Shown in pieces: positions 1 through 64,000 of a stretch of DNA of 64,000 nt. The notes beneath the pieces were generated by a model that searched no databases, had not been told where the DNA came from, and saw nothing but the letters and a program-made list of their open reading frames with translations. Origin of the DNA: Dehalococcoidia bacterium (lineage in GTDB: Bacteria > Chloroflexota > Dehalococcoidia > Plut-88900); the NCBI GenBank assembly GCA_965197645.1, contig OZ240219.1, positions 1,184,001 to 1,248,000 of the forward strand. The letters are read 5' to 3'. The number at the start of each line of letters is the position of its first letter. Positions within the stretch are counted from its first letter, which is position 1. Position numbers and translations under genes: made by a program.

Positions 1-100
1 GGCCTCGGGCGCCGGTGATGCCATGCTGCAGTAGTTTCCGCTCCCTCACTCTGCTGGTAGGCCTTTCCGCTTTTGTGCGCCTCCGGAACCGATGATGCAA

Positions 101-138
101 AAAGAAACGCCGCAGATCTTAGCCTGCGGCGTTTCTTT
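101..138. terminator. Intrinsic terminator-like hairpin (probably bidirectional)
   Basis: AAAGAAACGCCGCAG (101-115) and CTGCGGCGTTTCTTT (124-138) form a perfect 15-bp stem with A/T-rich flanks. Confidence 0.75.
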
Positions 139-266
139 CTTTGTGGTCTGAGCAGTGCTCGGGGTTGGGGGGGTGTCGCTCAGACCGATGGGGAGATAGT
201 AATCGAGTAGTACTCCCGTCGAAGCAAGACGCTCCGATGATTAGTCGGAGCGTCTTCTATGCCAGG

Positions 267-404
267 TTACCTGGCGAACATGGTGTACAGGAGCCAGTCG
301 GTGCTGGACTTCTCGGCCTTGGGCTTTCCCTGAACCTCGCCGGCCCATCGGTCGAGCGTTATGGGAAGCTCGACGGTCTTCCTGAGGATTCTCTTTACGC
401 TCAT
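267..404 (-). CDS. Small hypothetical protein, 45 aa (not in ORF track)
   Basis: AAAGGAGAG Shine-Dalgarno just before ATG at 404; MSVKRILRKTVELPITLDRWAGEVQGKPKAEKSSTDWLLYTMFAR*; divergent from LysR; hairpins downstream. Confidence 0.6.
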   Translation of the reverse strand: MSVKRILRKTVELPITLDRWAGEVQGKPKAEKSSTDWLLYTMFAR

Positions 405-537
405 TGCTCTCTCCTTTCACTGAGTAGATGTTTGCTAATCCGTATAGCTATTCTCACGCTAAAATTACATTGTGTCCAGATATGTTCTATAATATTCAGT
501 ATCATTTTTGATGATATAGTGTAGCTGGGAGTACCCT

Positions 538-1419
538 ATGGAGCTACGAGAGCTCAGGAGCTTTTGCATCGCGGCGCAGCTCAGAAGCATCTCCAAGGCG
601 GCGGACAAGCTGGACATCGGGCAGCCGACCGTCACCACCCACGTGAAGAACCTGGAGAAAGAGCTGGGCAAGACGCTTTTCGATAGGGTCAAGCGCCCTA
701 TACAGCTCACCCTGGCCGGACAAAAGCTGTTCGAGATGGCCGCTCCGCTGGTCGAGGGGATCGACGCCCTGGCTGCCAATACGTCCAAGGAGGAGATGGA
801 AGGCCCGGTCAGCATAGCCGCCACCCACGACATCATCCCCCATACGCTGCTGAGCGTGGTCCAGGCCTTCGAATCCAAGTATCCCCACGTGCTGCTGAGG
901 ATCCGGTCGGACCATCGGGCCGAGGTGTTGACCAGGGTGGCCAACCTGGAGGCGGACATCGGGATAGTCCCCGGCCCCGAGCTGGGCTCCGCCTTTGATT
1001 TCGAAGGGATGTTCGGCTACGAAAGGGTGTTGATCACCCCCGTAGGCCATCCGCTGCTGAAGACGCGGCTAACGTCCATCGACCAGATTGCCCAGTGGCC
1101 GTTGATCCTCATGGGCCCGCATACAACGACCCGGGAGATGCTGGAGTCGGAGTTCCGGCGCAGAGGACTGAGCTATGAGGTGGTGGTGGAGCTGGACAGC
1201 ATGGACATGATCAAGAGGTACGTCGCGCTGGGGATGGGAGTCTCGGTGGGGCCCAGGCTCGCCATAGACCCGGGGGACCAGAAGACCCTGGGTGTCGTAA
1301 GCCTGGCTACGCTGCTGCCGGTGGAGCAGGGGGGAGTGGTGACCCTTCAGGGGAGGACGTTGTCCACCCCGGCGATGAATTTCCTATCGGTAATGAGGAA
1401 GACGCTGTCCAACGCCTGA
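538..1419 (+). CDS. LysR family transcriptional regulator (CysB/CbbR-like)
   Basis: N-terminal HTH MELRELRSFCIAAQLRSISKAADKLDIGQPTVTTHVKNLEKELG..LFDR; 293 aa. Confidence 0.95.
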   Translation: MELRELRSFCIAAQLRSISKAADKLDIGQPTVTTHVKNLEKELGKTLFDRVKRPIQLTLAGQKLFEMAAPLVEGIDALAANTSKEEMEGPVSIAATHDIIPHTLLSVVQAFESKYPHVLLRIRSDHRAEVLTRVANLEADIGIVPGPELGSAFDFEGMFGYERVLITPVGHPLLKTRLTSIDQIAQWPLILMGPHTTTREMLESEFRRRGLSYEVVVELDSMDMIKRYVALGMGVSVGPRLAIDPGDQKTLGVVSLATLLPVEQGGVVTLQGRTLSTPAMNFLSVMRKTLSNA

Positions 1420-1423
1420 GGCG

Positions 1424-2419
1424 CTATTCTCGCCAGACCCGTTGGAAGAGACGCAGCCAGTTGCCGCCCATGATCTTGGATACGTCGTCGTCCCTGTAGC
1501 CCCGGTTCAGCAGCTCGGTGGCTATGCTGGAGAACTTGTCTGGTGTCTCCATGCCAACGGGGTGCAGGAGGGGGTCGGGGTAGGTAACAGGACGCTCCCG
1601 GTATCTCACTCCCTGCTGGGAGGAGAGCCATTCGAAAAAGTCTCCGTGCTGGTCCTGGGTGTAGTCGGTGCCGATGGCCACGTGGTCGATGCCGACCCGC
1701 TCCACCAGGTCGTCTATGGCGTCGACGTAGTCGGCCAACGTCGATGAGAAACCGCGGCGGAGGAATGGCGGGAAGGCGTTGGCCCCTATGACACCGCCCC
1801 TCTCGGTGATCAGCTTCAGAGCGTCGTCGGTCTTGTTGCGCACGTGTTCCATGAAGGAGCGGGCGTTGGCGTGGGTGCAGGCAACGGGCAGCTCGGAGAC
1901 CTCCGCCGCCTCCATGGTGGTCCTCTCGCCGACGTGGGAGAGGTCGATCAGAATGCCCAGTCGATTCATCTCCTTGACGGCATCGACTCCGAAGGTGCTC
2001 AGCCCATCGTCATGGCGCTCCATACAGCCGTTTCCCAGCAGATTTCGCTCGTTGTAGGTCAGCTGTATGACTCGCACGCCGAGGGCGTGGAAGAGGTCCA
2101 GCCGGTCGAGGCGGTTCTCGATGGGCGAGGCGTTCTGAAATCCGAAGATCATCCCGGACCTGCCGCTCTGCTTCGCAGCGTGGATATCCTCCACGGTCTT
2201 GACCTGTGTAACGTAGTCCGAGTAGCTGCGGAAACGGCCCATCCACGTGGCGATGTGGTCCATGGTGGCCTGAAAGCCCTCCCAGACGGCGATGGTGCAG
2301 TTGCTGGCCGTCACCCCGCCGGCATGCAGGCTGCGATACACGTCGGGGCTGTCCCAGTTGCTGACGTTGAGGCCGTCTATCACAACGGAACGGGTGTAAA
2401 CGTCTGGTGGTGGACTCAT
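1424..2419 (-). CDS. Membrane dipeptidase (peptidase M19, renal dipeptidase family)
   Basis: VIDGL, GVRVIQLTYN, ILIDLSHVG, THAN, GIDHVAIGTD and IMGGNWLR motifs; start taken at MSPPPD (ATG 2419). Confidence 0.9.
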   Translation of the reverse strand: MSPPPDVYTRSVVIDGLNVSNWDSPDVYRSLHAGGVTASNCTIAVWEGFQATMDHIATWMGRFRSYSDYVTQVKTVEDIHAAKQSGRSGMIFGFQNASPIENRLDRLDLFHALGVRVIQLTYNERNLLGNGCMERHDDGLSTFGVDAVKEMNRLGILIDLSHVGERTTMEAAEVSELPVACTHANARSFMEHVRNKTDDALKLITERGGVIGANAFPPFLRRGFSSTLADYVDAIDDLVERVGIDHVAIGTDYTQDQHGDFFEWLSSQQGVRYRERPVTYPDPLLHPVGMETPDKFSSIATELLNRGYRDDDVSKIMGGNWLRLFQRVWRE

Positions 2420-2427
2420 CGGGTCTA

Positions 2428-3735
2428 CTAGGCGAGGTGGTCGGGATAGTCCATCCCGATCTGCCCCAGCTCCTCTAGGCGCTTGTAGTCGGCGTCGGAG
2501 TAACCCAGCACTTCCTTGTAGACGTACTCGTTGTGCTCTCCCAGCCTGGCCGGCGGCAACCGTATGGCGTTGGGAGTGCGGGCCAGGTGACCGTTCATTC
2601 CCGGGTAGAGATGGGTGCCCGTCTCCGCCTGGGTGACCTCGTGAAAGAACTCTCGCTCCTTGTAGTGAGGGTTTTCGTACACCTCTCGTTGGTTGTGCAC
2701 TGCCGATGCGGCTATACCCCTGCTCTGCAACAGGTGGGACGCCTCCTGTTTGTCCACGGTTTTCGTCCACTCGGCGATGTGGCGGTCCAGATCGACCTGG
2801 TTTCTGTATCGGCTGGACTCGGTGGCGAACTTGTCATCCTGTACCCAGTCGGGATCTCCCATGGCGTGGCGGAGGGATTGCCACTCATCTTCGTTGGATA
2901 CGGCGATGACCACCCAGTTGTCGTCTCCCTTGCAGGGATAGCAGCCGTGAGGCGCCAGGTGCCGATGCCGGTTGCCCAGGGTCCTTTGAGAGCGGCGGTT
3001 CATGGTGTAGTCCATTATGGAATCGCCCATGTAGGCGGTGAAGTTCTCGATCAGCGGCATCTCGATCATCTGGCCCCGGCCGGTGCGAGCCCGGTGCCTC
3101 AGTCCCATCATCGCCGCGACGGCGCCCATCACACCCGAGGCCGAGTCGCTGTAGTAGACGTCTTCTCGGACCTGCACATCCAGGTCCTCGTAGCCTCGTA
3201 TCCAGGTATGCCCCGATATGCCATCGCTGTGGCTGCCCAGGCCCCTGTAGCTGCTGTAAGGAGCATCGATGCCGAAACCGGGCATCCTGACCATTACCAG
3301 GCCGGGATTGATCTTGCTCAGGCGCTCGTACTGCAACCCCAGCTTGGTGGCGGTTTCGGGGACGTTGTTCTCGATAAGGACGTCCGATACGGCGATAAGC
3401 TTGTCGAAGGCTTCCTTGCCCTCCGGCGTGCGGAGCTCCATGGTGACGCTGAGCTGATTTCGGGCGTGAACGTTGAAGTGAGGGGACCGGTTCCACAAGC
3501 GAGTGCCCGGGTCCCAATCTGGGTAGGCGACACCCCAGCTTTTGCGCTTTACCACGTCCTCCTTGGTAAGGTGAGTAGAGAAGCCTCGGGTCTGAGGCTG
3601 CAGGACGCTCAGGGGCTCCACCTTTATCACCTCGGCGCCCCAGTCGGCCAGGTTCTGAGCGGCATAGGGGCCGGCCCACACCAGCGTGATGGCGATGACC
3701 CGTATGCCCTCCAACGGCAAGGGAGGCCTGTTCAC
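2428..3735 (-). CDS. CaiB/BaiF (family III) CoA-transferase
   Basis: PLEGIRVI..WAGP..LADWGAEVIKVE; catalytic-Asp segment YYSDSASG; C-terminal LGEHN. Confidence 0.93.
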   Translation of the reverse strand: MNRPPLPLEGIRVIAITLVWAGPYAAQNLADWGAEVIKVEPLSVLQPQTRGFSTHLTKEDVVKRKSWGVAYPDWDPGTRLWNRSPHFNVHARNQLSVTMELRTPEGKEAFDKLIAVSDVLIENNVPETATKLGLQYERLSKINPGLVMVRMPGFGIDAPYSSYRGLGSHSDGISGHTWIRGYEDLDVQVREDVYYSDSASGVMGAVAAMMGLRHRARTGRGQMIEMPLIENFTAYMGDSIMDYTMNRRSQRTLGNRHRHLAPHGCYPCKGDDNWVVIAVSNEDEWQSLRHAMGDPDWVQDDKFATESSRYRNQVDLDRHIAEWTKTVDKQEASHLLQSRGIAASAVHNQREVYENPHYKEREFFHEVTQAETGTHLYPGMNGHLARTPNAIRLPPARLGEHNEYVYKEVLGYSDADYKRLEELGQIGMDYPDHLA

Positions 3736-3780
3736 GGTCGATTCTCCATGTTCATCCGCCGGATCTTCATCGATTTTCAG

Positions 3781-4992
3781 CTAGATAACGCCGGCCCGTC
3801 TCAACCCGGTGAGCTCTTCCCGGCTGTGGCCCAGCAGGCCTTGTAATACCTCTTGATTATGCTCACCCAGGGTCGGGGCCGGGCGGCGCAGCGTCCTGGG
3901 TGAGTCGTTCATCACGAAGGGCCGCCCCGGGTATGTCAGGTTGCCCCCGTGGGGGTGCTCGATGTCCGTCCAGTAGGCCCTGCCGCGGTAGTTGGGGTCC
4001 TGAAGCAGCTGCTCCGAGGTGTACAGAGGACCGGACAGCATGTGGGCCTTTTCCGCCTCCTGCCAGACCTCTTCGACGGTGTGCTCCATAAGCCAGGGAT
4101 CGAACAGAGCGTTGAAGACATCGACGGCTTCCGGGTCCAGAACGCCGCGGGAGGTATCGAACATCGGGTCATCCTTCATCTCCGGCATGCCGATCATATC
4201 CAGGGCACCCGGCACGAAGTTTCCGAAAGGCGTGATGTTGATGTAGCCGTCCAGGCACTTATGTATGTACTCCCCGCCCTCCCGCTGCTGGTACCCTCGC
4301 CCGAAAAGCTCGCCGGTGTACTGGTGGGCCAGGAGCATCGGGCCGCTGCGGTCGACGCTGCCGGTCTGAACGTCGGCGATGGATAGGTCTATGTGATCGC
4401 CCCTGCCCCTGATATCGACGGCGTGAAGGGCTAGCAGGCTGTAGAGCGTGGCCGTAGAACCGGTGTGATACTGGATCACGTTGCCGCCCAACTTCATCGG
4501 CTCGCGTTCAGGGATGCCCGAAGCGTACATAAGGCCGCTGAAGGCGTAGGTGACTATCTCCTGGGACTTGTAGTCCCGGTAGGGGCTGGTCTGTCCGAAG
4601 TTGGAGATGGAGGTCATCACCAGCCTGGGATTGATATCGGCCAGGGTCTCATAGTCGAGGCCGAGGCCGGGCATCACCGACGGGCGGAAGTTCTCGACGA
4701 GCAGGTCCGCCCACTTCACCAGCTCTTTGAGCAGGTCGGCTCCCCTTCGAATCTTGAGGTCCAGCGTGACCGAGCGCTTGTTGGTGTTGAGGTTCAGGAA
4801 TAGGCCGCTCTTCTCCGGGTGCGGCAAATCGTCGAGGAAGGGGCCGATGCTGCGGGCGCCGTCGCCGGAGCCCGGCCGCTCGACCTTGATGACGTCGGCC
4901 CCGTAGTCGGCTAGCAGCTTGGTGCAGTACGGCCCGGCCACGTAGTGGGTCAGGTCCAGCACTTTCAGATCGCCTAGGGCTTGGGTCGGCAA
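3781..4992 (-). CDS. CaiB/BaiF (family III) CoA-transferase (Gln at the catalytic Asp position)
   Basis: LGDLKVLDLT..AGPYCTKLLADYGADVIKVE, NTNKRS, ENFRP, APTLGEHN. Confidence 0.93.
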   Translation of the reverse strand: MPTQALGDLKVLDLTHYVAGPYCTKLLADYGADVIKVERPGSGDGARSIGPFLDDLPHPEKSGLFLNLNTNKRSVTLDLKIRRGADLLKELVKWADLLVENFRPSVMPGLGLDYETLADINPRLVMTSISNFGQTSPYRDYKSQEIVTYAFSGLMYASGIPEREPMKLGGNVIQYHTGSTATLYSLLALHAVDIRGRGDHIDLSIADVQTGSVDRSGPMLLAHQYTGELFGRGYQQREGGEYIHKCLDGYINITPFGNFVPGALDMIGMPEMKDDPMFDTSRGVLDPEAVDVFNALFDPWLMEHTVEEVWQEAEKAHMLSGPLYTSEQLLQDPNYRGRAYWTDIEHPHGGNLTYPGRPFVMNDSPRTLRRPAPTLGEHNQEVLQGLLGHSREELTGLRRAGVI

Positions 4993-5125
4993 CTTGCGAT
5001 ACCTCGTCTGCTTGAGCTAAGCGGCCCAATTCTACCACCGAGGTGAAAGGGATGGCAGTGCCAGACAGCCGAGAAGCCGCTGTGAAAGCGGGTCAGGAAG
5101 ACCGGCCCATCACCCTCGGGGTATT

Positions 5126-5647
5126 TTAGTGATGATGGAAGTCGCCCGGCTCGTCCAGGATGGCAGTTTCTTGGACCTCGACTGTGAGCCAGTTCTCGAA
5201 ACAGCAGCCGCTGGACAGGCTGGTAACGCCGATGGTTGCCCGCCCACCGAGGCCCTTCTCCTCGCCCAGCACCTCGACGAACAGGTCGGTGGCGCCGCTG
5301 GAGACCTTGTTGACGTCGGTGAACTCGGGGGTGCAAACGACGAAGTTTAGGGAGCGGACGAGGCCGCCGATGCGGTCCAGGTCTCCTATGGCCAGCTTGA
5401 TGCCGCCCAGGCAGTTGATAGCCGTCAGCCTAGCCGCCTCGTAGCCTTGCTCGATGGTCAGGTCTTTGCCCAAGATGCCGGGGTGTACCGGCCCGCCGTC
5501 ACGCCAGGGGATGTGGCCGCTGAGAAACAGCAGGTTGCCGACCCGGTGGTGGGACTTCATGGACCCGAAGGTAGAGCCGTAGTACCCAGTCTCGGAGAAA
5601 TCCGGCAGCTCTATGCCCATCTGGGACAGCTTTTCTTCTACTTGCAT
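5126..5647 (-). CDS. RidA/YjgF/UK114 family protein
   Basis: LLFLSGHIP, GYEAARLTAINCL, GATDLFVEVLGEEKG..RATIGV; start MQVEEK. Confidence 0.85.
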   Translation of the reverse strand: MQVEEKLSQMGIELPDFSETGYYGSTFGSMKSHHRVGNLLFLSGHIPWRDGGPVHPGILGKDLTIEQGYEAARLTAINCLGGIKLAIGDLDRIGGLVRSLNFVVCTPEFTDVNKVSSGATDLFVEVLGEEKGLGGRATIGVTSLSSGCCFENWLTVEVQETAILDEPGDFHHH

Positions 5648-5804
5648 GGTGGGACCTGCTGAGTAACCGTTGTCTGTCAATCGACTGGCTATCAATCGAC
5701 CGTTCAACTAGAGGGGCATCCGTTTAAGGACTCGGTTGGCGCCCGACGCACCTGTGCCCTACGGGTCCGCTCCATCCGCTGAGAATGAATGACCAGTTGG
5801 CCGG

Positions 5805-6974
5805 CTACTCGTAGACCTTGATGAGGTCGTAGGTCGTGGTGCGCTGGGCGGGGATGCGGCCCATGTCCTTGATCAGCCGCTGGAACTCCTCGGGGGACAT
5901 GTACTCGCCGTAGGGCGCTCCGGCGGAGCGGGATATCTTCTCGTTCATCAAGGTGCCGCCGAAGTCGTTGGCGCCGGCGTTCAGGCAGAGCTGGGAGGCC
6001 TTGGGGCCCAGCTTGACCCACGAGACCTGGATGTTATCGATGAAGTTGTTCAGCATAATCCTCGATACGGCGTGCATTCGCAGGTCCTCGAAGCCGGTGG
6101 GGCCGGGCCGGGCGGTGCCGTCCAAGTAGATGGGAGCGTTCCAGTGCACGAACCCCAGGGGAACGAACTCGGTGAAGCCGCCCGTTTCTCGCTGGATGTC
6201 CCTCAGCAGAGCCAGATGATTGGCCCAGTGCACCGGCGAGTCGACGTGACCGTACATGATGGTGGAAGTGGTCTTCAGACCGACGCTGTGGGCGGTCTTG
6301 ACTATCTCCACCCACCGCTCGGCGCTCAGCTTGTCCTTGGTCAGAGTGCTGCGGATTTCCGTATCCAAGATCTCTGCTGCTGTGCCGGGGACGGTACCGA
6401 GGCCCACCTCTTTCAACATCAGAAGGAAGTCCCGCACGCTGAGCCCAGTCCTCCTGACTCCGTAATCGATCTCGAAGGGGGAGTAGGCGTGGACGTGGAT
6501 ATCGGGCACCAGCTCCTTGATGGCGATGAGCATGTCCCGGTACTCGTAGCCGGTCATCTTGGGGTGAAGGCCGCCCTGCATGCAGACCTCGGTGGCGCCG
6601 GCTTCCCAGGCCTCCTCGGCCCGGCGGGCCACCTCCGCGATGGTCAGGGTCTCGGCGCCCTCCTCCCCGAAGTGCTTGGCGAAGGCGCAGAAACGGCAGC
6701 CTGTGTAGCAGATGGTGGTGAAATTGATGTTTCGAACGGTGACGTAGGTGATCATATCTCCGACGGCCCGCTTGCGAAGCTCGTTGGCGACCATGCAGAG
6801 GGCGTGAAGCTCCAGATCGCTGGCATCGAAGAGCTTGATCCCCTCCTCTATCGTCACTTCCTTGTCGTCCAGGGCCCGGTCCAGAATGTGGGCCGTGTCC
6901 AGATCGATGACGCTCAGCAACCTGTCCACTGACCTACCTGCCGCCGCCGAAAACGTACCTGCCTCGACTACCAT
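5805..6974 (-). CDS. cofH: FO synthase subunit CofH (radical SAM)
   Basis: RNINFTTICYTGCRFCAF (CxxxCxxC), GTAAEILD, NIQVSWVKLG, GANDFGGTLMNEKISRSAG; adjacent to cofG. Confidence 0.92.
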   Translation of the reverse strand: MVVEAGTFSAAAGRSVDRLLSVIDLDTAHILDRALDDKEVTIEEGIKLFDASDLELHALCMVANELRKRAVGDMITYVTVRNINFTTICYTGCRFCAFAKHFGEEGAETLTIAEVARRAEEAWEAGATEVCMQGGLHPKMTGYEYRDMLIAIKELVPDIHVHAYSPFEIDYGVRRTGLSVRDFLLMLKEVGLGTVPGTAAEILDTEIRSTLTKDKLSAERWVEIVKTAHSVGLKTTSTIMYGHVDSPVHWANHLALLRDIQRETGGFTEFVPLGFVHWNAPIYLDGTARPGPTGFEDLRMHAVSRIMLNNFIDNIQVSWVKLGPKASQLCLNAGANDFGGTLMNEKISRSAGAPYGEYMSPEEFQRLIKDMGRIPAQRTTTYDLIKVYE

Positions 6975-8167
6975 ATTGTTTTCTCTTCCTTTACAAACCC
7001 GTCTTGGTCCACCCAGTCCCAGACCTGGGACTGCATGGAGGGGTTCAGGTATTCCGGCCTTTCGAAGATGTACTCGGGATAGATGGCCAGTCGCTCCCTG
7101 AGATCGAACCCGGCCAGTTCGGTCCGCCCCTTCAGCTCGGTCAGCTTGGGCCAGGCCTTTTCCGGGTTGATGTGGTCCTTGGTAACCGGCGAGACGCCGC
7201 CCCAGTCGTTGATGCCGGCCAGCAGATAGAACTGGTAGGCCTCGGGTGTGAGGTTAGGTGGCGACTGGATGTTCATATCGCCGCCGAGGATCAGCCGGGC
7301 CACGGCGATGGTGACGACCATATCCAGTGCCGTGGGCTCCTGGTACCCTCGCATTCGGGTGTCCGGCTTGGCCCGAAAGTTCTGGATGATGACCTCTTGA
7401 ATGTGGCCGTGCTCCTCGTGGAGCTCCTTGATGGCAAACAGCGAATCGACCCGCTCTTCCAGGGTCTCTCCGATTCCTATGAGTATGCCGGTGGTAAAGG
7501 GGATGTTCATTTCGCCGGCGTGTCTCATCGTTGCCAGCCTGATCTCTGGGTGTTTACCCATGCAGCCGTAGTGGGCCTGGCCCTTCTCCATGAGTCGAGG
7601 GCTGACGTTTTCCAGCATCAGGCCCATGCTCACGTTCACTTCTTTGAGCTGGGCGATCTCCTCCCGTTCCAGTACACCGCAGTTGGAGTGGGGCAGGAGG
7701 CCCGTTTCCCGGATGACCAAGTCGCACATGGCGGTGAGGTAGTCAGTGGTGGTGGCGTATCCCTGCCTGTCCAAGTCCTCCCTGGCCAGAGGGTGAATCT
7801 GTTCAGGTTTCTCTCCCAGGCTGAACAGCGCCTCCTTGCATCCCGCTTTCCTACCCGCCTCGGCTACGGCCAGCACCTCCTCGGGGGTCATGGTGTGGGC
7901 CTGGGGATGGGAGGGGACCTTTACGAAAGTGCAGTAGCCGCAACGATCGCGGCACATATTGGTCAGGGGAATGAAGACCTTGCGGGAGTAGGAGACCCGG
8001 TGGCCCTTGCTCCGGTCCCTGAGCTCGCTGGAGCAGTGCATCAGGGCCGGGACCTGGGTATCGGAGGACCGGATCAGCAGGTAGGCGTCTTCTCTCGTGA
8101 TGCCCCCGGCGCCGAGAGCCTTCTCCAGAATATCATCGACGCGCGTTGGAGCAGGGGTGTAGGTCAT
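6968..8167 (-). CDS. cofG: FO synthase subunit CofG (radical SAM)
   Basis: SYSRKVFIPLTNMCRDRCGYCTF, PFTTGILIGIGET, QEVIIQNFRAKP, GINDWGGVSPVT.DHINPE. Confidence 0.95.
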   Translation of the reverse strand: MTYTPAPTRVDDILEKALGAGGITREDAYLLIRSSDTQVPALMHCSSELRDRSKGHRVSYSRKVFIPLTNMCRDRCGYCTFVKVPSHPQAHTMTPEEVLAVAEAGRKAGCKEALFSLGEKPEQIHPLAREDLDRQGYATTTDYLTAMCDLVIRETGLLPHSNCGVLEREEIAQLKEVNVSMGLMLENVSPRLMEKGQAHYGCMGKHPEIRLATMRHAGEMNIPFTTGILIGIGETLEERVDSLFAIKELHEEHGHIQEVIIQNFRAKPDTRMRGYQEPTALDMVVTIAVARLILGGDMNIQSPPNLTPEAYQFYLLAGINDWGGVSPVTKDHINPEKAWPKLTELKGRTELAGFDLRERLAIYPEYIFERPEYLNPSMQSQVWDWVDQDGFVKEEKTIW

Positions 8168-8314
8168 GACTGTCCTAGAGGTTCGAGTCCGCTTCTGTCC
8201 AAGCTAGGGGAAGATTGTGCGCTGGTCCTATCCTCTGACGGGTAGGGTAGTCTAGCGCTGAACCCGCCTGATGTCAACCGCAGCCCGCCTTCTTTGAGAG
8301 AAGTGCAAAACACT

Positions 8315-8611
8315 CTACGGAGTCTCCGGAGTCGCCGAAGCATGAGCCCCAAGTAGCGGCTCGCAGCGTTCCTCCACGTCGTCCTCTACTGGTTGCCAAT
8401 GGATGTACGCTTCTTGTATCACCGTAAGGCACTCTACCAGAGCGTCGTTGCCTTCTTGCTTGGCCATCAGTATCTCTTGCTCTAGAGAACTGACCATGAA
8501 GGTTTGGTATACGGGATCGAAGATAGGTATTGGTTCTGAGGTCGGTGTGGCTTCGGACCCGCACGCCGACACCAAGGCCAAGACCATCGCAGCTGCTGCC
8601 AATGTCCTCAT
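8315..8611 (-). CDS. Hypothetical small lipoprotein
   Basis: Signal peptide with lipobox LVSA-C; GGATG SD-like sequence upstream. Confidence 0.6.
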   Translation of the reverse strand: MRTLAAAAMVLALVSACGSEATPTSEPIPIFDPVYQTFMVSSLEQEILMAKQEGNDALVECLTVIQEAYIHWQPVEDDVEERCEPLLGAHASATPETP

Positions 8612-8915
8612 GTGTACATCCTACAGTACCAAGCCGCCTGGGCCGTCCTGATTTCCAACGTCGTCGCGGGCGAGGGAGTATTTGCACTCCCCTCGCCTTC
8701 TTACCCCCTCTGCTGCGAAAACCTTTTTGTACGGCATTCGTTACAAAATCAGGAGGGGGAATAATCACGTGGGAGTGTCAAGATCCCCAACCTGAGCTGC
8801 AGTAGGATGAATCGAGACTTGGGAGGCCGGTTCCGTTGAATAGGACCGCTGCCCGATGTACCATACCAGGCTAGGTATACTAACACCTACGAATTTATAG
8901 ATCACGGAGAGGCCA

Positions 8916-10712
8916 ATGGCGATCCTGAAGAACAAGAAGATACTACTCGGTCTGTTTCTTGTGACCGTCCTGGTGGTAGTGGGGTGCCGGGGCAGAGGGG
9001 GCGATCCGGAAGTGACCGATGTGCAGCCGACTGCCACCGCTCAGGCGGTCGCCGACCAGGTTCTGGAACCGACCCCCGCGGCAGAGTCGGCGCCCATGAC
9101 CGCCGAGGGGATTACCCAGGGCGGCGAGCTGAACAGGTTGTTCACCGATCCCCCCACCCTCGACCCGGCCCTGACCAGCGACACCTCCTCGGCCACCATC
9201 GTGGTTGAGGTTTACAGCGGCCTCGTGACCATCGATAAGAACCTCAACATCGTTCCGGACATCGCTGAAGGCTGGGACGTCAGCGAAGACGGCAGGACCT
9301 ACACCTTCCACATTAGAAACGACGTCGCGTTCCATGACGGTAGACCCGTCACGGCCCACGATTTCAAGTACTCCATGGAGCGAGCACTGAACCCGGCTAC
9401 CGAATCAACGGTGGCGGACCTGTATCTGAATGACATAGTGGGCGCCAAGGCGAAGCTCAATGGCTCGGCCGCGACCACCATCGGCATTCAGGTGCTGGAC
9501 GACAGCACCCTCCAGCTTACCATCGATGCGGCCAAGCCCTACTTCCTTGCCAAATTGACCTATCCCACGGCCTTCGTCGTCGATCAGGAGAACGTGGAAT
9601 CGGGTCCCGACTGGACGTCTCGCCCCAACGGTACCGGACCCTTCAAGCTCGCCGCGTGGGACATCGGGGAGTTGATACGGCTGGAGCGGAACGAGCTGTA
9701 CTATAACGGCCCGCCCCACCTGGACGCGGTCAACTTCATTCTTAGCGGCGGCGTCGGTATGACCATGTACGAGAACGATGAGATCGACGTTACCGGTGTG
9801 GGCCTGGCCGACATCGACCGGGTGCTGGACCCGACCGAGCCGTTGAACCAGGACCTCCACATCACCCCTCCCAGATACAGCATCGAGTACATCGGTCTCA
9901 ACACAGAGGTGGAACCGTTCAACGATATGAACGTGCGCCTGGCCCTCAGCTACGCTATCAACAAGGAGCTGATAGCCGACGCCGTTCTATCAAACCTCCT
10001 GGTGCCGGCCTACGGCATTCTGCCCCCCGGCTTTCCCGGTTTCAATGACGACCTGGAGGGCCTGCACTTCGATCCCGAGAGGGCCATGATTCTGATGGCC
10101 ACCTCCACCTATGGCCAGGGAATCCCGGAGATAACCAGCCTGCTGGCCCAGGCGGAGAACGAGATGGACCAGGAAGCCCGGCTGGCTCTCTTGAACCAGG
10201 CTTCCAACCTGGCGGCGGTCAACCTCCCGACCATGGTACTTTCAGTATCGGGTGGCGGAGGAGCGGTGGGCCTCGATACGGAAGTGATCCTTGAGATGTG
10301 GAGGAGATTCCTGGGCGTAGACGTCGAGATCCAGCAGTCCGAGTTCGCCACGTTCCTGCGTGACCTGGACAGGCGCAAGTTCCAGTTGTTCACCCTGGGC
10401 TGGGTGGCCGACTACCCCGACCCCCAGGACTTCTTGGACATCCTGTTCCATAGCGAAAGCTCCAACAACCACACCGCTTACACCAACGTTGAGGTGGACA
10501 GGTTGCTGGAGCAGGCCAGGACCGAGGCCGACGTGGATACCAGGATATCTCTGTACCAGAGGGCTGAGCAGATCATAGTAAGCGAGGCGCCCTGGATACC
10601 CACCTGGTATCGGGGAGACCGCTACGTGCTGATCAAGCCGTGGGTGAGGCAATACGCCCTGAACCCGTTGATTATTCCCCAGCTCAAAGACGTCTACATA
10701 GTCGAAAGGTAG
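8916..10712 (+). CDS. Peptide/oligopeptide ABC transporter substrate-binding lipoprotein (SBP family 5)
   Basis: Lipobox VVGC, DPPTLDP, W.VSEDGRTYTF, GTGPFKL, GWVADYPDP. Confidence 0.95.
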   Translation: MAILKNKKILLGLFLVTVLVVVGCRGRGGDPEVTDVQPTATAQAVADQVLEPTPAAESAPMTAEGITQGGELNRLFTDPPTLDPALTSDTSSATIVVEVYSGLVTIDKNLNIVPDIAEGWDVSEDGRTYTFHIRNDVAFHDGRPVTAHDFKYSMERALNPATESTVADLYLNDIVGAKAKLNGSAATTIGIQVLDDSTLQLTIDAAKPYFLAKLTYPTAFVVDQENVESGPDWTSRPNGTGPFKLAAWDIGELIRLERNELYYNGPPHLDAVNFILSGGVGMTMYENDEIDVTGVGLADIDRVLDPTEPLNQDLHITPPRYSIEYIGLNTEVEPFNDMNVRLALSYAINKELIADAVLSNLLVPAYGILPPGFPGFNDDLEGLHFDPERAMILMATSTYGQGIPEITSLLAQAENEMDQEARLALLNQASNLAAVNLPTMVLSVSGGGGAVGLDTEVILEMWRRFLGVDVEIQQSEFATFLRDLDRRKFQLFTLGWVADYPDPQDFLDILFHSESSNNHTAYTNVEVDRLLEQARTEADVDTRISLYQRAEQIIVSEAPWIPTWYRGDRYVLIKPWVRQYALNPLIIPQLKDVYIVER

Positions 10713-10731
10713 AAGAGACCGGCGGAATCTC

Positions 10732-10769
10732 GTGGGGCCTTGGTCTTGCGCCGAGGCCCCACTTTTTTT
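10732..10769 (+). terminator. Intrinsic terminator/attenuator between SBP and permease
   Basis: GTGGGGCCTTGG...CCGAGGCCCCAC followed by a T run. Confidence 0.75.
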
Positions 10770-10811
10770 GACGGTGTATGGTTGCGGTTATAATGTCTGC
10801 CAGGTAAGGCT

Positions 10812-11741
10812 ATGCGAAACTACATCATCCGGCGTTTGATGTGGACCCCCTTAGTCTTGCTGGTTGTCTCCTTCGTTACCTTCGCATTGGGCACCTTTGG
10901 GCCTGGGGACCCGGTCTCCGTCCTGGCCGGTCAACATCGAGACCCGGAGGTCATAGAGCGAATCCGAGAAGCGAGGGGTCTGGACGACCATTTCTTCGTT
11001 CAGTACGGGCGGTACATATTCAACGCCGTCCAGGGGGACCTGGGGGAGAGCTTCACCTTCCGGGGCCAGCCCGTCGGCGGGTTGATAGCGGAGAAGATAT
11101 GGATATCTGCCCAGCTGGGGATAGCAGCCACTATCCTCTCCTTGATCATCGGCGTGCCTCTGGGGCTCGTTGCTGCCCTCAATCAGGGGAGATGGCTGGA
11201 CCCGTTCATCGTCAGCGGCACCTTGTTCTTCCTCTCGGTGCCGGTGCTGTTCACCGCCCCGCTGCTGCTGCTGGTGTTCGTGGTCTGGTTGGACATCTTG
11301 CCCAGCTCCGGCTGGGGCGGATTCTTCGATACCCGGATCATCATGCCGGCCATCGTTCTGGGCCTGCCCGGCATAGCCGTCTTCACCAGGCTTATGAGGG
11401 CCAGCACCCTGGACGTAATGGGTCAGGACTTCATTCGCACGGCCCAGTCCAAGGGGCTCGGCGAGTTTCTGATCCGCCGGCGTCACATCGCCCGCAACGC
11501 CATGATCCCCATCGTGACCGTGTTGGGACTGTCCCTGGGCGATCTGGTCGCCGGAGCCTTCATTACCGAGGGCCTGTTCGGCATTCCGGGCATCGGCCGC
11601 CTGGTCATCGATTCCATATTCAACCGGGACTACCCCATAATCATGGCGGTAGTGTTGCTGATAGCCGCTTCCTATGTGATGGCCAACCTTCTGGTGGACG
11701 TTATGTACGCCTTCCTCGATCCGAGGATCAGGTATAACTGA
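10812..11741 (+). CDS. Peptide ABC transporter permease (DppB/OppB-like)
   Basis: YIIRRL, PGDP, GDLGES, DFIRTAQSKGL (EAA-like loop), RDYPII. Confidence 0.95.
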   Translation: MRNYIIRRLMWTPLVLLVVSFVTFALGTFGPGDPVSVLAGQHRDPEVIERIREARGLDDHFFVQYGRYIFNAVQGDLGESFTFRGQPVGGLIAEKIWISAQLGIAATILSLIIGVPLGLVAALNQGRWLDPFIVSGTLFFLSVPVLFTAPLLLLVFVVWLDILPSSGWGGFFDTRIIMPAIVLGLPGIAVFTRLMRASTLDVMGQDFIRTAQSKGLGEFLIRRRHIARNAMIPIVTVLGLSLGDLVAGAFITEGLFGIPGIGRLVIDSIFNRDYPIIMAVVLLIAASYVMANLLVDVMYAFLDPRIRYN

Positions 11742-11758
11742 TTTGAAGACCTGTCAAA

Positions 11759-13753
11759 TTGGCTGCTGAGAACGCCGGAGACCTCGAGGTACTGTCCAGG
11801 TCCAGGGGAAGCCCCTGGGTCCAGGCGGTGCGCCGGCTGGTCCACAAGAAGCTCGCGTTTACCGCGCTCATAGTCATCCTGATCATCTACGGTTCGGGGA
11901 CCCTGGCTACCTGGGTAGCTCCGCAGAGCTTTCGCGAGACCCCCGCCGCGGACCTGGAGCTTTCCCTACCCAACTTTCCCCACCTGACCTTCTCCCCCGA
12001 TTGGAGTGAGAACGACCTAATCTACAACAGCACCTCAGTGGGGATATTTCGCTCGCCGAACCGGGGAAGGACCTGGATTCCGATCAACAACGGGCTGGGC
12101 AACGCCAGCGTCGAACTCCTGGCCGTAGCTCCATCGGCAGCGGGGGAGGAGACCCTTTTCGCCGCCACGTCCCGAGGGGTGTTTCGCTCTGAGGACCGGG
12201 GAGATTCCTGGGTGGAGGCCAACATCGGACTGGCCAGCACCAATATCAACTACATCGCCGTTTCACCGGACTTCGAGCGGGACAGGACCGTGTTCGTCGC
12301 CCTGTCCAGCGGTATGTTCGTATCCAGGAACGGGGGCGCATCTTGGCAGGCGACGAATGAGGGGTTCCAGAGCGATACTCCTAATATACTCTCACTGGTG
12401 ATATCTCCGACCTTCGCCGCCGACGGCACCATCTTCGCCTCCGCCACCGAACGGAAGCAGGGTTCGTTTCAGACCTCGGAGGAGATATTACGGAGCCAGG
12501 ACAGGGGCCGGAGCTGGGAGCTGATCTACGAAGACACCATAATAACCTCCAGGGTGGTCCCGATGGCCATCTCCCCGGACTTCGCCAGCGATGGCACTCT
12601 CTATGCCTCTACGGATGCGGGTCTGTTGCGGTTCACCGAGACCGATGACCAGTGGCGTAACCTGGACCGGTTGCTGAGCTACCGGGAGGTGCAAAAGATC
12701 CTGGTCTCCCCCGGGTTCACATCCGACAACACGGTGTACGCCGTCCGATCGACACGGGGCATGTCTCGGTCCACAGACGGTGGCGAGACCTTCCAACTGG
12801 TCAATGAAGGCCTGAGCGTGACACGGCTGGTCAGCGCAGTGATCTCGCCGGACTTCGTCTCCGATAGGACCCTCATGGTGGGCACGGTAGACGCAGCCCT
12901 GTTCCGGTCCGATGACGGTGCAGAACGCTGGTACCAGGTCGCTTCCCAGGACCTGAAGGAAGGACCGACCATTTTCAACTGGCCCCCCAACTTCGACAAC
13001 ATATTCGGCACGGACAGGCTGGGGAGAGACTACTTCAGCCGCATTATTTACGGCGTTCGTACTACGGTGATCATAACCGTGGCCAGCGTACTCACCGGCT
13101 CTCTGCTGCTGGGCCTGTTCATGGGCGCTGCGGCGGGTTTGATGGGAGGCAAGATCGATAACGCCATCATGCGCGTCGGCGAGATATTTCTCGCCTTCCC
13201 CGGCATTCTCCTCATAATCCTGATAGCGGCGACGGTCAAGCCCCGGTTTACCGACTGGACCCGGAGCTTCGAAGAGTGGTCCGGTATAGATGGGATAGTG
13301 GCCTCGGGGGCCGTGGACTACTACGTGGTGTTCCTTTCGCTGACACTGTTCAGCTGGGTGGGAATGGCCCGGCTGGTGCGGGGCCAGATTCTGCATCTGA
13401 AAGAGAGCCAGTTCATCGACGCGGCCCGGTCGATGGGAGCGACCAACACCAGGCTTGTTGTCCGGCACCTGCTGCCCAACGCCATCAGCCCGGTGATAGT
13501 ATCGGTGTCCATGGGTATGGGCTCGGTGGCGGGATCGGAGGTGATACTGAGCTGGTTCGGCATCGGGGTGCAGCCGCCCAATCCCAGCCTGGGCCGGATG
13601 ATCTTCGAAAACTTCGGCTACGGCAATCTGAGCATTCTGCGCAACGATCCCCACCTGATCTTGATCCCCGTGTTCACCATCGCCGTCATCATCTACGCTT
13701 GGAACCTGTTCGGCGACGGACTCAACGATGTCCTCAACCCTCGCACCCAATGA
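11759..13753 (+). CDS. Peptide ABC transporter permease (DppC/OppC-like) with an inserted BNR/Asp-box beta-propeller
   Basis: OppC N-terminal helix; ~330 aa with repeated SxDxGxxW motifs; then FGTDRLGRD, FIDAARSMGA, HLLPNA, NLFGDGLNDVLNP. Confidence 0.9.
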   Translation: MAAENAGDLEVLSRSRGSPWVQAVRRLVHKKLAFTALIVILIIYGSGTLATWVAPQSFRETPAADLELSLPNFPHLTFSPDWSENDLIYNSTSVGIFRSPNRGRTWIPINNGLGNASVELLAVAPSAAGEETLFAATSRGVFRSEDRGDSWVEANIGLASTNINYIAVSPDFERDRTVFVALSSGMFVSRNGGASWQATNEGFQSDTPNILSLVISPTFAADGTIFASATERKQGSFQTSEEILRSQDRGRSWELIYEDTIITSRVVPMAISPDFASDGTLYASTDAGLLRFTETDDQWRNLDRLLSYREVQKILVSPGFTSDNTVYAVRSTRGMSRSTDGGETFQLVNEGLSVTRLVSAVISPDFVSDRTLMVGTVDAALFRSDDGAERWYQVASQDLKEGPTIFNWPPNFDNIFGTDRLGRDYFSRIIYGVRTTVIITVASVLTGSLLLGLFMGAAAGLMGGKIDNAIMRVGEIFLAFPGILLIILIAATVKPRFTDWTRSFEEWSGIDGIVASGAVDYYVVFLSLTLFSWVGMARLVRGQILHLKESQFIDAARSMGATNTRLVVRHLLPNAISPVIVSVSMGMGSVAGSEVILSWFGIGVQPPNPSLGRMIFENFGYGNLSILRNDPHLILIPVFTIAVIIYAWNLFGDGLNDVLNPRTQ

Positions 13754-13774
13754 CCCCTTCCGAGAGGCTCCTCT

Positions 13775-13883
13775 TTCGCGACCATCCCCCCGGTCTGTAC
13801 ATGAGCCAGGAAGAGGGTAAAGAGAAAGAATAGTTCCTGAGGGACACCCTCAGACTCCCGACAAAGGAGCTTCGCCTCTGCAT
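13775..13883 (-). repeat. Intergenic palindromic repeat family A (REP/MITE-like), copy without insert
   Basis: Reverse complement of TGCAGAGG.GAAGC.CCTTTG..GGGAGTCTGAGGGTGTCCCTCAG...GGGGGATGGTCG. Confidence 0.75.
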
Positions 13884-14060
13884 AGCTCTGGAAGGGAGTT
13901 TACGGTCTATTGAGCCCGCTCCAGACGCCCTGCCTCTGGCGGGGTGTGGGGGGATGTGGCCTCAGACATAAAACATCCCAGGCAGGTGGGAGCGTAAACT
14001 GAGGAGAATATGTACAATCCTGCGTGAACCCCCTGCACCAAAAGTATTAATCAAGAGGTG

Positions 14061-14276
14061 TCACGATGGCATATCCGACAGATGGCGGACAGCCCCTTGA
14101 AGGTCTCGAGCCATATCATTGGCTTGGGCCGTGGAAAACGCGTAAGCCTGTTGAAATACCTCGGGTTCTGATTCATCTAGTTTGTACTCGACAATTAACG
14201 AAACCAGATCCTCCGACCGCATCACCCCCACCCCAATCCGAATCGGAAACACGTGACGAATAGTGTTGTCTGGCAT
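14061..14276 (-). CDS. Small hypothetical protein, 71 aa
   Basis: AAGGAGG SD before ATG 14276 (MPDNTIRHVFPIRIGV...); lower GC than neighbours. Confidence 0.6.
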   Translation of the reverse strand: MPDNTIRHVFPIRIGVGVMRSEDLVSLIVEYKLDESEPEVFQQAYAFSTAQANDMARDLQGAVRHLSDMPS

Positions 14277-14386
14277 TGTCCCTCCTTGCCTCGTGAACTG
14301 TTGCCAACTATACACGCCGCGTGCAGCAGTCCGCTCCAACTGTACTGCCAAACCTGTAGAATCCGATGGAAGGGAACTTACGGTCT

Positions 14387-15211
14387 ATGACATCAGCCAT
14401 CCAATACTGGAACAACCGGGTGGAGACCCACCATGCGCAATCCATCAGGGCCGAGAAAGAGCTGCCCAAGACCGAGGGTGACTTCTGGGCGCCCATGGTG
14501 GCCTCCTTCAAAGACGATCCTCGCAGGACCGGCGACACGATACTAAGCAGGCTGTCCAGAGACCTGACCGCCAACACTACGGTGTTGGACGTTGGAGGTG
14601 GCGCCGGGCGGTTCGCTCTTCCAATGGCCCTCAAGTCCCGTCACGTGACGGTGGTCGAGCCTTCGGCCAGTATGTTGGAAGGGCTTGTCGAGGGTATGAA
14701 AGAGGCTGGCATCGATAACATCTCTACCGTTCAGCAGGACTGGGAGGACGCCCGGGTGGAGCCGTCGGACGTGCTGGTCTGTGCTCATGTAGTCTACGGC
14801 ATCTCCGATATCGAGCCATTTCTCCGCAAGGTGGACTCTAGCACCAACGAACGGGTGATGGTCCTCATCTTTACAGAGACGCCTATGGGGGGGATGACGG
14901 AGGTCTGGAAGCGGGTACACGGGGAGGACCGGATAGATCTGCCGGCCCTGCCCGAGCTTATGAACGTGCTGTGGGAGATGGACATCTATCCGGACGTAGA
15001 AATGGTCCAGACCAGCGGGCCGCGCTCTGCCGAGGACATGAAATCGGCGCTGGAGATGCTGAGAAGAATCGTCTACGTGGAGCCGGGCACGGAGAAGGAC
15101 ACCCGTCTGATGGAGGCGGCAAAGGAGCTGTTGATCGAGACCTCGGATGGCCTGGTCGTCGAGGGAGCCAAGCCCAGGCGACAGGCACTGGTCAGCTGGA
15201 AACCGGAGTGA
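14387..15211 (+). CDS. Class I SAM-dependent methyltransferase
   Basis: VLDVGGGAGRFA motif I, VTVVEPS; start could be 14366. Confidence 0.9.
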   Translation: MTSAIQYWNNRVETHHAQSIRAEKELPKTEGDFWAPMVASFKDDPRRTGDTILSRLSRDLTANTTVLDVGGGAGRFALPMALKSRHVTVVEPSASMLEGLVEGMKEAGIDNISTVQQDWEDARVEPSDVLVCAHVVYGISDIEPFLRKVDSSTNERVMVLIFTETPMGGMTEVWKRVHGEDRIDLPALPELMNVLWEMDIYPDVEMVQTSGPRSAEDMKSALEMLRRIVYVEPGTEKDTRLMEAAKELLIETSDGLVVEGAKPRRQALVSWKPE

Positions 15212-15217
15212 GGAAGG

Positions 15218-15742
15218 TCAGCTCTGCACGTTGACGGCGGCTGAGGCCAGGTTTACTCCCGCTATATCCTGAAAATCCTCATCGGCGAGACCCAGGTTGG
15301 CGACGGATAGAATGTAGCTTTCCCCGGCGGCGGTCTCCGATACCTGGAAGGTGAGTTCGGCAAAGATGGACGTAGGAGTGGGTGAGGTGGTGCTTCCGCG
15401 GCGGGCCAGAGCGTAGGTTAGGGTACCGGCAACGTTGTCCACCAGCTCGATGCCGACCAACGGGTCGGGACCGAAGAGGTTGCCGGCCTCGACCTTCACA
15501 AGGGTCAGTCCCTGGGGGTCAAAAGCGAAGTTCAGCTCACCGCCGCTGACGCCCCGGCCATCGGGATCGACCCTCACCTCAACCATTAGCTCATCCCCGG
15601 CTTCCACGGTGACCGATTCGGGTAGTACCTGAACGGATACGCCCCGGATGACATCGGTGTCCGAGTCCCGGACGCAGGCGATGAGCACCAGCAGGGCGCC
15701 GGCCAGCAGGAAGAGCCTGGGAGACAGTCTCGGAAGCTTCAT
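15218..15742 (-). CDS. Cohesin-domain lipoprotein
   Basis: Lipobox LIA-C, then a beta-sandwich pattern typical of cohesins: V.VEAGDE..VEV.V..GVSGGELNFAFDP..L..VEAGNLF..GTL..A.LTFQV. Confidence 0.8.
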   Translation of the reverse strand: MKLPRLSPRLFLLAGALLVLIACVRDSDTDVIRGVSVQVLPESVTVEAGDELMVEVRVDPDGRGVSGGELNFAFDPQGLTLVKVEAGNLFGPDPLVGIELVDNVAGTLTYALARRGSTTSPTPTSIFAELTFQVSETAAGESYILSVANLGLADEDFQDIAGVNLASAAVNVQS

Positions 15743-15746
15743 GGAG

Positions 15747-17141
15747 TTAAAGCTCGGCCCCCAGCATAGCCAGGTCCAGGTAGTTGATCACCCCGTCCCC
15801 GTTCAAATCGATCTCCGCTGCGTAACCCGAGTCTCCGGACCCAGTGCCGTAGGCCCCTTGAAGCACGGCTAGATCATCGCGGTCCACCGAGCCGTCGCGG
15901 TTTAGGTCACCGGTGATGATGGTTTCCGGCGTGTCCGGGACCACCGGGGTGGGCGTGCGCGCTCCCAGGGGCACCAGGGTCGGTATGGGAGTAGCCGTCG
16001 CTAGGTCTTCCACCACCTCTCGCTCGGGGAGTAGGGGCAAGCCGATGCTGGACCGCCACCGATTGTCCAGGCCGACCCGATCGAAGCCGTAGACCTGGAC
16101 CAATACGTCGTCCATATTCCCATAGCCGTCCCTGAAAGTCCTGAGCAGCTCGGCCATCTTTCCAGGGCCGTACTCGTCGATCATAAACTCTACGATCGCC
16201 CGAGCCTGGCCATAGAAGAGGATGGTCTCGTCGGGGGTGCCGGGCTGGTTGTTCATGCCTGTGATGGGAAGCAGGCGACCGGTCCTGACGTTTTCCAGGA
16301 GAGCAAGGTCGTAGGAGTAGCTGGGCTCCAGGTTACCGTACTCGGCCAGTCCTTCGTTGAGCCAGTCGGGCACCCGGCGACCGGGGCCCTCGGCGGCCTG
16401 GGCAACCAGCAGATGGGTGACCTCATGGGAGGTAGTGCCGCGGATTTGGGAAGTGAAGCCCATAATCAGAAGGATTCCCTCGCTGCCGTAGGCCTGTCCC
16501 AGCGTCACGAGGCCGCTCTGCGCCGTGTTGCTGGTAAAGGGAAGGGCCGCCTGCATCTGCAGCGGATTGTTGTATATCATTATCCTGATCGGATCGGTCA
16601 ACTCGGTCTGGAGCACGGCGCCCATTCGGCTGAGGGTCTCTATGGAGGTGTCCAGAATCGTCTGGGCCCGGGTGTTGGTTGGCCCGTAGTAGTAGGTGGA
16701 GACCAAGCCTTCTGTCAGGACCTCCCATTCGAACCGGGTGTCCAGGTAGATGAACTCGACGGGATCGGTCTCTACCCGGTTGCCTTCCGCGTCCTGGAAA
16801 ATCCATCGGTATTCGAATCCAGCGCCGTTGGGTATGAACAGGCTCCCTGAGCCGCCCCGGGTCTCCAGGATGTACTCCGCCCTCATCGGGTCGCCTTCTA
16901 TCAGGGTGGCTGGTTCATTGCGGAGGATCTCCCTTCCGATGATCCCAAAGGAGATGGTGACGCTCTCCACGGGCCGGTCGCTGGCAAACTCTACGTAGAA
17001 GGACAGGGTTTCGGGGAAATTGATCTCGTGGCGAACGTCCGCCTCGGTTATCCACTCGTCAGCACTCGTCGGCGCTGCGGCGGTGGCGAAGATCAGTGCT
17101 GCGAGGACGGACACAGCTATTGTGGATACTAAGCGAGACAT
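15747..17141 (-). CDS. Secreted peptidase MA-like zinc metallopeptidase with C-terminal dockerin
   Basis: Signal peptide; HEVTH plus WLNEGLAEY (gluzincin); Pro/Thr linker; two Ca-loop repeats GDLNRDGSVDRDDL and IDLNGDGVINYLDL. Confidence 0.88.
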   Translation of the reverse strand: MSRLVSTIAVSVLAALIFATAAAPTSADEWITEADVRHEINFPETLSFYVEFASDRPVESVTISFGIIGREILRNEPATLIEGDPMRAEYILETRGGSGSLFIPNGAGFEYRWIFQDAEGNRVETDPVEFIYLDTRFEWEVLTEGLVSTYYYGPTNTRAQTILDTSIETLSRMGAVLQTELTDPIRIMIYNNPLQMQAALPFTSNTAQSGLVTLGQAYGSEGILLIMGFTSQIRGTTSHEVTHLLVAQAAEGPGRRVPDWLNEGLAEYGNLEPSYSYDLALLENVRTGRLLPITGMNNQPGTPDETILFYGQARAIVEFMIDEYGPGKMAELLRTFRDGYGNMDDVLVQVYGFDRVGLDNRWRSSIGLPLLPEREVVEDLATATPIPTLVPLGARTPTPVVPDTPETIITGDLNRDGSVDRDDLAVLQGAYGTGSGDSGYAAEIDLNGDGVINYLDLAMLGAEL

Positions 17142-17201
17142 CTAGCTTGGCGAAACTGGGCGCGTTGACACCAGAATCCTATCACGATGAGGGAAGGGGA
17201 A

Positions 17202-18605
17202 TCATTCCTCAGACTCGGGCAGCCTGAACCCGCCGGCCCCTTCCACAGCGAAATAATCCAGCATGGCTATACCCAGGCGGGCGGCGTTGCCCAACAGGTC
17301 CTGGTCTATGTGCTCCAAGGTGTCCTCGGGGGTGTGGATGCGAGAGAGATCTGTGCCTGCGAAGTACATGGCTGGGATTCCGACCGCCAGAAACACGGCG
17401 TGATCACTGGCAAGACCGCGGGGTTGCTGCCCTTCGTAGGCGTCCAGCCCCAGGTCCGTCGCCAAGGTAAGGCCCTGAGCCACCAGCCCGGGATCTCCTC
17501 CCAGCTGAAGCTCCCCCGAGCCTACGGCATCAAAGTTCAGCATCGCCCTGATGCTGGACCTCCCGCCCAGTGGAGATAGGGAATTTACCCAGTTCGCACT
17601 GCCCAGCAGGCCGATCTCCTCCGAGCCGAAGGCGATGAAGTGGATGGAGTAGGGGATGGTATCCACCTTTGTGGTCTCCTGGGCCAGGGCCAACAGTATA
17701 CCAATGCCCGAGCCATTATCGTTGGCGCCGTCCACGTCCGCTACCGTGTCCATGTGAGCGCCCACGACGACTGTGTTGAACCCGGAGACTATCCTGGAGG
17801 CCACCACGTTTCGGCTGGGGGTCGGGAAGCGGAGCAGCCTGACGTCGAGGACCACATCCCCCTCTTCAAGCATCTCCACCAGACGCTCTCCGTCAGCCCG
17901 GGAGATGGTCAACGATGGGATCTCGGCGGGAGAAGAGAGGGTGGCGTACAGCTCCGCCTCTTCGTTGTTGTAGATGATGGCCGCCGAGGCGCCGGCGTTC
18001 TGCGCGTTCTGGACCTTGTCCTCAAAGAACAGGACTCCCCTCTGTATCAACGCGATCTTCCCTTCGAGGCCTTCTTCGGGGTAGGCTTCCGGCTCGCCAA
18101 AGCCGACGTGGACTATCGAAGCGGTGGTCTCTCCCGTGCCGCTCAGATGGACGAAACGAGACACGATGGTCTCTTCCACCGGGCTGGAGATGGTGATAAA
18201 AGGCTCAGTCGTATCGTACCTCTGGACCGTGAACTCCTGTATCTCGATGTCGTAGCCCAGAGCGGTTAGCTCGGCAGCTATGAAGTCGGCGGCAGCCTCT
18301 TCCTGGGCGGAGGCGGACTCCCTTGCGCCCAGCGCCTCCACGAATCGCTGAGTATAGGAGTAGGCTAATTCACCCAGGTTATCGGAGGGGCTGAATATGG
18401 GGTCTGTAGGCGTGGGTTCGGGCGTGGCCTGAGGCGTCGGGACGGGAGTAAAGGTAGGAGAGGGTGTGTCGGCGGAAGGAACCTCCGTAGCTTGTACGGC
18501 GGCCTCTCCCGTCGGCGTTGGAGTATCAGCCGAGTCCCGTATCCTACAGGCCGAGCCTATGACCAGGAGAACCAGGACTATGTATATCAGGTGATGCTTC
18601 TTCAA
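17202..18605 (-). CDS. M28 aminopeptidase with PA domain, lipoprotein
   Basis: Lipobox GSA-C, PT-rich linker, PA domain (GKIALIQRG..F.DKV.NA..AGA), GAHMD, GANDNGSG, SEEIGLLGS, SDH, IHT.ED. Confidence 0.93.
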   Translation of the reverse strand: MKKHHLIYIVLVLLVIGSACRIRDSADTPTPTGEAAVQATEVPSADTPSPTFTPVPTPQATPEPTPTDPIFSPSDNLGELAYSYTQRFVEALGARESASAQEEAAADFIAAELTALGYDIEIQEFTVQRYDTTEPFITISSPVEETIVSRFVHLSGTGETTASIVHVGFGEPEAYPEEGLEGKIALIQRGVLFFEDKVQNAQNAGASAAIIYNNEEAELYATLSSPAEIPSLTISRADGERLVEMLEEGDVVLDVRLLRFPTPSRNVVASRIVSGFNTVVVGAHMDTVADVDGANDNGSGIGILLALAQETTKVDTIPYSIHFIAFGSEEIGLLGSANWVNSLSPLGGRSSIRAMLNFDAVGSGELQLGGDPGLVAQGLTLATDLGLDAYEGQQPRGLASDHAVFLAVGIPAMYFAGTDLSRIHTPEDTLEHIDQDLLGNAARLGIAMLDYFAVEGAGGFRLPESEE

Positions 18606-18712
18606 AGGACTTTTACGTGGGGCGCAGTCGTACTACGCCGCGATGGGTTGGTACATTGTAAAACGGGGGAACGGGTTAAAGGTTGCCGTAGCGAGAAACG
18701 GAGGGTTGGGCT

Positions 18713-19150
18713 CTATCTCTTTTTTGGTTTGGCAGGACCTCGCTGAGACTTTCGCTCGGCGCCCGCGTATTTCTCTTCGGGGAAGAGGTCCTCGCCAGGC
18801 CCGCCGCCCTCGCCTAGGGCGCTGCTAACGGCCTCTTCTCCCTCTTCCATCCTGCGAAGAAACTCTTCGCTCACGAAGAACATTCAGATGCAAAATCCGT
18901 CCCGAGCTATGTCCTCGTGGTGCCTTTCGCAAGGGCATATCTTCATGCGATCCCGGTCCGGGTCGCCCTCCACGATCATTCAGGGACAGTACCGGTATCC
19001 GTGCTTTACCTCGTTCTTCGCCAGGCCCTTCTGTACCTCGTCCACGATCTCCGGGTCCGAGTAGAACTTGTAACCGCTCTTCTGAACGTACTTTTCGGAC
19101 ATTTTGACGGCACCGGCTAAGGCTTGTTCGAAGGTCTTCTGTTTCTTCAA
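18713..19150 (-). CDS. Ferredoxin:thioredoxin reductase catalytic subunit-like protein, predicted selenoprotein with two Sec (not in ORF track)
   Basis: GGAGA SD plus TTG start; MKKQKTFEQALAGAVKMSEKYVQKSGYKFYSDPEIVDEVQKGLAKNEVKHGYRYCP(U)MIVEGDPDRDRMKICPCERHHEDIARDGFCI(U)MFFVSEEFLRRMEE...PKKR*; TGA at 18982-18980 and 18886-18884; 145 aa on read-through. Confidence 0.88.
18854..18870 (-). promoter_or_regulatory. Candidate bacterial SECIS hairpin 2
   Basis: GCGAAGA-GTT-TCTTCGC, a perfect 7-bp stem, begins 13 nt after the second in-frame UGA; the loop starts with G. Confidence 0.65.
18947..18966 (-). promoter_or_regulatory. Candidate bacterial SECIS hairpin 1
   Basis: GCGA-CCCG-GAC-CGGG-A-TCGC begins 13 nt after the first in-frame UGA; the loop starts with G. 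Confidence 0.65.
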
Positions 19151-19299
19151 TCGGCTCTCCTAGCTGGCTGTGAGGGGTCATAGTTAGTATAACATAGGAG
19201 GTTGTATCCAATCGGCTCGATAGCATGGCGTTGATGTGGAGGTTATAATCGCATCTGGCGTCCCGGCCTGCACGCCATCTTTAACAGACTAATGAAATA

Positions 19300-19455
19300 T
19301 GGGGTGTGCAGAGGGCCGAAGCCCATTTATTGGGAGTGCCTGCCGGGGGCCGGGAGTCTGAGATCCTGCCCTGAGCTCGCTTAAGGGGTGTCCCTCAGAA
19401 ATGATTTTCTGTACCCTCCTGGCTAGGAAGGGGGCCAGGGGGATGGGGTCGAAAG
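19300..19455 (+). repeat. Intergenic repeat family A, copy with 24-nt insert
   Basis: GGGGTGTGCAGAGGG..GAAGCCC...GGGAGTCTGAG[ATCCTGCCCTGAGCTCGCTTAAGG]GGTGTCCCTCAGA...AGGAAGGGGGCCAGGGGGATGG. Confidence 0.8.
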
Positions 19456-19491
19456 AGGTTTATTAGCACCTTACTGAATCATGACTGAATC

Positions 19492-20262
19492 ATGGCCAGA
19501 AACGTTATAGAACAGTTCGGCGAACATGCCGACGACTACTACCGCAGCAAGTACCATTCCCAGGGCGGCGACCTCAACAAGCTGGTCGAACTGGCGTCTC
19601 CAGAGACCCACGAGACGGCCCTGGACATGGCTACGGGCGCCGGCCATACCGCTTTCGCCGTGGCGAAGCGGGCCGGACGGGTCATAGCAAGCGACTTGAC
19701 GGCGCCGATGATCCAACGAGCACGAAAGGCCGCCCACGATGAGGGCATCACCAACGTCGAGTTCCTGCTGTGCGACGCCCACGCCATCCCCTACTCCGAC
19801 GAGACCCTGGATATCGTGACCTGCCGTGCGGCGCCCCACCACTTCAAAGACGTCCGCCTGTTTGTCAGAGAGGCGTGGCGAGTGACCAGGCCGGGAGGCC
19901 GCATGGTCGTCATCGATGGAGCGGCGCCCGAGGACCCGGGCCTGCACGAGTACCTGGACCACCTGGAGGTGGTACGAGACCCGAGTCACAACCGCCGTCT
20001 ATCCCTTTCCGAATGGAGGGACGCGTTCCGAGACGCAGGCTTCCAGCTGGACGTCAGCTATCTGGAGGACGATATCTACGACTTCGATGACTGGGTGATT
20101 CGCTCCGGCGTAACTCCGAAGACCCGCGGGCTCTTGGAAGGAATGATTATCGACGCCACCCCCGAGCAGCACCGCTACTTCCGGTTCGATATCCAGGACG
20201 GGAAGGTGATAAGCTTGCGAAACGATCGGGCGGTGGTGCTCGGGCGCAAGCCCAGACCGTAA
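19492..20262 (+). CDS. Class I SAM-dependent methyltransferase (UbiE/YafE-like)
   Basis: [29 protein letters not shown]. Confidence 0.9.
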
Positions 20263-20308
20263 GTGATACTGCTGTTTACCGGCACAAAAGGTGACCCTTC
20301 CCCCAGCA

Positions 20309-21124
20309 ATGAGTAACGTTCCGACTGCCATGACCATCGCCGGCTCCGACTCCGGGGCGGGGGCGGGCATCCAGGCGGACCTCAAGACCTTCGCAGCCCT
20401 GGGGGTTTACGGCACGTCGGTCATCACCGCTGTAACGGCCCAGAACACCTACTCGGTGACCGATATCCACGAGCTGCCGGTGGAGACGGTGGTTGCCCAA
20501 ATCGATGCGGTGATGGAGGACATCGGCGCCGATGCAGTCAAGACAGGCATGCTCTCCAGCCCCGAGATCATCGGCGCTGTTGCCGAACGGGTGAAGGCGT
20601 TGAGCATGCCCAACCTGGTGGTAGACCCCGTGATGGTGGCAAAGAGCGGTGATAGGTTGCTGCGGAAAGAGGCCGCAAGATCACTGATCGAGGAGCTCCT
20701 TCCCCTGGCGACAGTGGTCACGCCGAACATCCCGGAAACCGAGGCCCTGGTAGGCTATGCGGTGGAGTCGGACGCCGACGTCCAGAAAGCGGCCAGGGAC
20801 ATCGCCCGCATGGGTGCAGCCAGCGTTGTGATCAAGGGCGGGCACCGGGAGGGCCCGGTGGTCGATACCCTCTACTCCGACGGAGTCTTTAGAGAGTTCA
20901 GAGCGCCCAGGATAGAATCGAAGAACACCCACGGTACCGGTTGCACCTTCGCCTCGGCGGTGGCGGCCTACCTTGCCCGCGGCAGGTCTGTCGAGCAAGC
21001 GGTGTATCACGCCAAGGAGTACGTAACCGAGTCGATCAGATCGGCCTACTCCATCGGATCGGGCCACGGGCCAGTGCATCATTTTCACAAATTCTGGAAA
21101 GAGGCTTCCACGGCCGAGGACTGA
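20309..21124 (+). CDS. thiD: Hydroxymethylpyrimidine/phosphomethylpyrimidine kinase
   Basis: [55 protein letters not shown]. Confidence 0.96.
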
Positions 21125-21255
21125 GCCAACCTGAGCCTCCGTGAAACGTTCCCCTGGCACGGGCTTCGGGATGTGCCCCAGCCGCAATGCAGTCCGAGAG
21201 TTCCGTTAGACTAGGAATGAGCGGTTGGGTATAATCTAGCGGGGTGATGAAAAGT

Positions 21256-21381
21256 GGGGTGAGCGGAGGGGCGAAGCCCCTTTGCCGGGAGTCTGAGGGT
21301 GCCCCTCAGAGATTATTTCTTCCCCCCTTCCTGGCCAGGAAGGGGGCTAGGGGGATGGTCGAAAGGGTTTTCCAACCCCCT
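21256..21381 (+). repeat. Intergenic repeat family A
   Basis: GGGGTGAGCGGAGGGGCGAAGCCCCTTTGCCGGGAGTCTGAGGGTGCCCCTCAGA...CCCCCTTCCTGGCCAGGAAGGGGGCTAGGGGGATGGTCGAAAG. Confidence 0.8.
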
Positions 21382-21418
21382 GATAGACTGTCCCAGAAAC
21401 CCATGGCGGAGGCGTATC

Positions 21419-21664
21419 CTGAAGGTAAAGGCCAGGTACTTTGCGGTATACCGGGAGAAGACCGGGCGCAGGGAAGAGGACGTCGATCTGGCGGAGGACG
21501 CCACTGCGGGGGACCTGGTATGGAAGATCAAAGAACAGCACGAATCGCTGCTTCAGGACATGGGAAGCTTGGTGGTGGCCGTCAATGATGAGTATGTGCC
21601 CCTGAGCCACCCGCTCAGCGAGGGCGACGAGGTGGCCCTGATCCCCCCGGTCAGCGGAGGATGA
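21419..21664 (+). CDS. moaD: Molybdopterin synthase sulfur carrier subunit
   Basis: (M)KVKARYFA...VAVNDEYV...GDEVALIPPVSGG*; GGAGG SD six nt before a CTG at 21419. Confidence 0.9.
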   Translation: MKVKARYFAVYREKTGRREEDVDLAEDATAGDLVWKIKEQHESLLQDMGSLVVAVNDEYVPLSHPLSEGDEVALIPPVSGG

Positions 21665-21665
21665 A

Positions 21666-22094
21666 ATGATTGAGATAACCGAAATGCCTATCGTGCCCCA
21701 AGAATTCATCGACCGGGTGACGGATGCCCGGAACGGCGCCGTGCTCACCTTCATGGGTACGGTACGCCAGCTCTCCGACGGCCGGGTGATCCAGTACATG
21801 GAGTACGATGCATACAAGGAGATGGCCGAGAAGAAGCTGACCGAGATAGTCAACGAGGCCAAAGACAGATGGAGCACCGACGACATATCGGTTTCTCATC
21901 GGCACGGTAGGCTGGAGTTGACCGATATCAGCGTGATAATCGCCGTCGGCACCCCTCACAGGGCCGAGGCTTTCGAAGCCTGCCGGTACGTCATCGAGCA
22001 GATCAAGCAACGGCTGCCCATCTGGAAGAAGGAGGTGGATGCAGACGGGGCGGGTGAGTGGGTGGAAGGGCACGTTCCCGCCCACTCCCATTAG
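21666..22094 (+). CDS. moaE: Molybdopterin synthase catalytic subunit
   Basis: GAVLTFMGTVR, YDAYKEMA, HRHGRL, HRAEAFEAC, KQRLPIWKKE. Confidence 0.95.
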   Translation: MIEITEMPIVPQEFIDRVTDARNGAVLTFMGTVRQLSDGRVIQYMEYDAYKEMAEKKLTEIVNEAKDRWSTDDISVSHRHGRLELTDISVIIAVGTPHRAEAFEACRYVIEQIKQRLPIWKKEVDADGAGEWVEGHVPAHSH

Positions 22095-22178
22095 AGATTC
22101 CGCTTATCGTCCGGAGCTGCGGTGAGAGGTATTACCCGAGAATTCAACGTGTAACACATACGGCTATAATGGAGCTGC

Positions 22179-22270
22179 GGAGGGATCGCATAGTGGCCTA
22201 GTGCGGGCGCCTGCTAAGCGCTTATCCGGGGAGACTTGGATCGTGGGTTCGAATCCCACTCCCTCCGCCA
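22179..22270 (+). tRNA. tRNA-Ser(GCT)
   Basis: GGAGGGA/TCCCTCC acceptor stem, anticodon loop CT-GCT-AA, long variable arm, GTTCGAATC T-loop, encoded CCA. Confidence 0.95.
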
Positions 22271-22302
22271 CGTGATATCCTAACCAGAGAAGGTCACTAG
22301 CT

Positions 22303-22917
22303 ATGAAAACACCACTGGACTTCTCAAAGTACACCGGCAAAGCGGCGATGCTCGTCATCGATCCGCAGAACGACTTCCTCCTCCCCGACGCCCCCTATGG
22401 AGGCGGCCTGGAGGCCAAGGAGTTCATCGAGAACACCGCCGCCCTCGTAGGCAAGATGCGCAAGCGAGGTGTGCCCATCATCTTCACCAGGGAAGTGCAC
22501 CGCGCCAACTGGGTCGACATGGGCAGGGAAGGCGATGGTGAGCCGGAGCACTGCATCGATGGCACACCCGGCGTCGAGCTGGTCGATGAGTTGACCCCCG
22601 AGGACGGCGACTACGTCATCGACAAGCGCCAGTTCAGCGTCTTCTTCCAAACCGATATGCAGCATCTTCTCCGGGGCCTGGGCGCCGAACTTCTCGTACT
22701 TACCGGCGGCACCGCCGGCTGCTGTGTTCTGGCCACCTCCATCGACGCCTATCAGCACAGATATCACACCGTCACCATCGAGGACTGCGTGTTCAGCGGC
22801 GAGGGACTCCTCAACCGGGAGAATTTCAAGGACTTGTATGGCGTATACCAGTTCTTCTCCCGCCCAATGACCTCTGCCGAGTTCCTGCGCCAGCTAGAGG
22901 ACGGCCACGATGACTAG
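22303..22917 (+). CDS. Isochorismatase-family cysteine hydrolase
   Basis: AMLVIDPQNDF, HCIDGTPG, VIDKRQFSVF, GCCVLAT. Confidence 0.9.
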   Translation: MKTPLDFSKYTGKAAMLVIDPQNDFLLPDAPYGGGLEAKEFIENTAALVGKMRKRGVPIIFTREVHRANWVDMGREGDGEPEHCIDGTPGVELVDELTPEDGDYVIDKRQFSVFFQTDMQHLLRGLGAELLVLTGGTAGCCVLATSIDAYQHRYHTVTIEDCVFSGEGLLNRENFKDLYGVYQFFSRPMTSAEFLRQLEDGHDD

Positions 22918-24211
22918 CTACCACATCTGGACCATTGGGTGCCAGATGAACGAGGCCGACTCGGAACGGCTGGCCAGCGCTTTGGACCTGATAGGCTGCA
23001 CACCCACGCCCGACATCAACACCGCCGACATCATCGTCCTCAACAGTTGCGTGGTGAGGCAGGGCGTGGAGGACAAGGTGACCGGTCGCCTCGACTCCCT
23101 GAAACCGGTTAAGAGGGCCAATCCGGACGCTACCATCGCGCTGATGGGCTGCATGGTCGGTCCCAAGACCGGTACATTGGAAGAGAGATTTCCAATCGTG
23201 GACCTGTTCATGCGGCCCCAGGCCTACGGTCCTCTCCTGGACCTGGTAGCCCAGCGGGAAGGTCTGTGCCTGGACAACGCCGAGCCCCTGGTGCCTTCTC
23301 ATCCAAAGCTGAGCACCCACGTCCCGATAATCCACGGGTGCGACAAGTTCTGCACCTTCTGCATCATTCCGTACCGGCGGGGACGAGAGAGAAGCAGGCC
23401 CATCCAAGAGCTGGCCATCGAGGTGAGGGCGTTGGCCCGGCGGGGAGTCAAGGAGGTCACCCTCCTGGGCCAGAACGTCGATTCCTATGGCCATGACCTG
23501 CCCGATAGACCGGACCTGGCCGATCTGCTCACCGAGCTCAGCCGCATCGAAGACATTCTGCGGATCCGGTTTCTGACCTCCCATCCCAACGACATGAGCC
23601 AGAAGCTGATAGACGCAGTGGCCAGCCTCGACAAGGTGTGCGAGCACATCAATCTGCCCTTCCAGGCCGGTGACGACGATATCCTGAGGATCATGCGTCG
23701 GGGCTACACCTCGGACGATTACAAGGAGCTGGTGGAGAGAATTCGGGACACGATTCCCGGGGTCTCAATGAGCACCGATGTCATAGTGGGCTTCGCCAAC
23801 GAGACCGAAGAGCAGTTCCAGCACACCGTGGACATGCTGGAACAGGTGCGATTCGACAAGGTGCACATGGCGCCCTACTCGGTCAGACCCGGGACCATAG
23901 CCTTCCGCAAGATAAACGATGACCTGGAGAAGGATGAGAAGATGCGACGCCTCCACGTCCTCGAGGAGGTCCACGAGCGGATAGCCTCCGAGATCAACAG
24001 CCAGCTGGTCGGCACAACTGAAGAGGTGCTGGTGGAGGGCCGTCGGAAGGGCAAGTGGACGGGGCGCACCCGCACCAACAAGCTGGTCTTCTTCGAGGAC
24101 GAGGCTGACAGGCAAGGCCGGCTGGTCGACGTGAGAATTGACAGCTCCACGGCATGGTCGCTGCAGGGCAGCCTCGCCGGAGTTACCGTTCTATCTATGG
24201 CGGCGTCTTGA
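22910..24211 (+). CDS. miaB: tRNA (i6A37) methylthiotransferase
   Basis: TIGCQMNEADSE, LNSC, GCDKFCTFCIIPY.RG.ERSR, LLGQNVDSY, C-terminal TRAM domain (GRTRTNK). Confidence 0.95.
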   Translation: MTSYHIWTIGCQMNEADSERLASALDLIGCTPTPDINTADIIVLNSCVVRQGVEDKVTGRLDSLKPVKRANPDATIALMGCMVGPKTGTLEERFPIVDLFMRPQAYGPLLDLVAQREGLCLDNAEPLVPSHPKLSTHVPIIHGCDKFCTFCIIPYRRGRERSRPIQELAIEVRALARRGVKEVTLLGQNVDSYGHDLPDRPDLADLLTELSRIEDILRIRFLTSHPNDMSQKLIDAVASLDKVCEHINLPFQAGDDDILRIMRRGYTSDDYKELVERIRDTIPGVSMSTDVIVGFANETEEQFQHTVDMLEQVRFDKVHMAPYSVRPGTIAFRKINDDLEKDEKMRRLHVLEEVHERIASEINSQLVGTTEEVLVEGRRKGKWTGRTRTNKLVFFEDEADRQGRLVDVRIDSSTAWSLQGSLAGVTVLSMAAS

Positions 24212-24666
24212 ACAAATCGGAGAAGGCGGCCAAGTACGAAGAAGTCCTGGACTCGCTCAGGAAGGTGGGATACAGGCTCACGCCGCAGCGGGTCATGATC
24301 CTGTCCACCATCGCATCCAGTCCCGGACACGTTACCGCCGAAGAGATCCACGAAAGCGTCAAAGAGACCTACCCCTACATCGATATAGCCACCGTTTATC
24401 GTACCCTCCAGCTCCTGAAGCGGTTGCGCATCGTCGCCGAGATGGACCTCGGCAGCGGCCCCTCCCAATACGAGCTGACCAACGACGACCGGCATCATCA
24501 CATGGTCTGTCGAGAGTGCCGGGGAACCATAGACGTCGATCACCGCAAGTTCCTGGAACCGGTTAGGTCTGCGTTGCTGGATGAGTTCGGCTTCGAGGCC
24601 GACATAGATCACTTCGCCATATTCGGCCTGTGCCGGGACTGCCGGGCCCAACAGGCGCCGGCTTAG
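24208..24666 (+). CDS. Fur family transcriptional regulator
   Basis: GYRLTPQR, HVTAEEI, ATVYRTL, HHHMVCREC, GLCRDC; TTG start overlaps the miaB stop. Confidence 0.92.
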   Translation: MNKSEKAAKYEEVLDSLRKVGYRLTPQRVMILSTIASSPGHVTAEEIHESVKETYPYIDIATVYRTLQLLKRLRIVAEMDLGSGPSQYELTNDDRHHHMVCRECRGTIDVDHRKFLEPVRSALLDEFGFEADIDHFAIFGLCRDCRAQQAPA

Positions 24667-24926
24667 TGTCCGGTCACACTCCGTCCCTCCAATGTCATTC
24701 CTGGAGATGTTAGGTAATTCGCTGACAGATTGGTGTTCAATGGTAAACAGATCCGGAGGCGAAGATGCGAGACAACAGCAATGACGGCACGGAGCCGCGG
24801 GCTGATTTCGGATTACTCGCCTGAAGCCAGGGTGATAGCTCCAGCGGATGGGGGCGCCGAGGTGGTGGACATCATGGACCTGATACCGGGCAAGTATGTC
24901 CGGCCGGATGGAAGCTAGGATAGAAA

Positions 24927-25331
24927 ATGAGCGACATAGACGAAATACTGGACAGATGTAAGACGGTTGCCGTGGTCGGCCTCTCCCCTCGAGCGGACAG
25001 GGACAGCCATGGCGTGGCCCAGTACCTGCAAGAGCAGGGTTTGAGGATCATACCGGTGAACCCCACGGTGGACGAAGTGTTGGGAGAGAAGGCCTATCCC
25101 GACCTGAAGTCGATACCCGAGCCGGTGGACGTGGTCGATATCTTCCGAAAGTCGGAGGAAGCCGGTCCCATTATAGAGTCCGCCATCGAGATTGGGGCCT
25201 GGGCCGTGTGGATGCAGAAGGGGGTAGTGAACGAGGAGGGGGCGGCCAAGGCCCGCGCCGCCGGTCTAAAGGTGGTAATGGACGAGTGTATGGAGTGTGA
25301 GGTCCGCGCCCGGCGTGAGGCCGGCTCTTAG
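24927..25331 (+). CDS. CoA-binding protein (YccU-like)
   Basis: TVAVVGLS, IIPVNP, VDVVDIFR, VWMQ.G, VVMDEC. Confidence 0.92.
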   Translation: MSDIDEILDRCKTVAVVGLSPRADRDSHGVAQYLQEQGLRIIPVNPTVDEVLGEKAYPDLKSIPEPVDVVDIFRKSEEAGPIIESAIEIGAWAVWMQKGVVNEEGAAKARAAGLKVVMDECMECEVRARREAGS

Positions 25332-25792
25332 CCCCTTCGAGGTCGGTTCCGATCGGCGCTGTCCAGCCAGATGGTAACCGGGCCATCGTTGACCAGTTCC
25401 ACCTCCATGTAGGCCTGGAACCGGCCGGTTTGCACCGTCAGCCCGGTTTCCCTCATGAACCCCACGAACTCCTCTACCAGCGCCTGGGCTGCTTCCGGCG
25501 GCGCGGCCCTGACGAAGCTGGGCCTTCGGCCTTTCCGAGTATCGGCCAGCAGGGTGAACTGACTCACTACAAGAAAATCGGCCCTGATGTCCAGGGCCGA
25601 AAGATTGAGCTTATTGTCCCCATCTGCGAAGATTCGGAGGTTGGATATCTTGTCCCGTAGGTAGCTAGCGTCCTCTGTGGAGTCTTCCTGTTCTACACCC
25701 AGCAACACCACCATCCCTTGGCCGATTTCGCCGATGGTAGAGCCGTCAACCCTAACCGCCGCTCTTGTCACCCTCTGAAGAAGAGCCTTCAC
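25328..25792 (-). CDS. dtd: D-aminoacyl-tRNA deacylase
   Basis: MKALLQRV, LRIF, VSQFTL, KGRRPSF, NDGPVT. Confidence 0.96.
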   Translation of the reverse strand: MKALLQRVTRAAVRVDGSTIGEIGQGMVVLLGVEQEDSTEDASYLRDKISNLRIFADGDNKLNLSALDIRADFLVVSQFTLLADTRKGRRPSFVRAAPPEAAQALVEEFVGFMRETGLTVQTGRFQAYMEVELVNDGPVTIWLDSADRNRPRRG

Positions 25793-26081
25793 CGGTCCCT
25801 TTGCTCTCGGCCTTGGCCGCTACCTTCTCCTTGGACTTGTCCTTGGGCTTGTCTTCGGACTTTTCCTCGTCCTTGGCGCCGTTGGACGGAGCGCTAGCCT
25901 GTCCCTTTCTGTGGTCGGTGGAGTAGAACCCGGACCCCTTGAACAGGACGGGGACGGAATGGAAGACCCTGCGGGATTTGGATTGACACTGGGGGCATGC
26001 GGCCGAACCGGCTTCCTCGTAGCGCTGCCTCGTCTCGAAGTAGTGGCCGCAGCTAAGGCACCGATAATCGTATAGGGGCAT
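25752..26081 (-). CDS. FmdB family zinc-ribbon protein
   Basis: MPLYDYRCLSCGH.FE...CPQC...FKGSGFYSTD followed by a charged low-complexity tail. Confidence 0.92.
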   Translation of the reverse strand: MPLYDYRCLSCGHYFETRQRYEEAGSAACPQCQSKSRRVFHSVPVLFKGSGFYSTDHRKGQASAPSNGAKDEEKSEDKPKDKSKEKVAAKAESKGTGEGSSSEGDKSGG

Positions 26082-26102
26082 CTACTCCTCCATTTTACGT
26101 CG

Positions 26103-26129
26103 TTAGCACTCCCTGAAAGAGAGTGCCAA
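26103..26129. promoter_or_regulatory. CIRCE element (HrcA operator)
   Basis: TTAGCACTC-CCTGAAAGA-GAGTGCCAA versus consensus TTAGCACTC-N9-GAGTGCTAA (one mismatch); 21 nt upstream of the FmdB start. Confidence 0.9.
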
Positions 26130-26179
26130 CAGCCTTATGTAGTTTATCCATGAGGGGTTATCTTGTCAACCAAATTTGC

Positions 26180-26540
26180 TTGGGGGCACATCCCCCAGGC
26201 CCCCTGCCAGAGGGAAGCCCTCTGGACTCCCAGGGTTGCATCCGTTAACGCCCCACCCCAGATTGCTTCGCTCGCTTCAACCTCCACAGGACCGATTCCC
26301 CTCGCTCGCAACGACACCCACGGTTGGCCTGAATCCATACCTTCGTCATTGCGAGACCCGACGAAGTCTGGGCGTGGCAATCTAGCTAAATCCGGCCGTT
26401 CACCCGGCAGTGTTGTATCTTCCTACCGCCCTGGAATGCATTGGCAGGCTCATAGAACAAGGGGTGTGCAGAGGGGCGAAGCCCCTTCGCCGGGAGTCTG
26501 AGAGCCTACCCTCAGCCCGCCGAAGCGGTGTCCCTCAGAG
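26180..26540. repeat. Composite intergenic repeat block (several palindromic modules)
   Basis: GGGGGCACATCCCCCAGGCCCCCTGCC module, AGATTGCTTCG..CTCGCAACGAC / CGTCATTGCGAG..GTGGCAATCT pair, and a family A copy with 24-nt insert whose CTCAG supplies the stop codon of the adjacent MBL gene. Confidence 0.75.
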
Positions 26541-27371
26541 GACTTGCCAGAAGCGTTTGCCCTCCAGCCGCACAACCTTGCCAAAGCCCGGTTCCGGGAA
26601 GTGGCCGGCCGCCACCGTCAGCCCCTCCTCCTCCACCCGTTTCATCAGCGCTTCCCGGGTCTCGTGGGCCACCTGGTGGTCGATGTCGGCGCTGTTGTCC
26701 CAGGCGGTCTCGTGGACCTGCATGGGGTGGTGAGCCGCGTCGCCGAGTATCAGGCCGTTTTCTCCCTGGGAGGAGACCAGGATGCTCATATGGCCCGGCG
26801 TGTGTCCCGGGGTTGGGATGGCGGTCAACTCGTCGGTTAGGTTGTGGTCGCCGGCGACCAAATCCAGCAGGCCCATGTCCTCCAGCGGTTCTACGGGCCT
26901 GGAGTCGTAGAAGACTCCTTCGGGGTTGGATACCTGGTTGAAGAAGTTCCAATCGATGGTGCTGCACACGTACCGCGCGTTGGGGAAGGTTGGACGTGCC
27001 GGTCCGCTTCCGTTGCTCAAATTCCAGCCCACGTGATCGAAGTGCAGGTGAGTCATGAAAACGGTGTCCACTTCGTTGACGTTCAGACCCTCTTTCCGCA
27101 AGTTGTCCATCAGCAGGCCGCAGCGGCCCTGGTCTTCCGGTAGCGGGGCCGGGCCCATGCCCGTGTCTACGAACAAAGTCCGCCCGCCGGACCTGACAAG
27201 AAACGATCCCAGGTTCATGTCCATCATCGGTGCCGATTCGGGGGCGCTGCAGCCGCAGGCCCAGACCGTTTCCGGTACATCGGGGAAGGTGTCCTTGGCC
27301 GTTCCTCGCAGGTATCCGTCCGACAGTGAGACCAGAGTGACGTTGCCGATAGTTATGGTGTTGGAAGCCAT
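26535..27371 (-). CDS. MBL-fold metallo-hydrolase (AiiA/methyl-parathion hydrolase-like)
   Basis: VDTGMG, THLHFDHVG, FPNARY, TPGHTPGH, GDAAH, GHFP. Confidence 0.93.
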   Translation of the reverse strand: MASNTITIGNVTLVSLSDGYLRGTAKDTFPDVPETVWACGCSAPESAPMMDMNLGSFLVRSGGRTLFVDTGMGPAPLPEDQGRCGLLMDNLRKEGLNVNEVDTVFMTHLHFDHVGWNLSNGSGPARPTFPNARYVCSTIDWNFFNQVSNPEGVFYDSRPVEPLEDMGLLDLVAGDHNLTDELTAIPTPGHTPGHMSILVSSQGENGLILGDAAHHPMQVHETAWDNSADIDHQVAHETREALMKRVEEEGLTVAAGHFPEPGFGKVVRLEGKRFWQVL

Positions 27372-27400
27372 TTCCCTCTCTCCTTTAGAACAACTAGGAT

Positions 27401-28231
27401 TCAGAGTGCCTGAAAGTAACGCTTACCCTCCAGCCGTATCACCCTACCGAAGCCGGGGGCCGGGAAGTGGCCGGCTGCCAGGGTCAGACCCTCCTCCTCC
27501 AGCCATTTCATAGTCGATTCCCGGGTTGTTCCGGCCGTGTCACTGTCCACGTCTGCCGTGTTCTCCCAGCCGGTCTCGTGGACCTGTCGAGGGTGGTGAG
27601 CGACGTCCCCCAGGATAAGCCCCTTCTCACCGTCGGAGGAGACCAGGATGCTCATGTGGCCCGGGGTGTGGCCGGGGGTGGGGATGGCCGTAACCTCATC
27701 CGTGAGGCTGTGCTCGCCGTCGATGGTATCCAGGACGCCATCCCGGTCCAGCGGGTCCATGGCTTTGGGACGGGAGAGTTCGCTGGCGGTCTCGGCGTCT
27801 TTGTGAAAGAAGCTCCAGTCCTCGGAGCTCACCAGGTATCGAGCCCTGGGAAAGGTGGGAACATAACGCCCCTCTCGCTTGCTGGTGTTCCAGCCGATGT
27901 GATCGTAGTGGAGGTGGGTCATGAAAACGATATCGATCTCTCCTGGGTCGATGGACTGGGAAGACAACTTGTCCATCAGCAGTCCCCACTCGCTGCCGGA
28001 GTCATCGAGAGGCAAGGGCCCCATGCCCGTGTCCACCAGAATAGTCTGTCCGCCGGACCGAACCAGGTAGCTGCCCAGGTTAAGGTCCAGCTGTGGGGCG
28101 CCATCGGGCAGAGAGCAGCCGCATGCCCAGATGGTGTCCGGGACATCGGGGTAGAACTCCCGTGCCTTGAACCGCATGATCCCATCGGACAGGTGGACTA
28201 CCTGAACGTTCCCTATGGTTATCTGTTCGAT
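27401..28231 (-). CDS. MBL-fold metallo-hydrolase, tandem paralog
   Basis: THLHYDHIG, TPGHTPGH; homology to the paralog extends 18 codons upstream of the ATG at 28177, to an ATC after GGAGGT. Confidence 0.9.
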   Translation of the reverse strand: MEQITIGNVQVVHLSDGIMRFKAREFYPDVPDTIWACGCSLPDGAPQLDLNLGSYLVRSGGQTILVDTGMGPLPLDDSGSEWGLLMDKLSSQSIDPGEIDIVFMTHLHYDHIGWNTSKREGRYVPTFPRARYLVSSEDWSFFHKDAETASELSRPKAMDPLDRDGVLDTIDGEHSLTDEVTAIPTPGHTPGHMSILVSSDGEKGLILGDVAHHPRQVHETGWENTADVDSDTAGTTRESTMKWLEEEGLTLAAGHFPAPGFGRVIRLEGKRYFQAL

Positions 28232-28306
28232 AGATACACCTCCAGACCAAACTGGCCCAACCGGACGGGAGTTTGAGGTGCCTCCACCTCGCTGACTGGT
28301 CCGGGT

Positions 28307-29692
28307 CTAGCTGGTAACACCGACCTCTTTTTCGAACTCGGTGAGTGATCGGTCCAGGGCATCCACCAGCTCGTCGATCTGGTCCCTGGTGATGGACAGG
28401 GGTGGGGCGATGAAGAGGGGCAAGCCCCTGGTGTGGGCGGCGGGACGCCGTGGCCCGTACAGGGTGCCGTACATCGCCAGACCGTTCTTCATAGCGATGC
28501 TCTGGAACCGCTCCTCTGCGTTTACCTCCGGCGGGAAGAACTCCATCGATTCCTTGTTGTTGACGAACTCTGGAACGAAGAGCATTCCCTGGCCCCGCAC
28601 GTCGGCGATGGTCGGGTGCTCCATCAGAGCGTCCTTCTTCGAATGGAGGTAGGCCCCCATCTCGGCCGCGTTTTCTATCAGCCCATCCTTCTCCAGGATA
28701 TCGATGACGGCGAGACCGGCGGCGCAGGCCAGTGCGTGACCCGAGTAGGTGTAGCCGTGGATGAAATGAGCGTCTCCCGAGGCAAAAGGCTCGTTGACCT
28801 CGTCGCTGACCGTGACCGCGGCCAGGGGTTCGTAGCAGCTGGCAATACCCTTGGCGGTGACCATTATGTCGGCCTGGACGTCGTAGTGCTCCATACCGAA
28901 CCACTTACCGGTCCGGCCCCAGCCGGTGATCACCTCGTCGGCAATCAGCAATATGTCGTACCTGTCGCAGATCTCTCGGATGGTGTGCCAGTACTGAGCG
29001 GGAGGCTTGAGGCCGTAGTCCTCGCCCTGGCCCAGGGGCATGGCGACGAACGCGGCCACGTTTTCGGCGCCGGTGTAGTGTATTGCTTCCTCCAGCTCCC
29101 TAGCGCACTGGATGGCGTAGTCCTCGAAGCTGGTCCGGGGCGGGGTCTGGGTGCTGGGCTGGCGAATGTGAGGCCAGGCGAAGAGCATGTTGTTGAACTG
29201 GTTCCGGTTGGTGGGCCCGCCGGCCACCGATAGCGCCCCGAGGCTCATTCCGTGATAGCTCTCCCATCGGGAGATGACTATGTTCTTCTGGGGATTGCCC
29301 CTGGCGGTGTGATACTGATGGGCCAGCTTGATGGCCGTCTCTATCGCCTCCGAACCTCCCGAGGCCAGGAAGGTGGTGTTGAGAGTGCCCGGCGCTTTTT
29401 CGCTGATCCTTTCGCACAACTCGGCTCGAGGCCTGTTGGAGAGGACCGGGTGGACGTAGGAGAACTTCTCCGCCTGCTTGGTGATCGCCTCGATAATCCG
29501 AGGATCACCGTGTCCCAGGTTGACCGCCATCGGCCCGCCGGAGGCGTCCATGTAGCGGTTGCCGTCCTCGTCGTAAAGATAGACGCCCTCAGCACGATCT
29601 AGGACCGGTGTGAAGGGATGGTAGGAGAACGGCTTTTCCCAGATCCCATCGGGCTTTCTCAGTCCAGGCCTTGATTCTCCGACAGCTGCCAT
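28307..29692 (-). CDS. Class III PLP-dependent aminotransferase
   Basis: AEGVYLYD..G.RYMD, SGGSEAIETAIKLA, SYHG, LIADEVITGWGRTG, TAKG; start MAAVGES. Confidence 0.93.
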   Translation of the reverse strand: MAAVGESRPGLRKPDGIWEKPFSYHPFTPVLDRAEGVYLYDEDGNRYMDASGGPMAVNLGHGDPRIIEAITKQAEKFSYVHPVLSNRPRAELCERISEKAPGTLNTTFLASGGSEAIETAIKLAHQYHTARGNPQKNIVISRWESYHGMSLGALSVAGGPTNRNQFNNMLFAWPHIRQPSTQTPPRTSFEDYAIQCARELEEAIHYTGAENVAAFVAMPLGQGEDYGLKPPAQYWHTIREICDRYDILLIADEVITGWGRTGKWFGMEHYDVQADIMVTAKGIASCYEPLAAVTVSDEVNEPFASGDAHFIHGYTYSGHALACAAGLAVIDILEKDGLIENAAEMGAYLHSKKDALMEHPTIADVRGQGMLFVPEFVNNKESMEFFPPEVNAEERFQSIAMKNGLAMYGTLYGPRRPAAHTRGLPLFIAPPLSITRDQIDELVDALDRSLTEFEKEVGVTS

Positions 29693-29901
29693 AATAACCT
29701 CCCCGTTGCCTAGCTGTTGCGCCCGTTTCGTAGCTATGGCGATACTAACATGGCCCCAAAAAGCCGTCAACGACAGCTAGATGACTCTCTCCACACGCCA
29801 TGAAATGGTGGTGTACCGAAGAGAGGAAAACGGAGCATTGGCGAACTTCAACCCGAAGGGGTAAAATCGGCGGCAGGTCTGCTTCGATTCAGGAGGTGTA
29901 C

Positions 29902-31137
29902 ATGGAGGGTCCCCTTGCCGGCATCAAGGTGCTGGAGGTAGCCAACTTCCTCGCCGTGCCCTCGGCTGGCGTTTTGATGGCGGACATGGGCGCCGACGTG
30001 ATCAAGGTCGAGCCGCCCAGCGGCGACCCCTATCGCCAGCGGTACGCCACTTCCGACTTCGATTTCGATTTCGCCACCTCCTACGGTTTCGAGCTGGACA
30101 ATCGAGGGAAACGCAGCATGGTCCTGGACCTGCGAAAGAAGAGGTCCCGGGAGGTGGTCCACGATCTGGCTGGCAAAGTGGACGTGTTCACCACCAACCT
30201 GCTGCCGCGGCGAATGGAGCGCTACAACCTCCGCTACGAGGACCTGGCCCCCGGTAATCCGCGGCTGATCTACCTGTGCTTCAACGGGTACGGCGCCGAG
30301 GGGGAGGAGAAAGACCGGCCCGGGTTCGACTACACGGCCTTCTGGGCCCGCTCCGGGGCGATGCATATCCTGAGCGATCCCGATCTGGCCCCCACCCAGC
30401 TGCGTCCCGGTTTCGGAGACCACTGCTCGGCGCCCCTGCTGCTGGCCGGCACCATGGTCGCCCTCTGGGAACGGGAGCGCACGGGCAAAGGCCAGAAGGT
30501 GTCAACCTCGCTGCTCAACATGGGCATGTGGGCCATCAGCGGCGACGTGCAACGGGCCCTGGTGGCGAACCTGGAGCCCAGGTACTACAGACGCACCACC
30601 GAGTCCAATCCCCTCCGCAACACCTATCGCACGAAGGATAGGAAATGGCTGAACATAGTCATGCTCAACAGGGACGATTCCTGGGTCAGGACCTGCACAG
30701 CCCTCGGTCGGGAGGACCTGTTGACCGATGACCGGTACAGCAGCCCCTCGCAACGGACCGAGCACAGCATCCAACTGATCGAAGAGTTCGACCGGGCCTT
30801 CGGATCGATGACCCTGGAGGAGCTGACTCCCAGGCTGGACGCCAATGCCGTCATATGGGCCCCCAAGCGCACGGTGCTGGAGGCCGTCAACGATGGGCAG
30901 ACGGTCGTAAACGAGATGATCACCTCTGTCGAGCACCCCGTTCACGGTGAGTACCGGACCCTGGATACCCCCATCAAGTTCAGCGAAAGCCAGGTTGGCG
31001 CCAAAAGGGCCGCCCCCGATGCAGGCCAGCACACCGAGGAGGTGTTGCTGGAGATGGGTTACTCCAGGTCGGATATCGATGAGCTCAGGACTGCCGGAGT
31101 CTTCACCGACGATACAGAGCCGGCCCCGCCGCACTAA
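29902..31137 (+). CDS. CaiB/BaiF CoA-transferase
   Basis: AGGAGG SD; GPLAGIKVLE, ADMGADVIKVEPP, NRGKRS, PGFGDH. Confidence 0.93.
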   Translation: MEGPLAGIKVLEVANFLAVPSAGVLMADMGADVIKVEPPSGDPYRQRYATSDFDFDFATSYGFELDNRGKRSMVLDLRKKRSREVVHDLAGKVDVFTTNLLPRRMERYNLRYEDLAPGNPRLIYLCFNGYGAEGEEKDRPGFDYTAFWARSGAMHILSDPDLAPTQLRPGFGDHCSAPLLLAGTMVALWERERTGKGQKVSTSLLNMGMWAISGDVQRALVANLEPRYYRRTTESNPLRNTYRTKDRKWLNIVMLNRDDSWVRTCTALGREDLLTDDRYSSPSQRTEHSIQLIEEFDRAFGSMTLEELTPRLDANAVIWAPKRTVLEAVNDGQTVVNEMITSVEHPVHGEYRTLDTPIKFSESQVGAKRAAPDAGQHTEEVLLEMGYSRSDIDELRTAGVFTDDTEPAPPH

Positions 31138-31241
31138 ATCGGACATTACGGCCCCGGCCCGGCGCCTCGCGCTAGGCGTACGTCTTAGGCCTCGACAAAA
31201 CCACAGTCAACCGCACACCGTGGCTCAGTTTATTATGGGGT

Positions 31242-31721
31242 TCACGTACGCGTTTTGGTTATTGGATATACCTGGTGATCAGGATCCCACCAAAGCAAAG
31301 CATAGATGTTCTCGTGTTTGATGCACCAGAACCGGGGTTTACTGCTAACCCGAAATGACCACAGGTTGTCCTGGTCATCCAGTTGCAGTTGCCGAAGCCG
31401 TTCCTTGGATTTCTTCGATATATTGGATAGAGGAACGCCGTGATGGCTTTTCGCAGCTTTCAGTTCGGGAATGGTCATTTTCTCGAATTCAGCCATCCGC
31501 GTCCAAACGGCCTGCCGCTCTGCATTGGAGATGTGGTTCCAAGAGAACGGCCCGCTCAAGTCACAAATACTGAACCGCCATGCCAAATGACGATCTTCAA
31601 TTGCTGCGATCCCGAGAATCGTCTTGGTTCGTTTGACGGCACTAATGGGTTCGTTCTGTTTGGTTCGCTTAGGGGCAGTATGGCGCTCCTTTTGCCTAGT
31701 TCGTTTAGTTTTCTTCGTCAT
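31242..31721 (-). CDS. Putative toxin (RelE/ParE-like fold) of a Panacea TA pair
   Basis: Overlaps the upstream Panacea gene; C-terminal LWSFRVS.KPRFW..K..NIYALLWWDPDHQVY pattern; lower GC. Confidence 0.6.
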   Translation of the reverse strand: MTKKTKRTRQKERHTAPKRTKQNEPISAVKRTKTILGIAAIEDRHLAWRFSICDLSGPFSWNHISNAERQAVWTRMAEFEKMTIPELKAAKSHHGVPLSNISKKSKERLRQLQLDDQDNLWSFRVSSKPRFWCIKHENIYALLWWDPDHQVYPITKTRT

Positions 31722-32166
31722 ATAGGAGTTCGCTGTAATATCCCATGAGGTCGTCGTGGGATATCACGGCATTCCCCCGTTCTCCTATATCTAGTCCAGC
31801 GCTTCGTCGGGTAGCTCGCCAAGGGCGTTCTCTGTGCGTTAAGGCGCTGAGTTCCGCCCCCGTCTTGTCTCCATAGGAGTCCAAGACAATGTCAATGGTT
31901 TCTTGCTGGTCTTGGGAGAGTTGACTGGAGTCGCCGTTCCCCATTTTGGAAATAGTGAAGTATCCTCGGTGTTTTTCGTATAGGGGAAGCACGACAGGCC
32001 CATTTGCCCAAGCCTCAATTCGCTCTTCAAACAAGGGCAACTCATCCCATACCAGAGACCACGCCTGACTGTAATAGCATAGTTTTTGAAGTTTCCACGT
32101 GGACATACTGCCACGCTTCTCTAAAATGTATGCGGCGACATCAAAGACTGTAGGTGGTTCAGCCAT
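31705..32166 (-). CDS. Panacea domain (DUF4065/SocA/GepA-like) antitoxin
   Basis: AGGAGG SD; VFDVAAYIL, KLQKLCYYSQAW, PLF.ERIEAWANGPVV..LY, LSALTH.E.PW. Confidence 0.9.
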   Translation of the reverse strand: MAEPPTVFDVAAYILEKRGSMSTWKLQKLCYYSQAWSLVWDELPLFEERIEAWANGPVVLPLYEKHRGYFTISKMGNGDSSQLSQDQQETIDIVLDSYGDKTGAELSALTHRERPWRATRRSAGLDIGERGNAVISHDDLMGYYSELLYDEEN

Positions 32167-32391
32167 TGTATGTTTCCTCCTGTGCCCTTCAGACCCATCC
32201 GGTCTACCTTGTGGGATAGGTGACCGAATTGGTCTATTGGGCATCCTGCCAACAATTCCTAGTGTAACTTCCAGGATGTGTGACGACAAGGCTCGCCTTG
32301 ACAACTCCCCGACCCGGTCATAACCTTGTCATGGGTCAATCCCAGGCCTTGGAGATACGTCTGCGGTCGTTCACGCGGAGGAGATGCAGCA

Positions 32392-33597
32392 ATGCCGATG
32401 GCGATGGAGGGCATCAGGGTCGTAGACCTGACCACCGGCCAGCAAGGCCCCGTGGCTGCCGCCATGCTCGCCGACATGGGCGCCGAGGTCCTCAAGATCG
32501 AGCTTAAAGACGTGGGCGACCCGGGCCGCAACGTTCGCACCGAGGTCCCCGGCCAGGAACCCTTCCCCCTCTCCTACTACTTCGAGAACAACAACCGGAA
32601 CAAGAAGGGTGTGGCCGTCGACTACACCTCTCAGGCCGGTCGAGACGTGGTCTACCGGCTGGTCGAGACCTCGGACGTGTTCCTCTCCAACTTCCCGATC
32701 ACGACCCTCGAGGAGATGGGGTTCGACTACGAGACCCTGCAGGGGCGGAACCCCAAGATCATCTACGCCGTGGCGACCGCCTTCGGCCCCACGGGACCGG
32801 ACAAGGACAAGTCGGCCACCGGCGATACGGTCCAGCTGCACGGCGGGGTACTCAGCCACGGCAACTCTGATGGTCCCGTTCCCTTCTGGGGTGGCCTCGC
32901 CGAGCAGGAAGACGCCATTCTGATGGCCTATGGCATCGTCAGCGCGCTCATCGCCAGAGAGCGGCACGGCATCGGGCAGGAGGTCTACTCCTCCATGCTC
33001 GGCAGCCAGATCAACTGGGCGGCGCTGAACGTCCAGGGCAACCTGTTCAACGGCGTGGAACCCTGGGGCATGAGACGGGACATGCCGCTGAGCCCCGTAT
33101 GGAACTTCTATCTGACCAAGGACAGAGAGTGGATCGCCCTCGGTTTTCTCAAGGAAGCCAAGGACTGGCCCGACCTGTGCCGCACCATCGAGAGGGAGGA
33201 CCTGGAGTTCGATCCCCGGTTCGACTCCAACGCCAAGCGTACCGGCGAGAACTCCGAGATACTGTTGAAGATCCTGGAAGACCTGTTCGCTGAGAGGACC
33301 CTGGAGGAGTGGATTACCCGGATGAAACGCAGCGACATCGCTTGGTCCGTGCTCAACGACTACGATTCCCTTTCCCGGGACGAGCAGGTCGTGGCCAACG
33401 AGTACGTCGTGGACTTCGATCACCCCAAGGTCGGCCCTGTGCAGATGGTGGGTGTGCCCTTCCGGCTGCGCGAGACTCCGGGAGGTGTGAGAACACCGGC
33501 CCCCGAGCTTGGCGAGCATACCGACGCGGTGCTGACCGGCGTGGGCGGCTACTCTTCCGATGAACTGAAGGACCTGAAAAAGACTGGCGTAATCTAA
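32392..33597 (+). CDS. CaiB/BaiF CoA-transferase (Glu at the catalytic Asp position)
   Basis: MEGIRVVDLT..QGP..LADMGAEVLKIE, NNRNKK, APELGEHT. Confidence 0.92.
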   Translation: MPMAMEGIRVVDLTTGQQGPVAAAMLADMGAEVLKIELKDVGDPGRNVRTEVPGQEPFPLSYYFENNNRNKKGVAVDYTSQAGRDVVYRLVETSDVFLSNFPITTLEEMGFDYETLQGRNPKIIYAVATAFGPTGPDKDKSATGDTVQLHGGVLSHGNSDGPVPFWGGLAEQEDAILMAYGIVSALIARERHGIGQEVYSSMLGSQINWAALNVQGNLFNGVEPWGMRRDMPLSPVWNFYLTKDREWIALGFLKEAKDWPDLCRTIEREDLEFDPRFDSNAKRTGENSEILLKILEDLFAERTLEEWITRMKRSDIAWSVLNDYDSLSRDEQVVANEYVVDFDHPKVGPVQMVGVPFRLRETPGGVRTPAPELGEHTDAVLTGVGGYSSDELKDLKKTGVI

Positions 33598-33637
33598 GGA
33601 CGGACCGGCATAATCTAGTTACAGGTAGGTGATGGAT

Positions 33638-34852
33638 ATGGTTATGGCGCTGGAAGGATTCCGAATACTCGATATGACGGTGTGGCACCACGGGCCCGGG
33701 GCAGCCACCCTGTTGGCCGATATGGGCGCCGAGGTGATCAAGGTGGAGGAGCGTCTCTCCGGAGATCCGGGCAGGGCCAGCATGGGGCTCAGCATGGGCG
33801 CCATCAATTATCCCCTGTCCTACTATTTCGAGAACAACAACCGGAACAAGAAGGCCTTCGCCATCGACCTCAAGAAGGAGAAGGGGCAGGAGGTGATGTA
33901 CCGGCTCATCGAGGAGTCGGACGTTCTGCTCTCCAACTTCCGGCGCGGCGGCCTGACGAAGCTGGGCCTGGACTACGACGATCTCAGGAAGCGAAATCCC
34001 AAGCTCATCTTCGCCCACGGCACGGGACAGGGAGAAGAGGGGCCCTACTCCAACCGGGCCTCGGGGGATATCATCGGCCAGTTCTGGGGTGGGTACATCA
34101 GCTACGACAGCACCGAGGGCCCGGTCTCAGTCTGGTCGGACCTGGCAGACCGGAGCGGCGCCGTCTCGCTGGCCTACGGTACCGCGCTGGCCCTGCTGGC
34201 TCGAGAGCGGACCGGCATAGCCCAGGAGGTCAACACATCTCTACTCGGCGGGCAGGTGCATCTGGGTGCGGTCAACTTCCAGCAGCACCTGTTCGAGGGG
34301 CACGTCCCCAGTCCGGTACGAAAGAACGGCGATAACCACGTCGATCCCTTCAGCAACAACTACAAGGACTCGGACGGCGCGTGGTTCCGAATCGACGCCT
34401 CCGCGTCCGACGCCGACTGGCACTCGTTGTGCCAGGTACTGGAGTTGGACGGCGTGGAGCGAGACCCTCGCTTCGATACTGCCGACAAGAGGAGTGGAGA
34501 GAGCTCGGCGGAGCTGGTACGCCTCCTGGAGGACAAGTTCGCCGCCCGTCCCATATCCGAGTGGGAAGCCGGTCTGGACAAGAGTGGCCTCCCCTGGGCG
34601 GCTCTCAGGACCTACTCGGAGGTGCTGCAAGACCCGCAGGTGCTGGAGAACGAGTTCGTGGCCGACCTGGACCACCCCTCCCAGGGGCCGTTGAAGATGG
34701 TCGGCGTACCGGTGCAGCTGTCCAAGACCCCCGGCAAGGTGAGGATGCCGGCCCCCGACCTGGGCCAGAACACCGAGGAGATACTCACCGAGGTCTGCGG
34801 CTACACTTGGGACGAGGTCATCGAGTTCAAGGACCTGGGCGTCATCAACTAG
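33638..34852 (+). CDS. CaiB/BaiF CoA-transferase
   Basis: LEGFRILDMT..HGP..LADMGAEVIKVE, NNRNKK, DLADRSGA, APDLGQNT. Confidence 0.92.
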   Translation: MVMALEGFRILDMTVWHHGPGAATLLADMGAEVIKVEERLSGDPGRASMGLSMGAINYPLSYYFENNNRNKKAFAIDLKKEKGQEVMYRLIEESDVLLSNFRRGGLTKLGLDYDDLRKRNPKLIFAHGTGQGEEGPYSNRASGDIIGQFWGGYISYDSTEGPVSVWSDLADRSGAVSLAYGTALALLARERTGIAQEVNTSLLGGQVHLGAVNFQQHLFEGHVPSPVRKNGDNHVDPFSNNYKDSDGAWFRIDASASDADWHSLCQVLELDGVERDPRFDTADKRSGESSAELVRLLEDKFAARPISEWEAGLDKSGLPWAALRTYSEVLQDPQVLENEFVADLDHPSQGPLKMVGVPVQLSKTPGKVRMPAPDLGQNTEEILTEVCGYTWDEVIEFKDLGVIN

Positions 34853-35139
34853 GCCACCCCAAGGCCCAACCGCTTCCCACTTCGGCGCAAGGGCTAGGGG
34901 CGCCGGGTATCTGTCCTTGTTGCAGCGAATGGCCCATCAGACCTGACGACGCCTCTCGTCCTGAGGTCCCTGTCACGTTGGCGTCTACACCCATATGCAC
35001 CAGGACGCCGTGCGCGCTGGCGCGACCGTCCGCAACCGCAGAAACATCGAGTCGCGTCCCCGGTATGGGTAGACCGGAGCGAGCTGGAGCGTTTACCCTG
35101 GCGAGTTGTGAGACTACAATACCGGGGAGGCAGTCACAA

Positions 35140-35355
35140 ATGTCAGAATCCAGGTTGAAGCAGTGGTTCACGATCGACACTATCGCGGTGGGCAACAGCG
35201 CCATCGGCCTTGTAGCAGCGGGCACCTTTAACTCCGTCGCCCTCGTTGCGGTGAGCTTCCTTAACGCCATGGGCCTGGTCGCCATCGGAGGGCTGAACGC
35301 CACGGGAGTAATCGCCATCGCCGGCGGGACCAGCAGAAGCGCGTTGCCTGTCTAG
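35140..35355 (+). CDS. Small hydrophobic Gly/Ala-rich repeat protein, 71 aa
   Basis: GGGGAGG SD; MSESRLKQWFTIDTIAVGNSAIGLVAAGTFNSVALVAVSFLNAMGLVAIGGLNATGVIAIAGGTSRSALPV. Confidence 0.65.
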   Translation: MSESRLKQWFTIDTIAVGNSAIGLVAAGTFNSVALVAVSFLNAMGLVAIGGLNATGVIAIAGGTSRSALPV

Positions 35356-35412
35356 TGGATGACACAGGGGACCGGAGGTGGTGAGCCAGATGCCTCCCTA
35401 CCTCCGGAATGG

Positions 35413-36525
35413 CTAGATATCCGAAGTTGTATTCTCTTCTTCTCTCTCTTTGACATCGTTCGCTTGTTCAGAGGGACTGAGTATTTCAGAGAGCCGTGCC
35501 CTCATACCCTCAGCATGGTCATAGAGGTCATCTAGAGTCTCTAGCTGTACATTCGTGTTATCGTCGGGTAGGCCGAACCACATACGCTCCGCTGCAAGCC
35601 GTATCCAGCAGATCGCCTTGCGACGGTTGTCGTCGAGCAGAATACTGCAGTGCCGTGTATAACGCCTGAGGCTGACGCGTTGCACCGACACCATGTCCCT
35701 GACAATGGCTTTGACGATTTGTAGAGACTCTATCTCCGCGGGAGCGAACTCCGCTTTGTCGTCGCCTTGCTCCGTGGTTTGATCTGATTCAGGTGTCGCG
35801 GTGTGCTCACCTCCTTGCGCCAATGCAGATTTCAGCCGACTATCGATACGCTCATTGATAAACTCAGTTATCGCTTGATGCGTTAGAGTTTTGAACATCT
35901 CCCTTACGCCAGAGGTGGCCACACCTTTATAAATCTGTCTGATAATGAAGCGTACAAAGTCCTCCGAAGGGCTAGAGAATTCCTCTGACAGTACTCGCTT
36001 GATCTCGGTGGTGTATTTCAGGTCTTTAGCAGCATCTACGGCCTCACTCATATCAAAGGTCGACTTGGTGAACCGCTTTAGCTCCGCGACCTGAGCATCT
36101 GTGAAGTCAAGCATGTCGAACTCGAAGAATGGGCGCGGGTCCATCACGTTGGGTTCTTCGAGGTCGGAGAAGAACCGATATGTTACGCCATCGGTGAGGA
36201 TGCCGAAACGGGCGTTCGTGACAGTGAAGTAACGAAGGAGCTGTGATATCTCTTCTTCGTCTAGGTTGCTGCCATGTTTCTTGGCCTCAATCAGAATGGC
36301 TGGCTTACCGTCTTGCATCAGGGCATAGTCTACCTTCTCACCCTTCTTGGTTCCCACATCTGCGGTGAATTCAGGGACCACTTCTGTGGGGTCAAATATG
36401 TCGTACCCGAGCATCTGAACGAATGGGAGTACGAGCGCGCTTTTCGTGGCTTCTTCGGTATCGAGATGGTTTACGCGCGTGGCAAATCTGCCTGAACGGG
36501 TCCGCACCTCATCAATGAAGTCCAC
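35413..36525 (-). CDS. Stand-alone type I restriction HsdR N-terminal-like PD-(D/E)xK nuclease (COG4748-like)
   Basis: TEEATK.ALVLPF..MLGYD.FDPTEVVPEFTADVGTKKGEKVDYA...ILIEAK, QL.RYF, GILTDG. Confidence 0.85.
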   Translation of the reverse strand: MDFIDEVRTRSGRFATRVNHLDTEEATKSALVLPFVQMLGYDIFDPTEVVPEFTADVGTKKGEKVDYALMQDGKPAILIEAKKHGSNLDEEEISQLLRYFTVTNARFGILTDGVTYRFFSDLEEPNVMDPRPFFEFDMLDFTDAQVAELKRFTKSTFDMSEAVDAAKDLKYTTEIKRVLSEEFSSPSEDFVRFIIRQIYKGVATSGVREMFKTLTHQAITEFINERIDSRLKSALAQGGEHTATPESDQTTEQGDDKAEFAPAEIESLQIVKAIVRDMVSVQRVSLRRYTRHCSILLDDNRRKAICWIRLAAERMWFGLPDDNTNVQLETLDDLYDHAEGMRARLSEILSPSEQANDVKEREEENTTSDI

Positions 36526-36859
36526 AGGCCTCTCCTCTCTATATCAAGGGGTCTGGGAGCCCCCTCAAGTCGTCAGGATTTTCGGCGCCTACAGTTCATC
36601 CAGCAACATCAGCGTGGACAGGTCACTAACCCGTAATCCTTGCGACGCTGAAGCTACCCTCCGGGGGTGACTGATAAGCCGGGTCAACCGTACCCACTCG
36701 CCATACATCTGTCAATACGCTACAGAGGAGGCATTTCTGGAGTTGACCGGTAGAGCAGCAGCCGGCATCCGGGACTAGTGGGTGGGGCCTTCTCGTACCT
36801 CTGCCCCGTACAGCATCCGCAGGCTCTCCCAAACCACCGTTAACCGGTCGGTAGAACAA

Positions 36860-36990
36860 AGGGTGTGCAGAGGGGCGATGCTCGTTTTACGGGACCGCCT
36901 GATGGAAGCCGGGAGTCTGAGGGTGTCCCTCAGAAACTATCTTATTCCCCCTTCCTGACCAGGAAGGGGGCCAGGGGGATGGTCGCGGAA
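36860..36990 (+). repeat. Intergenic repeat family A
   Basis: GGGTGTGCAGAGGGGCGA...GGGAGTCTGAGGGTGTCCCTCAGAA...CCCCCTTCCTGACCAGGAAGGGGGCCAGGGGGATGGTCG. Confidence 0.8.
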
Positions 36991-37001
36991 GCCTATACCG
37001 G

Positions 37002-37790
37002 CTAGCCGATCCGCTCCAGCACGTCGGGGAACTCTTTCAGCGTTGCCACACGGGCGTCCGGGGTCGCGGGCACACCGGCCATTGGCGCATCCCCGATGAT
37101 CACCGCCTTCATCCCTACGCTCTTGGCGCCCAGGATATCGGTCTCGGGCCGGTCTCCGATGTGCACCGCGGCGCCGGCGGGAACGCCAATAGCGTCCAGC
37201 GTCGTGTGAAAGATCGGGGCGCTGGGCTTGGCCAGCCGCTCCTCGTCGGAGAAGGTGAGGGTTTCCATGTACCGGGCCACACCCACGTCCGATAGGTACT
37301 TGCGCTGGTGGGTGCCGGGTGTCGCCCCCGAGTTACATATCAGGGCAATCTTGTAGCCGCGGACGCTGATGGTCTCCAGCGTCTCGAGGGCGTAGGGCAT
37401 CAGCGCCGGTGGGTCGACCAGGTAGGCGTCGGCGTGGTCTGCGGTGATCCGCTCCTTGATCGAGGGTGCCAGCCTGTCCGACAGCCCGCTCTCGATAAGC
37501 TCGAAGTAGATGTCCATCTGCTCGGCGAAGGGGGTATCGAGACCCTGTTGCCGGACCTCCTCGAACCCTGTTTGAGACCTCCAGTAGGCATTGGCTATGC
37601 GGTCCCTGGAGTAGCCCAGCCCGGACCGGCTCAGCGCCTCGAACGTAGCGTCGATCCGCTGGGCGGCCCGATTTCTGCCGCCCTCAAGGGTGTCGACGAT
37701 CAGGGTGTTCCAAAGGTCGAATGTGACGGCCTGGATCTTGCGCTCTTGCAAACGTGGTTCCGGGATCAATACTTGAGGAGGGAGAGGCAC
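37002..37790 (-). CDS. HAD-superfamily hydrolase
   Basis: FDLWNTL, LICNS, KPSAPIF, HIGDRPETDILGA. Confidence 0.9.
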   Translation of the reverse strand: MPLPPQVLIPEPRLQERKIQAVTFDLWNTLIVDTLEGGRNRAAQRIDATFEALSRSGLGYSRDRIANAYWRSQTGFEEVRQQGLDTPFAEQMDIYFELIESGLSDRLAPSIKERITADHADAYLVDPPALMPYALETLETISVRGYKIALICNSGATPGTHQRKYLSDVGVARYMETLTFSDEERLAKPSAPIFHTTLDAIGVPAGAAVHIGDRPETDILGAKSVGMKAVIIGDAPMAGVPATPDARVATLKEFPDVLERIG

Positions 37791-38278
37791 GGGTAGCTAC
37801 TCAGCTGCTCCCGGCCGTTCAGGGCCTCCAGCTCGATGAGAAAGACCAGTCCCGTAACGGTCCCGCCGGCCTGCTCGACGAGCTGCACGGCTGCGGCAGC
37901 GGTGCCGCCGGTAGCCAGGAGGTCGTCCACTATCAGCGCTCTCTGCCCGCGTTCGATGGCATCCTCGTGGATCTCGGCCCCGGCTGAGCCGTACTCCAGG
38001 TCGTACTCCACGCCTATGGAGCGGCGGGGCAGCTTTCCCGGCTTCCTCACCGGGACCAAGGGCACGCCCAACTTGTAGGCCAGCGGTCCGCCGAAGACGA
38101 AGCCGCGGGCTTCGATGGGCACTATCACGTCTATGCCTTCATCTCGGTAGATGCGGGCGAATTCGTCTATTACGTACCGGAAAGCCTCGGGAGACTGCAG
38201 GAGGGGAGTGATATCCCTGAACATGATCCCCTCCTGGGGGAAGTCCGGCACGTCGGCGATGTATCTCTTTAGATCCAC
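37766..38278 (-). CDS. apt: Adenine phosphoribosyltransferase
   Basis: VPDFPQEGIMFRDITPLL, EARGF, VRKPGKLP, YDLEYG, VDDLLATGGT; GTG start after GAGGAGG. Confidence 0.96.
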   Translation of the reverse strand: MDLKRYIADVPDFPQEGIMFRDITPLLQSPEAFRYVIDEFARIYRDEGIDVIVPIEARGFVFGGPLAYKLGVPLVPVRKPGKLPRRSIGVEYDLEYGSAGAEIHEDAIERGQRALIVDDLLATGGTAAAAVQLVEQAGGTVTGLVFLIELEALNGREQLSSYPCLSLLKY

Positions 38279-38399
38279 TGGGTGGTCCCTCCTCGATTTT
38301 CGACTTAGCATTATAGCGATTTCCGTGGCAAAGCGAAGCCGTCCCGGTTTCCTTGTGGCCGGTTCCCCCTGTCGATATAATCTCGGCGAGGAGGCACGA

Positions 38400-39326
38400 A
38401 TGGCAAAGCTAGAATTCGGCCCTGTGTACGCCCAGATGGAGCCATTCATCGGGCCCGTGGAGATGGCCAAGCAGACCGAAGAGTGGAGCTACGACTCCTT
38501 CTGGGTTCCGGACTACGTGCACAGGCCCTGTTTCGAGGCGTTGACCGCGCTGGCAGCGGCCGCACCGGTCACCAAGCGGATCAAGCTGGGCAGCGCGGTG
38601 ATGGTCCTACCCTACAAGCACCCGGTGATGATGGCGAAGACGGCCCTCTCCATCGACGTACTGTCACAAGGAAGGTTGATACTGGGCGTGGGGCTCGGGG
38701 GCACCCGGCCGGAGTTCGACTCTTTCGGGCTGGACTTCAAGGACAGGGCAGCCATGTCCGACGAGGCGATGGAAATCATCAGCCAGCTGTTCACCGGCGA
38801 AGAGGTCAGCCATCAGGGCAGGTTCCATCAGTTCGACGGCCTGCAGCTGGGGCCTGCATCCGTGCAGAAGCCCGTGCCGATGTGGGTCGGCGCCGGATGG
38901 AACGATGGCGTGGCGCCGGGCGCGATAAGGAGGACGGGACGCTACGGAAACGGTTTCGTTCCAGTTGGCATACCCCCCGACGGCTATGCCCAGGCCAAGG
39001 AGCAGATCGCCCGGGAGGCCGAGTCCTACGGCAGAGACCCCTCGGGTTTCGAGTGGGCGCTGTTCCTGTGGGTGTGCGTCGACGACAGCATAGAGGCGGC
39101 CCGAGAGGTGGTCGATAAGGAGATGCTACGGAGGTTCGGGCGCACCCAATCCGCCGAGTCGCTGCAGGGGCTGGCCTGCGGGACGCCTGCGGACTGCATC
39201 CAGGTGATCGAGGAGTATGCGGAGGTGGGTGTAACCCACTTCGTTCTGGACGCCATCTGCCCGCCTTCGGACATGCTCCGCCAGTACGAGATCATGGCCA
39301 AGGAGATAGTGCCCCGCTTCAGGTGA
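38400..39326 (+). CDS. LLM class (probably F420-dependent) oxidoreductase
   Basis: YDSFWVPD, AAPVTKRIKLGSAV.VLP..HP, DVLSQGRLILGVG.G. Confidence 0.9.
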   Translation: MAKLEFGPVYAQMEPFIGPVEMAKQTEEWSYDSFWVPDYVHRPCFEALTALAAAAPVTKRIKLGSAVMVLPYKHPVMMAKTALSIDVLSQGRLILGVGLGGTRPEFDSFGLDFKDRAAMSDEAMEIISQLFTGEEVSHQGRFHQFDGLQLGPASVQKPVPMWVGAGWNDGVAPGAIRRTGRYGNGFVPVGIPPDGYAQAKEQIAREAESYGRDPSGFEWALFLWVCVDDSIEAAREVVDKEMLRRFGRTQSAESLQGLACGTPADCIQVIEEYAEVGVTHFVLDAICPPSDMLRQYEIMAKEIVPRFR

Positions 39327-39398
39327 GCCGCGAGGCGGTCCACTCGTAGCGACTGGACCGCCCTCGACGCTGGTACACCCCTAGAAGGCCGATGAACA

Positions 39399-40295
39399 AT
39401 GGGGTGTGCAGAGGGGCAAAGCCCCTTTGCCGGTCAGGAAAAGCGCCCCACCCCAGATTGCTTCGCTCCCTTCGCCCCCCTCAGGAACAACTCCCCTGTT
39501 GCTCGCAACGACGGCCTCATCATTGCGAGACCCGACAAAGTCGGGGCGTGGCAATCTTGCCAGGTCTGGCGGTTGACCGGGCGGAGTCGTATCCTCCCAC
39601 CCGCCCCGGATCGCGTCCGACGGCTCTCCCCTTTAACTGCCGCCGGCGGGTTGATAGAACATGGGGTGTGCAGAGGGGCAAAGCCCCTTCCCGGTCAGGA
39701 AAAGCGCCCCACCCCAGATTGCTTCGCGCCTTTCGACCCCCTCAGTAACAACTCCCCCGTTGCTCACAACGACGGCCTCATCATTGCGAGACCCGACAAG
39801 GTCGGGGCGTGGCAATCCTGCCAGGTCTGGCGGTTGACCGGGCGGAGTCGTATCCTCCCACCCGCCCCGGATCGCGTCCGACGGCTCTCCCCTTTAACTG
39901 CCGCCGGCGGGTTGATAGAACATGGGGTGTGCAGAGGGGCAAAGCCCCTTCCCGGTCAGGAAAAGCGCCCCACCCCAGATTGCTTCGCTCCCTTCGAACC
40001 CCTCAGGAACACCTCCCCCGTCGCTCGCAACGACGGCCTCGTCATTGCGAGACCCGACAAAGTCGGGGCGTGGCAATCCTGCCAGGTCTGGCGGTTGACC
40101 GGGCGGAGTCGTATCCCCCCGGGACTGCATCCGACGGCTCCCCCCTTTAACTGCCGCCGGCGGGTTGATAGAACATGGGGTGTGCAGAGGGGCAAAGCCC
40201 CTTTGCCGGGAGTCTGAGGGTGTCCCTCAGAAACTATCTCTTTTTTCTTTCCCCTTCCTGGCCAGGAAGGGGATCAAGGGGATGGTCGCGAAAGG
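39399..40295 (+). repeat. Tandem array of three ~261-bp composite palindromic units ending in a full family A element
   Basis: ATGGGGTGTGCAGAGGGGCAAAGCCCC recurs at 39399, 39661, 39922 and 40175 (periods 262, 261, 253) with near-identical intervening sequence. Confidence 0.93.
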
Positions 40296-40309
40296 TTGTT
40301 TCTACACCC

Positions 40310-41476
40310 CTACAGCTTGCCGACCCACTCCGCCATCTTCCCGACGCCCTTTTGCAGGTTCTCCAGCGAGGTGGCGAAGGATAGCCTGGCGTAACCCTCG
40401 CCATACTGGCCGAAGGAAGTTCCCGGCAGCACGGCAACACCGGCTTCGTACAGCACCCTGTCACCGAACTCCTGGCTGGTCATGCCCAGGTCCGAGACGT
40501 TGGGGAACAGGTAGAAGGCGCCGCCGGGCTTGAAGCAGCGGACGCCGTCTATGGCGTTGAGAGCATCGCAGGTCCAGTCCCTTCGCTCCTTGAACTCCTT
40601 GACCATCTGATGGGGCTCTTCTTTGGGGCCGTCTATGGCTGCGATGCCACCCTTCTGCACGAAGGCAGCCGTGCAGGAGACGCTGTTGACCATCAATCGC
40701 GATACGTGGGGCACCATCTCGGGCGGGAACACACCGTAGCCCAGCCGCCAGCCGGTCATTGCGTAGGTCTTGGAGAACCCGTCCAGGATTATGGTCCGCT
40801 CCCGCATGCCGGGGAGAGTGGCGATTGTGTGGTGAGTGCCGTTGTAGAGAATGTCCCGGTAGACCTCGTCGCTGAGCACTATGGCATCGTTTTCTATGGC
40901 TATTTCGGCGATGGCCTCCAGGTCCTTCTGGTCCAGCATCCCGCCGGTGGGATTGTGAGGTGAGTTGAGGATGATCAGCTTCGTCTTGGGGTTGGCCAGC
41001 TTCCGCAGCTCGTCTATGTCCGGTTTGAACCCCTCTTCCTCGTAGAGCCGCATCGGCACCGGGGTGCCGCCGGAGAAGTTGATCATCGATTCGTAGATGG
41101 GGAAGCCCGGGTTGGGGTAGATCACCTCGTCGCCCTCTTCCACCAGGACGGTCATGGCGAAGTACATGATGGGCTTGGCGCCGGGGGTCACTACGATGTG
41201 GTCTGGGTCGACGGTCATGCCCCGGGTCTCCGCGGTGTGGGCAGCTATCTTCTCTCTCACGTCGGGGAGGCCGGCCGCGGGCCCGTAGTGGGTGAAGCCA
41301 TCGTCCAACGCCTGCTTGGATGCGTCCTTGATGTGGTCCGGGGTCTCGAAGTCGGGTTCACCGATCTCCAGGTGCACCACGTCGACGCCCTTGGCGGCGA
41401 GGGCGTTAGCTTTTACCAGCACCTCGAAGGCCGTCTCGGTGCCCAGATTACCCATGCGACTAGCTATCTTCGACAA
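40310..41476 (-). CDS. Class I/II PLP-dependent aminotransferase (aspartate aminotransferase-like)
   Basis: LEIGEPDF.TP, VTPGAK, NSPHNPTG, SDEVY, GFSKTYAMTGWRLG, GAFY.FP; TTG start after GGAGGT. Confidence 0.94.
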   Translation of the reverse strand: MSKIASRMGNLGTETAFEVLVKANALAAKGVDVVHLEIGEPDFETPDHIKDASKQALDDGFTHYGPAAGLPDVREKIAAHTAETRGMTVDPDHIVVTPGAKPIMYFAMTVLVEEGDEVIYPNPGFPIYESMINFSGGTPVPMRLYEEEGFKPDIDELRKLANPKTKLIILNSPHNPTGGMLDQKDLEAIAEIAIENDAIVLSDEVYRDILYNGTHHTIATLPGMRERTIILDGFSKTYAMTGWRLGYGVFPPEMVPHVSRLMVNSVSCTAAFVQKGGIAAIDGPKEEPHQMVKEFKERRDWTCDALNAIDGVRCFKPGGAFYLFPNVSDLGMTSQEFGDRVLYEAGVAVLPGTSFGQYGEGYARLSFATSLENLQKGVGKMAEWVGKL

Positions 41477-41499
41477 TTGGTCACCTCCCCTGGCAGGGT

Positions 41500-41662
41500 G
41501 TTGAAAAACTCTTTCGACCATCCCCCTGGCCCCCTTCTTGGCGAAGGGGGGAAGAAATCGTATCTGAGGGACACCCCTTCGGCGGGCTCAGGGCAGGCTC
41601 TCAGACTCCCGGCCCCCTCGTGCAGTCCCGTAAAACGAGCTTCGCCCCTCTGTACCCCCCTT
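41500..41662 (-). repeat. Intergenic repeat family A, copy with 24-nt insert
   Basis: Reverse complement reads GGGAGTCTGAG[AGCCTGCCCTGAGCCCGCCGAAGG]GGTGTCCCTCAGA...GGGGGCCAGGGGGATGGTCGAAAG. Confidence 0.8.
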
Positions 41663-41867
41663 GTTTCATCAGTCTGCTGGGGGTTGCGGGATGCAGAACG
41701 GCCCAGATTATAACATGGCGGCTTGAGGGATGTGCTTCCGGCTACGATACCGGCCGAGGACGGGAAGAGGAGCCGGCGCGCAAGGTATTTGAGACAAACC
41801 CGAAAGAATAGATTGGACACCGGCTTCGGAGAGAGCGGGAGGTCGATCGGCCGTTTACTGGAGGCGG

Positions 41868-42998
41868 CTAGGCGCCGTTCGGGGAGAAACCGTAGAGCCG
41901 GGCGGCATTATCGTAGACGATCTTCCGCTTATCCTCTTCGGTAAGCTCCTCGAAAGTCTCCTCGATCACCTCACGGGAGTGAGGAAAGGTACCCTCATCG
42001 TGGGGGTAGTCGCTGCCCCACATCATGCAGTCGGCCCCGGTGAACCGGATGTTGTGCAGGCCTACCGGATCGTTGCCGAATGTGATGTTGCCCTGGCGCT
42101 GGAAGTACTCGCTGGGCTTCAGCTCCAGCTTGGGAGACTGCCACATGTGCCGCTGCACGTAGTTATCGTCCATGGCGTACAGGGCCCAGGCCAACCAGCC
42201 GGTACCGCACTCCACCAGAACGAACTGGAGGTCCGGGTGACGTTCCAGGGTCCCAGAGGCGCAAAGAGCGAGCATGGGGCCCATTGCTTCCGCCATTCCC
42301 GCAACCATGAGCATGGTGTCAAAGCCATCGATGGCAGTTTCGTCTCTGTTCTTTTCAGCGCTCTTCTCTTTGGGATCGCTTTCGGTGAACACGTGGAAGC
42401 TGACGGGTATGTTGGAGCGCTCCGCCGCCGTCCAGAGGGGGTTGTAGTCGCGATGGTTGTAGGGAACGGCGGGCCTGCTTACCGGGACCGATATGGACCT
42501 GTATCCGGCGTTGCCTACCCTTTCGACCTCTTTCGTGGCGGCCTGGATATCTAGGGTAGGTACGACAGCCGAGGGCAGGAACATGTCCGGCGCATCTCCG
42601 AAGATCTCCTGATAGTAGTCGTTATAGAGCTGGGCCAAGGCCATCTGATATCCAGGGTCGGGCGATGCGAAGCAACCGAAGATGCCGTTGGGATAGATCA
42701 CCTCGCCCTCGACGCCGTCCTCCTTCAAATCGGACAGACGGGTTGCTATATTGGTGCCATCGTAGTAGTCAGCGCCTTCCAGGTCCTGCTGGCGGAACTC
42801 TTTCCTCTTGTCCTCTTCGGTAAGCTCGCCGGGCGCTTCGATGGGCTGGTTCGGCTGGTTATCGATGATAAGCCAGTCCTGGCCGTCGATCTTCTCGGTC
42901 CTGGGCCTCCGGTCGCTATACTCGGCGGGAAGCCGGTCGTAGAGATTATTAGGGTGACCAACATGGGAGTCCGCAGAGATGATCCTGTAGTCCGCCAT
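41868..42998 (-). CDS. Amidohydrolase family protein (Amidohydro_2/LigW-like)
   Basis: IISADSH, GV.GEVIYP, PVSFH, VECGTGW, WGSDYPH.EGT.P, NAARLY. Confidence 0.92.
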   Translation of the reverse strand: MADYRIISADSHVGHPNNLYDRLPAEYSDRRPRTEKIDGQDWLIIDNQPNQPIEAPGELTEEDKRKEFRQQDLEGADYYDGTNIATRLSDLKEDGVEGEVIYPNGIFGCFASPDPGYQMALAQLYNDYYQEIFGDAPDMFLPSAVVPTLDIQAATKEVERVGNAGYRSISVPVSRPAVPYNHRDYNPLWTAAERSNIPVSFHVFTESDPKEKSAEKNRDETAIDGFDTMLMVAGMAEAMGPMLALCASGTLERHPDLQFVLVECGTGWLAWALYAMDDNYVQRHMWQSPKLELKPSEYFQRQGNITFGNDPVGLHNIRFTGADCMMWGSDYPHDEGTFPHSREVIEETFEELTEEDKRKIVYDNAARLYGFSPNGA

Positions 42999-43151
42999 AG
43001 TTCACTTCCCCCTGAGTTCGAAAATCGACTATGGCTCGATTCTATGGAACCTCCCAAAGTGTGTCAAACCCAGTAGATCGGGCAATGGCGTCCATCGATA
43101 CGGGTTGAGGCCCTTGGCTTACGCTAAGGCCCTCGACACACCTTGAAGTAA

Positions 43152-44402
43152 TTACACAACCCTGGCCCCGGCTTGGAAGACGGCTACTACGTTGGCCAGG
43201 TCTTCGATGTCCCGGGTTGGGTCGCCCTTCACCAGCAGCAGATCGGCCTGCTTGCCCGGCTCGACGGTTCCGACTTCGTTAAGGATCCCAACGGCATCGG
43301 CGGCGTCCCTGGTACCGGCCACGATGGCCTGGGAGTGGGACAGGCCGGCGTCCACCAGGGCCTTCAGCTCTGCATGGAACTGGGCGAAGGGATAGTCGGC
43401 CCAACCGCAGTCTGAGCCCCCGATGAACCTGGCGCCCTGGGAGATCATTCTGCCGGTATTCTCGGTCGTCGCCTCCAGATAGCGTTTCCTCTCCTCCAGA
43501 GCTATCTCCTCCTCCGGTTGCAGACCAGCGTTTCTCCGCTTCTCCTCCAGTGCCAGGACGGTGGACTTTACCACGTGGAGGGTCGGGTTGATCCACGCTC
43601 CCGATTCAGCGATCCTGTCGGCCACTTCAGGGTCGTACTGAACAGTGTCGTCGGTGGAGACGAAGGAGCAGTGGATTATCATGTCCACCGACGTATCCAG
43701 GCAGTTGACTATTGCGTCGGTGGCGATGGCGTGGCCGGCCACCAGCTTGCCCCTGTGGTGGGCCTCCTCCACGGCTGCCTGTAGCTCGCTCTGGGTGTAG
43801 GAGGCCCGCTGGCGCATGGAACCCCGGGTGGTGCCGCCGCTGGCCATCACCTTGATGAAGTCGGCGCCTTCCTTGATCAGCTGGCGAACGGCAGACCGGA
43901 CCTGGTCGATGCCGTCGGCCTCCGAGCCCATCATCCAGCAGTGGCCGCCGGTGATGGTGATTGGGCGGCCGCAGGCGACTATTCTAGGCCCCGGCACAAT
44001 CCCACGACGGATCCCCTCCTTCACCGAGAAGACCACCCCGTGCCATCCGCCGTTATCCCGCATGGTGGTCACGCCGCTCTCTAGGGCCATGCGGCTGCTT
44101 TTGACAGCGTGCAACAGGTGGATATCGTCATTGTCCTCGTGGACCTGGTCTACGGACTGGCCCGTGCCGGGCATGTTGGTGTGGGTGTGGCAATCGATGA
44201 GACCGGGGAGCAGGGTTGTGTCGGGGAGGTCAATGACGTCGGTGGCCCGCTCCTCGAAAGAGGACAGCTCTGATAGAGGGCCGACGTTAGTGATCACATC
44301 GTTTTCCACGACGACGGCCAGACCTTGCTTCGATGGGCCGCCGCGTCCGTCGACCAGCCTTCCGGGTTTGATTACCTTGAGGGATGAAGCGGGATTGGTC
44401 AT
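43152..44402 (-). CDS. Metal-dependent amidohydrolase (prolidase/imidazolonepropionase-like)
   Basis: LLPGLIDCHTH, GVTT.RD, GADFIKVMASGG, GHA, GTVEPGKQADLL. Confidence 0.92.
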   Translation of the reverse strand: MTNPASSLKVIKPGRLVDGRGGPSKQGLAVVVENDVITNVGPLSELSSFEERATDVIDLPDTTLLPGLIDCHTHTNMPGTGQSVDQVHEDNDDIHLLHAVKSSRMALESGVTTMRDNGGWHGVVFSVKEGIRRGIVPGPRIVACGRPITITGGHCWMMGSEADGIDQVRSAVRQLIKEGADFIKVMASGGTTRGSMRQRASYTQSELQAAVEEAHHRGKLVAGHAIATDAIVNCLDTSVDMIIHCSFVSTDDTVQYDPEVADRIAESGAWINPTLHVVKSTVLALEEKRRNAGLQPEEEIALEERKRYLEATTENTGRMISQGARFIGGSDCGWADYPFAQFHAELKALVDAGLSHSQAIVAGTRDAADAVGILNEVGTVEPGKQADLLLVKGDPTRDIEDLANVVAVFQAGARVV

Positions 44403-44478
44403 GGCGCCTCCTCGTCCGAGACCGGATCGAGGCGATGATACCATGCGTCGGAGGAGATGGCCGGGGAGGCTTGGGGAG

Positions 44479-44715
44479 CTAACGGTTTGCTTCGATGAGA
44501 GGGTCGATCCGGGCCATAACGCAATCGTCTTGCCCCAGCAACGGACAATCGGTGGTCAGTTTATCGGCCTCGCTGGCCTTGCAGGTCCGTTTCCTCTCGA
44601 CACACAGCATCAGGGCCATGGAGTAGTCCAGCGCAGCGATGGTCTGCCTATCCGGGGTCATGCCCTCTGCCATCCACTCTCGCAGCACTTTGAGGTTGAG
44701 CTGGTGCTTTTTCAT
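44479..44715 (-). CDS. Small four-cysteine hypothetical protein
   Basis: 78 aa, GTAGGGA SD-like sequence; C-x6-C-x11-C-x7-C; co-oriented directly behind the activase operon. Confidence 0.55.
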   Translation of the reverse strand: MKKHQLNLKVLREWMAEGMTPDRQTIAALDYSMALMLCVERKRTCKASEADKLTTDCPLLGQDDCVMARIDPLIEANR

Positions 44716-44802
44716 TTCCCTACCTACATAGACCTGGAGGAAACGTTGCGGGCTGGCGCGCCAAGGGCGGCCAGCCCGCAGTGGGTTTTGCCTTGATGGC
44801 GG

Positions 44803-46422
44803 CTAGCTGAGGCCCATTCCCAGCCGCTTGATGGCCAGGTCCGCCTGACGTTTCCAATGACGCAGCGTACCACCGTTCCGGGCCTTGTTTCTGTGATGGG
44901 CTATGTCCGCGACGAAGTTGGCTGCGGTGCTGGCAGCTTCGTGGGGGACGTTTCTCATTGCCCGCCCGAGCTTCGGGTTTTCGGCCACGAACTCCCCTAT
45001 CTCCTCCATGGTGACGTCGTTCTCGTCCAGGATCTTCTGCAGTTCTTCCCTGGCCTTCATCTTGGCCTCGTAGAGCTTCATTTGCATTCTGCTCTTGACG
45101 TTGACTTCACCATCACCGGAGGTCTCGATGGGGATGTATATGGCGTCTTTGAAATCCGCCACCACCTTGCTCTGTACACCATCGCTCTGAGTGCTGGGCA
45201 TGCAGCCAAAGGGTTTCATGGAGATCACCATGTGGGCCTGGTGCTCTTTGGTGGCCATTATGTTCTTGCCTATCTCCAGGTGGCCTTCGCCGCCCTTCAA
45301 GTGGGTGTTGTAGTAGGCCCGGGCGTACTGGGCCAGCTTAGCCTGGGAGGGCAGGGGATCCGTCTTGAAGCCCAGGGCCGCTCTGTAGGAGTTGTAGAAC
45401 ACCCGCACGAAGGCTTTGGCCACCTTGAGCTTGCGTATCAGCTTCTTGGCGTTGGGGTCGATGTCCACCTTTTCCTCGGCGGTGTGGCTGGCGCTGAAAA
45501 TCAGGTACTCGATCCATGTGCCCACCGGCTCCACCTTGACTTCGGCGCCTTCGCTCTCCAGCCAGCTGAACACCTTGTAGTTGCCGTCGCCCTCGGTGGT
45601 CTGGGCCCAGAACTCTCCGGTGATCTTCACCTTGGGCTTCACCCGTGTGTAGTCCACCTCTATCTTTTCCAGCTTCTTTCTCACCTTGCGAAGGGCCAGC
45701 ACCACGTGGACGCCCCGGCGGAGCGCGTCGGCCACCAGCTCCTTGGACTCCTCCAGCACCCGGTTGGTCTCGCCGGGGTTGACCTCGTAAGGGCGGATCT
45801 TGTACACGACGGCGTTGAGGAGGTCGCCGGCAATCATGCCTTTGAGCATCTGCATGAAGAACTTGCCGTTGAGCTCCAGCCCAGGCCCCTCTTGGCCGGA
45901 GGTCTGCTTCAGTCCCCCGTTCTGGTCCCACAGTAGGACCCGGAAGTCCTGGAAGTCCGCCTCTTTGAGGGCTTTTCGGTACTCCGCTTCGTACATGCCG
46001 AACCGGCAGGGGCCGCAGGCGCCGGCCGTGACGAAGACGTACTTGTCCTCGATATCTTCGACGCCCTGCTCATCCCTGAGGATCTTGAGGTGCTTGACCA
46101 GGTTGCCCACGGTGTAGTAGGTGGGGTTACACTGGCCCCGGTTCCCGTACTCCTTGCCCACCTGCAGGGAGTCGTTATCGGGGACGGGCAACGGCTGGAC
46201 CTTGTAGCCCAGGTGCTCCACGGCGGCGGTCATAAGCTGCTCGTGGGCGATGGTGAGCCCGCCCCAGAGAATGGTGGTCGACTCGCGCTCGTTCTTGGTA
46301 AAGGGACGTTCGATGGGCTTCTTGAAGTGCTTCGATTTCGCACCGAGGCCCATCTCGTCTCTTAGCTCGGCTTCGAAGGCCTTTACTTTCTCCTCTATAG
46401 TTTTGTCAGCAGTTTGAACCAC
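44803..46422 (-). CDS. 2-hydroxyacyl-CoA dehydratase/activator-associated protein
   Basis: GKEYGNRGQCNPTY.TVG, GACGPCRFGMY, TGEFWA, GGEGHLE, KPFGCMPST. Confidence 0.85.
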   Translation of the reverse strand: MVQTADKTIEEKVKAFEAELRDEMGLGAKSKHFKKPIERPFTKNERESTTILWGGLTIAHEQLMTAAVEHLGYKVQPLPVPDNDSLQVGKEYGNRGQCNPTYYTVGNLVKHLKILRDEQGVEDIEDKYVFVTAGACGPCRFGMYEAEYRKALKEADFQDFRVLLWDQNGGLKQTSGQEGPGLELNGKFFMQMLKGMIAGDLLNAVVYKIRPYEVNPGETNRVLEESKELVADALRRGVHVVLALRKVRKKLEKIEVDYTRVKPKVKITGEFWAQTTEGDGNYKVFSWLESEGAEVKVEPVGTWIEYLIFSASHTAEEKVDIDPNAKKLIRKLKVAKAFVRVFYNSYRAALGFKTDPLPSQAKLAQYARAYYNTHLKGGEGHLEIGKNIMATKEHQAHMVISMKPFGCMPSTQSDGVQSKVVADFKDAIYIPIETSGDGEVNVKSRMQMKLYEAKMKAREELQKILDENDVTMEEIGEFVAENPKLGRAMRNVPHEAASTAANFVADIAHHRNKARNGGTLRHWKRQADLAIKRLGMGLS

Positions 46423-46434
46423 GCTGGTGGCCTC

Positions 46435-50106
<3,672 letters not shown>

Positions 50107-50119
50107 GGGTAACCCCTCT

Positions 50120-50797
50120 CTAGGATGCGCCGGTACTTGCAACGGCGCCTTTGTCTACTTCCGTCAGGTCTGGTCTATCGTTGTTGGTCCATAGATAGTT
50201 AGGCGGCACGGTGAGCAGCACGCCCTGCAGACCGAAGCTGAGCAGCTCTTCGAGAAGCTCGTCCAGGTCTGGAATCGGTCCCTGTTGTGAGGATGTGACC
50301 TGGCGTATCGCCTCTTTACCCAGGCCGATAATGCAGTAGGTGGTCAGCCGTGTATTGCACTCCCTCATAAGGCCCATCTCTACGCCGTGCTTCAGCGAAG
50401 CCTCTATCATATTGGCCAGCTTTGCGTAGAACCGGTCCAGCTTCTGGTCCGACTCCTTGCCCAGTCCCTCCGCGTGGCGCAGCAGTATCTGGGTCAGGGG
50501 CTTGTTGTCCAGGAGGTAGCTCAGTACCCTGGTCAAGTTGCTGTGGAGCTGCTCCAGGGGAGGTGCGGCATCCTTGCCCAGGTCGATGGGCTTCAGGCGC
50601 CCCTCTATCTCCTTCAGCAGGGTATCGGTAATACTGTCGAAGACTTGGCGTTTGCCATCGAAGTAGAGGTAGAAGGTGCCGCGGGCTATCCCGGCCCTCT
50701 GGATGATGTCCGAGACGTTGGCGGAGAAGTAACCCTTTTCGGAGAAGACCTCGCCCGCGCTCCTGATTAGCTGCTCTCTTCGCTTCTCTTTCAGCAT
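50120..50797 (-). CDS. TetR/AcrR family transcriptional regulator
   Basis: RREQLIRSA..VFSEKGY..ANVSDII.RAGIARGTFYLYF.GK. Confidence 0.95.
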   Translation of the reverse strand: MLKEKRREQLIRSAGEVFSEKGYFSANVSDIIQRAGIARGTFYLYFDGKRQVFDSITDTLLKEIEGRLKPIDLGKDAAPPLEQLHSNLTRVLSYLLDNKPLTQILLRHAEGLGKESDQKLDRFYAKLANMIEASLKHGVEMGLMRECNTRLTTYCIIGLGKEAIRQVTSSQQGPIPDLDELLEELLSFGLQGVLLTVPPNYLWTNNDRPDLTEVDKGAVASTGAS

Positions 50798-50821
50798 CCC
50801 TACCTCACCTGCCCACTATGT

Positions 50822-50847
50822 TACTAGACTGACATGTCAGTCCAGTA
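50822..50847. promoter_or_regulatory. Palindromic operator, likely TetR site
   Basis: TACT-A-GACTGACATGTCAGTC-C-AGTA; perfect 16-bp core at 50827-50842, ~25 nt upstream of the TetR start. Confidence 0.75.
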
Positions 50848-50990
50848 TCGCAGTTGAGGAAATATAATGGCAAATGCCGCCCATGTCAATGGCCTCCAAC
50901 GACTGAAAACGATTGATCTATGGACGTGCTATCATTCTCGTGGCCCGGAGGAAGAAGGCGACTCAAGGTCGGAGATGCTAGGAGGTATTT

Positions 50991-52211
50991 ATGGCCAGCC
51001 CCGCGAAAAAGAGATTTCTGGTTGGACAGAACACCGTCGATTTCGAAGGCAGGGTTGACGTTCCCCGGCTGAAGAAAGAGCGCTTGGCCCGATTACAGGA
51101 CCAGATGACCGAGGCGGACCTCGGCGGCATGCTCTTGTTCGATCCGGTCAACATCCGCTACGCCACCGGAGACAGGAATTCCGGCGCGGCGGCCATGAGG
51201 ATGTTCATGGGATACTCGGTGGTGCCTGCCGAAGGAGAACCGGTTGTAGTAGGAGCGACAACCGACGACGGCTCCTACGCCGTAGCGAAGGGCACCATGT
51301 GGGACTACTTCCCCTGCGGCCGCAACGTGGAAGCCGCCGCCAGAAAATGGGGGGCCGACGTCAAGGACCTGATGATCCAGATGGGGTTCGGTGGGGAGCG
51401 TCTGGGAGTCGACAAGCTGGACTTCTACTCGATGGAGTCCTTGCGAGGACAAGAGATAGAGGTCGCCGATGCCCGCGTGCCCCTGGAGAAGGCCCGGGCC
51501 ATCAAGACCGAGGACGAGGTGCTCCTGATCCGCCAGGCCTGCGCTATAGCCGACATAGCCATCTGTGCCGTTCGGGACGCCATAAAGCCGGGAGTTACCG
51601 AGGACGAGTTGTTCGCCATCATGACCTATGAGAACCTGAAACGGGGCGGCGAGCATATGGACGTTCGGCTGTTGGCCACCGGCGAGAACACAAATCCTTG
51701 GACCCACCTCGCCACGGATCGGATGGTGATGCCGGGAGAGCTGGTTGCCTACGACACCGACATGGCCGGTCCCATGGGTTACTTCGCCGATTTCTCCCGT
51801 ACCTACCTCTGCGGCACCGGCAGACCAAACGAGGATCAGCTGGAAGCGTACAAGATCGCCTATAACTTCATCTATGAGTCGTTGGAGCACTTCAAGCCTG
51901 GAATGTACTTCCAGGAGATCGCCGAGAGGTGCCCCGAGCTTCCCGAGGAGTACAAGTACCAGCGTTACCCCATGATCGCCCACGGCGACGGCATGTCCGA
52001 CGAGTGGCCCTGTGTCTACTGGACCGACCAGAGCTGGAGCGGCTACGGCAACGATCCCGACGTCCTGGAGGAAAACATGGTGCTCAGCGTCGAGGGACTG
52101 GCCAGCAAGCGGGGGGCTTACGAAAGCGTGAAGCTGGAGGAGGAGGTACTCATCACCAAGGACGGCCCCGAGATCCTCTCTCACGCCCCCTTCGACGAGC
52201 GGTTCTTCTAG
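50991..52211 (+). CDS. M24 family metallopeptidase-fold protein (DddP-like)
   Basis: LLFDPVNIRYAT, ARAIK..DE, RLL.TG.NTNPW, DTD..G..GY.AD.SRT, HG.G..DEWP, VE, KLEEEVLIT. Confidence 0.85.
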   Translation: MASPAKKRFLVGQNTVDFEGRVDVPRLKKERLARLQDQMTEADLGGMLLFDPVNIRYATGDRNSGAAAMRMFMGYSVVPAEGEPVVVGATTDDGSYAVAKGTMWDYFPCGRNVEAAARKWGADVKDLMIQMGFGGERLGVDKLDFYSMESLRGQEIEVADARVPLEKARAIKTEDEVLLIRQACAIADIAICAVRDAIKPGVTEDELFAIMTYENLKRGGEHMDVRLLATGENTNPWTHLATDRMVMPGELVAYDTDMAGPMGYFADFSRTYLCGTGRPNEDQLEAYKIAYNFIYESLEHFKPGMYFQEIAERCPELPEEYKYQRYPMIAHGDGMSDEWPCVYWTDQSWSGYGNDPDVLEENMVLSVEGLASKRGAYESVKLEEEVLITKDGPEILSHAPFDERFF

Positions 52212-52223
52212 CCTGAATCGGCG

Positions 52224-53345
52224 TTAGGGGTGGGAATGGGTCTCCAGGGCGCTGATCTCCTGGCTGCGCAAGGCGTGGGCGACCTCTTCCCCGGACGCCT
52301 CGTCCTTCTCAGCCCAGGCCCTGACCAGGCCGAAAGCCCCGGTTAGCATCATGTCGCCGTAGGGCGCGGCAAAGTAGGGGTGCAAGGGAGAGTTGTTCAG
52401 CAGGTGCCGCTGCGGGCCCGTCACCGAGAGAAAGGCGTCGCAGTCCCCTTTTTCCAGGGTGATGGCGCCGTGGCCGTGGTCCAGCCAGACTTCTTGATCG
52501 TCCAGAGCACCCTTCACCAGGCGCCGCAGGTAGGACTCGAGCTTGCTCTGATCGAAGAGCCCGGTATGGTGCTCGAACAGGCTCTGGATCGTGGTGTCAT
52601 GGAGGTGGAAAGCCAGGGTGTGACCGTTGCCCAGGTTGGTTATCACCTTGCAACTCTGGGCAGCAACGTGATCGTCCTCAAGCGCGCCGACCAGTGCAGC
52701 CTCCGCGGTGTCCATCAGCAGCACCTCCGAATCGCCGGCGCACTCCACTACGGCTCTCATTCGGGTCATATAGTCGGGTATCTCGTGGCGGAGGTAGGCG
52801 AAATCGGCGATTGCCAGCTGCCGGTTGCCGATCTGCTTTCGCAGGTGATCGAACCGGAACTTCCTGTCCGAGTACCCTGCCGGTGCGAAACCGTGATCGA
52901 AGACGGCAACCGCAACAACGTCCCAATCGGGTCTGACGTCGAAAGCGATTAGTGCCGCGCCCACCATCTCGAGGTCCAGGTCTCTAAGCTCGACCCGGCC
53001 GGCGTCCGGCAACGAGTTGATCTCGTCGAGGCTGGCCAGGGTAACGCCCATCTCTTTGACCACGTCCATGTCGTCATCGAAGGTGGCGGCCGCTTCCGGC
53101 GTGGCGAAAACGGGAAACCCCGCCCTCTTGTGGTGGATTGTAGCCTCGGTGACGGGGCCGCCTCCCATGTTGACGCCGGTGAGGGCCAGGGGCTTCTGGG
53201 CTCGCGTGACCTCTTGGATCCGCTGGCCGGCGATGACCGTGGGCGCAGGCATCACCATCTTGATGCAGTTTTCCACGCTCTTCGTAGAGTCGAACAGGAG
53301 GATGTCCTGGGTACCGGTGCCTACGTCCAGCGCGAGAATCTTCAC
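52224..53345 (-). CDS. DUF1786 family protein (ASKHA-like)
   Basis: MKILALDVGTGTQDILL, ENC.KMVMP.PT, MGGGP, DHG..P...SDRKFRF, GNGHT, EHHT, GDMMLTG.FGL. Confidence 0.8.
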   Translation of the reverse strand: MKILALDVGTGTQDILLFDSTKSVENCIKMVMPAPTVIAGQRIQEVTRAQKPLALTGVNMGGGPVTEATIHHKRAGFPVFATPEAAATFDDDMDVVKEMGVTLASLDEINSLPDAGRVELRDLDLEMVGAALIAFDVRPDWDVVAVAVFDHGFAPAGYSDRKFRFDHLRKQIGNRQLAIADFAYLRHEIPDYMTRMRAVVECAGDSEVLLMDTAEAALVGALEDDHVAAQSCKVITNLGNGHTLAFHLHDTTIQSLFEHHTGLFDQSKLESYLRRLVKGALDDQEVWLDHGHGAITLEKGDCDAFLSVTGPQRHLLNNSPLHPYFAAPYGDMMLTGAFGLVRAWAEKDEASGEEVAHALRSQEISALETHSHP

Positions 53346-53361
53346 GACGAACTGAGCCCGG

Positions 53362-53928
53362 CTACACCCGTTTTGCCCGGCGGGACTTGTCCTTGTGGAT
53401 CCGCTCGTCTTCCCAGAGCCGAGAGAATGCCAGGGCCCGGGGGCAGTGGCCGTAGGACTCTTCCACCTCTATCAGCAGGCCCTGGAGCACCTTGGAGTTG
53501 TCATCGGGGTTGTTGACCTCCAGGTGTATCGACAGCCGCTCCAGCTCCTCCTTGTTCACGATCTTGACGCGTCCGTTGACGCGGACCGTGTCCCGTATGC
53601 CCGGGATGAAGAAGATCAGCCCGACGTGAGGGTTGGCCGCGACGTTCTGATAGGATTGGAACAGATTGTTGCCGGCTACGTCCGGCAGCAGGAGGCGTCG
53701 GTCGTCCAGCACCTTGACGAAGCCGGGCTTACCCCCCTTGGGCGAGGCGTCGCAGTTGCCGCCGGTATCGCTGCTGGCCATTACCAGGAAGGGCGATTGG
53801 CGGATGAACTCCTTCAGATCGTCCTCTAGGTAGTCTTTCACCTTGAGGGCCGGGCGCTCCTTGGGGAAGCCGAACTCGCGGGTGAACCTGTTATCGAAGG
53901 TAGCCTCGATCTCCACGGCATCTACCAT
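53362..53928 (-). CDS. Pyridoxamine 5'-phosphate oxidase-like FMN-binding protein (MSMEG_1061-like)
   Basis: FI.QSPF, CDASPKGG.PGFV.VLD, PD.AGNN, VGLIFFIPG..TVRVNG, HCPRA. Confidence 0.88.
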   Translation of the reverse strand: MVDAVEIEATFDNRFTREFGFPKERPALKVKDYLEDDLKEFIRQSPFLVMASSDTGGNCDASPKGGKPGFVKVLDDRRLLLPDVAGNNLFQSYQNVAANPHVGLIFFIPGIRDTVRVNGRVKIVNKEELERLSIHLEVNNPDDNSKVLQGLLIEVEESYGHCPRALAFSRLWEDERIHKDKSRRAKRV

Positions 53929-54039
53929 CTGCTGTTCCTTTCCAGTAGCTGATTAGTTGACTATACCACCCCGTCGGCGCCATTCCAAATCACGGCATCC
54001 GCCGGTTCGTCAAAGTCTTAGTAGGGTACCGTTAAACTC

Positions 54040-54213
54040 ATTCGCGACTATCCCCCTGGCTCCCTTCCTGACTGGTGTACAGACCGGAGACATAGGTTAC
54101 ACCTATAGGCATGAAATCGAACCAGGAGGCGATCCATCTAGTCGACAACGGTCCTCCCTGGGGGCAGGTACCCCATACCCCCTGCCGAGGGGAAGTTTCC
54201 CTCTGGACTCCCT
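54040..54213. repeat. Degenerate intergenic repeat modules
   Basis: TTCGCGACTATCCCCCTGGCTCCCTTCCTG (family A end, reverse) and GGGGGCAGGTACCCCATACCCCCTGCC..CCCTCTGGACTCCC (similar to 26181-26230). Confidence 0.6.
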
Positions 54214-54264
54214 CAATACTAGGTTCCGAGACAGGCTTGAAATAACCGAACCCCCGGGATTCTC

Positions 54265-54651
54265 CTAGGAGTCCGGATCGAGGACTTCCAGGCCGGTCTC
54301 GGCGGCCCAGGCCTGTAGGCCGCGGCGGAAGGCAAGCATGCCCATGGGCATCACGACGCATTCCATCGCCTCCAACACCTCTTGGGGCGTGGCGCCGTGC
54401 TCGATGGCGAGGCGTATGTGTCCCCGTATCTGGTCCACCTCGGCCTTGAGGGCGGTCTCAACGGTGAGCTGGATCAGCTCCTTGGTCTTGCGGTCCAGCA
54501 GCCGATCATCGGTGTAGGTGGCCCGGACAAAGGGATCGTAGGCCTTTACCCAGTCCAGATCGGCTGTTATCAGGATCTTGTGCATATCCACCAGATAGCC
54601 CCGATTTTGTCGTATCCTTTCCATGTAGTCTCGTTTTTCCTGGGTTGTCAT
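54265..54651 (-). CDS. Carboxymuconolactone decarboxylase (AhpD-like) family protein
   Basis: AAGGAG SD; LDRKTKELI, H.RLA..HGAT.QEV.E. Confidence 0.88.
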   Translation of the reverse strand: MTTQEKRDYMERIRQNRGYLVDMHKILITADLDWVKAYDPFVRATYTDDRLLDRKTKELIQLTVETALKAEVDQIRGHIRLAIEHGATPQEVLEAMECVVMPMGMLAFRRGLQAWAAETGLEVLDPDS

Positions 54652-54714
54652 TAGGCTCCTTTCGTTTCGGCGTACCATTGGATATTCTGTAAGTGTAAAG
54701 CCTGGGAGGTAAGA

Positions 54715-55077
54715 ATGCTTACGGTAAACAACAAGAACGTCGATAAGCGTGCAGTCAAGGTCATCGAGGGGCGGGACGTCGAAGGTAACGTGGGGCTGAA
54801 AGCGCTCATGAGCGGCGAGCATATGGTCCTGCTGGAGATACATTGCGAGGCGGGGTCCGGCACGCCGGTCCACACCCACAACCACGAGTCGCTTTGCTAC
54901 ATCGTGCGCGGCACAGCGCGGGCCACGGTGGGCGACCAGGTCAGCATCGTAGGTCCTGGCGACGTCTGCCGGCATCCGGAGGACGTACCCCACAGCATCG
55001 AGGCTATCGAGGACCTGGTTATAGTGGAGGTCAAGTCCCCCGCGCCCGATTTGAGTAAGTTCCTGGGTGTTGAGTAG
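54715..55077 (+). CDS. Cupin domain protein
   Basis: GGAGG SD; P.HTH.HE...Y...G, GPGD...HP.DVPH. Confidence 0.92.
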   Translation: MLTVNNKNVDKRAVKVIEGRDVEGNVGLKALMSGEHMVLLEIHCEAGSGTPVHTHNHESLCYIVRGTARATVGDQVSIVGPGDVCRHPEDVPHSIEAIEDLVIVEVKSPAPDLSKFLGVE

Positions 55078-55106
55078 AGGCCCGGCAGGCTGTGTGGTCC
55101 GGCCAA

Positions 55107-55208
55107 TCAACCGTCCTCGGTCACTCCGCAGTAGGGTAAACCGAGATCGTGGAAATTCCTGCTCGACACACCTCGCAGCTCATCGGGGATGCAGCCAGTT
55201 AACCGGTT
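55107..55208 (-). pseudogene. Out-of-frame second copy of the LRR C-terminal cap
   Basis: Reads NRLTGCIPDELRGVSSRNFHDLGLPYCGVTEDG*, homologous to NQLTGCIPDKLRDVRSNDLETLGLPYC of the adjacent gene. Confidence 0.7.
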
Positions 55209-56728
55209 TCCGCCTCCGGCACCGATCTGTTAAGGCAGTAGGGTAGACCGAGAGTTTCAAGGTCGTTAGAGCGTACATCCCGCAGTTTATCGGGGATACA
55301 GCCGGTTAACTGGTTGCCAGAGAGGAACAACTCATACAGGTTGTCGAGGTTGCCCAGTTCTGCCGGAATCTCCCCGCTCAACTGGTTGCCAGAGAGGAAC
55401 AACTCATACAGGTTGGCGAGGCTGCCCAGTTCTGCCGGAATCTCCCCGCTCAACTGGTTATCTGAGAGGAACAACTCATACAGGTTGTCGAGGTTGCCCA
55501 ACTCCGGCGGTATCTCCCCGGTCAATTCGTTCTCGCTGAGGCTCAGTAGTTCCAAGTTAGCGAGGTTGCCCAGCTCCGGCGGTATCTCTCCGCTCAACTG
55601 GTTCGAGGAGAGGTGCAGCCATTGCAGGTTGGCGAGGTTGCCCAACTCGGCGGGTATTTCCCTAGCCAACTCGTTAAGCCTAAGATCCAGTACTCCCAGG
55701 TTGACGAGGTTGCCCAGCTCTGACGGGATCTCCCCGCTCAACTGGTTTGCCTTGATGTCCAGCCATTGCAGCTTGGTTAGGTTGCCCAACTCCGGCGGTA
55801 TCTCCCCGCCCAACTGATTTGCCTTGATGTCCAGTACTTGCAGCTTGGTTAGGTTGCCCAGCTCCGGCGGTATCTCCCCACTCAACTTGTTACCGAAAAG
55901 GGACAGCGTTGTCAGCTTGGTGAGCTTGCCCAGCTCGGGAGGTATTTCTCCGCTCAACCGATTATCGTTGAGGTCCAGCACCGTCAGGTTGGCGAGATTG
56001 CCTAGCTCCGGCGGTATCTTCCCACTCAGATAGCTACCGTAAAGGTACAGCCGTTTCAAGTTGGTGAGATTACCCAACTCCGGCGGTATCTCCTCGTTCA
56101 GCCAGGTTTGGGAGAGATTCAGCCCTCTCAGGTTGACGAGGTTGCCCAACTGGGGTGGTATCGCTCCCCTCAACCGGTTAGCGTTAAGGGACAGCACTGT
56201 CAGGTTGACGAGGCTGCCCAGCTCCGGTGGTATCTCCCCACTCAACTTGTTACCGCCGAGGTTAAGCTTTGTCAGGTTGGTGAGGTTACCCAGCTCCGGC
56301 GGTATCTCCCAGCCCAAATTGTTTTGATCGAGGTGCAATTCAACAACGCGGCCATTATCATCGGTGACGACTCCATACCAGTCATCGATCGGCGCGTCGC
56401 TCAGCCAGTTTGTCGTATTAGCCCAGTAATTGCCTAGCGTGGCATTGTAGAGGGCGATCAGTGTTTCCATGTCGGTTTCGGCCGAGGTTTGTAGCAGCAG
56501 GGGCGTAGCCGTGGCAGTAGGCGTTGGTGTTGGAGTGGGCGTCACATCCATGACTTCCGGCGAGGGCTGCGCAGGGGTGGGTGTAGCCGTGGCTGTGGGC
56601 ATGGGCGTCGAGGTGGGCGTGGTGTCTTCCACGGACGCCGGGCCGCCGCGGCAGGCGGCGAGAGCAGCGACGATGAGCACCGCTGCCAGGGCAACGGACC
56701 ACCTTAGACCCAGAAAGCGAGCCCTCAT
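55199..56728 (-). CDS. Leucine-rich repeat lipoprotein (plant-specific-type 24-aa LRR)
   Basis: Lipobox LAA-C, PT linker, N-cap (ALYNAT.G..W...NWL..W.GV), ~15 repeats of LxLxxNxLSGEIPPELGNLxxL, Cys C-cap. Confidence 0.93.
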   Translation of the reverse strand: MRARFLGLRWSVALAAVLIVAALAACRGGPASVEDTTPTSTPMPTATATPTPAQPSPEVMDVTPTPTPTPTATATPLLLQTSAETDMETLIALYNATLGNYWANTTNWLSDAPIDDWYGVVTDDNGRVVELHLDQNNLGWEIPPELGNLTNLTKLNLGGNKLSGEIPPELGSLVNLTVLSLNANRLRGAIPPQLGNLVNLRGLNLSQTWLNEEIPPELGNLTNLKRLYLYGSYLSGKIPPELGNLANLTVLDLNDNRLSGEIPPELGKLTKLTTLSLFGNKLSGEIPPELGNLTKLQVLDIKANQLGGEIPPELGNLTKLQWLDIKANQLSGEIPSELGNLVNLGVLDLRLNELAREIPAELGNLANLQWLHLSSNQLSGEIPPELGNLANLELLSLSENELTGEIPPELGNLDNLYELFLSDNQLSGEIPAELGSLANLYELFLSGNQLSGEIPAELGNLDNLYELFLSGNQLTGCIPDKLRDVRSNDLETLGLPYCLNRSVPEAETG

Positions 56729-56785
56729 TTCATCCTCCCGTGTTTCCCTCGGTTTCGGGATACCGCCAATCAGCCGGGCCCGACC

Positions 56786-58636
56786 CTACTCCTGCTCGCG
56801 CCGGCGAATGAGCCGCGTTGGCGTGTCCGCGATGTAGCCGGAGAGGTTCAACGCCGTGTGAATGAGTCCGATGTGCGAGTACGCCTGCGGGAAGTTGCCC
56901 AGTTGGCGGTTCGTTGAGGGATCGATCATCTCCGCGAACAGGCCGAGGTGGTTGGAACACCGGGTGATCGTCTCATGGAACAGGTCGAGGGCTTTGTCAG
57001 CCTGCCCCGTGTAGATAAAGTTGCCCAGCAGCCAGAAGCTCAGCAGAGTAAAAGCACCCTCCGGCTGCGCTCCTAGACCGTCGTCCGTCTCTTCCGGGTC
57101 GTAGCGCCACACCAGCGGTCCATCTGCCAGCTCCCGCTCGATGGCATCCAGGTTCTTCCGCACCCGCGGGTCCTCGGCGGGAATGAACCCGAAGAAGGGT
57201 ATGGCGAGGTTGGAGGCATCCAGGGCATCGCTGTTGTACCGCTGCCGGAACGCCTGTTTCGATTCGCTCCACCCGAGGTCGAGCGCCTCCGTCTTGATGA
57301 GGAAGGCCGTCTGCGCCCAGCGCCGGTAGTGCCTCCGCTGCTCCACCGCTGCTGCGATGTACGCAGCCGTGTCTAAAGCGGACCAGCACAGTACCTTCGA
57401 GTAGACGAAGTGCTGTGGCTCTCCCCGCACCTCCCAGACCCCTTGATCGCGGCGCTGCCAGTTCTCGATGACCATTTCCGCCAAGGTACAGACCAGGTCC
57501 CACGCCTCCTCCGGTATCTCGCCCTCCAGCACCAGCAGCGAGTGGATCGACGCGATGACTTCGCCGAACACGTCCAACTGCAGGTGCTCGGCGGCGGCGT
57601 TGCCGATGCGCACGGGCCGGGAATCTTCGTAGCCGCGCAGGTGATCGAGAATCTCCTCCTCAAGTGACGACGACTCCGTGATCCCGTACAAAATACGAGG
57701 GTGGCTGATGTGCAACCGGCACTGCTCTATCAGCCAGTGGATGTAGTGGTCTGCTCCGTACACATCTCCGAGCCGGTAAAGGACGTCGACGGTGAAGCTG
57801 GTGTCCCGCAGCCATGAGTAGCGATAGTCCCAGTTCCGGGACCCGCCCAGCGTCTCGGGCAGGCTTGTCGTCGGTGCAGCGACAATGGCCCCGGTGCCGC
57901 GGTACATCATCAGGTGCAAAACCAGGAATGATCGCACCACCTGCTCGCGCCACAGGCCGCTGTAATGCATCCCTGCTACGAGGCCCTGCCAGTATCTCCG
58001 CGTCAGTTCCAGCTTTTCCTGGGTGCGGTACTGCTCGAGACTTGCCGGTCTTCCGTTGCCGTACGCCATTACGAAGGTTGCCGACTCACCCTGCGATAGT
58101 GAGAATTCCCCGTTTACGCCATCGGCGCCAACCGACAGTGAGACGTTGCTCAGCAGCGTCATGCTCTGTTGGCCGCCATTAGTCTCGACCGCGATGCCGT
58201 CGACGTTGCGACGGCGCTGGCGAAACACGGGCATGGCGCGAGCGTAATCGTGCCGGGGCTCATATTCACAGCGCATTTCCACGCTGCCGGACGTACACGT
58301 GACGATGCGATGGAGCTCCGGAGGAAAAGCGGGGTTCGTGTCGGGCTTGCCATCCTTGTCGTTATCTTGAATGGGCATAAAGTCAACAACCTTCACAATG
58401 CCGCCGGGAGCAGTAAAGGTGGTCTCCAGTATGTTGGTGTTCTCAATGTAAACCTGGCGCGAGTCTGTGTACGCGCCGCTGGGCCGGATGCGAAACCGGC
58501 CGCCCATGTCCTTGTCGAGGATGGACGCGAAGACGCTGGGTGAGTCGAATCGAGGCAGACAGCACCAATCAACGGAGCCATCGGTACTGACCAGTGCCGC
58601 CGAGGACATGTCACCAATCAGCCCGTAGTTGTACAT
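56786..58636 (-). CDS. Glycoside hydrolase family 15 (trehalase/glucoamylase-like)
   Basis: YGLIGD, DWCCLPRFDSPS, GAIVAAPTTSLPE..GG.RNWDYRY.W.RD, QLDVFGE, GNFPQAYSH. Confidence 0.95.
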   Translation of the reverse strand: MYNYGLIGDMSSAALVSTDGSVDWCCLPRFDSPSVFASILDKDMGGRFRIRPSGAYTDSRQVYIENTNILETTFTAPGGIVKVVDFMPIQDNDKDGKPDTNPAFPPELHRIVTCTSGSVEMRCEYEPRHDYARAMPVFRQRRRNVDGIAVETNGGQQSMTLLSNVSLSVGADGVNGEFSLSQGESATFVMAYGNGRPASLEQYRTQEKLELTRRYWQGLVAGMHYSGLWREQVVRSFLVLHLMMYRGTGAIVAAPTTSLPETLGGSRNWDYRYSWLRDTSFTVDVLYRLGDVYGADHYIHWLIEQCRLHISHPRILYGITESSSLEEEILDHLRGYEDSRPVRIGNAAAEHLQLDVFGEVIASIHSLLVLEGEIPEEAWDLVCTLAEMVIENWQRRDQGVWEVRGEPQHFVYSKVLCWSALDTAAYIAAAVEQRRHYRRWAQTAFLIKTEALDLGWSESKQAFRQRYNSDALDASNLAIPFFGFIPAEDPRVRKNLDAIERELADGPLVWRYDPEETDDGLGAQPEGAFTLLSFWLLGNFIYTGQADKALDLFHETITRCSNHLGLFAEMIDPSTNRQLGNFPQAYSHIGLIHTALNLSGYIADTPTRLIRRREQE

Positions 58637-58908
58637 ATCGCCTCCTCGACGTTAGGGGTATGGCGGTTGAACTATTCTAGCATCCCATAGCCATGAGACC
58701 CAATCCGGGTTACTGGACTTTGTCTCCCAAATCGTGAGCACCGGCTGCACGGGCCCTCAGGGCGCGAACAGGTCCACGGTGCCCTCCGTGAGATATACTA
58801 CAGCCCGCTAACAGCAGGTTCACGGCTCAACTCGGCGCTCAATCTTCATGCCAATGACAACCTATTCGCAAGGTGTGGCTATGGATGCGGAAAGGAGGTC
58901 CTCTCTTA

Positions 58909-60555
58909 TTGGAACTCCATGAGTCCCTTTTTTCTATTGGCCTGCTAATCGTTTCGGCCAAGCTGTTTGAGGGCATATTCAAGCGCTTCGGTCTAAATGC
59001 CTTCATCGCGTATGCCGCTGCCGGTATCGTCGTCGGTCCGGCAACCGGGCTGGTGGAGTCGGGTACCGAAGTCGAAATCATTTTGGGCCTCGGCATATTC
59101 ATATTCTTCTTTCTCGTCGGCTTGGAGGAGCTGGACATAAGGGGATTCTTAGCAGCTGTCCGAGGCCGCCTCTTCCTTGCTTCCGTTATGTCCTTGACCA
59201 TATCGCTGTTGGTATCCCTGGCCGTTACCACCGAGATATTCTTTGATTTGGGTCTGAACCTCGGGTTTTCTTATGCCTTGGGACTAGCCGGAGTGTTATC
59301 GCTGTCCAGCCTTGGAGTGGTCGCCAAGGTGCTAATTGACGAGGGACGTATCAAGGAGCCAGTGGGCGTTCAAATCTTTACAGCCGTGATCATCGCAGAG
59401 TTGATCGCTTTGTTCGTAGTCGGGTTCGCCATAAGCGAGCACTTCTACTCAGAGGGGCACGGTCATACTTTGCACTGGCTGAGCGTACTGACACTCATAG
59501 GGCAGATATTCGGCTTCACCCTGATTACTTGGATAGTTTCGACCAAGGTCCTTCCCAAGGTGATAGTCCTGCTGCATCACTTCTTGCGAGTGCCACAGCT
59601 TTCCTTCGGTCTGCTTTTGGGAGGACTCTTCCTGGTGGTGGTAGGAGCCGAGCGCTCCGGGCTTCACGGTTCCCTGGGAGCGCTGATGTTCGGCGCTGCC
59701 CTGTCTTCGCTTCCATACCAGGTGCGGCGCGACATTATGCCGGGAATGAAAGGAGCGGCCGAAGGATTCTTCGTTCCACTGTTTTTCGCCTCGGCGGGCC
59801 TTCACCTGAGCTTGGACTTCCTGAAACTACAGCCTGAGACGATACTGGCCTTGACGCTGGTGCCTCTGGCCGGCAAGTTCATCGGAGCCTTTCTCAGCGC
59901 ATACGTCACCCGTCTCCATGCTCCCTTCGCCACCGCCACGGGGCTAATGGCCAAGGGTGTGGCCGAGATTGCGCTATTGCTTGTGCTGATCCACACCGGG
60001 GCCATTGACAGTGGTGTCTTCTCCTTGCTGGTGCTCGTCATGTTCGGTTACATCCTGCTGACGCCCATTGGCATAAGCTTCGCGCTAAAGAAACTCAAGC
60101 ACTCTGAAGATGTCACTCCTCAAGGGCAAATGCCGCCTTCGCTGGTCCGGTTTGCCTTGGACGACGTCAGAGTACGCGACATTCTAGACGTGTCTCGAAG
60201 CCATCCTGAACGATCACTGACGGTCAAAACTTTTGCGGAAAACTGGCTGCTGCCCGAACAGCATGACTACGTGGTCGTGGATCATGGCAAACTGGTGGGG
60301 ATAGTATCAATAGGCATGTTGCGCTACCTTCCTCGCAGCCAGTGGGGACACACTTCTCTTGACAAGGTGCTGCGACGGAATACACCGCACGTCTACTCGG
60401 ACGAGCTGGTGGAGGATGCCTTGCAACGCATGACGGAGAATGCACTAACGGTGGTACCGGTTGAAGAGAGGGAAACGGGGGAGTTCGTTGGCTCTATCTC
60501 CAGCCATGAAGTACTGGAGCTACTCGTTTCGACCGCAAAGGGGCACGAAGTTTAA
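58909..60555 (+). CDS. Cation:proton antiporter (CPA2) with C-terminal CBS pair
   Basis: ~12 TM segments, GIVVGP, VGLEE, FFVPLFFASAG, GLMAKG; CBS motifs VVDHGKLVGIV and GEFVGSIS; TTG start after AAGGAGG. Confidence 0.9.
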   Translation: MELHESLFSIGLLIVSAKLFEGIFKRFGLNAFIAYAAAGIVVGPATGLVESGTEVEIILGLGIFIFFFLVGLEELDIRGFLAAVRGRLFLASVMSLTISLLVSLAVTTEIFFDLGLNLGFSYALGLAGVLSLSSLGVVAKVLIDEGRIKEPVGVQIFTAVIIAELIALFVVGFAISEHFYSEGHGHTLHWLSVLTLIGQIFGFTLITWIVSTKVLPKVIVLLHHFLRVPQLSFGLLLGGLFLVVVGAERSGLHGSLGALMFGAALSSLPYQVRRDIMPGMKGAAEGFFVPLFFASAGLHLSLDFLKLQPETILALTLVPLAGKFIGAFLSAYVTRLHAPFATATGLMAKGVAEIALLLVLIHTGAIDSGVFSLLVLVMFGYILLTPIGISFALKKLKHSEDVTPQGQMPPSLVRFALDDVRVRDILDVSRSHPERSLTVKTFAENWLLPEQHDYVVVDHGKLVGIVSIGMLRYLPRSQWGHTSLDKVLRRNTPHVYSDELVEDALQRMTENALTVVPVEERETGEFVGSISSHEVLELLVSTAKGHEV

Positions 60556-60644
60556 TCCACGGCTACCCCGGGTCTTCCAGTACTGCTACCATTGGCCGTT
60601 TGTGCATCGTTCTCTTAGTCTCGGCCAGGGAGACGGCACAGGCC

Positions 60645-61001
60645 TCAGTACATGATGAGATGTGTGGGAACCAGCCGCTGGGAGGTTGGGTCCACTGCCA
60701 GGGCCAGGCCCTCCAGGGTATACGCTCCCAGCAGCGGCGGGGCGTCGTCCTCTCCGAAGACCACGATGGTGACTACACTCTCGCCGTCTATCGTAGCCCA
60801 CGCCTGCCCGTAGTCCATCTCGACCCGCCGCCCATCGGCCAGCAGGAACGTACGCTTGCCCATCGGCTCAATTCCCAGCTCGTTCAGCAAGCTGGCAGGC
60901 AGCGTGGTGTAAGCGGCTCCGGTATCCACCGTCGCCTCTACGTCCCGGACCCGCTGGCCGTCCATGCTGGAAATCCGCACCGGCCACTCGAAAGTCCCCA
61001 T
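60645..61001 (-). CDS. Retropepsin-like (clan AA) aspartyl protease
   Basis: ATVDTGA, LADGR, LLGAYTLEGL.L.VDP. Confidence 0.88.
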   Translation of the reverse strand: MGTFEWPVRISSMDGQRVRDVEATVDTGAAYTTLPASLLNELGIEPMGKRTFLLADGRRVEMDYGQAWATIDGESVVTIVVFGEDDAPPLLGAYTLEGLALAVDPTSQRLVPTHLIMY

Positions 61002-61133
61002 GAAAGAAGCCTCACCACCGAAGTTTCTACCATCCCATTTTACTTCATCGAGAGCGCCCGATATAGGAGATTTCACCGCCGGTGACAGAGTTCAGCCGGA
61101 CCGAGTGGTTTTCTTGGGAATGGAGGAGAGCGC

Positions 61134-61207
61134 TGGCTGCCGAGCCAGGATTCGAACCTGGGCTATGGGATTCAAAGTCCCGTGTGCTACCACTACACCA
61201 CTCGGCA
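61134..61207 (-). tRNA. tRNA-Gln(TTG)
   Basis: Reverse complement TGCCGAG..anticodon loop CT-TTG-AA..GGTTCGAATCC..CTCGGCA-G-CCA. Confidence 0.95.
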
Positions 61208-61423
61208 CCAGTCTACACTACTAACGCCTTCCACCTCTCAAGTCAAGCCCTGCCGGTCGGGCGACCTCCTCGTATGGGGCGGTTCTCGTTATATCGGAAC
61301 CTGCTGCCTGCCAGGGTGGTACATGTTTGACACCACAGGGAGACCCTCGGCCGGAGTCCATTGACGCCTATCGCGCCCGATGCTAGGATTGTGCCCGCTC
61401 TACCGAGTCCAACGGAGATGTCC

Positions 61424-62629
61424 ATGCTTCCCCAAGCTCTGGAAGGGATCAGGGTACTAGACCTGACCCAGGGCGTTTCAGGTCCTTACTGCACCAAGCT
61501 GCTCGGCTGCTTTGGTGCCGAGGTGATAAAGATAGAAGACCCTTCCCAGGGAGACAGCTCCCGGAGGATGGGCCCCTTTTTTCAGCACCTGCCGGACCAG
61601 GAGACCAGCGCCACCTATCTCTATCTGAATACCAACAAGAAGAGCGTTACTCTCAACCTGAACACCCATTCCGGCGTGGAGACGCTGAAGAAGCTGCTCC
61701 CAGAAATCGACGTGGTGGTGGAGAACTCCCAGCCGGGCATCGTGGCTTCTATGGGGCTCGGATACCCCGTCATCCAGGCCATCAATCCATCGATTGTGAT
61801 GGCTTCCGTCACCTACTTCGGGCAGGACGGGCCGTATAGGGACTACAAAGGCAACTCGATGATCGGGTTTGCCGTTACCGGTCAGATGCACCAGACCGGC
61901 GAGCCGGACCGGGAGCCACTCAAAAGCGCGGGTTTCCAGCCCGAATACACCGCCGGCCTGCACGCCTACGATGCCATTCTGGCCGCCCTCTACTGGCGGG
62001 AGACCAGCGGCAAGGGCCAGTACATCGATGTGTCCGCCATGGAGGCCATGTCCTACTACCACGAGTTCTCCATTGTTACCTGGACCCACGTTCAGACCGA
62101 AAGCATCAGGGCCGGCAACAGGTATCCGGTCGGTGGGCACCCCCTCAATCTAATCCCCTGCAAAGACGGCTACGTATCCATGTCCTGTGTGACGCCGAGA
62201 CAGTCCGACAACCTGTTCGTCCTCATCGGAATGCCGGACCTGGCGGAAGACCCAAAATTCGCCACCGCCCCCGACCGCTGGGACAACTACCGGGAGTTCG
62301 ACGAGCTGATTGAGCCGTGGTTCATGGACCACGACATGGATGAGATAGTCGAGCTGGCACAGGAGCTGCGGATCCCCTGCACCTACGTGCCCACCTTCGG
62401 CAAGCTCCAAGACGATGTCCAACTCAGTGCTCGTGACTACTGGGTGGCCATCGAGCACCCGGCGGTCGGTACCTTACCCTATGCCGGCGCCCCCTTCAAA
62501 ATGTCCCAAACCCCCTGGCGGGCCACGAGGGCTCCGCTTCTGGGCGAGCACAACGAAGAGGTCTACGAGGGGTACCTGGGCCTGAGCCGCGAGGAGATGG
62601 TCCGGCTGAGGGAGAGAAATGTCATCTAG
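61424..62629 (+). CDS. CaiB/BaiF CoA-transferase (Glu at the catalytic Asp position)
   Basis: ALEGIRVLDLT..SGPYCTKLL..FGAEVIKIE, NTNKKS, APLLGEHN. Confidence 0.93.
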   Translation: MLPQALEGIRVLDLTQGVSGPYCTKLLGCFGAEVIKIEDPSQGDSSRRMGPFFQHLPDQETSATYLYLNTNKKSVTLNLNTHSGVETLKKLLPEIDVVVENSQPGIVASMGLGYPVIQAINPSIVMASVTYFGQDGPYRDYKGNSMIGFAVTGQMHQTGEPDREPLKSAGFQPEYTAGLHAYDAILAALYWRETSGKGQYIDVSAMEAMSYYHEFSIVTWTHVQTESIRAGNRYPVGGHPLNLIPCKDGYVSMSCVTPRQSDNLFVLIGMPDLAEDPKFATAPDRWDNYREFDELIEPWFMDHDMDEIVELAQELRIPCTYVPTFGKLQDDVQLSARDYWVAIEHPAVGTLPYAGAPFKMSQTPWRATRAPLLGEHNEEVYEGYLGLSREEMVRLRERNVI

Positions 62630-63917
62630 TAACGGACAGAGCGCCCCCCTGGCCCTCGATGGTCTCAGGGTGCTGGACCTGACCAAGGGTTGGTCTGGTC
62701 CAATAGGCGCCCGGCTGCTGGCCGACCTCGGCGCCGAGGTCATCAAGGTCGAGGCCCTGAGCGAACGAGGACGCTTGCTGGGGGGAGATCCTCCGGACCC
62801 CAACGACTATGCCAAGATCTGCCACGCCGTCTATCCCGGCAACGATCCTAGAAGGGAGCCCTACAACACTTACGGAGTCTTCAACGAGTATCACCGCAAC
62901 AAGCTGAGTCTGACCATGGACCTCACCAACGAGCGGTGCAACGAATACTTTCGAAGCCTGATCCCCATATCGGACGTTGTAATGGAAAACTACAGCACCA
63001 GGGTGATGGAGAACTTCGGGTTGGACTATTCATCCCTCAGGAGGCTGAACCCGACCCTGGTGTACATCTCCATGCCCGGGTTCGGCACGACCGGGCCTCA
63101 CAAGCACCACATCAGCTATGGCACCAACATAGAACCGACAGCCGGGCACTCCAATCTCATCGGGTATCCGGGCCCCGTGCCCTACAAGTCCGGAGAGGCC
63201 TATCCGGACCCCAACGCCGGCCTACACTCCGTGGCCGCTATCCTCACGGCCCTCTTCTACAGGCGAAGGACCGGTGAGGGCCAGTTCATAGACCTGTCGC
63301 AGAACGAGGCCGCGGTGGGACTGATCGGAGAGGAGCTGCTGGCTTACAGCATGAATAAAGAGGACCCGGTGCGGATGGGCAATCGCCACCCCTATCATGC
63401 TCCCCACAACGCCTACCGGTGCAAGGGCGACGACCGGTGGATCGCCATCGCCGTCACCAATGAAGAGCAGTGGCTAGCCCTGTGCGATGTGATGGGCAAC
63501 CCGGAATGGTGTCAGGATGAGCGGTTTGGGGACCAGTTCAATCGCTGGCGCAACCAAGAGGAGCTGGACGCCAATATCTCGGCATGGACGTCCGACAAAG
63601 ACTACAAAGAGCTGATGCACACGCTCCAGAAGGCCGGGGTGCCCGCCGGCGCCGTGTTCACCAACCGGGACGTCGCGGAAGATCCCCATTTGAAGGAGCG
63701 GGGTTACATCTGGGACGTTTCCCATCCCAGGACCGGGCCCCAACAGTTCCTGGGCGTCCCGGTGCGCCTGTCCGAGACCCCCGGAGCCCTGAGGATGCCC
63801 GCTCCTATGATGGGTCAGCACAACCGTTACCTGTTGGAGGACCTGTTAGGCGCCGGCCCTGACGAGGTCGCCCGCCTGGAGGCCCAAGGGGCCATGGGCA
63901 CCCAACCTCCGGAATAG
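62619..63917 (+). CDS. CaiB/BaiF CoA-transferase
   Basis: ALDGLRVLDLT..WSGP..LADLGAEVIKVE, AYPDPNAG, APMMGQHN; overlaps the upstream paralog. Confidence 0.93.
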   Translation: MSSSNGQSAPLALDGLRVLDLTKGWSGPIGARLLADLGAEVIKVEALSERGRLLGGDPPDPNDYAKICHAVYPGNDPRREPYNTYGVFNEYHRNKLSLTMDLTNERCNEYFRSLIPISDVVMENYSTRVMENFGLDYSSLRRLNPTLVYISMPGFGTTGPHKHHISYGTNIEPTAGHSNLIGYPGPVPYKSGEAYPDPNAGLHSVAAILTALFYRRRTGEGQFIDLSQNEAAVGLIGEELLAYSMNKEDPVRMGNRHPYHAPHNAYRCKGDDRWIAIAVTNEEQWLALCDVMGNPEWCQDERFGDQFNRWRNQEELDANISAWTSDKDYKELMHTLQKAGVPAGAVFTNRDVAEDPHLKERGYIWDVSHPRTGPQQFLGVPVRLSETPGALRMPAPMMGQHNRYLLEDLLGAGPDEVARLEAQGAMGTQPPE

Positions 63918-64000
63918 CTCTTCAGCATTGTCTGCGGCTCCCGGCGTAGGGGTCACTAGCTCGGAGCGAGCAAAGCGTCGTTTCTTCCTTCGTCATGCCG

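What the first reader, a model, noticed from the sequence alone, without database searches (positions are those of the whole stretch)
18713..19150. Hidden ferredoxin:thioredoxin reductase-like gene with two in-frame UGA codons at the redox-active pair: candidate diselenide enzyme
Seen: a minus-strand frame absent from the ORF track starts at TTG 19150 after a GGAGA SD. It reads ...GLAKNEVKHGYRYCP*MIVEGDPDRDRMKICPCERHHEDIARDGFCI*MFFV... and ends at TAG 18713. Both stars are TGA (codons 57 and 89). Established: the FTR catalytic subunit has CPC...CPC...CHC; four Cys ligate a [4Fe-4S] cluster, and the last Cys of the first and third motifs form the active-site disulfide. Here all four ligand Cys are ordinary TGT/TGC codons and exactly the two disulfide positions are TGA. 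Inference: both are read as selenocysteine, giving a Se-Se active site next to an Fe-S cluster. The His of CHC is replaced by Ile, which might be tolerated given the lower pKa of Sec. Two random nonsense mutations landing on just these two codons is very unlikely. FTR-like selenoproteins have to my recollection been reported from metagenomes, so whether the double-Sec form in this lineage is new needs checking. No variable subunit, thioredoxin or ferredoxin gene lies nearby, and there is a ~45-aa low-complexity C-terminal tail.
Basis: partly seen in the sequence, partly recalled or inferred. Interest (0 to 1): 0.95.

Follow-up and report, generated by a model that had tools for sequence, protein, structure and literature searches.

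The report
Known double-selenocysteine FtrB reductase gene
This is a real gene for a small iron-sulfur disulfide reductase whose two active-site cysteines are both replaced by selenocysteine, but the protein family has been in print since 2008 and already has a curated database model.

Summary
A minus-strand frame runs from TTG 19150 to TAG 18713-18715. It has two in-frame TGAs, at codons 57 and 89. It scores 212.2 bits (cut-off 160) on the NCBIfam equivalog NF041072, "FtrB family double-selenoprotein", and 81.8 bits on Pfam FeThRed_B.

The genome is a 3.2-Mb single-contig Dehalococcoidia. It has tRNA-Sec(UCA), selA, selB and a TGA-containing selD. Both TGAs are kept in all 18 distinct nucleotide versions found in relatives. 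Purifying selection continues past each TGA (pN/pS 0.24, 0.14, 0.33). A hairpin starts 17 nt from each UGA, and third codon positions are unusually invariant there. Contigs from two other studies carry both TGAs unchanged.

Zhang & Gladyshev 2008 (PMC2398784) reported an FTR selenoprotein with Sec at both redox-active positions. A 2026 review lists NF041072 with 2 Sec.

The added value is modest. This genome has a canonical thioredoxin but no TrxB homologue and no FTR variable subunit. The enzyme may therefore be its main thioredoxin reductase. No biochemical study of the family was found.

The parts
18713..19150 (-). CDS of the FtrB-family double-selenoprotein, 145 aa plus a TAG stop. The start is TTG 19150.
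   Evidence: NF041072 scores 212.2 bits against a cut-off of 160, with residues 3-124 matching model positions 1-121. Pfam FeThRed_B scores 81.8 bits. A TTG or GTG start with an upstream AAGGAGGA or GGAG motif is conserved in 12 relatives.
19156..19161 (-). Shine-Dalgarno AGGAGA, 5 nt upstream of the TTG start.
   Evidence: An equivalent AAGGAGGA is seen in relatives.
18980..18982 (-). UGA 1 = Sec57 (CPU). This is the column of the exposed redox-active Cys in the first CPC motif.
   Evidence: The column is invariant Cys/Sec in the 22-sequence alignment. It is unchanged in contigs of runs X3 and X6 and in an RNA-library contig of X11.
18884..18886 (-). UGA 2 = Sec89 (CIU). This is the column of the second redox-active Cys (third motif, CHC/CYC in Cys forms).
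   Evidence: It is unchanged in contigs of X3 and X6.
18947..18966 (-). Candidate SECIS 1 hairpin GCGACCCGGACCGGGAUCGC. It starts at nt 17 counted from the U of UGA 1, has a G-first apical loop, and encodes GDPDRDR.
   Evidence: Third positions are invariant in 5 of 11 codons here, against 3 of 40 before UGA 1. The same GCGAUCC...GGAUCGC stem follows the single UGA of L041/L042.
18854..18870 (-). Candidate SECIS 2 hairpin GCGAAGA-GUU-UCUUCGC. It starts at nt 17 from the U of UGA 2 and encodes SEEFLR.
   Evidence: In the f1 family 8 of 10 third positions are invariant, against 2 of 10 just downstream. L033 keeps a hairpin with a different stem sequence. The stretch 18853-18886 has contig depth 380-640 against 5-9 in the flanks in two DNA runs.
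18986..18988 (-). Cys55 (TGT), inferred [4Fe-4S] ligand.
   Evidence: Invariant column. The ligand role is inferred from FTR structures and is recalled, not tested.
18929..18937 (-). Cys72-Pro73-Cys74 (TGC CCT TGC), inferred [4Fe-4S] ligands.
   Evidence: Invariant columns. The CPC aligns with that of 4tpu and 7pwe.
18890..18892 (-). Cys87 (TGC), inferred [4Fe-4S] ligand.
   Evidence: Invariant column.
18716..18832 (-). C-terminal tail, residues about 107-145. It is acidic and Gly-rich, then basic, and holds the conserved G-E-x-L-F-P motif. It is predicted disordered.
   Evidence: pLDDT <50 for 113-122 and 124-145.

Best explanation
The frame 19150-18713 (-) is an intact, expressed-type gene for a member of the catalogued 'FtrB family double-selenoprotein' (NCBIfam NF041072). 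It is a stand-alone, roughly 110-residue FTR/FDR-type catalytic domain with a disordered tail. Both UGA codons are decoded as selenocysteine by SelB and tRNA-Sec, each directed by its own hairpin in the coding sequence just downstream. Four ordinary cysteines (C55, C72, C74, C87) bind a [4Fe-4S] cluster. Sec57 and Sec89 occupy the two redox-active positions beside it. The following steps are inferred, not shown. Reduced ferredoxin delivers single electrons through the cluster to a Sec57-Sec89 diselenide. The exposed Sec57 selenolate then attacks a substrate disulfide through a selenenylsulfide intermediate, while Sec89 interacts with the cluster iron. The most likely substrate is the genome's single canonical thioredoxin, because this genome has no TrxB-type reductase.
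For: Family: NF041072 scores 212.2 bits over a cut-off of 160, full length. FeThRed_B scores 81.8 bits. By sequence the best PDB matches are 4tpu (6.6e-14) and 7pwe (2.2e-13), with all three Cys motifs aligned. The AF2 model has pLDDT 86-97 over residues 11-100. Foldseek gives probability 1.00 to 7pwe, 4tpu, 1dj7 and 2pu9.

Sec machinery in the same genome: tRNA-SeC with anticodon tca (66.4 bits); selB 346.8 bits; selA 547.7 bits; selD 379.7 bits with its own in-frame TGA. TGA is an ordinary stop here, ending 22 of 63 frames of at least 250 codons in the window.

Conservation: 13 of 41 related genomes score over the cut-off, and all 13 have '2 TGA'. In total 28 loci give 18 distinct nucleotide sequences, all CPU...CPC...CIU. 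pN/pS is 0.243 before UGA1, 0.138 between the UGAs and 0.331 in the 20 codons after UGA2. The tail motif is conserved. The double-Sec rows form one group with 100/99 support (22 of 49 rows).

Cys/Sec alternation at both columns: U/C in L041 and L042; C/U in L063, L040 and P0011; C/C in many.

SECIS: hairpins start at nt 17 after each UGA with a G-first loop. Excess third-position invariance is seen there.

Not an assembly error: contigs of runs X3 and X6 (two other studies) cover both TGAs with no difference. RNA-library contigs cover 18918-19145 (X11) and 19005-19170 (X12).

Function: there is one canonical thioredoxin (126.4 bits, WCGPC). The best TrxB score is 73 bits against a cut-off of 343, and the two best hits, which were the only ones scanned, are sarcosine-oxidase-alpha-like proteins. 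There is only one FeThRed_B gene and no FeThRed_A.

Prior description.
Against: There is no protein-level evidence of Se incorporation here or, in the papers I could search, anywhere for this family.

The window's own hairpins are not thermodynamically distinguished from shuffles (z -0.66 and -0.86 for 37-nt pieces; +0.55 for the 68-nt piece after UGA2). RNAalifold found only 1 compensatory pair for SECIS1 and 0 for SECIS2. Rfam gave only chance-level matches (4 hits, all far below gathering scores).

The RNA evidence is contigs from RNA libraries that may contain DNA.

The thioredoxin-reductase role is weakened by relatives. Ten of 11 genomes of the same family that carry the double-Sec gene also have a TrxB-like gene at E <= 1e-30, so the enzyme is not generally a TrxB replacement.

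No conserved redox partner lies beside it. Neighbours differ between clades: M28 peptidase and methyltransferase here, E2 acyltransferase, metallopeptidase and P450 elsewhere.

The catalytic His of plant-type CHC is absent (Ile). A diselenide would have a very low potential (general chemistry, recalled), so the resting state might be a selenolate pair or Fe-Se bonded rather than Se-Se.
Confidence: 0.9

Rival explanations
1. It is a genuine double-Sec FtrB enzyme, but thioredoxin is not its substrate. It would reduce another disulfide, persulfide or selenium species, such as a glutaredoxin-like protein or a low-molecular-weight disulfide, as the 'ferredoxin:disulfide reductase' naming of its closest solved relatives suggests.
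For: The closest structures are deposited as ferredoxin-dependent disulfide reductases fused to rubredoxin (4tpu) or glutaredoxin (7pwe), not as thioredoxin reductases. The single-Sec relative L041/L042 is fused to two glutaredoxin-like CxxC/CxxR domains. Most double-Sec carriers in the family also keep a TrxB-like gene. No thioredoxin gene lies next to it.
Against: This genome has a canonical thioredoxin and no TrxB-type reductase, so some other enzyme must reduce it. This is the only FeThRed_B gene. Plant-type FTRs with the same fold do bind thioredoxins (PDB titles).
Confidence: 0.3
2. It is a pseudogene: an FtrB gene inactivated by two nonsense mutations.
For: Under table 11 the frame is broken into 56-aa pieces. 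One relative (L034) does look decayed, with CSC instead of CPC and the frame lost after ERHH.
Against: The same two TGAs occur in 18 distinct nucleotide sequences across at least two families. pN/pS is 0.14-0.33 after the first and second TGA. The curated model expects exactly these two Sec. The Sec machinery is present.
Confidence: 0.01
3. UGA is read here as a standard amino acid (Trp or Gly, as in codes 4 or 25), or the TGAs are sequencing errors for TGC/TGG.
For: Public metagenome gene calls of relatives carry W at both sites (P0002-P0005 and P0007-P0010), meaning they were called under a TGA=W code.
Against: TGA terminates 22 of 63 long frames in the window. selA and selB have no internal stops. 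The relative L021 ends its own FtrB gene with TGA. Independent contigs from two other studies keep both TGAs. W at two invariant Cys columns next to an Fe-S site would abolish the redox pair.
Confidence: 0.01

Closest known systems
NCBIfam NF041072 'FtrB family double-selenoprotein' (equivalog). It is listed in the 2026 review PMC13188914 as ferredoxin-thioredoxin reductase, CxU, 2 Sec.
   Same: The match is full length and above the curated cut-off (212.2 vs 160 bits). There are two Sec at the CxU positions. The model covers the tail motif up to residue 124.
   Different: Nothing found. This gene is a member. I could not see the model's seed members or their taxa.
GOS metagenome FTR selenoprotein read with two predicted Sec (Zhang & Gladyshev 2008, PMC2398784; passages read).
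   Same: [quoted passage not shown]
   Different: That was a single shotgun read without genome context. Here there is a complete gene in a closed-looking genome with Sec machinery.
Ferredoxin:disulfide reductases (FDR): Methanosarcina acetivorans 4TPU and the Desulfotalea psychrophila glutaredoxin-FDR fusion 7PWE.
   Same: These are the best sequence and fold matches. They have the same six Cys-column pattern. They have no variable subunit. Rubredoxin-fused Cys forms are common in other Dehalococcoidia.
   Different: Those are all-Cys enzymes with a CYC third motif and a fused rubredoxin or glutaredoxin domain. This one has Sec at two positions, CIU, no fused redox domain and a disordered tail.
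Plant/cyanobacterial ferredoxin:thioredoxin reductase catalytic chain (1DJ7, 2PU9, 7BZK).
   Same: It has the same Pfam family and fold. The CPC...CPC...CHC architecture has four cluster ligands and a redox-active pair (mechanism recalled; Dai et al. 2007 is cited in PMC2398784).
   Different: Sequence similarity is only E 1e-4 to 1e-5. There is no variable subunit gene in this genome. His is replaced by Ile, and the redox pair is Sec/Sec.
SelL, a eukaryotic UxxU diselenide selenoprotein (Shchedrina et al. 2007; seen only in the reference list of PMC2398784, otherwise recalled).
   Same: It has two Sec positioned to form an intramolecular diselenide in a redox motif.
   Different: It is a thioredoxin-fold protein with no Fe-S cluster and eukaryotic SECIS. 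Its Sec residues are 3 apart in sequence rather than 32.

Membership tests
NCBIfam NF041072 FtrB_double_U | Whole-protein score above the curated equivalog cut-off, full-length alignment. | tested here: met
   212.2 bits against 160. Residues 3-124 match model positions 1-121 of 121. The six-frame genome search gave 202 bits with '2 TGA'.
NCBIfam NF041072 FtrB_double_U | Two in-frame UGA codons at the two redox-active Cys columns. | tested here: met
   TGA at codons 57 and 89. Both columns are invariant Cys/Sec in a 22-sequence alignment and align with the CPC and CYC cysteines of 4tpu/7pwe.
NCBIfam NF041072 FtrB_double_U | The host genome can decode UGA as Sec (tRNA-Sec, SelA, SelB, SelD). 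| tested here: met
   All four are over the curated cut-offs, and ARAGORN calls tRNA-SeC (tca).
NCBIfam NF041072 FtrB_double_U | A bacterial SECIS hairpin downstream of each UGA. | tested here: inconclusive
   Hairpins start at nt 17 after each UGA with a G-first loop, with excess third-position invariance. However, z-scores are weak, there is 1 or 0 compensatory pairs, and no Rfam model matches.
NCBIfam NF041072 FtrB_double_U | Selenium actually incorporated at both sites. | not testable with these tools
   This needs 75Se labelling or peptide mass spectrometry.
Pfam PF02943 FeThRed_B (FTR catalytic chain fold) | HMM match over the gathering score, and the fold. | tested here: met
   81.8 bits against 22. 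Foldseek probability is 1.00 to 7pwe, 4tpu, 1dj7 and 2pu9.
Classical heterodimeric ferredoxin:thioredoxin reductase (plant/cyanobacterial type) | Variable subunit (PF02941 FeThRed_A) present. | tested here: not met
   0 matches in the own genome at E <= 0.01. The control Synechococcus elongatus is positive.
Classical heterodimeric ferredoxin:thioredoxin reductase (plant/cyanobacterial type) | CHC third motif with the catalytic His. | tested here: not met
   The motif is CIU here and in all 18 distinct double-Sec sequences.
Ferredoxin:disulfide reductase (FDR; 4TPU/7PWE type) | Closest by sequence and structure, and independent of a variable subunit. | tested here: met
Ferredoxin:disulfide reductase (FDR; 4TPU/7PWE type) | Fused rubredoxin or glutaredoxin domain. 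| tested here: not met
   The only Pfam domain is FeThRed_B at residues 15-106. The tail is disordered. Cys relatives L035, L036 and L063 do carry the rubredoxin-type CxxC...CPxC end.
Ferredoxin:disulfide reductase (FDR; 4TPU/7PWE type) | [4Fe-4S] cluster and ferredoxin-dependent disulfide reduction. | not testable with these tools
   Inferred from four invariant Cys columns. It needs spectroscopy and assays.

The most novel reading that the evidence does not exclude
In this TrxB-less Dehalococcoidia genome, the stand-alone double-Sec FtrB would be the sole thioredoxin-reducing enzyme. It has no variable subunit and no rubredoxin or glutaredoxin domain. The whole thiol-redox network would then hang on ferredoxin and on selenium supply. 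Catalysis would proceed through a diselenide/Fe-Se-bonded [4Fe-4S] intermediate that has never been characterised in any enzyme. The tRNA-Sec gene sits about 150 nt downstream of that single thioredoxin gene, which would then hint at coupled expression.
Probability: 0.3. Interest if true: 0.6.

Novelty: already known. Interest (0 to 1): 0.25.

Why it matters
As a discovery it adds little. The double-Sec FTR-like family was predicted in 2008, is listed in the 2022 and 2026 reviews, and has a curated NCBI model that would name this gene automatically.

It still matters in three practical ways.

(1) Standard gene callers miss or mangle it. Table 11 gives two 56-aa fragments. Public metagenome calls either truncate the protein at a TGA or print W at both active-site positions. 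Catalogues built from such calls therefore misrepresent the family.

(2) The searches made here found no biochemical study of the family. A diselenide, or Se-Fe interaction, beside a [4Fe-4S] cluster would be a new piece of bioinorganic chemistry. This genome offers a clean context with one thioredoxin, no TrxB and one FtrB.

(3) All four Cys/Sec combinations exist among homologues. That gives a natural series for asking what each Sec contributes.

Tried and rejected
Rfam scan of 18400-19500 at E <= 10. It gave 4 chance-level eukaryotic snoRNA/lncRNA matches, all far below gathering scores. It is no help for SECIS.

Consensus folding of the two SECIS regions. The f1 sequences are too similar to show covariation. 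The L033 SECIS2 hairpin is offset by one base, so it counts as 'broken' in the fixed alignment. I therefore folded it alone.

Synteny search for a redox partner. Nothing is conserved between clades. The M28 peptidase downstream is conserved only within the f1 family (seen in the L021 read-through) and has no obvious link.

Strict anticorrelation between TrxB and FtrB_UU: rejected. Only G000 and G005 among the 12 f1 genomes lack a TrxB-like gene at E <= 1e-30.

Literature searches for the FDR biochemistry papers found nothing usable. What I say about the 4TPU/7PWE enzymes rests on PDB titles and recall. One search failed on a colon in a search term and was re-sent.

Supplementary Dataset S2 of PMC2398784 holds the GOS sequences. 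Supplements are closed, so I could not compare them with this gene.

The habitat label of the small-share RNA runs is not used as evidence.

The tree has only 81 columns and several very long branches (L064, L040, L045, L041). Only the monophyly of the double-Sec group is used. The placement of the single-Sec forms, and any order of Cys-to-Sec events, is not claimed.
Full report
**1. The observation**

On the minus strand a frame begins at TTG 19150, five bases after AGGAGA (19161-19156). It ends at TAG 18715-18713.

It contains two in-frame TGA codons, at 18982-18980 (codon 57) and 18886-18884 (codon 89). Read with TGA=U the product is 145 aa with the motifs C55-P-U57, C72-P-C74 and C87-I-U89. 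Under table 11 only two 56-aa fragments are listed, which is why an ORF track would not show the gene.

**2. What it is**

The translation matches Pfam FeThRed_B at 81.8 bits (gathering 22). More tellingly, it matches the NCBIfam equivalog NF041072, "FtrB family double-selenoprotein", at 212.2 bits against a curated cut-off of 160. That match covers model positions 1-121 of 121.

By sequence the nearest solved structures are the following:
- the rubredoxin-fused ferredoxin-dependent disulfide reductase of Methanosarcina acetivorans, 4TPU (E 6.6e-14);
- the glutaredoxin/FDR fusion of Desulfotalea psychrophila, 7PWE (E 2.2e-13);
- classical FTR catalytic chains, which are much more distant (E 1e-4 to 1e-5).

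In those alignments U57 and U89 fall on the last Cys of the first motif and on the last Cys of the third motif. The third motif is CYC in 4TPU/7PWE.

An AlphaFold2 model built from a 22-sequence alignment is confident over residues 11-100 (block pLDDT 86-97). It is disordered for 113-122 and 124-145. Foldseek returns 7PWE, 4TPU, 1DJ7 and 2PU9 at probability 1.00.

In the 22-sequence alignment the only invariant columns are G51, C55, P56, C/U57, C72, P73, C74, C87 and C/U89.

**3. Is UGA read as Sec?**

*Machinery.* The window lies in a 3.21-Mb single-contig genome (94.5% complete by markers). Titles of near-identical public records name it as a Dehalococcoidia/Chloroflexota MAG. The genome encodes:
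- a tRNA-SeC with anticodon tca (Rfam 66.4 bits; ARAGORN);
- selB at 346.8 bits;
- selA at 547.7 bits;
- selD at 379.7 bits, itself with one in-frame TGA.

TGA is otherwise a normal stop. It ends 22 of 63 stop-to-stop frames of at least 250 codons in the window.

*Conservation of the TGAs.* Among 41 genomes (own plus 40 relatives), 13 score over the NF041072 cut-off and all 13 show "2 TGA". These are all 12 genomes of the own family plus one genome of another family of the class.

A sample of 401 genomes of the phylum gave no further member over the cut-off (1 of 401, the own genome). A pattern scan of 185,579 species genomes gave 18 confirmed loci. Fifteen carry CPU...CPC...CIU, all from Chloroflexota/Dehalococcoidia records. 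Three are Cys forms from Undinarchaeota, Saccharibacteria and Nealsonbacteria records. That scan used only two peptide patterns, so it undercounts.

*Selection.* Together the 28 double-Sec loci give 18 distinct nucleotide sequences. Over 153 pairs, pN/pS is:
- 0.243 for the 40 codons before UGA1;
- 0.138 for the 31 codons between the UGAs;
- 0.331 for the 20 codons after UGA2.

The frame therefore stays under purifying selection past both UGAs. The tail motif G-E-x-L-F-P is also conserved.

*Cys/Sec alternation.* Homologues show every Cys/Sec combination at the two columns:
- U/C: L041 and L042, fused to two glutaredoxin-like domains;
- C/U: L063, a rubredoxin-fused form where the conserved GLYVS follows the TGA; also L040, and P0011, which ends exactly at FCI;
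- C/C: the common rubredoxin-fused forms of other Dehalococcoidia.

In a tree of 49 distinct domain sequences the 22 double-Sec rows form one group with 100/99 support. The alignment is short and has long branches, so nothing more is claimed from it.

**4. SECIS**

After each UGA a hairpin starts at nucleotide 17, counted from the U. After UGA1 it is GCGACCCG-GAC-CGGG-A-UCGC. After UGA2 it is GCGAAGA-GUU-UCUUCGC. Each has G as the first loop base.

The support is mixed.

For:
- Third codon positions are invariant in 5 of 11 codons of the SECIS1 window. The comparison figures are 3 of 40 before UGA1 and 3 of 20 in the rest of the inter-UGA segment.
- Within the own family, 8 of 10 third positions are invariant in the SECIS2 window, against 2 of 10 just downstream.
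- The distant member L033 keeps a hairpin at SECIS2 with a different stem sequence. Its SECIS1 hairpin folds at z = -4.0.
- The single-Sec L041/L042 have the same GCGAUCC...GGAUCGC stem after their UGA.
- In contigs of two independent DNA runs, the 34 bases 18853-18886 (UGA2 plus hairpin) have summed depth 380-640 against 5-9 in the flanks. Many strains or species therefore share exactly this stretch.

Against:
- The window's own hairpins are not better than shuffles (z -0.66 and -0.86; +0.55 for the longer piece after UGA2).
- RNAalifold finds 1 and 0 compensatory pairs.
- Rfam has no matching model.

I rate the SECIS feature as plausible but not independently proven.

**5. Assembly error?**

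No. Besides the 18 independent sequences, contigs of runs X3 and X6 (two other studies) span 18857-19376 and 18857-19375. They show no difference at either TGA.

Contigs from two RNA libraries cover 18918-19145 (spanning UGA1; 2 differences elsewhere) and 19005-19170 (0 differences). The tool warns that such libraries can contain DNA, so this is only a weak hint of transcription.

**6. Function and mechanism**

*What is shown.* The family, the fold, six aligned Cys/Sec columns, the Sec machinery and the conservation are all shown.

*What is inferred from established FTR chemistry.* This part is recalled. Dai et al. 2007 is the source cited for the redox-active pair in PMC2398784.
- C55, C72, C74 and C87 hold a [4Fe-4S] cluster.
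- Sec57 and Sec89 form the redox pair next to it.
- Electrons arrive one at a time from ferredoxin.
- The exposed Sec57 attacks the substrate disulfide, while Sec89 interacts with a cluster iron in the one-electron intermediate.

*Genome context bearing on the substrate:*
- This is the only FeThRed_B gene in the genome.
- There is no variable subunit (FeThRed_A: 0 matches, cyanobacterial control positive).
- There is one canonical thioredoxin (126.4 bits, WCGPC).
- There is no TrxB. The best match scores 73 bits against a cut-off of 343. That hit and the other near-full-length hit, the only two I scanned, are sarcosine-oxidase-alpha-like flavoproteins. TrxB scores over the cut-off in 13 of 14 control genomes.

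So in this genome the double-Sec FtrB is the only recognisable candidate thioredoxin reductase.

*Against generalising.* Ten of the 11 other genomes of the family have a TrxB-like gene at E <= 1e-30 as well as the double-Sec gene. The nearest solved relatives are described as disulfide reductases fused to rubredoxin or glutaredoxin. No redox partner is conserved next to the gene.

I put about 0.6 on thioredoxin as the main substrate and 0.3 on another disulfide.

**7. What is known already**

Zhang & Gladyshev 2008 (PMC2398784; passages read) reported FTR as a new selenoprotein family from GOS reads. [quoted passage not shown] The 2026 review PMC13188914 lists it under NF041072 with 2 Sec (table passage). 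A 2026 database paper, PMC13326102, names Dehalococcoidia MAGs among the most selenoprotein-rich bacteria (passage).

Five searches returned no biochemical study of the Sec form. These covered combinations of ferredoxin thioredoxin reductase, FtrB, selenoprotein, selenocysteine, diselenide and Dehalococcoidia. Subscription-only papers are not covered.

**8. Verdict**

It is nevertheless an already catalogued selenoprotein family, and this gene would be named by the curated model.

Four things are modestly new here:
- the TrxB-less, single-thioredoxin context of this genome;
- the full set of Cys/Sec combinations among homologues;
- the coding-sequence constraint at the two hairpins;
- the way public gene calls misrender the protein, with W at both sites or truncated at a TGA.

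Interest is 0.25. Novelty: already known.

Noticed in passing
window 19270-19470 (also about 41505-41676, minus strand): The intergenic DNA upstream of the FtrB start holds a dispersed repeat of about 170 nt. It has 44 matches in the own genome at 69-88% identity, counting the query itself at 100%. This explains the very high contig depth at 19275-19400 in metagenome runs. Its nature (MITE/REP-like element or small RNA) was not examined.
   Followed up: partly
own genome G000:C1:214537-215070 (locus L094 / L001): The tRNA-Sec gene (214537-214631, -) lies about 150 nt downstream of the genome's only canonical thioredoxin gene (214780-215070, -; WCGPC), on the same strand. Co-transcription is possible but untested.
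   Followed up: no
L041 (G087) and L042 (G064): These are single-Sec FtrB-like proteins (CPU...CPC...CRC) fused to two glutaredoxin-like domains. The hairpin after their UGA has the same stem type as SECIS1 of the window gene. L042 also carries a TAG in the match.
   Followed up: partly
L063 (G302) and L040 (G032): These FtrB homologues have Sec only at the second redox position. L063 is CPC...CPC...CYU with a rubredoxin-type C-terminal domain. L040 is CPC...CPC...CHU.
   Followed up: partly
L034 (G035:C43): This looks like a decayed copy of the double-Sec gene. It has CPU, then CSC instead of CPC, and the frame is lost after ERHH. Only model positions 29-77 match. It could be a pseudogene or an assembly frameshift.
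   Followed up: no
proteins P0002-P0015 (public metagenome gene calls): Relatives at 52-61% identity are stored full-length with W at both Sec positions, meaning they were called under a TGA=W code. Others are truncated at YCP or FCI. P0008 alone stands for 196 member sequences. The family is therefore more widespread than the genome scans show, and it is mis-rendered in public protein sets.
   Followed up: partly
L033 (G040:C120), 931-1248 minus strand: In this other family the double-Sec gene lies next to a divergently oriented all-Cys FeThRed_B paralogue (70.5 bits).
   Followed up: no
window 15218-18605: Downstream on the same strand lie an M28 peptidase with a PA domain, a peptidase-MA protein with a dockerin domain, and a cohesin-domain protein. 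A cohesin-dockerin pair is unusual in Dehalococcoidia.
   Followed up: no
window 22179-22270: tRNA-Ser (gct), + strand. It also gave a sub-threshold tRNA-Sec model match of 42.1 bits.
   Followed up: yes

What the first reader, a model, noticed from the sequence alone, without database searches (positions are those of the whole stretch)
18854..18982. Two matching SECIS-like hairpins, each exactly 13 nt after a UGA
Seen: UGA1 is followed by ATGATCGTGGAGG (13 nt) then GCGA-CCCG-GAC-CGGG-A-TCGC. UGA2 is followed by ATGTTCTTCGTGA (13 nt) then GCGAAGA-GTT-TCTTCGC. The two share spacing, the GCGA/TCGC base, a small loop starting with G, and a TGA-ATG context, despite unrelated amino-acid sequence. 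Established: bacterial SECIS elements lie in the coding region just 3' of the UGA and have a G-containing apical loop bound by SelB. Inference: this is a lineage-specific SECIS signature that independently supports recoding and could be used to find other selenoproteins in the genome.
Basis: partly seen in the sequence, partly recalled or inferred. Interest (0 to 1): 0.8.

Follow-up and report, generated by a model that had tools for sequence, protein, structure and literature searches.

The report
Two SECIS hairpins, known FtrB selenoprotein
The two hairpins are real, conserved selenocysteine-insertion signals inside a gene for an already catalogued iron-sulfur reductase with two selenocysteines, so the finding is correct but ordinary, and the proposed genome-wide signature does not hold.

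Summary
On the minus strand, UGA1 (18982-18980) and UGA2 (18886-18884) are each followed by 13 nt and then a hairpin: 18966-18947 (8 bp, 1 bulge, GAC loop, -10.2 kcal/mol) and 18870-18854 (7 bp, GUU loop, -7.7 kcal/mol).

They lie in a 145-aa gene (18713-19150, minus strand). It scores 212 bits against the 160-bit cut-off of NCBIfam NF041072, "FtrB family double-selenoprotein" (motifs CPU...CPC...CIU). The genome has tRNA-Sec, selA, selB and selD.

Both hairpins meet every sequence-level constraint of the published bacterial SECIS model. They sit at the same position in about 99 distinct homologues.

- Synonymous codons inside them are nearly frozen, often on otherwise rare codons (CTT 76/76, AGC 76/76; normalised entropy 0.13 vs 0.53, p = 1e-5).
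- A few lineages rebuild the stems with different letters.
- In a single-Sec relative, the hairpin follows the UGA site but not the Cys site.

The "lineage-specific signature" part fails. TGA-N13-GCGA-N7-14-TCGC occurs 11 times in the genome, against 9-16 in simulations, and only the two FtrB sites fold well. None of 16 other candidate selenoprotein genes here has the GCGA/UCGC base.

The family and its double Sec were published in 2008. Verdict: already known, low interest.

The parts
18713..19150 (-). FtrB-family double-selenoprotein gene: 145 aa, TTG start at 19150-19148, TAG stop at 18715-18713. Motifs CPU(57)...CPC...CIU(89).
   Evidence: ORF read with TGA=U. PF02943, 4.3e-23. NF041072, 212.2 bits against a 160-bit cut-off; alignment to solved FTR-like chains puts U57 and U89 on the second Cys of CPC and of CxC.
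19155..19160 (-). GGAGAG, a Shine-Dalgarno-like stretch 4 nt before the TTG start.
   Evidence: Read directly. Inference only.
18980..18982 (-). UGA1, Sec codon 57.
   Evidence: TGA at this site in 81 of 81 fetched homologous loci and in all 34 genome matches over the cut-off.
18967..18979 (-). 13-nt spacer between UGA1 and SECIS 1.
   Evidence: Same length across alignment A2.
18947..18966 (-). SECIS 1 hairpin GCGACCCG-GAC-CGGG(A)UCGC: 8 bp, one bulged A, loop starts 21 nt after UGA.
   Evidence: -10.2 kcal/mol; it is the MFE when 9-12 nt after the UGA are masked; a hairpin at the same place in 97 of 99 distinct family sequences.
18884..18886 (-). UGA2, Sec codon 89.
   Evidence: TGA in 80 of 81 loci (L125 has TAA). 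All 34 genome matches have it.
18871..18883 (-). 13-nt spacer between UGA2 and SECIS 2.
18854..18870 (-). SECIS 2 hairpin GCGAAGA-GUU-UCUUCGC: 7 bp, loop starts 20 nt after UGA.
   Evidence: -7.7 kcal/mol; in the MFE, pair probabilities 0.66-0.91; helix 3 is 98.5% paired in 75 sequences; 94 of 99 sequences compliant.
18875..18880 (-). 5' arm (UUCUUC) of an optional lower stem around SECIS 2.
   Evidence: -12.3 kcal/mol with the lower stem; helix 2 is 88.4% paired, all variation one-sided (U-A/U-G, C-G/U-G). Weak evidence. This arm would lie inside the ribosome when UGA2 is decoded (inference).
18842..18847 (-). 3' arm (GAAGAG) of the optional lower stem around SECIS 2.

Best explanation
The two hairpins are ordinary bacterial SECIS elements, one for each of two in-frame UGA codons, in a gene for an FtrB-family (ferredoxin:thioredoxin-reductase catalytic subunit-like) double selenoprotein.

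Inferred mechanism: when the ribosome reaches each UGA, the first roughly 12 nt downstream lie in the mRNA channel. The hairpin that starts 13 nt after the UGA presents a G-first triloop 20-21 nt downstream. That loop recruits SelB-GTP-Sec-tRNA(Sec), and Sec is inserted instead of termination.

The product carries Sec at both positions that are the redox-active Cys pair in classical FTR. That pairing is stated for this family in PMC2398784; the FTR residue numbering is recalled. The protein keeps the four Cys of CPx / CPC / Cxx that bind the [4Fe-4S] cluster (a recalled role).

Shown here: the sequence, the reading frame, family membership, the Sec machinery, and RNA-level conservation. Inferred: SelB binding, actual read-through, and a Se-Se redox couple.
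For: (1) Gene identity. PF02943 at 4.3e-23. NF041072 'FtrB_double_U' equivalog at 212.2 bits against a 160-bit cut-off.

(2) Sec machinery in the same genome. tRNA-Sec at 66.4 bits with anticodon tca. selB at 346.8 bits. selA at 547.7 bits. selD at 379.7 bits, itself with one in-frame TGA.

(3) Both UGAs are conserved.
- 80 of 81 fetched MAG/metagenome loci have TGA at both sites. L125 has TAA at site 2.
- All 34 of 401 same-class genomes over the cut-off have '2 TGA', including 11 of 11 other genomes of the same family.

(4) Both hairpins meet the bSECIS constraints quoted in PMC13188914. Loops are 3 nt, stems 8 and 7 bp, G is in loop position 1, spacing is 21 and 20 nt, and dG is -10.2 and -7.7.

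(5) Conservation of place. Of 99 distinct family sequences, 97 (site 1) and 94 (site 2) have a compliant hairpin. The loop starts at 20-21 nt in 94 (site 1) and at 19-20 nt in 93 (site 2).

(6) RNA-level selection.
- Normalised synonymous entropy is 0.13 in 11 hairpin codons against 0.53 in 51 other conserved codons (Mann-Whitney p = 1.2e-5).
- Otherwise disfavoured codons are fixed: Leu CTT 76/76, Ser AGC 76/76, Asp GAT 73/76 and 75/76, Glu GAA 72/76, Tyr TAT 44/44.
- 93.5% of cells are paired, against 41-56% when partners are slid by 1-3 columns.

(7) Stems are rebuilt with other letters.
- L173 and L174 make hairpin 2 as CGGAGG-AGUU-CCUCCG (Ser UCG, Leu CUC).
- L166, L168 and L169 make hairpin 1 as CGAUCCG-GAUC-UGGAUCG.
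- The window's own clade uses CCCG/CGGG plus a bulge where most sequences have UCCU/AGGA.

(8) Natural Sec/Cys contrast.
- In the single-Sec relative L016 (CPU...CPC...CRC), the site-1 hairpin CGAUCC/GGAUCG is kept and starts 14 nt after the UGA, i.e. the family position without the first base pair. No hairpin loop lies closer than 38 nt after the Cys codon at site 2.
- In 23 distant all-Cys paralogues, compliant hairpins follow 3 of 23 (site 1) and 8 of 23 (site 2) Cys codons, at scattered positions.

Against: - No experiment has been done; read-through and SelB binding are inferred.
- In the 75-sequence alignment there is no pair with a change on both sides. The observed measures do not exceed the column-shuffle control. 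Classical covariation statistics are therefore silent, and support rests on synonymous-site freezing and a few rebuilt stems.
- Hairpin 1 is not the MFE of the free mRNA in the window (pair probabilities 0.03-0.59).
- Single-sequence z-scores are weak (-0.89 and -1.79).
- The bSECIS model is permissive in this GC-rich genome: 217 of 600 random Cys codons pass it.
- Hairpin 2 alone only just passes the energy threshold (-7.7 against -7.5).
- The homologues are related, so the counts are not independent events.
- The Sec/Cys contrast rests on two genomes of one genus, and the peptide after site 2 differs there.
- No close orthologue with Cys at either site could be examined as DNA.
Confidence: 0.9

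Rival explanations
1. The shared module (13-nt spacer, same codon phase, GCGA/UCGC closing helix, G-first triloop, UGA-AUG) is a lineage-specific SECIS signature recognised by this organism's SelB.
For: - Both sites share these features in the window, and most of the family keeps them: pairs 26-45 to 29-42 and 122-138 to 125-135 are nearly invariant in 75 sequences.
- The DsbA-like gene of the same genome also has a 13-nt spacer.
- The single-Sec relative L016 keeps CGAUCC/GGAUCG at the same position after its UGA.
Against: - The literal pattern gives 11 hits in 3.2 Mb on both strands, against 9, 16 and 12 in three 3rd-order Markov simulations. Only the two FtrB sites fold below -7 kcal/mol.
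- 0 of 16 other candidate Sec sites in this genome have GCGA/UCGC or UGA-AUG. Their spacers to the core stem run from about 9 to 20 nt, and their loops start 17-30 nt after UGA.
- L173 and L174 replace the base of hairpin 2. L016 has a G-G mismatch at the base of hairpin 1.
- In known SelB-SECIS complexes the apical loop, not the helix base, is contacted (recalled, not tested).
Confidence: 0.06
2. The hairpins are by-products of conserved amino-acid sequence (GDPxxDR and SEEFLR) and have no RNA function. UGA decoding does not depend on them.
For: The peptides encoded by the hairpins are highly conserved. No pair changes on both sides in the 75-sequence alignment.
Against: - Amino-acid conservation cannot explain frozen third positions on rare codons.
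- It cannot explain stems rebuilt in a different register when the peptide or codons change.
- It cannot explain loss of any nearby hairpin after the Cys codon in L016.
Confidence: 0.03
3. The TGAs are not Sec codons. The gene would be a pseudogene, a sequencing artefact, or read with TGA=Trp.
For: Public gene calls give W at both sites or truncate the protein there. One locus has TAA at site 2 (L125).
Against: - The same two positions carry TGA in 80 of 81 loci and 34 of 34 genomes.
- They align with the catalytic Cys of solved FTR-like proteins.
- The genome has the full Sec machinery.
- TGA also ends ordinary genes here. For example, it separates an SDR gene from an enoyl-CoA hydratase gene, and an LLM oxidoreductase gene from a hydrolase gene.
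Confidence: 0.01

Closest known systems
Bacterial SECIS element (bSECIS consensus model of bSECISearch, as summarised in PMC13188914, passages read)
   Same: A stem-loop in the coding region just 3' of an in-frame UGA. It has a 3-nt apical loop with G first (GAC; GUU matches the G[G|U] preference). Stems are 8 and 7 bp. There are 21 and 20 nt between UGA and the loop. dG is -10.2 and -7.7 kcal/mol.
   Different: Nothing structural. Within this protein family the two elements are unusually fixed in sequence, and they share a 13-nt spacer and a GCGA/UCGC base, which the general model does not require. For comparison, the E. coli fdhF minimal element is recalled to sit 11 nt after UGA (from memory, not tested).
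FtrB family double-selenoprotein (NCBIfam NF041072). FTR selenoprotein first reported from the GOS metagenome (PMC2398784, passages read). Listed with motif CxU and 2 Sec in PMC13188914 and as CxU in PMC9312934.
   Same: Scores over the equivalog cut-off. Has two Sec at the positions of the two redox-active Cys, and keeps CPx...CPC...Cxx. The 2008 paper also states that candidate SECIS elements were predicted for an FTR read (legend of its Figure 7).
   Different: This copy comes from a complete-looking 3.2-Mb Chloroflexota-type genome rather than a marine read. It has a roughly 40-residue acidic/basic C-terminal tail. I could not see the 2008 figure or its Dataset S2 (figures are not held, supplements are closed), so I cannot say whether their predicted hairpins are the same ones.
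Classical and FTR-like solved proteins: 4tpu_A (deposited name 'Rubredoxin'), 7pwe_A, and plant/cyanobacterial FTR catalytic chains 7bzk_A, 1dj7_A, 2pu9_A
   Same: Same fold family by sequence (E = 6.6e-14 to 6e-4). The CPC...CPC...CxC spacing aligns residue for residue.
   Different: All solved relatives have Cys at both sites. They also lack the conserved GDPxxDR and MFFVSEEFLR peptides that encode the two hairpins.
SelL (UxxU) diselenide selenoproteins of aquatic eukaryotes (cited as reference 40 in PMC2398784; only the reference line was seen)
   Same: Two Sec are predicted to form a redox-active Se-Se couple.
   Different: SelL is eukaryotic, has a thioredoxin fold, and its two Sec are 2 residues apart and served by a 3'-UTR SECIS. 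Here the two Sec are 32 residues apart, lie next to an Fe-S site, and each has its own in-frame bacterial SECIS.

Membership tests
Bacterial SECIS (bSECIS model) | Stem-loop in the coding sequence immediately 3' of an in-frame UGA | tested here: met
   both hairpins start 13 nt after an in-frame TGA in one ORF.
Bacterial SECIS (bSECIS model) | Apical loop of 3-9 nt on an upper stem of 4-16 bp | tested here: met
   loops GAC and GUU (3 nt); stems of 8 bp (one bulge) and 7 bp.
Bacterial SECIS (bSECIS model) | At least one G in the first two loop positions | tested here: met
   G is loop position 1 at both sites; the family loops are GAUG, GAG, GAC, GAUC, GUA, GUU, or G in position 2 (CGUGGA, AGUU).
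Bacterial SECIS (bSECIS model) | 16-37 nt between UGA and the apical loop | tested here: met
   21 nt (site 1) and 20 nt (site 2).
Bacterial SECIS (bSECIS model) | Minimum free energy <= -7.5 kcal/mol | tested here: met
   -10.2 and -7.7 kcal/mol. Site 2 is borderline alone and reaches -12.3 with the lower stem.
Bacterial SECIS (bSECIS model) | Binds SelB and is required for Sec insertion at the upstream UGA | not testable with these tools
   Needs a reporter or binding assay. Indirect support only.
FtrB family double-selenoprotein (NF041072) | Scores above the curated equivalog cut-off | tested here: met
   212.2 bits against 160, over profile positions 1-121 of 121; 202 bits from the genome search.
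FtrB family double-selenoprotein (NF041072) | Two in-frame UGA at the positions of the redox-active Cys pair, with the other four Cys kept | tested here: met
   (CPU...CPC...CIU). (U57 and U89 align with the second Cys of CPC and of CYC in 4tpu_A and 7pwe_A). That these are the redox-active pair is taken from PMC2398784 and from memory of the FTR structures.
FtrB family double-selenoprotein (NF041072) | Host has the Sec-decoding trait (selA, selB, selD, tRNA-Sec) | tested here: met
   11 hits against 9, 16 and 12 in simulations, of which only the two FtrB sites fold well; 0 of 16 other candidate Sec sites have the GCGA/UCGC base.

The most novel reading that the evidence does not exclude
The two SECIS elements of this family may be a matched pair for a reason. 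They share the same codon phase, the same 13-nt spacer and the same GCGA/UCGC closing helix, and these features are held fixed across class-level divergence. This could reflect duplication of a SECIS module when the second Sec was acquired. It could also reflect a family-specific requirement of double recoding within 96 nt, for example equal unwinding or pausing geometry so that both UGAs are decoded efficiently on one short mRNA.

The evidence does not exclude this. The two hairpins are far more alike than either is to the hairpins of the 16 other candidate Sec genes in the genome. The single-Sec relative carries only the site-1 version.
Probability: 0.07. Interest if true: 0.45.

Novelty: already known. 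Interest (0 to 1): 0.2.

Why it matters
The finding does not change what is known. Sec-containing FTR homologues with two Sec at the redox-active positions were reported in 2008. The family has a curated NCBIfam model, and the hairpins fit the standard bacterial SECIS model.

The useful outcomes are practical.

1. Many public gene calls for this family are wrong. They give W at both sites or truncate at the first or second TGA. The two frozen hairpins are a reliable local marker for correct annotation of this family.
2. The test of the "signature" idea is a clean negative. A SECIS motif taken from one gene does not generalise, even within the same genome.
3. The host genome is selenoprotein-rich, with at least about 15 further candidates. 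It would be a good system for testing whether an Fe-S-adjacent Se-Se couple really forms.

Tried and rejected
- **Literal signature scan.** I scanned the whole genome for TGA-N13-GCGA-N7-14-TCGC. The count is at chance level, so it is rejected as a selenoprotein finder.
- **Classical covariation.** On 75 aligned homologues there are 0 pairs with a change on both sides, and the observed values do not exceed the shuffles. This is uninformative because the hairpins are nearly invariant in that set. I used synonymous-site entropy and more distant genomes instead.
- **Rfam scan of the window.** Only two tRNAs were found. No SECIS family matched at gathering threshold.
- **Close orthologues with Cys at either site.** None was found in 401 phylum-sampled genomes, 401 class-sampled genomes, one genome-contig scan (1 relative found) or 80 kept of 219 metagenome matches. 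The Sec-versus-Cys test could therefore only be done on a single-Sec subfamily (L016, L017) and on 23 distant all-Cys paralogues.
- **Selenoprotein candidate screen.** A codon-usage screen of 47,882 in-frame TGAs gave 421 candidates. I picked 20 of them by eye for NCBIfam. Four were rejected: L129 and L141 are two adjacent genes separated by a real TGA stop, and L142 and L145 have no family. The output was cut in the middle, so candidates of intermediate score were not all seen and the list is not exhaustive.
- **Regex misses.** In one search my regular expression matched 27 of the 29 new loci. L165 and L172 were not examined further.
- **Gene neighbourhood.** The neighbours are peptidases M28 and MA, a methyltransferase and ThiD. 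No thioredoxin or ferredoxin is adjacent, so there is no operon clue.
- **Promoter and terminator scan.** Nothing was found in 18550-19500.
- **Not tried.** I did not build a covariance model of the FtrB SECIS, run structure or complex prediction, or look at sequencing reads. None would change the verdict.
Full report
**What is there**

The coordinates 18854-18982 lie on the minus strand inside one reading frame, 18713-19150. Read with TGA as Sec, the frame gives a 145-residue protein with the motifs YCPU(57)M...ICPC...FCIU(89)M. It starts at a TTG preceded by GGAGAG and ends at TAG.

- Site 1: GCGACCCG-GAC-CGGG(A)UCGC at 18966-18947.
- Site 2: GCGAAGA-GUU-UCUUCGC at 18870-18854.

Folded alone, the hairpins give -10.2 and -7.7 kcal/mol.

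**How much the single sequence shows**

- Hairpin 2 is part of the MFE, with pair probabilities of 0.66-0.91.
- Hairpin 1 competes with a GAUC/GAUC alternative in the free mRNA. Its pair probabilities are 0.03-0.59, and it is not in the MFE of the 53-, 60- or 160-nt pieces.
- Hairpin 1 becomes the MFE once the 9-12 nt after UGA1 are masked. That is the situation expected when a ribosome sits on the UGA (inference).
- Shuffle z-scores are weak (-0.89 and -1.79).
- The published bSECIS model is permissive in this 60.8% GC genome. 217 of 600 random in-frame Cys codons are followed by a compliant hairpin.
- Only 12 of 600 have as best hairpin a G-first 3-4-nt loop starting 19-22 nt downstream.

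From this window alone the pair of hairpins is suggestive, not decisive.

**What the gene is**

- Pfam gives PF02943, the FTR catalytic beta chain (4.3e-23).
- NCBIfam gives NF041072, "FtrB family double-selenoprotein", an equivalog model, at 212.2 bits against a cut-off of 160.
- Against solved structures, the best matches are FTR-like chains 4tpu_A and 7pwe_A (E about 1e-13) and the classical FTR catalytic chains.
- In those alignments U57 and U89 fall on the second Cys of CPC and of CYC.
- The residue numbering of the Synechocystis enzyme and the assignment of the other four Cys to the [4Fe-4S] cluster are from my memory.

**The host can decode Sec**

The window's genome is 3.21 Mb in one contig. 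It has:

- tRNA-Sec;
- selB;
- selA;
- selD that itself contains one in-frame TGA.

**Comparative evidence**

I fetched one MAG locus (80% identical, titled Chloroflexota), 80 metagenome loci and 29 genome loci from the same class.

- Of the 81 MAG/metagenome loci, 80 have TGA at both sites. L125 has TAA at site 2, and L121 has YYPU instead of YCPU.
- In the class sample, 34 of 401 genomes score over the family cut-off, and all 34 show two TGAs. All 11 other genomes of the window's family have the gene.
- In a phylum-wide sample, only the window's genome passed the cut-off, 1 of 401.
- Across 99 distinct sequences, a bSECIS-compliant hairpin is present at site 1 in 97 and at site 2 in 94. The loop starts at 20-21 nt (94 sequences) and at 19-20 nt (93 sequences) after the UGA.

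**Is the conservation at the RNA level?**

The standard covariation count says nothing. In 75 aligned sequences no pair changes on both sides, and the observed values do not beat the shuffles. However, 93.5% of cells pair, against 41-56% when partners are slid.

The informative signal is at synonymous sites.

- Normalised codon entropy is 0.13 for the 11 conserved codons inside the hairpins and 0.53 for 51 conserved codons outside (Mann-Whitney p = 1.2e-5).
- The frozen codons are often the ones these genes otherwise avoid.
- Leu CTT is 76/76 in hairpin 2. At the four other Leu columns, CTT appears only in one (5 sequences).
- Ser AGC is 76/76.
- Asp GAT is 73/76 and 75/76, while Asp elsewhere is GAC 72/75 and 50/76.
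- Glu GAA is 72/76, Tyr TAT 44/44, and Arg CGC 74/75 and 74/76.

More distant genomes add real structural substitutions.

- L173 and L174 build hairpin 2 as CGGAGG-AGUU-CCUCCG, with Ser UCG and Leu CUC.
- L166, L168 and L169 build hairpin 1 as CGAUCCG-GAUC-UGGAUCG.
- The window's own clade has CCCG/CGGG plus a bulged A where the majority has UCCU/AGGA.

**Does the hairpin track Sec rather than Cys?**

No close orthologue with Cys could be obtained as DNA. Two substitutes were available.

- A single-Sec subfamily (L016 and L017, two genomes of one genus; CPU...CPC...CRC, fused to glutaredoxin-like domains) keeps a CGAUCC/GGAUCG hairpin. It starts 14 nt after its UGA, which is the family position without the first base pair. 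No hairpin loop lies nearer than 38 nt after the Cys codon at site 2 in L016 (37 nt after the TGG codon at that position in L017), and none is G-first.
- In 23 distant all-Cys paralogues, compliant hairpins follow 3 (site 1) and 8 (site 2) of the Cys codons, at scattered positions. This is about the background rate.

**The "lineage-specific signature"**

The pattern TGA-N13-GCGA-N7-14-TCGC occurs 11 times on both strands of the genome. It occurs 9, 16 and 12 times in three Markov simulations. Apart from the two FtrB sites, the hits fold at -1.5 to -6.3 kcal/mol, mostly in short frames.

To see what real Sec sites look like here, I screened in-frame TGAs by codon usage on both sides. I tested 20 picked candidates against NCBIfam. 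Sixteen have homology that fits a read-through protein:

- SelD;
- a DsbA-like UPWC protein (the family match covers only the C-terminal part);
- a DUF1989/urea-amidolyase-associated-like protein;
- a ResA/Prx-like WUDGC protein;
- three UGSC-family proteins;
- a CoA-transferase-like protein (weak match);
- an OsmC-like protein;
- a thioredoxin-NHL protein;
- a peroxiredoxin;
- a rhodanese/mercaptopyruvate sulfurtransferase;
- two GrdB-family proteins;
- a zinc alcohol dehydrogenase with GVUHSD;
- an AhpD-like protein.

Their best hairpins have 5-8-bp cores. Nine of the 16 have G-first loops of 3-4 nt (GUA, GAG, GUGG, GUG, GUU, GGC, GCAC, GGA, GGC, GGC). Loops start 17-30 nt after UGA, and spacers to the core stem are about 9-20 nt.

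None has the GCGA/UCGC base or an AUG after the UGA. One (UGSC_b) lacks a G in the first two loop positions. The ADH has no compliant hairpin at all.

What this genome's Sec sites share is therefore the generic bSECIS model (constraints quoted from PMC13188914), which both FtrB hairpins meet. The features common to the two FtrB hairpins are a property of this gene family.

**Why the two FtrB hairpins resemble each other**

This is unexplained. Both begin at the second base of codon +5 (xGC GAx) and end in an Arg CGC codon. The resemblance could be coincidence under codon constraints, convergence on a strong closing helix at a fixed distance, or a copied module. L173, L174 and L016 show that the base is not obligatory.

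**Comparison with what is known**

One full-text search ("ferredoxin-thioredoxin reductase" + selenoprotein + selenocysteine) returned three papers. I read passages only.

- PMC2398784 (2008) reports FTR catalytic-subunit homologues as a new selenoprotein family. One read has two Sec at the redox-active positions, and SECIS elements were predicted for it (legend of its Figure 7).
- PMC9312934 (2022) lists the family with motif CxU.

I could not see the figures or supplements. I therefore cannot say whether the published hairpins are identical to these.

**Verdict**

The core interpretation (SECIS elements supporting recoding) is well supported. The extension (a lineage signature for finding other selenoproteins) is not. 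The feature belongs to an already described and curated family, so novelty is "already known" and interest is low.

Noticed in passing
L126-L128, L130-L140, L143, L144 (all in G000, outside the window): The host genome looks selenoprotein-rich. Sixteen further in-frame-TGA genes have homology consistent with read-through: SelD, DsbA-like, DUF1989-like, ResA/Prx-like, 3 UGSC, CoA-transferase-like, OsmC-like, Trx-NHL, Prx, rhodanese/MST, 2 GrdB-family, ADH and AhpD-like. The screen was not exhaustive, because the output was cut and the 20 tested candidates were picked by eye.
   Followed up: partly
L143 (G000:C1:2857718-2858809, minus strand): A zinc-type alcohol dehydrogenase (TIGR03989, 4.8e-94) has TGA where the catalytic-zinc Cys of the GVCHSD motif would be (GVUHSD). 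No bSECIS-compliant hairpin follows it; the best is -3.7 kcal/mol. It is either an unusual Sec site or a broken gene.
   Followed up: partly
L016 (minus strand) and L017, around the match given: This is a single-Sec FTR subfamily (CPU...CPC...CRC) fused to two glutaredoxin-like repeats (WCPRS, WCHDV). It keeps the family's hairpin-1 core (CGAUCC/GGAUCG) at the family position after its UGA. L017 additionally has TAG upstream and TGG in place of the last Cys codon.
   Followed up: partly
L042 (G348:C7, match 88346-88624): A distant FTR-like paralogue has a single TGA at the second redox position (YCHULLF) and a GGUC-loop hairpin whose loop starts 21 nt downstream. Sec use seems to have arisen, or been kept, in more than one branch of the FTR superfamily.
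   Followed up: no
L125 site 2; L121 site 1: L125 has TAA instead of TGA at site 2 with the hairpin intact, so it is a truncating mutation or a sequencing error. L121 has Tyr in place of the first cluster Cys (YYPU).
   Followed up: no
P0002-P0015: Public gene calls for this family are mostly wrong. Nine proteins carry W at both Sec positions (called with TGA=Trp). Two stop after CI, and these have CPC at site 1. Three stop after YCP and carry a spurious N-terminal extension.
   Followed up: partly
window 18842-18847 with 18875-18880 (minus strand): A possible 6-bp lower stem (UUCUUC/GARGAG) brackets SECIS 2 and is 88% paired across 75 homologues, with only one-sided changes. It starts 3 nt after UGA2, so it would be melted during decoding. 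Its meaning is unclear.
   Followed up: partly
window 15747-18605 (minus strand): Two secreted-looking peptidase genes lie downstream of ftrB. One is Peptidase_MA_2 with a dockerin domain, and the other is PA plus Peptidase_M28. They are unrelated to the finding.
   Followed up: no
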